A stretch of DNA of 7,951 nucleotides from a virus (taxonomy: Duplodnaviria; Heunggongvirae; Uroviricota; Caudoviricetes), in IMG/VR virus record IMGVR_UViG_2563366854_000004; one strand, given 5' to 3'. The position numbers were made by a program, and so were the translations under genes. Below are positions 1 through 7,951 of the stretch, piece by piece. How positions within the stretch are numbered: position 1 is the first letter of the stretch; every line of letters starts with the position of its first letter. A model generated the notes under the pieces. It worked only from the letters and a program-made list of their open reading frames with translations, did no database searches and was not told the origin of the DNA.

Positions 1-588
1 GACGGTAAAAGTCTCACCCCGGATGATGTGCGTCCGATGCTTGAACAGATGGTGAAGGAGGCGGTAAGCCATATTCATGTTCCGCGTGATGGTCGTGACT
101 ACGATCCGGATGTTCTGCAGAAGGCGGTTCTGGATGCGGTGAGTGCCCTGCCGGCTCCGCAGGACGGGCGTGATGCCACGGCTCTGGAAATACTCCCCGC
201 CATTGACGATCAAAAATCCTTTCCCCGGGGCACGTATGCCACACACCAGGGCGGACTCTGGCGGGCGTATGAAAAAACGCACGGGATGCGGGGATGGGAA
301 TGCCTGGTTGACGGGGTGGCGGATATTGACGTCAGCATGACGGGTGAGCGGTTGTTCTCTGTGGTGGTCCGGCAGAGCAGTGGCCAGCGTACGGAAAAAA
401 CATTTTCCCTGCCGGTGATGCTCTACCGCGGTGTGTTCAGAGCCGGTGAAACCTACCACCCCGGCGATACGGTGACGTGGGGGGGCTCGCTGTGGCACTG
501 CAACAGTATGACCGAAGATAAACCCGGAGAAGCTCATTCATCAGCCTGGACCCTGGCTGCAAAACGTGGGCGGGATGCAGGAGGCTGA
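1..588 (+). CDS. Phage structural protein of unknown function, 5'-truncated at the window edge (reading frame open from base 1)
   Basis: Frame 1 is open from position 1 to the TGA at 586-588, so the listed 28-588 ORF is only the internal-Met part. The stop lies 2 nt before the next gene's ATG, just after its AGGAGG RBS. The C-terminus (ETYHPGDTVTWGGSLWHCNSMTEDKPGEAHSSAWTL) has the spaced aromatic/Gly pattern of small carbohydrate-binding (CBM5/12-like) modules; that is pattern recognition only. Position upstream of a gp6-like connector gene suggests a head-associated protein. Confidence 0.5.
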   Translation, partial: DGKSLTPDDVRPMLEQMVKEAVSHIHVPRDGRDYDPDVLQKAVLDAVSALPAPQDGRDATALEILPAIDDQKSFPRGTYATHQGGLWRAYEKTHGMRGWECLVDGVADIDVSMTGERLFSVVVRQSSGQRTEKTFSLPVMLYRGVFRAGETYHPGDTVTWGGSLWHCNSMTEDKPGEAHSSAWTLAAKRGRDAGG

Positions 589-590
589 AA

Positions 591-917
591 ATGACGGCAT
601 TACTGACACTGGAAGAGATCAAGGCACATCTGCGTGTCGACCATGACGCGGATGATGACATGCTGATGGACAAGGTTCGTCAGGCTACCGCCGTGCTGCT
701 GGCCTACATTCAGGGCAGCCGGGATAAAGTGATCCGTGAGGACGGTGAACTGATCCCGGGCGAGGCATTAACCCGGATGAAGGGGGCTGCCATGCGACTG
801 ACCGGGATGCTGTACCGGAATCCGGATCTTGCGGAGCGGGAAGAACTGCTTCAGGGGGAGCTGCCGTTTTCTGTTTCCGTGCTGATTTACGATTTGCGTT
901 GTCCGACGGTGTTATGA
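591..917 (+). CDS. Phage head-tail connector protein (HK97 gp6-like)
   Basis: 108 aa. N-terminus MTALLTLEEIKAHLRVDHDADDDMLMDKV matches the hallmark start of the gp6-like head-tail connector family. Strong RBS AGGAGG at 579-584, 6 nt before ATG 591. Confidence 0.75.
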   Translation: MTALLTLEEIKAHLRVDHDADDDMLMDKVRQATAVLLAYIQGSRDKVIREDGELIPGEALTRMKGAAMRLTGMLYRNPDLAEREELLQGELPFSVSVLIYDLRCPTVL

Positions 918-926
918 GGAGGGGGA

Positions 927-1277
927 ATGGCAATATCTGCAGGTCGTCTGACACAGATGATAAGTGTTCTGAACCCGGTGTTAACCCGTAACGCTGCCGG
1001 AGAAATGACGGAAGAATGGGTGTCATGCGGGAAAATTCATGCGGATATCCGAGGCAGGAGCAGCCGGGAGCGGATGCAGTCCGGTGCGGAAATGGCGCAG
1101 GCGGAAATCCGCATCTGGGTGCGCGGTCAGTCCGGTCGGGAAATCACGGCAGCGTCACGACTTCATGTGCTGAGTGGTCCATGGCGTGACCGGATCCTGA
1201 ACGTTGTCGGGCTGCCCGTGCCGGATGCGACCGGCGGGCGTCTGGAAATTCTCTGTCGGCTGGGAGGGGAAAAATGA
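927..1277 (+). CDS. Phage head closure / head-tail adaptor protein
   Basis: 116 aa, directly after the connector gene, with purine-rich RBS GAGGAGGGGG at 916-925. Size and position fit the head-tail joining family. Its stop overlaps the next start (ATGA at 1274-1277). Confidence 0.65.
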   Translation: MAISAGRLTQMISVLNPVLTRNAAGEMTEEWVSCGKIHADIRGRSSRERMQSGAEMAQAEIRIWVRGQSGREITAASRLHVLSGPWRDRILNVVGLPVPDATGGRLEILCRLGGEK

Positions 1278-1720
1278 TCGAAACCCTGCTGGATTTTTCG
1301 GGGCTGGAGGACATCAGCCGCGATTTGCAGCTTCTGAGTGGTGCGGAAAATAACCGGGTGCTGCGTGAGGCAACCCGTGCGGGTGCGAATGTGCTGAAAG
1401 AAGAAGTGGTGTCACGGGCACCGGTACGCAGGGGAAAACTGCGCCGCAATGTGGTGGTCCTTTCCCGGCGCTCCCGCGATGGCGGGATGGAATCCGGTGT
1501 CCATATCCGTGGTGTTAATCCGGACACCGGTAACAGCGATAACACCATGAAGGCGGATAACCCGCGCAATGCTTTCTACTGGCGGTTTGTGGAAATGGGG
1601 ACCGTGAATATGCCACCGCACCCGTTTGTGCGCCCGGCGTTTGATGTGCGCAGTGAACAGGCAGCTCAGGTGGCGATTGCGCGGATGAACCGGGCCATTG
1701 ATGAGGTACTGAGACGATGA
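1274..1720 (+). CDS. HK97 gp10-family phage protein (tail-proximal neck component)
   Basis: 148 aa. ATGA start/stop overlaps at both ends (1274-1277 and 1717-1720) indicate translational coupling. Size and order match the gp10-type gene following the adaptor in HK97-like morphogenesis modules. Confidence 0.6.
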   Translation: MIETLLDFSGLEDISRDLQLLSGAENNRVLREATRAGANVLKEEVVSRAPVRRGKLRRNVVVLSRRSRDGGMESGVHIRGVNPDTGNSDNTMKADNPRNAFYWRFVEMGTVNMPPHPFVRPAFDVRSEQAAQVAIARMNRAIDEVLRR

Positions 1721-2088
1721 CGGAGGCGGATTTGTATCCTCATCTGGCGCATCTTGCCGGCGGGCAGGTGTACCCGTATGTGGTCCCCCTGCTGGATGGC
1801 AGGCCGTCGGTGGCGCTTCCGTGGGTGGTTTTCAGCCTGATTTCATCGGTGTCTGCGGACGTGATGGGCGGGCAGGCGGAGTCCTCAGTGTCGGTGCAGA
1901 TAGACGTTTATGCCGGGACTGTGACGCAGGCGCGTCAGATACGTCAGGACGCCCGTGAAGCCATAATGCTGCTGGCCCCGGGATCCGTCAGTGAAATGCA
2001 GGACTATATTCCGGAAAACCGCTGTTACCGGAAAAAGAAGCCATCGTGGATAACGGTGCCCGCTTTGAGCCGCAGTCAGGTTCCCTGA
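1717..2088 (+). CDS. Tail completion / neck protein (DUF3168-like); C-terminus possibly altered by the adjacent deletion junction
   Basis: 123 aa with ATGA coupling to the upstream gene. Motifs [19 protein letters not shown] and SVQIDVYA resemble the gp11-type family. Its last ~14 codons overlap the start of the J-like ORF in another frame. Confidence 0.5.
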
Positions 2089-3725
2089 ACAGCGTCATCC
2101 CACCGGCAGTACAGCACCTGACGGTGGAGGTGAGTGCAGCTGACGGCCAGTATCTGGCGCAGGCTAAATGGGACACGCCGCGGGTGGTGAAGGGCGTGCG
2201 CTTCAGTCTGCGCCTGACCAGTGGTAAGGGAACGGATGCCAGACTGGTGACCACCGCCATCACCGCAGACACGGAGCACCGTTTCAGCGGCCTGCCGCTC
2301 GGGGAATACACCCTGACGGTGCGGGCGATAAACAGCTATGGCCAGCAGGGTGAACCTGCCACCACCACCTTCCGGATTGCCGCACCGGCAGCACCGTCGC
2401 GGATTGAGCTGACGCCGGGCTATTTTCAGATAACCGCCACGCCGCATCTTGCTGTTTATGACCCGACGGTACAGTTTGAGTTCTGGTTCTCAGAAAAGCG
2501 GATTACCGATATCAGGCAGGTTGAAACCACAGCCCGCTATCTTGGTACGGCGCTGTACTGGATAGCCGCCAGTATCAATATCAAACCGGGCCATGATTAT
2601 TATTTTTACGTTCGCAGTGTGAACACCGTTGGCAAATCGGCATTCGTGGAGGCTGTCGGTCGGGCGAGCGATGATGCGGAAGGTTACCTGGATTTTTTCA
2701 AAGGAGAAATCGGGAAAACACATCTGGCCCAGGAGTTGTGGACGCAGATTGATAACGGTCAGCTTGCGCCGGACCTGGCTGAAATCAGGACGTCCATTAC
2801 GAATGTCAGCAATGAAATCACGCAGACCGTCAATAAAAAACTGGAAGACCAGAGTGCGGCAATCCAGCAGATACAGAAAGTTCAGGTTGATACAAATAAT
2901 AACCTGAACAGCATGTGGGCCGTGAAACTGCAGCAGATGAAGGACGGACGCCTTTATATTGCGGGTATCGGAGTCGGTATTGAGAATACGCCAGCAGGTA
3001 TGCAGAGTCAGGTGCTTCTGGCTGCTGACCGGATTGCGATGATTAATCCTGCGAATGGCAACACAAAGCCGATGTTTGTTGGTCAGGGCGATCAGATATT
3101 CATGAACGACGTGTTCCTGAAACGCCTGACGGCTCCGACCATTACCAGCGGCGGTAATCCTCCGGCATTTTCCCTGACACCGGACGGGCGGCTGACGGCG
3201 AAAAATGCCGATATCAGCGGTAACGTGAATGCGAACTCCGGGACGCTCAACAACGTCACGATTAACGAGAACTGTCGGGTTCTGGGAAAATTGTCCGCGA
3301 ACCAGATTGAAGGCGATCTCGTTAAAACAGTGGGCAAAGCTTTCCCCCGGGACTCCCGTGCACCGGAGCGGTGGCCATCAGGAACCATTACCGTCAGGGT
3401 TTATGACGATCAGCCGTTTGACCGGCAGATTGTTATTCCGGCGGTGGCATTCAGCGGCGCTAAACATGAGAAAGAGCATACTGATATTTACTCCTCATGC
3501 CGTCTGATAGTGCGGAAAAACGGTGCTGAAATTTATAACCGTACCGCGCTGGATAATACGCTGATTTACAGTGGTGTTATTGATATGCCTGCCGGTCACG
3601 GTCACATGACACTGGAGTTTTCGGTGTCAGCATGGCTGGTAAATAACTGGTATCCCACAGCAAGTATCAGCGATTTGCTGGTTGTGGTGATGAAGAAAGC
3701 CACTGCAGGCATCACGATTAGCTGA
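2046..3725 (+). CDS. J: Tail tip host-specificity protein J, C-terminal ~559-aa portion (likely a truncated remnant of a >1100-aa gene)
   Basis: Largest ORF in the window. Contains fibronectin-III-like segments (e.g. [23 protein letters not shown]) typical of the central part of lambda J. It lies immediately upstream of lom, as J does in lambda. The start is a GTG at 2046; this frame is open back only to a stop at 1992-1994, so no N-terminal half is present. Confidence 0.7.
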
Positions 3726-3743
3726 ATTTTATAACCCAGATAC

Positions 3744-3771
3744 GGGCGCCAGAAATGGCGCCTTTTTTATT
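3744..3771 (+). terminator. Rho-independent terminator after J (tJ-like)
   Basis: Perfect GC hairpin GGCGCC (3745-3750), loop AGAAAT, GGCGCC (3757-3762), followed directly by TTTTTTATT (3763-3771). Confidence 0.6.
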
Positions 3772-3792
3772 GCAGAAAAGCGAGAGGTAATT

Positions 3793-4392
3793 ATGCGTAA
3801 ATTATGTGCTGTTATTTTGTCCGCAGTAGTCTGGCAGGTCGCCGCTGCTACGCCAGCGAGTGCAGCAGAACATCAGTCCACGCTGAGCGCGGGGTATCTC
3901 CATGCCTCGACGAACGTTCCCGGTAGTGATGATCTGAACGGGATTAACGTGAAATACCGTTATGAGTTTACGGACGCGCTGGGGCTGATTACGTCCTTCA
4001 GTTATGCCAATGCTGAGGATGAGCAAAAAACGCGCTACAGCGATACCCGCTGGCATGAAGATTCCGTGCGTAACCGCTGGTTCAGCGTGATGGCGGGGCC
4101 GTCTGTGCGCGTGAATGAATGGTTCAGCGCGTATGCGATGGCGGGTGTGGCTTACAGCCGTGTGTCGACTTTCTCCGGGGATTATCTCCGCGTAACTGAC
4201 AACAAGGGGAAAACGCACGATGTGCTGACCGGAAGTGATGACGGTCGCCACAGCAACACGTCTCTGGCGTGGGGGGCTGGCGTGCAGTTTAACCCGACCG
4301 AATCCGTGACCATTGACCTTGCTTATGAAGGTTCCGGTAGTGGCGACTGGCGAACGGATGCATTTATTGTTGGTATCGGATACCGTTTCTGA
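3793..4392 (+). CDS. lom: Lom outer-membrane beta-barrel protein (Ail/Lom/OmpX/PagC family)
   Basis: 199 aa. N-terminal signal peptide MRKLCAVILSAVVWQVAAATPASA, alternating amphipathic strands, conserved GINVKYRYE and YEGSGSGDWRTD motifs, and C-terminal GIGYRF ending in aromatic Phe as in OMP barrels. RBS GAGAGG at 3783-3788. Sits between J and stf as in lambda. Confidence 0.85.
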   Translation: MRKLCAVILSAVVWQVAAATPASAAEHQSTLSAGYLHASTNVPGSDDLNGINVKYRYEFTDALGLITSFSYANAEDEQKTRYSDTRWHEDSVRNRWFSVMAGPSVRVNEWFSAYAMAGVAYSRVSTFSGDYLRVTDNKGKTHDVLTGSDDGRHSNTSLAWGAGVQFNPTESVTIDLAYEGSGSGDWRTDAFIVGIGYRF

Positions 4393-4497
4393 CAACAGAC
4401 GCCGATTTATCTTCTGTAAATATTGTTATGATACGCAGGTTCATCCACCTTATGGGGTGAACTGCGTTTGAGGAAACGTAAAGTTACACTGTCCTGA

Positions 4498-4531
4498 AGC
4501 CCGTGGCGTCACTGCTGCGGGCTTTTTTTAT
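4498..4531 (+). terminator. Rho-independent terminator after lom
   Basis: Stem AGCCCG (4498-4503) pairs with CGGGCT (4518-4523), extendable with G-U pairs to about 10 bp, followed by a run of seven T then ATT. Confidence 0.5.
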
Positions 4532-4543
4532 TGGTGGAAAAGT

Positions 4544-6034
4544 ATGACAGTAAAAATTTCTGGCGTGCTTAAAGATGGCACAGGAAAACCAGTACAGAAC
4601 TGCACCATTGTGCTGAAGGCCAGACGAACCAGCAGCACGGTGGTGGTGAACACGGTGGCCTCTGAAAATCCGGATGAAGCCGGACGTTACAGCATGGATG
4701 TTGAGCATGGTCAGTACAGCGTCACCCTGCTGGTTGAAGGTTTTCCGCCTTCACATGCCGGGACCATTACCGTCTATGAAGGTTCCAGACCAGGTACGCT
4801 GAATGATTTTCTCGGTGCCATACCTTCTGCCCGTAAGGTGAATGGTAAGGCGCTTTCAGCGGATATAACACTGACGCCGAAAGATATTGGTACGCTTAAC
4901 TCAACAACAATGTCATTCAGCGGTGGTGCTGGTTGGTTCAAATTAGCAACGGTAACCATGCCACAGGCGAGTTCTGTTGTTTCAATTACGTTGATTGGTG
5001 GTGCGGGATTTAACGTGGGGTCACCTCAACAGGCAGGTATATCTGAACTTGTTTTGCGTGCAGGTAATGGTAATCCGAAGGGGATTACTGGTGCTTTATG
5101 GCAGCGCACATCGACAGGGTTTACAAATTTTGCCTGGGTCAATACATCTGGTGATACTTACGATATTTACGTTGCAATCGGAAATTATGCGACTGGTGTA
5201 AATATTCAATGGGATTATACCAGTAATGCCAGCGTGACGATTCATACGTCACCAGCATATTCTGCTAATAAGCCGGAAGGGTTAACGGACGGTACAGTTT
5301 ATTCACTCTATACGCCATCAGAGCAGTTTTATCCGCCTGGCGCACCAATCCCGTGGCCATCAGATACCGTTCCGTCTGGCTATGCCCTGATGCAGGGGCA
5401 GACTTTTGACAAATCTGCATACCCGAAACTTGCAGCCGCTTATCCGTCAGGCGTGATCCCTGATATGCGTGGCTGGACGATTAAGGGCAAACCCGCCAGT
5501 GGTCGTGCCGTATTGTCTCAGGAACAGGACGGCATTAAATCGCACACCCACAGCGCCAGCGCATCCAGTACGGATTTGGGGACGAAAAACACATCGTCGT
5601 TTGATTACGGAACCAAATCCACGAATAACACCGGGGCGCATACGCACAGTCTGAGTGGCTCTACGGGGTCTGCCGGTGATCATACTCATGGTAATGGTAT
5701 TCGTTGGCCAGGAGGCGGCGGTTCTGCGTTAGCATTTTATGATGGCGGTGGGTTCACTTATGTCCAGGATTCACAGTATCAAGTAAGCCCGGGGACTTCT
5801 TCCCGTAGATCGTATTATCAACGTATTCAGACACAGTCAGCAGGTGCTCATACCCACTCGCTGTCTGGTACTGCAGCAAGTTCTGGCGCACATGCACATA
5901 CTGTAGGTATTGGTGCGCATACGCACTCCGTTGCGATTGGTTCACATGGACACACCATCACCGTTAACGCTGCTGGTAACGCGGAAAACACCGTCAAAAA
6001 CATCGCATTTAACTATATTGTGAGGCTTGCATAA
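4544..6034 (+). CDS. stf: Side tail fibre protein (lambda Stf-like N-terminal anchor, tail-collar-like middle, His-x-His repeat distal region)
   Basis: 496 aa. N-terminus [22 protein letters not shown] closely resembles the conserved lambda Stf anchor. The middle has a tail-collar-like motif ([39 protein letters not shown]). The distal part has repeated GAHTHS / HxH units. C-terminus [11 protein letters not shown] is typical of fibres that need a Tfa chaperone. Stop overlaps the tfa start (TAATG at 6032-6036). Confidence 0.85.
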
Positions 6035-6618
6035 TGGCATTCAGAATGAGTGAACAAGCACGGACCATAAAAATTTATAATCTGCTGGCCGGAACTAATG
6101 AATTTATTGGTGAAGGTGACGCATATATTCCGCCTCATACAGGTCTGCCAGCAAACAGTACCGATATTGCACCACCAGATATTCCTGCTGGCTTTGTGGC
6201 TGTTTTCAACAGTGATGAGGCATCGTGGCATCTCGTTGAAGACCATCGGGGTAAAACGGTTTATGACGTAGCGTCAGGGGACGAGTTATTTATTTCTGAA
6301 CTCGGTCCGTTACCGGAAAATGTTACCTGGTTATCGCCGGAAGGGGAGTTTCAGAAGTGGAACGGCACAGCCTGGGTGAAGGATACGGAAGCAGAAAAAA
6401 TGTTCCGGATCCGGGAGGCGGAAGAAACAAAAAACAACCTGATGCAGGTAGCCAGTGAGCATATTGCGCCGCTTCAGGATGCTGCAGATCTGGAAATTGC
6501 AACGGAGGAAGAAACCTCATTGCTGGAAGCCTGGAAAAAGTATCGGGTGTTGCTGAACCGTGTTGATACATCAACTGCACCTGATATTGAGTGGCCTACG
6601 AACCCTGTCAGGGAGTAA
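6034..6618 (+). CDS. tfa: Tail fibre assembly protein (Tfa chaperone)
   Basis: 194 aa, immediately after and overlapping stf. Sequence ([24 protein letters not shown] ... [25 protein letters not shown]) matches the lambda Tfa family in size and termini. Confidence 0.85.
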
Positions 6619-6667
6619 TCATTGGGATTATGCCGCAGCACGTCTTAAGCAAGAACGTGCTGCGGTT
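6454..6667. repeat. Direct repeat copy 1: tfa 3' end plus terminal hairpin
   Basis: Aligns by eye with 7502-7716 at roughly 85-90 percent identity (e.g. TTGCGCC ... GATCTGGAAAT ... GCAACGGAGGAAGAAA ... TATCGGGT ... CGTGTTGATACATCAACTGCACC ... CCTGTCAGGGAGTAATCATTGGGATTATGCCGCAG). Homology ends right after the hairpin. Confidence 0.8.
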
Positions 6668-6683
6668 GGATGCTATTTTTTCC
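6633..6683 (+). terminator. Hairpin with downstream T-run after tfa; possible terminator and module boundary
   Basis: 10-bp perfect inverted repeat CCGCAGCACG (6633-6642) / CGTGCTGCGG (6656-6665) with a 13-nt loop, then TTGGATGCTATTTTTT. The T-run is not directly adjacent to the stem, so the terminator call is tentative. An imperfect copy of the hairpin recurs at 7681-7714. Confidence 0.4.
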
Positions 6684-7341
6684 CTGAAGCGGAAAACATT
6701 ACTACAGTACCTTGAACCTTGGTTTTAACATTCTCGAAATGCTCTGAGAGTATATGTGTTAAGCCTTCTTCGGAATCTTTTGTGTTTGAAAAGATGCCTT
6801 TCTGATTGTAAATGCGCATCAGTTTTTGACCGAAGCTATTGTGCACAACTCCATCGCCAAGAATTGTGGCTCCGTATAGAGTTCCATCGTCAGTTAAGGC
6901 CTGCGCCGCATTGCGTATTACACAGCTTTTTGTAGATATATTTCCAGGCAGGCAGTGAAGAAGGTAAAACATGGAAATGGAATCAAATTGACCATGTAAC
7001 GCCGCGGGATAAGGTTCAAAAACATCATGGCTAATTTTATGTTTAATTTTTGATTCCCCAGCCCTTGTAGATGCCGCGTTCAGGCTAGCTTCGTTCAAAT
7101 CCATTAAAGATATCAGACTACTCTCAGGTACGTGAGTAAGGTAAAACCCAGTTCCAACACCAATATCCAGATGGTTGTTACCTACATGTTCCAGAAAGTG
7201 TGGAAGAAGGTGTTCCTTTGTAGGACATCCCCATGCAAGCCGATTTGATACTCCCAAAACCCACCAGTCATAAAGCTTTAGGGTAAGTGGTGTGTAAATT
7301 TTAGCCCCATCATCTGTGTTTTTTTTCATTGATTTCACCAT
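6673..7341 (-). CDS. Class I SAM-dependent methyltransferase (small-molecule/RNA type, not an obvious DNA methyltransferase); cargo gene of unknown function
   Basis: 222 aa on the opposite strand to all phage late genes. Motif I LDIGVGTGFY (glycine-rich SAM loop), acidic end of the next strand (ISLMDLN) and motif-II-like ISMFYLLHC. No DPPY/NPPY motif. Region is visibly AT-rich against GC-rich flanks. From memory it resembles uncharacterised methyltransferases annotated in E. coli cryptic prophages (ybcY / ymfD type); not verified. The true start may be the second ATG (7327-7329), which has a GGTGA Shine-Dalgarno 5 nt upstream. Confidence 0.8.
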   Translation of the reverse strand: MVKSMKKNTDDGAKIYTPLTLKLYDWWVLGVSNRLAWGCPTKEHLLPHFLEHVGNNHLDIGVGTGFYLTHVPESSLISLMDLNEASLNAASTRAGESKIKHKISHDVFEPYPAALHGQFDSISMFYLLHCLPGNISTKSCVIRNAAQALTDDGTLYGATILGDGVVHNSFGQKLMRIYNQKGIFSNTKDSEEGLTHILSEHFENVKTKVQGTVVMFSASGKK

Positions 7342-7370
7342 GTTATAGTTTTATTTGTGAATTAAATCAA
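7342..7370 (-). promoter_or_regulatory. Candidate sigma70 promoter for the methyltransferase gene
   Basis: Read on the minus strand: TTGATT (-35; + strand 7365-7370), 17-nt spacer, TATAAC (-10; + strand 7342-7347). The predicted transcript start falls near the first ATG, favouring the second ATG as the initiator. Confidence 0.4.
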
Positions 7371-7397
7371 TTATGGCGATGAATTACAAGGGGTTAA

Positions 7398-7718
7398 ATG
7401 CTGCCGCAGCATAGCGATATTGAAATAGCCTGGTATGCTTCGATACAGCAGGAGCCGAATGGCTGGAAGACCGTCACCACACAGTTCTACATCCAGGAAT
7501 TCAGTGAGTATATTGCGCCACTGCAGGATGCTGTAGATCTGGAAATCGCAACGGAGGAAGAAAGATCGTTGCTGGAGGCATGGAATAAATATCGGGTATT
7601 GTTGAATCGTGTTGATACATCAACTGCACCGATATTGAGTGGCCTGCAAATCCTGTCAGGGAGTAATCATTGGGATTATGCCGCAGACACGTCGTATGCA
7701 GGAACGTGCTGCGGTTAG
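7398..7718 (+). pseudogene. Tail fibre assembly protein remnant: unrelated ~35-aa N-terminus fused to a frameshifted Tfa C-terminal segment
   Basis: 106-aa ORF. Residues [42 protein letters not shown] match the tfa C-terminal region ([42 protein letters not shown]); the frame then shifts so the ending differs from intact Tfa. The N-terminal part has no similarity to Tfa. Confidence 0.55.
7502..7716. repeat. Direct repeat copy 2: diverged, frameshifted tfa 3' end plus imperfect hairpin
   Basis: Same orientation as copy 1. It has a 1-bp deletion relative to copy 1 (CACC-GATATTGAG versus CACCTGATATTGAG), changing the frame, and a 1-nt insertion in the 5' hairpin arm (CCGCAGACACG). Confidence 0.8.
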
Positions 7719-7780
7719 TTTGTGAGCTTTCGATAGTGGTTGTTATTTTTGCCCTTATTTGTTCCGGAGGCCATGGTTCA

Positions 7781-7951
7781 ATGGTCCGTCTGCCCCCTGT
7801 GGTGATGTCAGCAAAATCAGCCACTGCGCGAACCACAATAGCCCGGGAAGATGCTGAAGATCACCAGGTAAAGCTGTCAGCGCAGAAACTGGAAGAACTG
7901 CTCGCATCAATGGTTAAGGATGAGGTTGATCGCAATGATGGGATTTATTGA
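7781..7951 (+). CDS. Small hypothetical protein (~56 aa), function unknown
   Basis: ATG at 7781 preceded by GGAGG (7766-7770) at 10-nt spacing; ends with TGA exactly at the window end. Charged, likely helical C-terminus (KLSAQKLEELLASMVKDEVDRNDGIY). The longer TTG-initiated version (7670-7951) starts inside the tfa remnant and is not favoured. No family recognised. Confidence 0.35.
   Translation: MVRLPPVVMSAKSATARTTIAREDAEDHQVKLSAQKLEELLASMVKDEVDRNDGIY

Follow-up and report, generated by a model that had tools for sequence, protein, structure and literature searches.

The region at positions 1950–2100 of the 7,951-nucleotide stretch of DNA analysed here (the window) is, with high confidence, a scar that a single internal deletion left in a lambdoid prophage at the ompW'/yciE/trp site of Escherichia coli. 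In the proposed event, two copies of the pentanucleotide TACCG would have been joined and the 9,283 bp between them lost, a size that is relative to a close relative, the E41-1 prophage (98.2% identity over the surviving part of J), and not to the exact ancestor. The 5-bp junction points to homology-independent (illegitimate) recombination, for example replication slippage or microhomology-mediated end joining. Deletion between short homologies can proceed independently of RecA in E. coli, and our assignment of the event to this class leans on such general knowledge together with the 5-bp junction. Both open reading frames that cross the scar would accordingly be by-products of the deletion: a tail-completion protein with a scrambled C-terminus, and a fragment of the tail protein J that lacks translation signals of its own.

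Results

Two arms meet at a 5-bp direct repeat

The window is identical to bases 8285–16235 of locus L004, on scaffold KB732936.1 of assembly GCA_000351985.1. On this source scaffold, lysis genes are followed by terminase, capsid, portal and connector genes, the scar, lom, stf and tfa, and then by a methyltransferase gene, a tfa fragment, yciE, yciF, yciG, trpA and trpB. The prophage combines HK97-type head genes with lambda-type tail genes, and its chromosomal site (ompW'/yciE/trp) is shared by the source scaffold, E41-1 and UTI89.

The left arm (window 1–2030) matches the head-tail genes of a prophage in the Shiga toxin-producing strain E2855 with one mismatch in 2,030 bases (at 1741), and is collinear, almost without a difference, with the HK97-type head-tail regions of many lambdoid prophages among 5,426 complete E. 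coli genomes. The right arm (2026–7951) is collinear with the 3' half of J followed by lom, stf and tfa, its first part (2026–2160) being 100% identical to J genes in complete E. coli genomes. Base-by-base extension of the arms against E2855 and E41-1, together with the ends of the BLAST arms, places the deletion junction (no strand) at the TACCG of 2026–2030. In E2855, the extension shows TACCG at both parental sites within unrelated flanks, where the window keeps a single copy, and when E41-1 is the reference the arms again stop at this 5-bp overlap. The junction joins nt 314 of the tail-completion gene to nt 1775 of J; the tail-completion gene continues for 31 nt past one TACCG copy, and the other copy is J nt 1775–1779. 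A microhomology of at least 5 bp would be expected at a random junction with P = 0.0046. Neither insertion sequence (IS) DNA nor extended homology between the arms was found at the junction. A short direct repeat at both breakpoints, one retained copy and no IS are together what a microhomology-mediated deletion leaves behind. An Rfam scan gave no match near the junction, and the minus-strand open reading frames at 1988–2311 and 2076–2447, which are antisense to J, had no Pfam match.

The last head-tail gene is truncated

To the left of the scar, all on the plus strand, lie the 3' end of the portal gene (1–588; annotated as phage portal protein in intact relatives), an intact gp6-like head-tail connector gene (591–917; PF05135, Phage_connect_1), an intact head closure or head completion gene (927–1277; PF05521, Phage_HCP, and the annotation of a relative), an intact gene of the HK97 gp10 family (1274–1720; PF04883, HK97-gp10_like, and again the annotation of a relative) and a truncated tail-completion gene of the gp17 type (1717–2088; PF11367, Tail_completion_gp17, and BLASTP, with a DNA match that ends at 2030). 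A gap of 10 N directly left of window base 1 in the source scaffold explains the apparent break in the portal gene, and a split of that gene by mutation was rejected.

An initial reading made from the sequence alone had taken 591–2088 as a head-tail joining gene set. Its four open reading frames do match the expected families, but the last of them is not intact. Codons 1–105 of the 123-aa product are native and codons 106–123 are J DNA read out of frame. Compared by BLASTP with an intact 114-aa tail-completion protein, the product is identical up to R105 and then diverges, the native last nine residues being replaced by 18 unrelated ones. The C-terminus, for which comparison with intact homologues had been proposed, is therefore non-native after residue 105, and the product does not qualify as an intact member of PF11367, whose native length in close homologues is 114 aa.

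The J remnant consists of distal domains

The J remnant (J') runs from a GTG at 2046 to 3725 on the plus strand and encodes 559 aa, J codons 599–1157, as determined from Pfam matches and alignments (domain names after PMC10721106). The J-derived DNA begins upstream of this GTG, at window 2026. As had been read from the sequence, the J' frame overlaps the 1717–2088 frame by 43 nt in a different frame and is shut upstream by a TGA at 1992–1994; the first in-frame ATG, GTG or TTG after that stop is GTG 2046.

Pfam finds only distal J domains in the product, namely Ig_J, Ig_J_second, Phage_Tail_Tip and Ig_GpJ_C (PF24421, PF24489, PF09327 and PF12421, all full length, E = 1e-31 to 1e-41). Against the J of E41-1 (1157 aa), the product aligns with residues 599–1157 at 98% identity, and against lambda J (1132 aa; PDB 8IYK) the alignment likewise starts at residue 599. 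Its content is FNIII-1, FNIII-2, the central fibre and the receptor-binding domain, in agreement with the earlier claim that only the C-terminal part of J is present. The Pfam scan found no hub domain in the 559-aa frame: the FNIII-A_GpJ and Phage-tail_3 or HDII–HDIV domains, about 600 aa, are absent. PF13550 is found in longer J proteins, and in the N-terminal part of a frameshifted J it is accompanied by PF24801. In the lambda tail tip, four hub domains lead through a linker to FNIII-1, FNIII-2, a helix bundle, the central fibre and the receptor-binding domain (PMC10721106). Because the Ig_J match begins at residue 11 of the 559-aa frame, this layout places the break in or near the linker between HDIV and FNIII-1, with all hub domains lost.

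The comparison with lambda J (8IYK, 8XCJ, 9WCA) is thus one of close likeness from residue 599 to within one residue of the C-terminus, while the hub domains, by which J is incorporated into the tail tip, are present only in lambda J. The upstream context of a functional J is missing as well, since J' is directly preceded by the truncated tail-completion gene, and tape-measure, M, L, K and I genes are absent from the 20-kb source locus. Lacking the hub domains, J' cannot function as J, and we infer that a tail tip could not incorporate it, even if another phage provided that tip. The C-terminal 294 aa (window 2841–3725) score 403 bits against the 'A8 gpJ 713' chain (9wca) and 330 against lambda J; judged from sequence, the receptor of the J' receptor-binding domain (3330–3725) may differ from that of lambda.

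Many other 559-aa 'J' entries exist in databases, one of them occurring on 887 contigs. A distinct short J family was nevertheless rejected as the origin of J': the 559-aa entries whose contexts were looked up (two among many) proved to be contig starts, a frameshifted J or a rearrangement, and the J DNA of the window itself extends upstream of the GTG to 2026. The contigs behind these entries mostly begin 68–207 nt before the GTG. Four contigs (L017–L019 and L021) begin at one identical point in J, 68 nt before the GTG and 48 nt upstream of the breakpoint; this shared start may be a mosaic boundary at which the J copies of multi-prophage genomes cease to be nearly identical.

The missing tail genes are present in intact relatives

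Both arms occur within one prophage in E41-1 (NZ_CP028483.1), where they are 9,283 bp apart with no IS between them, and in E2855, where they are 11,101 bp apart and the tape-measure gene contains an IS91-family element. Relative to E41-1, about ten tail genes are missing from the window. The lost DNA comprises the final 31 nt of the tail-completion gene, the major tail subunit gene, the G and T tail assembly chaperone genes, the tape-measure gene, homologues of M, L, K and I, a spacer of ~340 bp and J nt 1–1774 (codons 1–591). On the source scaffold, no tail-shaft or tip-assembly genes were found within ~8 kb upstream or ~4 kb downstream of the window, which speaks against their survival nearby in rearranged order.

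The E41-1 (ST131-type) prophage resembles that of the window in chromosomal site, in gene order and in both arms, at 98–100% identity: 99.95% over the left arm, 98.2% over the J' region and 99.8–100% farther right. It adjoins ompW' and trpA, and the right end of the window, including the methyltransferase gene and the tfa fragment, is found there at 99.8% identity. It differs in keeping all tail genes and a full 1157-aa J, in an ISEc12 inserted in lom, and in its stf/tfa invertible segment. The arms are thus collinear with intact relatives, genes are missing between them, and the junction recurs in independent data; this upholds the internal deletion of tail genes and of the 5' half of J that the sequence-only reading had proposed.

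The same relatives bear on a second account of the junction, in which recombination between prophages joined an HK97-type head module to the distal tail module of another resident prophage. The UTI89 prophage lends this account some substance, since it lies at the same site, has lambda-type head genes, and matches the right arm at 93.8% identity over 2026–4821 and at 99.9% beyond; two head types thus occur with this tail end. However, E41-1 and E2855 already unite this head module with J and lom, the former at the same site, so that a single internal deletion suffices, and the 5 bp that the arms have in common at the junction argue against homologous exchange. We therefore consider inter-prophage recombination very improbable, and retain a deletion within one prophage as the preferred explanation.

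The junction recurs in separately assembled data

The 123-aa fusion frame was found on nine contigs by exact look-up, and seven assemblies (four from NCBI and three Logan assemblies of SRA data) carry the junction 50-mer without change. None of the 5,426 complete E. coli genomes had the junction (no place covering at least 80% of 1900–2160), and its exact 37-mer was found neither in GTDB species-representative genomes nor in JGI metagenome contigs; what revealed it was solely an exact search with the 123-aa fusion sequence. Over as much as 6.5 kb, three contigs that carry the junction match the window at 100% identity. Since the junction-bearing sequences differ by 0–1 substitution over that length, the deletion is recent, and the divergence among them is too small for selection on J' to be read.

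These occurrences also bear on whether the junction is an artefact of assembly or scaffolding, with repeated J copies from several prophages mis-joined in a draft. The source is indeed a draft scaffold with an N gap just 2 kb to the left of the junction, and several contigs begin inside J shortly upstream of the GTG, as if short-read assemblies may break in J. Yet seven data sets, each assembled separately, contain the same 50-mer, the 5 bp common to the arms are too few for an assembler to join them, and the junction lies inside a contig, away from the N gap. An artefact is extremely improbable on this evidence, and we treat the junction as a genuine deletion scar.

Expression signals at the scar are at background level

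It had been suggested that the J fragment could still be expressed from its GTG start. The 20 nt before GTG 2046 have a predicted pairing of −3.5 kcal/mol with the 3' end of 16S rRNA, at the 42nd percentile of all window positions (window mean −3.2), as against −4.9 to −12.8 kcal/mol for the seven other gene starts tested for Shine–Dalgarno pairing. No promoter-like site was found on the plus strand in window 1–4600. The frame 1717–2088 stops 40 nt past GTG 2046, which makes ordinary termination–reinitiation coupling unlikely. Expression of J' from GTG 2046 is thus not supported by the signals in the sequence, with pairing at background level and no plus-strand promoter-like site; low-level expression would be compatible with such weak signals.

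Separately, we observed that the deletion has put a G-AAA-AAG motif (2031–2037) in the frame of the truncated tail-completion gene. We take this motif to resemble the dnaX-type slippery site A-AAA-AAG. As pure speculation, a −1 ribosomal slip at 2031–2037 would enter the J frame and yield a gp17'-J' fusion protein.

Genes distal to J'

Downstream of J', lom (3793–4392, plus strand) is intact and encodes an Ail/Lom outer-membrane protein (PF06316, full length, E = 9e-125). The side tail fibre gene stf (4544–6034, plus strand; 496 aa) was compared with the 1035-aa allele of UTI89, relative to which 1,617 nt (539 codons) are missing in frame at window 4821; the microhomology at this point is ~1 bp, and GCA_903975105.1 has 1,485 nt of other sequence there. 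The tail fibre assembly gene tfa (6034–6618, plus strand; PF02413) is followed by a gene for a class I SAM-dependent methyltransferase (6673–7341, minus strand), which lies between tfa and a second, partial tfa copy (7398–7718, plus strand; 7502–7716 is 89% identical to 6453–6667). The arrangement of methyltransferase gene and partial tfa is also found in UTI89, E41-1 and AST198. A full-length Rfam match to IS009 (6377–6575, plus strand, 224 bits) falls wholly inside the tfa coding sequence, and probably reflects conservation of that coding sequence and not a separate RNA gene.

Further losses and parallel rearrangements

Several junction-bearing contigs have lost additional DNA. Two of them (L006 and L010) lack 825–1558, 2970–3648 and 5089–5850, the second of these losses shifting the frame of J' and reducing it to 319 aa; these deletions of 734, 679 and 762 bp have overlaps of 3–6 bp, and are either real or artefacts of one data set. 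A third (L009) lacks 3286–5080 (1,795 bp), with J' fused to stf. The scar-carrying lineage is thus still losing DNA in the same region.

Other genomes carry independent rearrangements of this prophage family. In AST198 (NZ_AP043606.1), 8,606 bp are gone and nt 94 of the major tail gene is joined to J nt 1713 at a 7-bp microhomology (L002, 8939–8945), ~60 nt from the J breakpoint of the window. It resembles the window in its site, in the deletion of tail genes at a microhomology and in the start of its J fragment, ~60 nt upstream of that of the window; it differs in a left break within the major tail gene, in lambda-type head genes and in the J break itself (nt 1713 versus 1775). NCBI annotates the AST198 J fragment as an incomplete pseudogene. 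Because this deletion is independent, events of this type are recurrent. In GCA_903975105.1, everything between the early region (int, dicB, hok) and J nt 631 is gone, and the J' that now adjoins the early region, 940 aa long, begins at that nucleotide (L022, 9980–12823). Its J'-lom DNA is 100% identical to window 2026–4821, which identifies it as a separate deletion from a near-identical ancestor. Two assemblies have an inversion that ends at about J nt 1585, and one has a frameshifted J. In the former (L013 and L014, 5289–9791) the rearrangement is complex: the inverted segment extends between the tape-measure gene (3' end) and J nt ~1586, with the gene for the terminase small subunit beside it and J', on the plus strand, after it. 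Three rearrangements, including that of the window, are shown to lie at ompW'/yciE/trp; the contig with the frameshifted J stops short of the host flank.

Of the four events, all within J nt 631–1775, three lie no more than 190 nt apart. This clustering does not establish a hotspot of breakage in J, because one of the three clustered events was found through its 559-aa frame.

Discussion

The prophage has kept its lysis, terminase, capsid, portal and connector genes. With the tail-tube genes, the tip-assembly genes and the hub-forming half of J lost, it would be unable to make tails alone. Since the genes lost are essential for lambda tail assembly, we infer that it does not form infectious tailed particles, although a co-resident lambdoid prophage could supply tails in trans, as is reported for defective prophages of O157 (PMC2669165).

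A tail-defective prophage of this kind has counterparts among the Sp prophages of O157 Sakai, lambdoid elements with very similar morphogenesis genes in which head, tail or host-specificity genes are damaged by deletions, frameshifts and IS insertions; defective prophages of that strain were still packaged and transferred, for which the authors credit interactions among its prophages (Asadulghani et al. 2009, PMC2669165). The cryptic Rac prophage of E. coli K-12 (ynaA-lomR-stfR-tfaR) has likewise lost most morphogenesis genes and kept distal lom, stf and tfa; it differs in having no head genes, and the frame before lomR, ynaA, is a tape-measure-domain remnant. As a candidate for an analogous J remnant, ynaA was rejected, since its sequence is not similar to J' and its annotation is that of a tape-measure-domain protein; the analogy with Rac is thus a loose one. 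Temperate phages gain DNA from defective prophages by relaxed homologous recombination, as shown for the stf and tfa genes of Rac and Qin (PMC3945230), and J' could therefore act passively as a recombination substrate.

Such capture also belongs to an alternative in which the C-terminal half of J, with lom, stf and tfa, has been kept as a useful module. The window, AST198, GCA_903975105.1 and the inversion at about J nt 1585 all keep the 3' part of J together with lom; the break, in a linker, cuts through no domain; the structure of an isolated J fragment that begins at residue 713 is known (9wca); and temperate phages do acquire DNA from defective prophages (PMC3945230). Set against this are the background-level pairing at GTG 2046, the strand of which has no promoter-like site, and the later deletions by which J' has been frameshifted or fused in relatives with the same junction. 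Moreover, J-derived protein entries (P0040, P0010) led to two of the four events, which makes the agreement among them in part a product of ascertainment, and a role as recombination substrate needs no selection on the reading frame. Retention of the module as useful is hence very unlikely, as is, to the same degree, a role for it as an expressed receptor-binding protein or as a host-range store for incoming lambdoid phages. The composite proposal, that J'-lom-stf-tfa is retained as a capturable host-range cassette or for a low-level product, including a gp17'-J' slip fusion, we hold to be highly unlikely. We continue to favour a single internal deletion, of which J' would be a by-product.

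As such, the scar is an ordinary instance of routine microhomology-mediated prophage decay, and new at most is the junction itself, in a rare lineage. In practical terms, the 123-aa and 559-aa frames, the latter now named 'host specificity protein J', should be relabelled as pseudogene remnants, and the prophage should be classed as tail-defective. Taken together, the prophages at ompW'/trp form a natural series of independent deletions in which the junctions are resolved to the base (microhomologies of 5 and 7 bp) and secondary losses continue. They may offer a compact example for asking how such prophages decay and why their distal J-lom-stf end tends to persist.

Follow-up and report, generated by a model that had tools for sequence, protein, structure and literature searches.

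A methyltransferase moron behind tfa of a lambdoid prophage, in a probable recombination scar

Behind the tail fibre assembly gene tfa of a lambdoid prophage of E. coli, a methyltransferase gene with its own predicted promoter lies between two direct, diverged copies of the tfa 3' end. The whole, situated at the prophage's right end, is probably a scar left by recombination around a moron; it would have originated by non-homologous joining and then spread by tfa homology. The features are collected in Table 1, in the coordinates of the window, that is, the whole stretch of 7,951 nucleotides analysed (IMG/VR record IMGVR_UViG_2563366854_000004, Caudoviricetes). The original prediction had described this arrangement and proposed that the cargo was acquired by recombination within conserved tfa 3' ends. 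Its observation is confirmed, and its interpretation is supported in part only: the tfa 3' end is a zone of recombination, but both inner junctions of the cargo are non-homologous, which speaks against such an origin.

Table 1. Positions of the features in the window
Feature	Position	Strand or setting	Basis
tfa, complete tail fibre assembly gene, 194 aa	6034..6618	+	ORF list; Pfam Caudo_TAP, E 1.3e-44
Repeat copy A: last 54 codons of tfa with stop, spacer and hairpin A	6454..6667	+	alignment, blastn
Hairpin A, 11-bp perfect outer stem, no bulge	6633..6665	between convergent tfa and methyltransferase	folding
Cargo, 835 bp, ends fixed in every examined carrier	6668..7502		IMG/VR loci and E. coli genomes
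Class I SAM-dependent methyltransferase, ybcY family, 218 aa from probable ATG at 7329	6673..7329	-	Pfam, PHROG 2132
Divergent promoter region, predicted	7342..7397	-	consensus scan
orf79 5' fragment, codons 1-35, PHROG 3893 family	7398..7502	+	PHROG match, residues 3-37
Repeat copy B: last 54 codons of another tfa allele, spacer and hairpin B; 1-bp deletion	7503..7716	+	
Hairpin B, A7687 bulged, followed by T-rich flank	7681..7714		folding
Chimeric ORF: orf79 codons 1-35 and tfa C-terminus	7398..7718	+	ORF list, junction in frame

The direct repeats were delimited as 6454-6667 and 7503-7716 by gapped alignment and repeat finding, and three repeat families (D1, D2 and D6) recur in the window at spacings of 1049, 1048 and 1049. 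By blastn, copies A and B share 88.1% identity over 227 columns (E = 1.5e-79), and copy A shares 89.8% over 215 columns, with 22 differences, with the unframeshifted copy B of UTI89. Thus, the claim that about 214 bp of the tfa 3' end recur in direct orientation is borne out, with the second copy at 7503-7716 and the identity at about 88-90%. The frameshifting 1-bp deletion claimed for the second copy is also real, since T6582 finds no partner between 7630 and 7631; yet it is a recent mutation private to the lineage of the window, because the right-hand copy is 215 bp long and in frame in UTI89 and in all full-length right-hand copies of IMG/VR. Decay of copy B is seen in three ways, namely this frameshift, a TGA in tfaX of K-12 and a 7-bp deletion in phage 2G7b. 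The window tfa is 93% identical in DNA to that of lambda-like HK629, and this homology stops exactly at 6667. Over the 54 codons, dS between the two copies is 0.44 and dN is 0.046; the dN/dS of 0.10 at this dS indicates that they diverged under protein-level selection. In addition, full-length tfa genes elsewhere (loci L020 and L110) carry several of the variants specific to copy B. Copy B is therefore no duplication in place but comes from another tfa allele, of which it keeps the last 54 codons. The two longest blocks of identity between the copies (39 and 35 bp) lie just 5' of the hairpin, the next ones being 16 and 15 bp, and the window contains no Chi site.

The inner junctions, 6667/6668 and 7502/7503, are both non-homologous joins. 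On the left, similarity of the window to the cargo homologs in Citrobacter and Salmonella stops at 6667/6668, exactly where hairpin A begins and six bases beyond the methyltransferase stop codon. On the right, orf79 is cut after codon 35 and joined in frame to tfa (7503-7398 is divisible by 3), and orf79 and tfa have CAGG.A...AG in common at the join. An intact orf79 of 79 aa is found in Citrobacter, where it is divergent from the methyltransferase gene and the DNA matches the window to about 7500; many phages and e14-like prophages of E. coli also have intact copies. The usual place of the gene is about 1.5 kb downstream of a tfa, in the same orientation. Owing to the frameshift, the chimeric ORF that starts with the orf79 fragment has 106 aa in the window, against 89 aa in UTI89. 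It matches PHROG 3893 at residues 3-37 and only positions 75-130 of the 131 positions of the Pfam profile Caudo_TAP (PF02413), and is not a full-length member of the latter family, its N-terminal 35 residues being those of PHROG 3893/orf79. A full-length Tfa with the N-terminus of the ORF at 7398 was not found, the best 120 matches all being fragments of 48-155 aa. The tfaX-like small "tail fiber assembly protein" downstream of ybcY is thus chimeric, an orf79 stub joined to what remains of a tfa. A DinI fragment called by PGAP on the minus strand (7416-7496) was rejected as probably an artefact: a similar PGAP call lies antisense to the 5' part of an orf79 homolog in another locus (L153), and the substitutions between the window and Citrobacter in this region, judged by eye, are mostly synonymous in the plus-strand frame.

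The arrangement probably arose from two parent phages by a non-homologous crossover. One phage would have carried tfa allele A with hairpin A, then the methyltransferase gene, oppositely oriented and with a promoter of its own, and a divergent orf79. The other, collinear with it, would have had tfa allele B and hairpin B, followed by a downstream flank of its own. Because of the usual distance and orientation of orf79 relative to tfa, an out-of-register exchange between collinear phages would give a direct repeat. Such a crossover would have joined orf79 codon 35 of the first phage to tfa codon 141 of the second at short microhomology; the product would have kept a complete tfa and gained the methyltransferase gene, with a useless tfa 3' remnant that continues the reading frame of the orf79 stub. 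Hairpin A would meet the 3' end of the methyltransferase gene at a second, older non-homologous junction. The predicted intermediate, consisting of tfa, hairpin A, the methyltransferase gene and an intact orf79, was found in none of 80 viral loci that have an intact orf79, and no sign of it was seen in the annotations of phage tblastn or E. coli blastn matches or in two loci that were opened. The nearest arrangement that turned up was only the order DinI-methyltransferase-orf79 of the Citrobacter type.

The hairpins differ in their association with the cargo. A 76-nt segment with hairpin A folds at -28.6 kcal/mol, with z scores of -3.96 on the plus strand and -3.63 on the minus strand, on which the hairpin lies 7 nt past the methyltransferase stop codon. 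A terminator scan did not call hairpin A, and on the methyltransferase strand no T-run follows the hairpin. The unbulged type is present in all 49 copies followed by the cargo, and hairpin A is kept with the cargo where copy A of tfa is absent (loci L028, L072 and L094). The bulge reported for the second hairpin does exist, one extra A (7687) protruding from the stem. However, the bulged form is the common state and the unbulged hairpin A the one specifically linked to the cargo: bulged hairpins are also found in lambda-like HK629, whose b region contains the identical 35-nt sequence of hairpin B (locus L006, 5288-5321), and in cargo-free, hairpin-bearing single-copy tfa genes. In HK629, ea47 also sits between two direct copies of the hairpin. 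Most likely, the hairpins act as terminators or 3'-end stabilisers at module boundaries.

The non-homologous interval between the repeats, 6668-7502 (835 bp), contains the methyltransferase ORF on the minus strand and, as consensus matches, the promoter, both of which had been predicted to lie there. The longest form of this ORF would begin at 7341, but the start is probably at 7329, as PHROG 2132 covers residues 5-222 of the long form and the homologs mostly have 218 aa. The protein belongs to the class I SAM-dependent methyltransferases by its Pfam matches (Methyltransf_12, 23, 25 and 11; Methyltransf_12 at 37.5 bits against a cutoff of 30, the others also above their cutoffs) and by its confident fold: the AF2 model has a pLDDT of 90.8 and resembles many class I methyltransferases with a Foldseek probability of 1.00. 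A DNA methyltransferase (N6-A, N4-C or C5) was rejected, since no DNA-methylase Pfam matched and the best 50 fold matches in the PDB are all small-molecule, lipid or natural-product methyltransferases; by sequence, PDB matches are weak, with E of about 1e-3 only. Distant homologs are stand-alone chromosomal genes. PHROG 2132 has no assigned function, and the neighbourhoods of these distant homologs are uninformative. Two candidate promoters were found on the minus strand by consensus scan, TTGATT-17-TATAAC at 7370-7342 and TTAACC-16-CATAAT at 7397-7370, in a region conserved in the cargo homologs of Citrobacter and Salmonella. In K-12, the ybcY promoter has been placed in the ybcY/tfaX spacer, at a SELEX site to which RNAP-sigma70 binds in vitro and where H-NS binding is also recorded (Shimada et al., 2014; PMC3946193), and the motif listed for that site is the one located in the window at 7370-7342. 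The methyltransferase would be a host-derived enzyme of the small-molecule type, and its own sigma-70 promoter probably drives its expression in the lysogen. About 71% of the complete E. coli genomes (3,844 of 5,426) carry the cargo, and in the carrier loci of IMG/VR no incomplete cargo occurs and the identity is nowhere below 98%. Homologs without tfa flanks are found in Citrobacter (window 7484-6661, 92%) and Salmonella (7398-6667, 88%).

Several other explanations of the repeats must be weighed against a non-homologous origin. It is very improbable that the tfa 3' end was duplicated in place, with the methyltransferase gene inserted between the copies and the second copy decaying neutrally. 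Although the repeats are direct with about 1 kb between them, and several lineages have a truncated and disrupted second copy, the data already contradict this course: the dN/dS and dS values point to divergence under protein-level selection, what directly precedes copy B is part of orf79 and not of tfa, and the cargo is 98-100% identical among carriers while the repeats differ by 10%. The fixed ends of the cargo, and the recurrence of the hairpin family at cassette boundaries including that of ea47 in HK629, might suggest instead that the cargo is a mobile element which was inserted at the hairpin by transposition or site-specific recombination and duplicated its target. However, transposase, integrase and terminal inverted repeats are missing from the window, 6668-7502 also lacks a short exact target duplication, a "target duplication" of 214 bp with 10% divergence matches no known transposition mechanism, and one end of the cargo is a truncated gene. 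Insertion of a mobile element is thus extremely improbable. Just as improbable is that the repeats are two genes of the Rfam small RNA family IS009 (RF02111). The match at 6377-6575 does reach 223.8 bits, above the gathering score of 117, and that at 7421-7624 falls just under it at 112.5 bits; but the former is wholly within the tfa frame, which is under strong protein-level constraint, and the latter aligns poorly across the part derived from orf79. The IS009 family itself is largely tfa coding sequence.

Selection might also keep the arrangement if the chimeric ORF, 89 aa when intact, were a functional mini tail-fibre-assembly or regulatory protein. This ORF has a good Shine-Dalgarno sequence with an ATG at 7398, its fusion is in frame, the spacer of K-12 has an RNAP-binding site and a predicted promoter, and there are many clusters of intact versions of 82-101 aa. 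The conserved C-terminal domain of Tfa is reportedly retained (North et al., 2019). Against this, the protein lacks the N-terminal fibre-binding domain, as judged from the Pfam positions matched, it has been inactivated or truncated independently in the window, K-12, 2G7b and PhiR26-type phages, and it is missing from alleles without the insert and from Nissle-type remnants. A function of the chimeric protein as the reason for the arrangement is therefore improbable.

As for a recombination scar spread by tfa homology, comparison of phage and prophage loci indicates that the cassette did spread through its flanking homology, since the repeats have different outer limits in different phages. 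The same cargo occurs behind at least five left limits and at least four right limits: copy A starts with the full tfa, at 6473, 6498 or 6521, or consists of the hairpin alone, and the right-hand limit of copy B is 7622, 7645-48 or 7670 where the copy is not complete. In some loci, common tfa alleles have taken the place of the right-hand copy from 7503 onward. These multiple limits around one cargo bear out the tfa 3' end as a recombination zone. With tfa homology on both sides, homologous recombination by RecA or phage Red can move the cassette between lambdoid phages, and once formed it would be carried into others by such exchange. A scan of IMG/VR with a 23-mer common to both copies found no other cargo between two tfa ends; every listed locus with two matches had a spacing of 1049, and the carriers among the 80 loci classified, of at least 120 matches, all had the 835-bp cargo. 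The original prediction that the cargo could be lost or exchanged is thus in keeping with cargo-free alleles at the same site, but exchange finds no counterpart in the examined two-copy loci, all of which have the same cargo.

Alleles without the insert were found in 20 of the 5,426 complete E. coli genomes, in which a single tfa is joined to the downstream flank of copy B; the insert with this flank is present in 1,113 genomes. The phages ev099 and PhiR42_1 also lack it, and the gene is thus present in some and absent from other collinear phage genomes, as in morons. All but one of the inspected empty alleles are at the same ompW-yciE-trp site. Related prophages therefore do have the single tfa 3' end, here a chimeric one, that was expected at an empty site. 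Site patterns were sampled in 11 of the 20, and all 11 are A-type through 6558 and have hairpin B on the right. The switch from A to B lies within 6559-6638, which spans the 39-bp and 35-bp identity blocks; several of these alleles have extra copy-B-like patches, and since such patches are also polymorphic among copy-A sequences, the switch points are resolved only to this interval. Strict identity of up to about 30 bp is needed for bacterial recombination, according to a statement in one paper (PMC8918686, citing Shen and Huang, 1986). A crossover in the two blocks just 5' of the hairpin would delete the cargo and regenerate one intact chimeric tfa. An empty allele gaining the cassette by double crossover would give the same site patterns, which do not polarise the events. 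The comparison shows, at the level of sequence, that presence and absence of the insert result from recombination at tfa homology; the direction of the events we infer.

It is possible, though unlikely, that the tfa 3' end together with the CCGCAG...CTGCGG hairpin serves as a general portable homology handle for morons behind the tail-fibre operon. If so, morons could be moved between unrelated lambdoid phages and precisely removed with tfa undamaged, and since the same hairpin brackets ea47 in HK629, the locus would represent a wider cassette-exchange system at the boundary of the late operon and the b region and not a one-off scar. As it stands, the locus is a base-by-base worked example of moron acquisition, with a non-homologous join, homologous spread and natural empty alleles. 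Its value is mainly for annotation and teaching, and no new kind of biological system is involved. The corrections to annotation concern the tfaX-like chimera, the probable methyltransferase start, the DinI fragment as a probable artefact and IS009 as largely tfa coding.

No earlier description was found in the literature on tfaX/tfaD and on methyltransferase morons of lambdoid phages, but the arrangement is already annotated in the K-12 record, where tfaD and tfaX are CDSs, ybcY is a pseudogene, and the feature that encloses them bears the label cryptic prophage DLP12. The tfaD-ybcY-tfaX locus has the same gene order, orientation and cargo, with 96.9% DNA identity over window 6180-7643. The two loci differ in that the methyltransferase gene is intact in the window, whereas ybcY of K-12 is a pseudogene; that tfaX of K-12 has a TGA, a third tfa type after about 7576 and no hairpin, whereas copy B of the window is complete through the hairpin; and that the K-12 prophage adjoins appY and ompT, whereas that of the window is at ompW. 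The Pin/Gin/Cin segments of e14, Mu and P1 also involve duplicated 3' parts of tfa and stf at the tail-fibre locus. However, in those segments the copies are inverted beside a serine invertase, and e14-like loci do have inverted tfa copies and pin, while the copies in the window are direct and no invertase ORF is present, so that inversion is impossible here and the locus is, as predicted, no invertible segment of this type. Morons, in the sense of Juhala and Hendrix, are extra genes with their own promoter and terminator between conserved genes of lambdoid phages. Like them, the methyltransferase gene stands alone, is of host origin, is transcribed against the late operon and is variably present in collinear phages; a promoter is predicted for it, and a hairpin lies next to it. 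Unlike them, its hairpin has no T-run on the moron strand, and it is bracketed by a 214-bp direct repeat of the 3' end of the upstream gene, which makes it removable and transferable by homologous recombination. The boundaries of lambdoid mosaic modules arise through illegitimate recombination, after which conserved linkers serve for homologous exchange. Again, the inner joins of the window are non-homologous and the outer exchanges lie in the conserved C-terminal part of tfa. There is no essential difference from such boundaries, except that the window locus also keeps both parental gene fragments, and the arrangement is one of ordinary lambdoid mosaicism.

In the window, the right end of a defective lambdoid prophage, head-tail genes are followed by the last 559 aa of J, lom, a shortened stf and tfa, then by a class I methyltransferase encoded on the other strand, a 3' fragment of a second tfa and a tail-fibre remnant. 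Over 5900-7951 it shows 100% identity with E. coli B-1109 and 99.9% with UTI89, APEC O1, S88 and many other ExPEC strains, in which the prophage ends at a truncated ompW beside yciE and the trp operon. The 559-aa part of J directly follows the head-tail genes (~1717-2100). Its ORF becomes homologous to the UTI89 J gene at 2026 and enters the Pfam Ig_J domain as early as residue 11, so the prophage has lost most tail genes together with the N-terminal portion of J and is defective. stf has 496 aa vs 1,035 aa in UTI89; about 1.6 kb is absent (position 6305 of the UTI89 locus joined to 7922), and the frame stays open. When translated, the remnant downstream of copy B matches the C-terminal part of two PHROG tail fibre protein families (7703 and 1141) rather than tfa, and in UTI89 the truncated ompW comes after it, marking the prophage end.

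Features of the repeat-bracketed locus and its neighbours
Feature	Coordinates	Strand	Remarks
stf	4544-6034		break near 4821
tfa	6034-6618
Copy A	6454-6667		tfa 3' end with hairpin A
Hairpin A	6633-6665		11-bp perfect outer stem
Non-homologous interval	6668-7502		835 bp, three parts
Methyltransferase (ybcY family)	7329-6673	minus	stop codon 6675-6673
Promoter motif in the divergent promoter region	7370-7342	minus	TTGATT-17-TATAAC
orf79 stub	7398-7502		first 35 codons of a small gene here named orf79
Copy B	7503-7716		direct repeat of copy A, with hairpin B
Hairpin B	7681-7714		one extra A (7687) out of the stem
Third remnant	7763-7951		on to ~8032 in comparison loci L007 and L001; PGAP: DUF4376 pseudogene with internal stop (TGA 7949-7951)

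The original prediction was that the tfa 3' end recurs as a diverged direct repeat on both sides of a cargo segment. A repeat search and gapped alignment bear this out, with spacings of 1049, 1048 and 1049 between the copies, which are 88.1% identical in blastn across 227 columns (E = 1.5e-79). The frameshifting 1-bp deletion noted in copy B is also present (T6582 has no partner between 7630 and 7631). It is private to the lineage of the window; UTI89 and the full-length right-hand copies of the IMG/VR loci are in frame, and the intact UTI89 copy B differs from copy A at 22 of 215 columns. Over the 54 common codons, dS is 0.44 and dN 0.046, and the resulting dN/dS of 0.10 indicates that the copies diverged while each encoded a working protein. 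Judged from these sequences, copy B derives from a different tfa allele than copy A, and some copy-B-specific variants are carried by full-length tfa genes elsewhere (L020 and L110). After juxtaposition, the copy-B remnant decayed independently: the window has the frameshift, K-12 tfaX a TGA and phage 2G7b a 7-bp deletion; in addition, copy B is cut short at 7622 in PhiR26_1 and 2G7b, and in K-12 it changes to a third type of tfa. IS009, an sRNA predicted in E. coli (Rfam RF02111), has hits at 6377-6575 (223.8 bits; gathering score 117) and at 7421-7624 (112.5 bits). Since these hits fall in coding sequence of tfa, the family seems to be mostly a tfa nucleotide profile.

The methyltransferase scores over the cutoffs of Pfam Methyltransf_12, _23, _25 and _11. 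Its longest ORF starts at 7341, where the ATG abuts the published -10 (TATAAC, 7347-7342). Because of this, and because PHROG 2132 and most homologs have 218 aa, the true start is probably the ATG at 7329. The TTGATT-17-TATAAC motif is the ybcY promoter of a published list (PMC3946193), assigned there to an RNAP-sigma70 SELEX site with H-NS binding between ybcY and tfaX of K-12. In a fold search with the AF2 model (pLDDT 90.8), the top 50 PDB matches were all methyltransferases of small molecules, lipids or natural products (among them PE N-methyltransferase, JHAMT and NodS), with no likeness to DNA or RNA methyltransferases; on this predicted fold, a DNA methylase system was rejected. In Salmonella and Enterobacter, homologs with 56-65% identity occur as stand-alone genes of the chromosome, which fits the capture of a host gene by a phage.

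Both inner junctions are non-homologous joins. On the left, Citrobacter and Salmonella homologs parallel the window for six bases past the methyltransferase stop and part from it at 6667|6668, exactly where hairpin A starts. On the right, orf79 switches to tfa between 7499 and 7503, where the parents share only a short microhomology (CAGG.A...AG). Residues 3-37 of the ORF in the window align with PHROG 3893 (79 aa), and in Citrobacter freundii the methyltransferase module (92% DNA identity) lies beside an intact 79-aa orf79, whose sequence parallels the window until ~7500. Given this switch and the in-frame fusion, the small "tail fiber assembly protein" called by annotation pipelines is a chimera, orf79(1-35)::Tfa(141-194). 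It covers only profile positions 75-130 of Pfam Caudo_TAP and has 89 aa in UTI89 and 106 aa in the window. Lambdoid and e14-like prophages commonly carry an intact orf79 beside a DinI gene and immediately after the tail-fibre genes. Because orf79 usually follows a tfa of like orientation at a distance of ~1.5 kb, two collinear phages recombining out of register, one within orf79 and the other within tfa, would naturally yield a direct repeat.

The incomplete "DinI family protein" of PGAP at 7416-7496 (minus strand) is probably an artefact; in an e14-like prophage (L153, 4522-4599), PGAP places a similar feature on the strand opposite the orf79 homolog, in its 5' part. The 45-aa hypothetical protein of PGAP at 6591-6728, which runs from the tfa stop across hairpin A into the 3' end of the methyltransferase, is probably spurious. 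In the DLP12 remnant of strain Nissle (L011, 5001-5761), which holds a truncated integrase, a partial tfa, the methyltransferase and ompT, cargo homology ends at window position 7427 and there is no second tfa copy; the ORF that starts where orf79 would is a diverged form of 63 aa (MMPRHNEFEY...).

The cargo occurs at ≥ 95% identity in 3,844 of 5,426 complete E. coli genomes and also in isolated phages including PhiR26_1, PhiR29/30, 2G7b and ev243. Among 80 classified IMG/VR loci, all carriers hold it complete, at least 98% identical and with the same ends. Its surroundings vary. On the left, copy A is a full tfa, starts only at 6473, 6498 or 6521 with unrelated fibre modules ahead of it, or has shrunk to nothing but hairpin A. 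On the right, copy B extends to 7622, 7645-48 or 7670, or is whole and followed by the flank seen in the window. In some phages, copy B is swapped from 7503 onward for common single-copy tfa alleles. Constant inner joints with variable outer exchange points are expected from homologous recombination in the flanks. The proposal that the cargo could be exchanged between the repeats is unsupported, as no other cargo was found among these carriers. The segment is not invertible, the aligned repeats being direct as noted, and a transposon reading was likewise rejected.

Related prophages with a single tfa at an empty site had been anticipated and do exist. A synthetic join of the upstream part of copy A to the copy-B flank is matched in one piece by 20 genomes, vs 1,113 genomes with the insert and the same flank. 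The inspected examples have the gene order J-lom-stf-tfa and, after it, the same remnant as the window; apart from one, they lie at the ompW-yciE-trp site. One intact tfa is present in all 11 sampled; it is A-type as far as 6558, with a hairpin and flank of B-type. The change occurs within 6559-6638, which holds perfect-identity blocks of 39 bp and 35 bp, the sole blocks above 16 bp between the copies. Their lengths are of the order of the minimal identity for bacterial recombination, put at no more than ~30 bp (PMC8918686). Some empty alleles equal a known insert-linked copy A plus hairpin B exactly (L010 matches L084/L045, L016 matches L071/L061, and L008 the majority type). These patterns fit deletion between the repeats, and equally well gain of the cassette by double crossover into an empty allele.

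The bulge noted in the second hairpin is confirmed. The unbulged hairpin A occurs in 49 of 49 copies followed by the cargo, and the segment containing it folds at z = -3.96. Cargo-free, hairpin-bearing single-copy tfa genes, including that of lambda-like HK629, have the bulged type followed by TTAGTT; thus, the bulge is the common state. The stems of the window and HK629 differ by a compensatory C:G to A:T change. The family occurs in at least four flanking contexts, in one of which a T-run on the opposite strand makes a canonical intrinsic terminator. The hairpins probably act as terminators or 3'-end stabilisers. In HK629 (L006), ea47 lies between two direct CCGCAG...CTGCGG hairpins (3699-3732 and 5288-5321); the latter, in the b region, has 35 nt identical to hairpin B and a similar flank after it (59 nt at ~90% identity in all). 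Hairpin A is also covered by a weak Rfam hit (6602-6664; 32.6 bits vs a gathering score of 76) to the chromosomal Shigella sRNA CssrB, which may include a related prophage hairpin.

No dissection of the locus was found in the literature on tfaX/tfaD and on lambdoid methyltransferase morons, and some details may be new, namely orf79::tfa as a chimeric ORF, the pair of non-homologous joints and the empty alleles that occur in nature. The arrangement itself and the underlying principle are already known. In K-12, DLP12 is annotated as tfaD, ybcY (pseudogene) and tfaX in the same arrangement, with 96.9% identity to the window over 6180-7643. Morons and mosaic-junction scars are long-established concepts for lambdoid phages, and the locus can be regarded conceptually as a moron plus a mosaic-junction scar.

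Follow-up and report, generated by a model that had tools for sequence, protein, structure and literature searches.

Why does a small methyltransferase gene lie on the opposite strand directly behind the tail fibre assembly gene of a lambdoid prophage, and what might it do there? We address this for a 7,951-nt stretch of viral DNA (IMG/VR record IMGVR_UViG_2563366854_000004), here called the window, whose preliminary description from the letters alone treated the gene as unnamed and put it forward as the best candidate there for an uncharacterised phage-borne system. We find that the gene is in fact ybcY, a prophage gene already annotated and with a published promoter, functionally uncharacterised, which encodes a stand-alone small methyltransferase that is ordinary in kind. 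On balance we favour the reading, which we hold to be moderately probable, that it is a lysogenic-conversion moron encoding a small-molecule methyltransferase, carried on a cassette with a direct repeat of the tfa 3' end on either side. The features that bear on this are collected in Table 1.

Table 1. Features of the ybcY locus, in window coordinates
Feature	Position	Strand	Remarks
lom	3793-4392		in window
tfa, tail fibre assembly, 194 aa	6034..6618	+	PHROG 105 'tail fiber assembly', E = 1e-100; PGAP annotation agrees
Direct repeat, left copy (tfa 3' end + downstream hairpin)	6442..6667	.	repeat search
GC-rich stem-loop	6632..6667	.	between convergent tfa and methyltransferase stop codons
Cargo cassette, 1,048 bp	6639..7686	.	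DNA missing from the empty site
Methyltransferase CDS (ybcY orthologue), most likely form	6673..7329	-	218 aa from Met5; stop 6673-6675
Probable Shine-Dalgarno GGTGA	7335..7339	-	5 nt upstream of ATG 7329; overlaps spurious annotated ATG 7339-7341
Sigma-70 promoter-like element TTGATT-17-TATAAC	7342..7370	-	published for K-12 ybcY
Alternative weaker promoter-like site TTAACC-16-CATAAT	7370..7397	-	promoter scan, 9/12 matches
tfa' remnant ORF (tfaX-like)	7398..7718	+	PHROG 2341 (E = 1e-55); PHROG 105 positions 145-194
Direct repeat, right copy (tfa' 3' end + hairpin variant)	7491..7716	.	repeat search, crossover mapping, folding

Identity, start codon and composition of the gene

The same gene appears in databases as ybcY (b0562), as c0651 of CFT073, as RefSeq WP_000240999.1 ('class I SAM-dependent methyltransferase') and as PHROG 2132, and its protein is 100% identical to a cluster of 6,589 member sequences (P0002). 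At the nucleotide level the locus is 99% identical to that of the K-12 DLP12 cryptic prophage, with an identical promoter sequence and the same synteny (tfaD'-gene(-)-tfaX'-appY-ompT), and it is this near-identity together with the tfa-gene(-)-tfaX' order that places the window copy in the ybcY orthologue group. The K-12 gene is a pseudogene, a 2-nt deletion having taken out its Met5 start codon, whereas the window copy is intact; K-12 thus has no functional copy, and no consequence of the loss is known. That the gene has no assigned function, as first described, agrees with the label 'unknown function' of PHROG 2132 and with a literature that gives no functional study of ybcY, c0651 or STM1638. 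Published work includes a ybcY deletion without effect on Hha toxicity and a single microarray in which c0651/ybcY was down 2.7-fold in a tynA mutant.

The 222-aa minus-strand frame with its LDIGVGTG motif was found as reported, at 6673..7341, which is also the database annotation of the CDS and is 12 nt longer than the form in Table 1; HLDIGVGTG occupies residues 57-65 of that product. Its start is probably misplaced by those 12 nt. The true start is most likely the second ATG of the frame, at 7329, because Met5 is invariant and nearly all homologues measure 218-224 aa from there. PHROG 2132 comprises 218 positions, equal to residues 5-222, and two natural variants have ATG-7341 destroyed and ATG-7329 kept. 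Moreover, against the AAGGTGAAATCA-ATG of the nearest relatives the window has ATGGTGAAATCA-ATG, which puts the annotated ATG within the Shine-Dalgarno region; judged from this alignment, it is almost certainly a mutated Shine-Dalgarno. At the equivalent place two homologues (L029 and L033) carry AAGGTG(A/C)AATCA-ATG, and a Shine-Dalgarno-like motif precedes the Met5-equivalent start in 37 of 51 homologues. The corrected start, giving 218 aa, matters for expression constructs.

The AT-rich block around the gene is real, with windowed GC of 40-43% over 6600-7500 and values of 41.1% (GC3 35.9%) for the methyltransferase frame itself. Its proposed flanking by GC-rich late genes was overstated, since the immediate flanks lie at 48-50% (tfa 47.9%, stf 49.7%, right flank 48.4%) and 58.7% GC is reached only in the head and connector genes, at a distance of over 4.5 kb. 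The gene is lower in GC than its neighbours, as a moron would be, with a modest contrast to the immediate flanks.

The cassette, its repeats and its transcription signals

The locus is built around a direct repeat whose left copy is supplied by the 3' end of tfa. Three paired segments make up the repeat family, D1 (6442-6581/7491-7630, 86% identity), D2 (6583-6638/7631-7686, 95%) and D3 (6639-6667/7688-7716, 90%), their copies spaced 1048-1049 nt apart. The right copy lies in a tfa' remnant that constantly accompanies the methyltransferase gene; here a unique N-terminus is joined to the Tfa C-terminal domain, and the frame is shifted near the 3' end, as seen from the PGAP label 'frameshifted; incomplete' and from the loss of 1 nt in comparison with the left copy. 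A synthetic junction made by deleting the cassette was found unbroken in strains EFF60, NMBU-W13E19 and 190693, and in EFF60 the prophage is the same and occupies the same place in the chromosome but lacks the 1,048 bp. An identical stretch (6604-6638 = 7652-7686) leaves the cassette boundaries free to move to the left by as much as 35 bp, and a minimal module of approximately 6630-7622/7644 is common to 91 loci. The cassette is gained or lost as a unit by recombination within the tfa 3'-end repeats, and homology in the tfa/stf region is its route from one lambdoid phage to another; a mobile cassette and its empty site are now defined. The cassette comprises the hairpin, the opposite-strand ybcY-type methyltransferase gene, the promoter region and the truncated tfa'. 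That one and the same prophage occurs with and without the gene at a single chromosomal site, and that the non-phage homologues are chromosomal, bears out the early view of the gene as moron-like cargo.

The near-consensus promoter noted upstream of the gene is present and is the sole match to TTGATT-17-TATAAC in the window, where 0.01 would be expected by chance. Both hexamers and their 17-nt spacing were retained in 88 of 88 sampled copies, 12 of which have TATAAT. In K-12 the spacer upstream of ybcY is bound in vitro by both the RNA polymerase sigma-70 holoenzyme and H-NS, and the ybcY promoter stands in Table 1 of Shimada 2014 as an RpoD-holoenzyme Genomic SELEX peak with an HNS flag, the hexamers given there being the computational best match within the peak and not a mapped start. 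The proposal that the gene would have its own promoter draws support from the SELEX peak in the identical K-12 spacer, but the published -10 lies awkwardly near the start codon: it ends 12 nt ahead of ATG 7329, so that the predicted transcript would begin inside the Shine-Dalgarno with a leader of 5-7 nt. A start from the alternative, weaker site would give a leader of about 34 nt that includes the Shine-Dalgarno, and in the promoter scan the region overall was not richer in promoter-like sites than shuffles.

At the other end, the packing of the stop codon against the tfa hairpin was confirmed, the stem-loop ending 5 nt from the methyltransferase stop and lying 14 nt after that of tfa. It folds with -35.5 kcal/mol on the plus and -28.7 on the minus strand (z = -5.3 and -4.4), no shuffle being as stable, and may act as a bidirectional terminator or a transcript stabiliser. 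It went uncalled in the scan for terminators, which thus gives no support to a canonical intrinsic terminator, and a canonical U-tract is lacking on either strand. In our reading ybcY would be transcribed independently of the late operon and convergently to it. Such an arrangement would lead to expression in the lysogen, or to H-NS silencing with conditional de-repression, and its convergent orientation would let antisense late transcription oppose ybcY during lytic growth.

Enzyme class and probable substrate

YbcY belongs to the class I SAM-dependent methyltransferases and is of the small-molecule type. It scores above the cut-offs of Pfam Methyltransf_12, 23, 25 and 11, and an AF2 model (pLDDT 90.3) has the seven-stranded beta-sheet fold of the class. 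Motif I, LDIGVGTG at residues 58-65, has D59, G61, G63 and G65 invariant in 36 family members, and the residues expected to contact the cofactor follow at the right spacing: D81, invariant, as the acidic ribose-binding residue that closes strand 2, and H105-D106, invariant or nearly so, at the acidic or polar adenine-binding position beyond strand 3, all aligning with the matching positions of CysG and JHAMT. The best Foldseek matches (PmtA, JHAMT, CysG, SgvM, NodS and PfPMT) are all small-molecule or lipid methyltransferases, and the protein has a lid of N-terminal helices rich in aromatic residues, but neither a nucleic-acid-binding domain nor one for target recognition. Profile and structure searches of the kind first suggested placed the protein in no housekeeping family with a known substrate. 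Searches for a specific family with NCBIfam, PADLOC, Pfam and PDB profiles gave generic methyltransferase domains or matches far below threshold, among them the NCBIfam equivalogs CpaM (18 bits against a cut-off of 180), RquA (16.9 against 175) and PmtA (15.7 against 390).

JHAMT and UbiG are the best sequence-level PDB matches (8.5e-6 for JHAMT with the family profile, about 1e-3 for UbiG), a likeness that covers the SAM-binding core only, the substrate-binding regions not being alignable; JHAMT has 'LHW' where YbcY has 'LHC'. A lead on the active site comes from BelI and CysG (PDB 9FCE and 9G0K), Ca2+-dependent carboxyl O-methyltransferases of 3-alkylmalates with 24% identity to YbcY over 98 core residues. 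In hhalign the H129-C130 pair of YbcY falls on the His-His of the Ca-binding HHD motif of CysG, and thus invariant His129-Cys130 would sit at the position of the catalytic metal in related O-methyltransferases. We rejected membership in the HHD metal-site group, since YbcY has an invariant Cys in place of the second His, a residue that is critical in CysG. Neither the Asp ligand nor the N-terminal Arg gate, which binds the substrate carboxylate, could be aligned to YbcY; the hhalign alignment did not extend to the N-terminal helices, and the family alignment has no invariant Arg in the YbcY lid. BelI and CysG are encoded within biosynthetic gene clusters, whereas ybcY is solitary.

From these comparisons we infer a substrate that would be a low-molecular-weight metabolite or xenobiotic in the host cytoplasm, probably hydrophobic or carboxylated, and a benefit that would fall to the host and not to virion production. 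A macromolecular target, that is tRNA or rRNA as with CmoA/Trm9-type tRNA modifiers, or a host or phage protein as with lysine methyltransferases, appears unlikely to us. Its best matches in both sequence and fold act on small molecules or lipids; at 218 aa and with a neutral pI (6.9), the protein lacks any added domain for binding RNA or protein; a Trm112-like or other partner occurs in none of the neighbourhoods; and the invariant lid aromatics Y16, Y24, W26, W27 and W37 would be typical of pockets for small hydrophobic ligands. A bolder extension of the small-molecule reading holds that the YbcY family is an undescribed group of stand-alone small-molecule methyltransferases, which use the His-Cys pair, standing in for the His-His of BelI and CysG, to bind a metal or to activate the substrate, are recurrently captured by temperate phages and islands in host-associated enterobacteria, and, after relief from H-NS silencing, methylate a specific metabolite or toxin of host or environmental origin and so alter the fitness of the lysogen. 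To this conjecture we attach only a small chance of being right; if true, it would mean a chemically new lysogenic conversion in approximately 70% of E. coli genomes.

Distribution, retention and relation to known morons

The expected recurrence in enterobacterial prophages is borne out, with 71% of the complete E. coli genomes (3,832 of 5,426) carrying 1-4 copies of ybcY at an identity of at least 95%, and with the gene also in 15 phage records and 165 IMG/VR contigs. Homologues of 50-75% identity occur in about 527 species as solitary genes of the chromosome; identity across genera is 50-68%, with 58 positions invariant in 36 sequences. STM1638 of Salmonella Typhimurium and the homologues of Citrobacter, Enterobacter, Yersinia, Proteus, the Pseudomonas syringae group and Xanthomonadales are full-length at 50-75% identity and share with YbcY the invariant YDWWVL, DIGVGTG, YLLHCLPG and YNxKGIFSN. 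They are annotated only as 'putative SAM-dependent methyltransferase' and stand alone outside phages without a conserved partner, whereas YbcY is phage-borne; in Pseudomonas, Xanthomonadales and Proteus the GC of the gene equals that of the host. Phage contexts were seen only for the subclade at 87% identity or more, and phage capture therefore looks recent. The suggested survey of homologue neighbourhoods, run over 75 loci, found no conserved partners, what recurred being generic LysR, SDR and ABC families or lineage-local synteny. An IbrA/IbrB-like pair lies near homologues in Proteus, Klebsiella and one E. coli island, and not elsewhere. Among longer distant homologues the N-terminal extensions held no Pfam domains except for one RCC1 fusion, probably eukaryotic or a gene-model artefact.

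Could ybcY instead have no current function in E. coli, a neutral hitch-hiker in slow decay that owes its spread to lying between tfa repeats prone to recombination, at a site that tolerates cargo? The K-12 copy is dead, the window prophage is itself defective, pseudogene debris (tfa', DUF4376' and a DinI remnant) surrounds the cassette, and H-NS binding in the promoter spacer is consistent with silencing. Nor does polymorphism within E. coli show a clear synonymous skew: 12 synonymous against 13 non-synonymous variable codons, in copies differing at no more than 5 of 669 nt, give a dN/dS signal too small, and a diversity too low, for demonstrating purifying selection. However, 87 of 90 sampled copies are intact, the only broken allele being that of K-12, and every copy has preserved the two promoter hexamers and the distance between them, with the TATAAT of 12 an improvement. 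The gene is moreover retained in inducible plaque-forming phages such as ev243, 2G7b and the PhiR series, conservation of the family is strong over those roughly 527 species, and relatives are repeatedly cargo on several unrelated islands, so that we consider mere hitch-hiking distinctly improbable.

The suggestion of an uncharacterised phage-borne system found no support, and a role in anti-phage defence or counter-defence, of which moron positions behind tail fibre genes offer many examples, we judge very unlikely. The site is a known cargo hotspot, O157 carrying a different cassette at the same insertion spot, and the wider prophage of one strain has abortive-infection-like genes elsewhere ('sce7726 family', 'beta family protein'). 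Against this, ybcY is a single gene without a partner, its only PADLOC match is a sub-threshold mad2 (E = 0.009, 12.9 bits, no domain passing), its fold is not the DNA methyltransferase one, and the family is for the most part a gene of bacterial chromosomes, where the homologues of Salmonella, Citrobacter, Enterobacter, Yersinia and Pseudomonas have ordinary surroundings. Orphan DNA methyltransferases are frequent in phages, and this prophage type has a 'DNA-methyltransferase' elsewhere, near the Q antiterminator gene, but that ybcY should be another, shielding phage or host DNA from restriction, is hardly credible for a compact 218-aa single domain with no target-recognition domain and no DNA methyltransferase fold neighbours, in which, as first observed for DPPY and NPPY, no (D/N/S)PP(Y/F) occurs anywhere and the motif IV position reads FYLLHCLPG. 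For practical purposes the present analysis excludes both the DNA-methyltransferase and the defence-system readings.

The gene is among the most widespread accessory genes of E. coli prophages, often in multiple copies, and its conserved family extends over hundreds of species of proteobacteria, among them Salmonella, Yersinia pestis, Proteus and plant pathogens. Identification of the substrate would give a function to thousands of genes now called 'class I SAM-dependent methyltransferase' and might reveal metabolic lysogenic conversion. The closest known systems include the classical lambdoid morons lom, also found in the window, and bor, and cargo behind tail fibre genes; like the ybcY cassette these are host-oriented accessory genes that lie inside the late region or follow it, have a lower GC than their surroundings, and come and go among phages that are otherwise related. 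Morons such as these are independently transcribed, whereas for the ybcY cassette both the start and the terminator are predicted, and unlike the classical examples the cassette has its mobility explained by the tfa 3'-end repeats that flank it.

Identity, start codon and promoter of the methyltransferase gene

The minus-strand methyltransferase gene is best read as a moron of the lysogenic-conversion type, its product being a stand-alone methyltransferase that acts on small molecules. Its transcription would start in a sigma-70 promoter region also bound by H-NS and run convergently to the late operon. The observation made in the preliminary description is confirmed, and its interpretation as an independently transcribed moron methyltransferase was essentially right. 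The DNA derives from an E. coli prophage, and as the K-12 counterpart has the remnants of tfaD and tfaX on either side in the cryptic prophage DLP12 and lies upstream of appY and ompT, we identify the gene as ybcY, to which the CFT073 tag c0651 is assigned (PMC4778652). Among the complete E. coli genomes, 3,832 of 5,426 carry it at ≥95% identity (1-4 copies each); it is also present in 15 database genomes of lambdoid phages and 165 IMG/VR contigs, in the latter mostly within ~1 kb of a predicted prophage end, and PHROG 2132 (‘unknown function’) matches it with E = 4e-157. Our literature search found no functional studies on ybcY, c0651 or STM1638. In a microarray study of K-12 delta-tynA, the signal of the c0651/ybcY probe fell 2.7-fold in the mutant after induction, together with that of feaB (PMC4778652), a single experiment and a weak hint of a tie to aromatic amine or aldehyde metabolism. 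The gene is already annotated and its promoter already published, and a moron with a generic methyltransferase is of an ordinary kind.

At 41.1% GC (GC3 35.9%) the ORF is indeed the AT-rich block first described, but its immediate flanks are not GC-rich as had been thought (tfa 47.9%, tail-fibre gene 49.7%, right flank 48.4%; head/connector genes 58.7%). Its stop does lie close to the tfa hairpin, which is far more stable than shuffled sequences (z = -5.3 and -4.4 on the two strands), has no U-tract and was not called in a terminator scan. RefSeq records place here a 45-aa ‘hypothetical protein’ (‘nucleocapsid protein’ in K-12 derivatives) that runs over the stop of tfa, the hairpin and, on the opposite strand, the 3' end of the methyltransferase gene; the annotation is almost certainly spurious.

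With few exceptions, homologues have lengths of 218-224 aa and start where Met5, an invariant residue, aligns; the 218 positions of PHROG 2132 match residues 5-222. In place of the window's ATGGTGAAATCA-ATG, the closest relatives whose upstream DNA differs have AAGGTG(A/C)AATCA-ATG, so the annotated first ATG is a point-mutated Shine-Dalgarno; two natural variants destroy ATG-7341 and retain ATG-7329. The K-12 copy is a pseudogene, its lesion being a 2-nt deletion through which the Met5 ATG, directly preceding an A8 run, is lost. This homopolymer (ATGAAAAAAAAC), directly 3' of the probable true start codon and exactly where the K-12 lesion falls, could be a slippage-prone on/off site.

TTGATT-17-TATAAC is the sole such match in the window, with 0.01 expected by chance, which bears out the near-consensus sigma70 promoter sequence read at the outset. 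Exactly this sequence is given for ybcY by Shimada et al. 2014, whose hexamers are the best computational match within a bound spacer and not a mapped start; the ybcY/tfaX divergent spacer was bound by RpoD holoenzyme in Genomic SELEX and also has an H-NS site. The promoter sequence is the same in K-12 and the window, and the -35 hexamer, 17-nt spacing and -10 hexamer are kept in 88/88 sampled copies, with a perfect TATAAT in 12 of them. The published -10 and the Met5 start are 12 nt apart, and with translation from ATG 7329 its transcript would therefore begin within the Shine-Dalgarno and have a 5-7-nt leader. A weaker promoter-like site from the promoter scan, TTAACC-16-CATAAT, would yield a ~34-nt leader including the Shine-Dalgarno and is, by its sequence, a candidate promoter. 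Just upstream of the methyltransferase promoter, PGAP annotation of an identical genome has a DinI-family protein remnant, which suggests that a dinI-like gene was once part of the cassette or was displaced by it.

Features in and around the methyltransferase cassette
Feature	Position	Strand	Remarks
lom	3793-4392	+	Ail/Lom outer-membrane protein; intact; between J' and tail-fibre gene
45-aa ORF	6591-6728	+	
Hairpin	6632-6667	both	15-bp stem; between convergent stops of tfa (6616-6618) and methyltransferase (6673-6675)
Methyltransferase ORF	6673..7341	-	222 aa; contains HLDIGVGTG (ORF listing)
A8 run with start codon	7318-7329	-	
TTGATT-17-TATAAC	7370..7342	-	
TTAACC-16-CATAAT	7397..7370		
tfa' remnant (tfaX-like)	7398-7718	+	PHROG 2341, E = 1e-55; recurrent ORF family
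DinI-family remnant	~7416-7496	-	

The cassette, its empty site and other features of the prophages

The tfa 3' end and hairpin (~225 bp, 6442-6667) recur at 7491-7716, spaced 1048-1049 nt from the first copy and 86-95% identical to it. When the window was compared by BLAST with 91 loci from E. coli and phages, a minimal common module emerged from ~6630 to 7622/7644, with left crossover points that differ among the loci, within tfa and stf. A deletion junction constructed by linking 6200-6667 to 7717-7951 is matched without interruption in at least three genomes, at 98-99% identity. Strain EFF60, one of them, has this prophage in the same chromosomal position (lom-stf-tfa-DUF4376'-ompW'-yciE-trp) but lacks the methyltransferase gene. 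The empty site switches from left to right copy inside 35 identical bases (6604-6638 = 7652-7686), so that the cassette is an insertion/deletion of 1,048 bp with direct repeats at its borders. In E. coli O157:H7 ATCC 43888 (locus L101, 3290-5503) manganese catalase and yciE/yciF/yciG-like stress genes lie between tfa and the methyltransferase, so that a second cargo cassette entered the same hotspot; the methyltransferase still adjoins its own tfa' remnant. In phage ev243 the gene sits behind a different tail-fibre set, the tfa' remnant again being retained. From these two arrangements we conclude that methyltransferase, promoter and tfa' move together, and that the site is a cargo hotspot.

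The tfa' remnant has a good Shine-Dalgarno (AAGGGG) and a unique 30-aa N-terminus joined to the Tfa C-terminal domain; the window copy is frameshifted by a 1-nt deletion at ~7630. Elsewhere, window 1-2088 is joined to 2046-3725 (junction ~2025/2026), so that the portal C-terminus and head-tail connector genes (Ad1, Hc1, Neck1, tail terminator) run straight into the last 559 codons of J, the tail-tip protein. Genes for the major tail, tape-measure and tip proteins are missing, and the window prophage must be defective. No complete E. coli genome spans the junction, which is therefore a private deletion. The lom gene is a classical lambda moron. Outside the window, the related prophage of strain B-1109 (locus L001, 7964-9593) has a convergent overlapping pair (‘sce7726 family protein’/‘beta family protein’) between lysis genes and a terminase remnant, which may be a defence-type module.

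Family, protein class and probable substrate

A word-indexed search returned 2,296 relatives, an exhaustive profile search 421 clusters (at 50% identity) with E < 1e-30, and relatives are encoded in 527 species genomes. The homologues are chromosomal and solitary, including those of Enterobacter and Yersinia: Salmonella STM1638 is flanked by a PMT_2 membrane protein and rydC/cybB, and the Citrobacter homologue (75% identity) lies between dgcZ and dcp. Other relatives, at 61-67% identity, are on islands with integrases, effectors or adhesins. The gene's GC equals that of the host in Pseudomonas, Xanthomonadales and Proteus; in Enterobacter, Klebsiella, Citrobacter, Providencia and Morganella it falls 7-12 points short of the flanks. 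Contexts and GC pattern together indicate a horizontally moving bacterial accessory gene, and since phage contexts are seen only in a subclade at ≥87% identity, capture by phages looks recent. That subclade is nearly invariant (24 alleles, ≤5 differences, 87/90 copies intact), a pattern indicative of recent spread in which dN/dS has too little signal. The neighbourhood survey proposed in the preliminary description covered 75 loci and gave no conserved partner among clustered neighbour ORFs, with only LysR, SDR and ABC families recurring across genera. The sole non-generic neighbour to do so is an IbrA-like (PAPS reductase + DUF3440) and IbrB-like pair, found beside or close to YbcY homologues in six species of Proteus, in Klebsiella pneumoniae ATCC 13883 and in one E. 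coli island, there with PerC (L092 3563-5455, L033 15-1798 and L013 5618-7470 among the compared loci).

Profile and structure searches placed the protein in no housekeeping family with a known substrate: Pfam gives generic class I domains only (Methyltransf_12, 37.5 bits), and an NCBIfam search gave nothing near cut-offs. The AF2 model is confident (pLDDT 90.3) and shows one Rossmann-type domain whose N-terminal helices form a lid, with PmtA, JHAMT, CysG, SgvM, CurJ C-MT, NodS and PfPMT as Foldseek neighbours; the pI is 6.9. As a target the substrate is worthwhile, if unsurprising. Of four rivals to the small-molecule reading, an RNA or protein substrate is the most likely. Next comes a gene without current function, a neutral hitch-hiker. 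A defence or counter-defence role ranks third, and a PADLOC search of the protein gave no significant match. Action on DNA is the least likely, as the protein does lack a DPPY/NPPY motif, as first read, and DNA methyltransferases are absent from both lists of fold neighbours.

Distinctive motifs, invariant across the family, are YDWWVL..SN..AW.C.T, DIGVGTG, YLLHCLPG and YNxKGIFSN..D. The Ca-dependent carboxyl O-methyltransferases BelI and CysG have a His-His-Asp site (PMC11408123), and hhalign with their sequences (Table S1 of that paper) places YbcY His129-Cys130 on the His-His pair (probability 91%, 98 columns). We rejected YbcY as an enzyme of this His-His-Asp type, since the Asp falls outside the alignment and the second His of BelI and CysG is replaced by an invariant Cys; the His129-Cys130 site is nonetheless clearly constrained.
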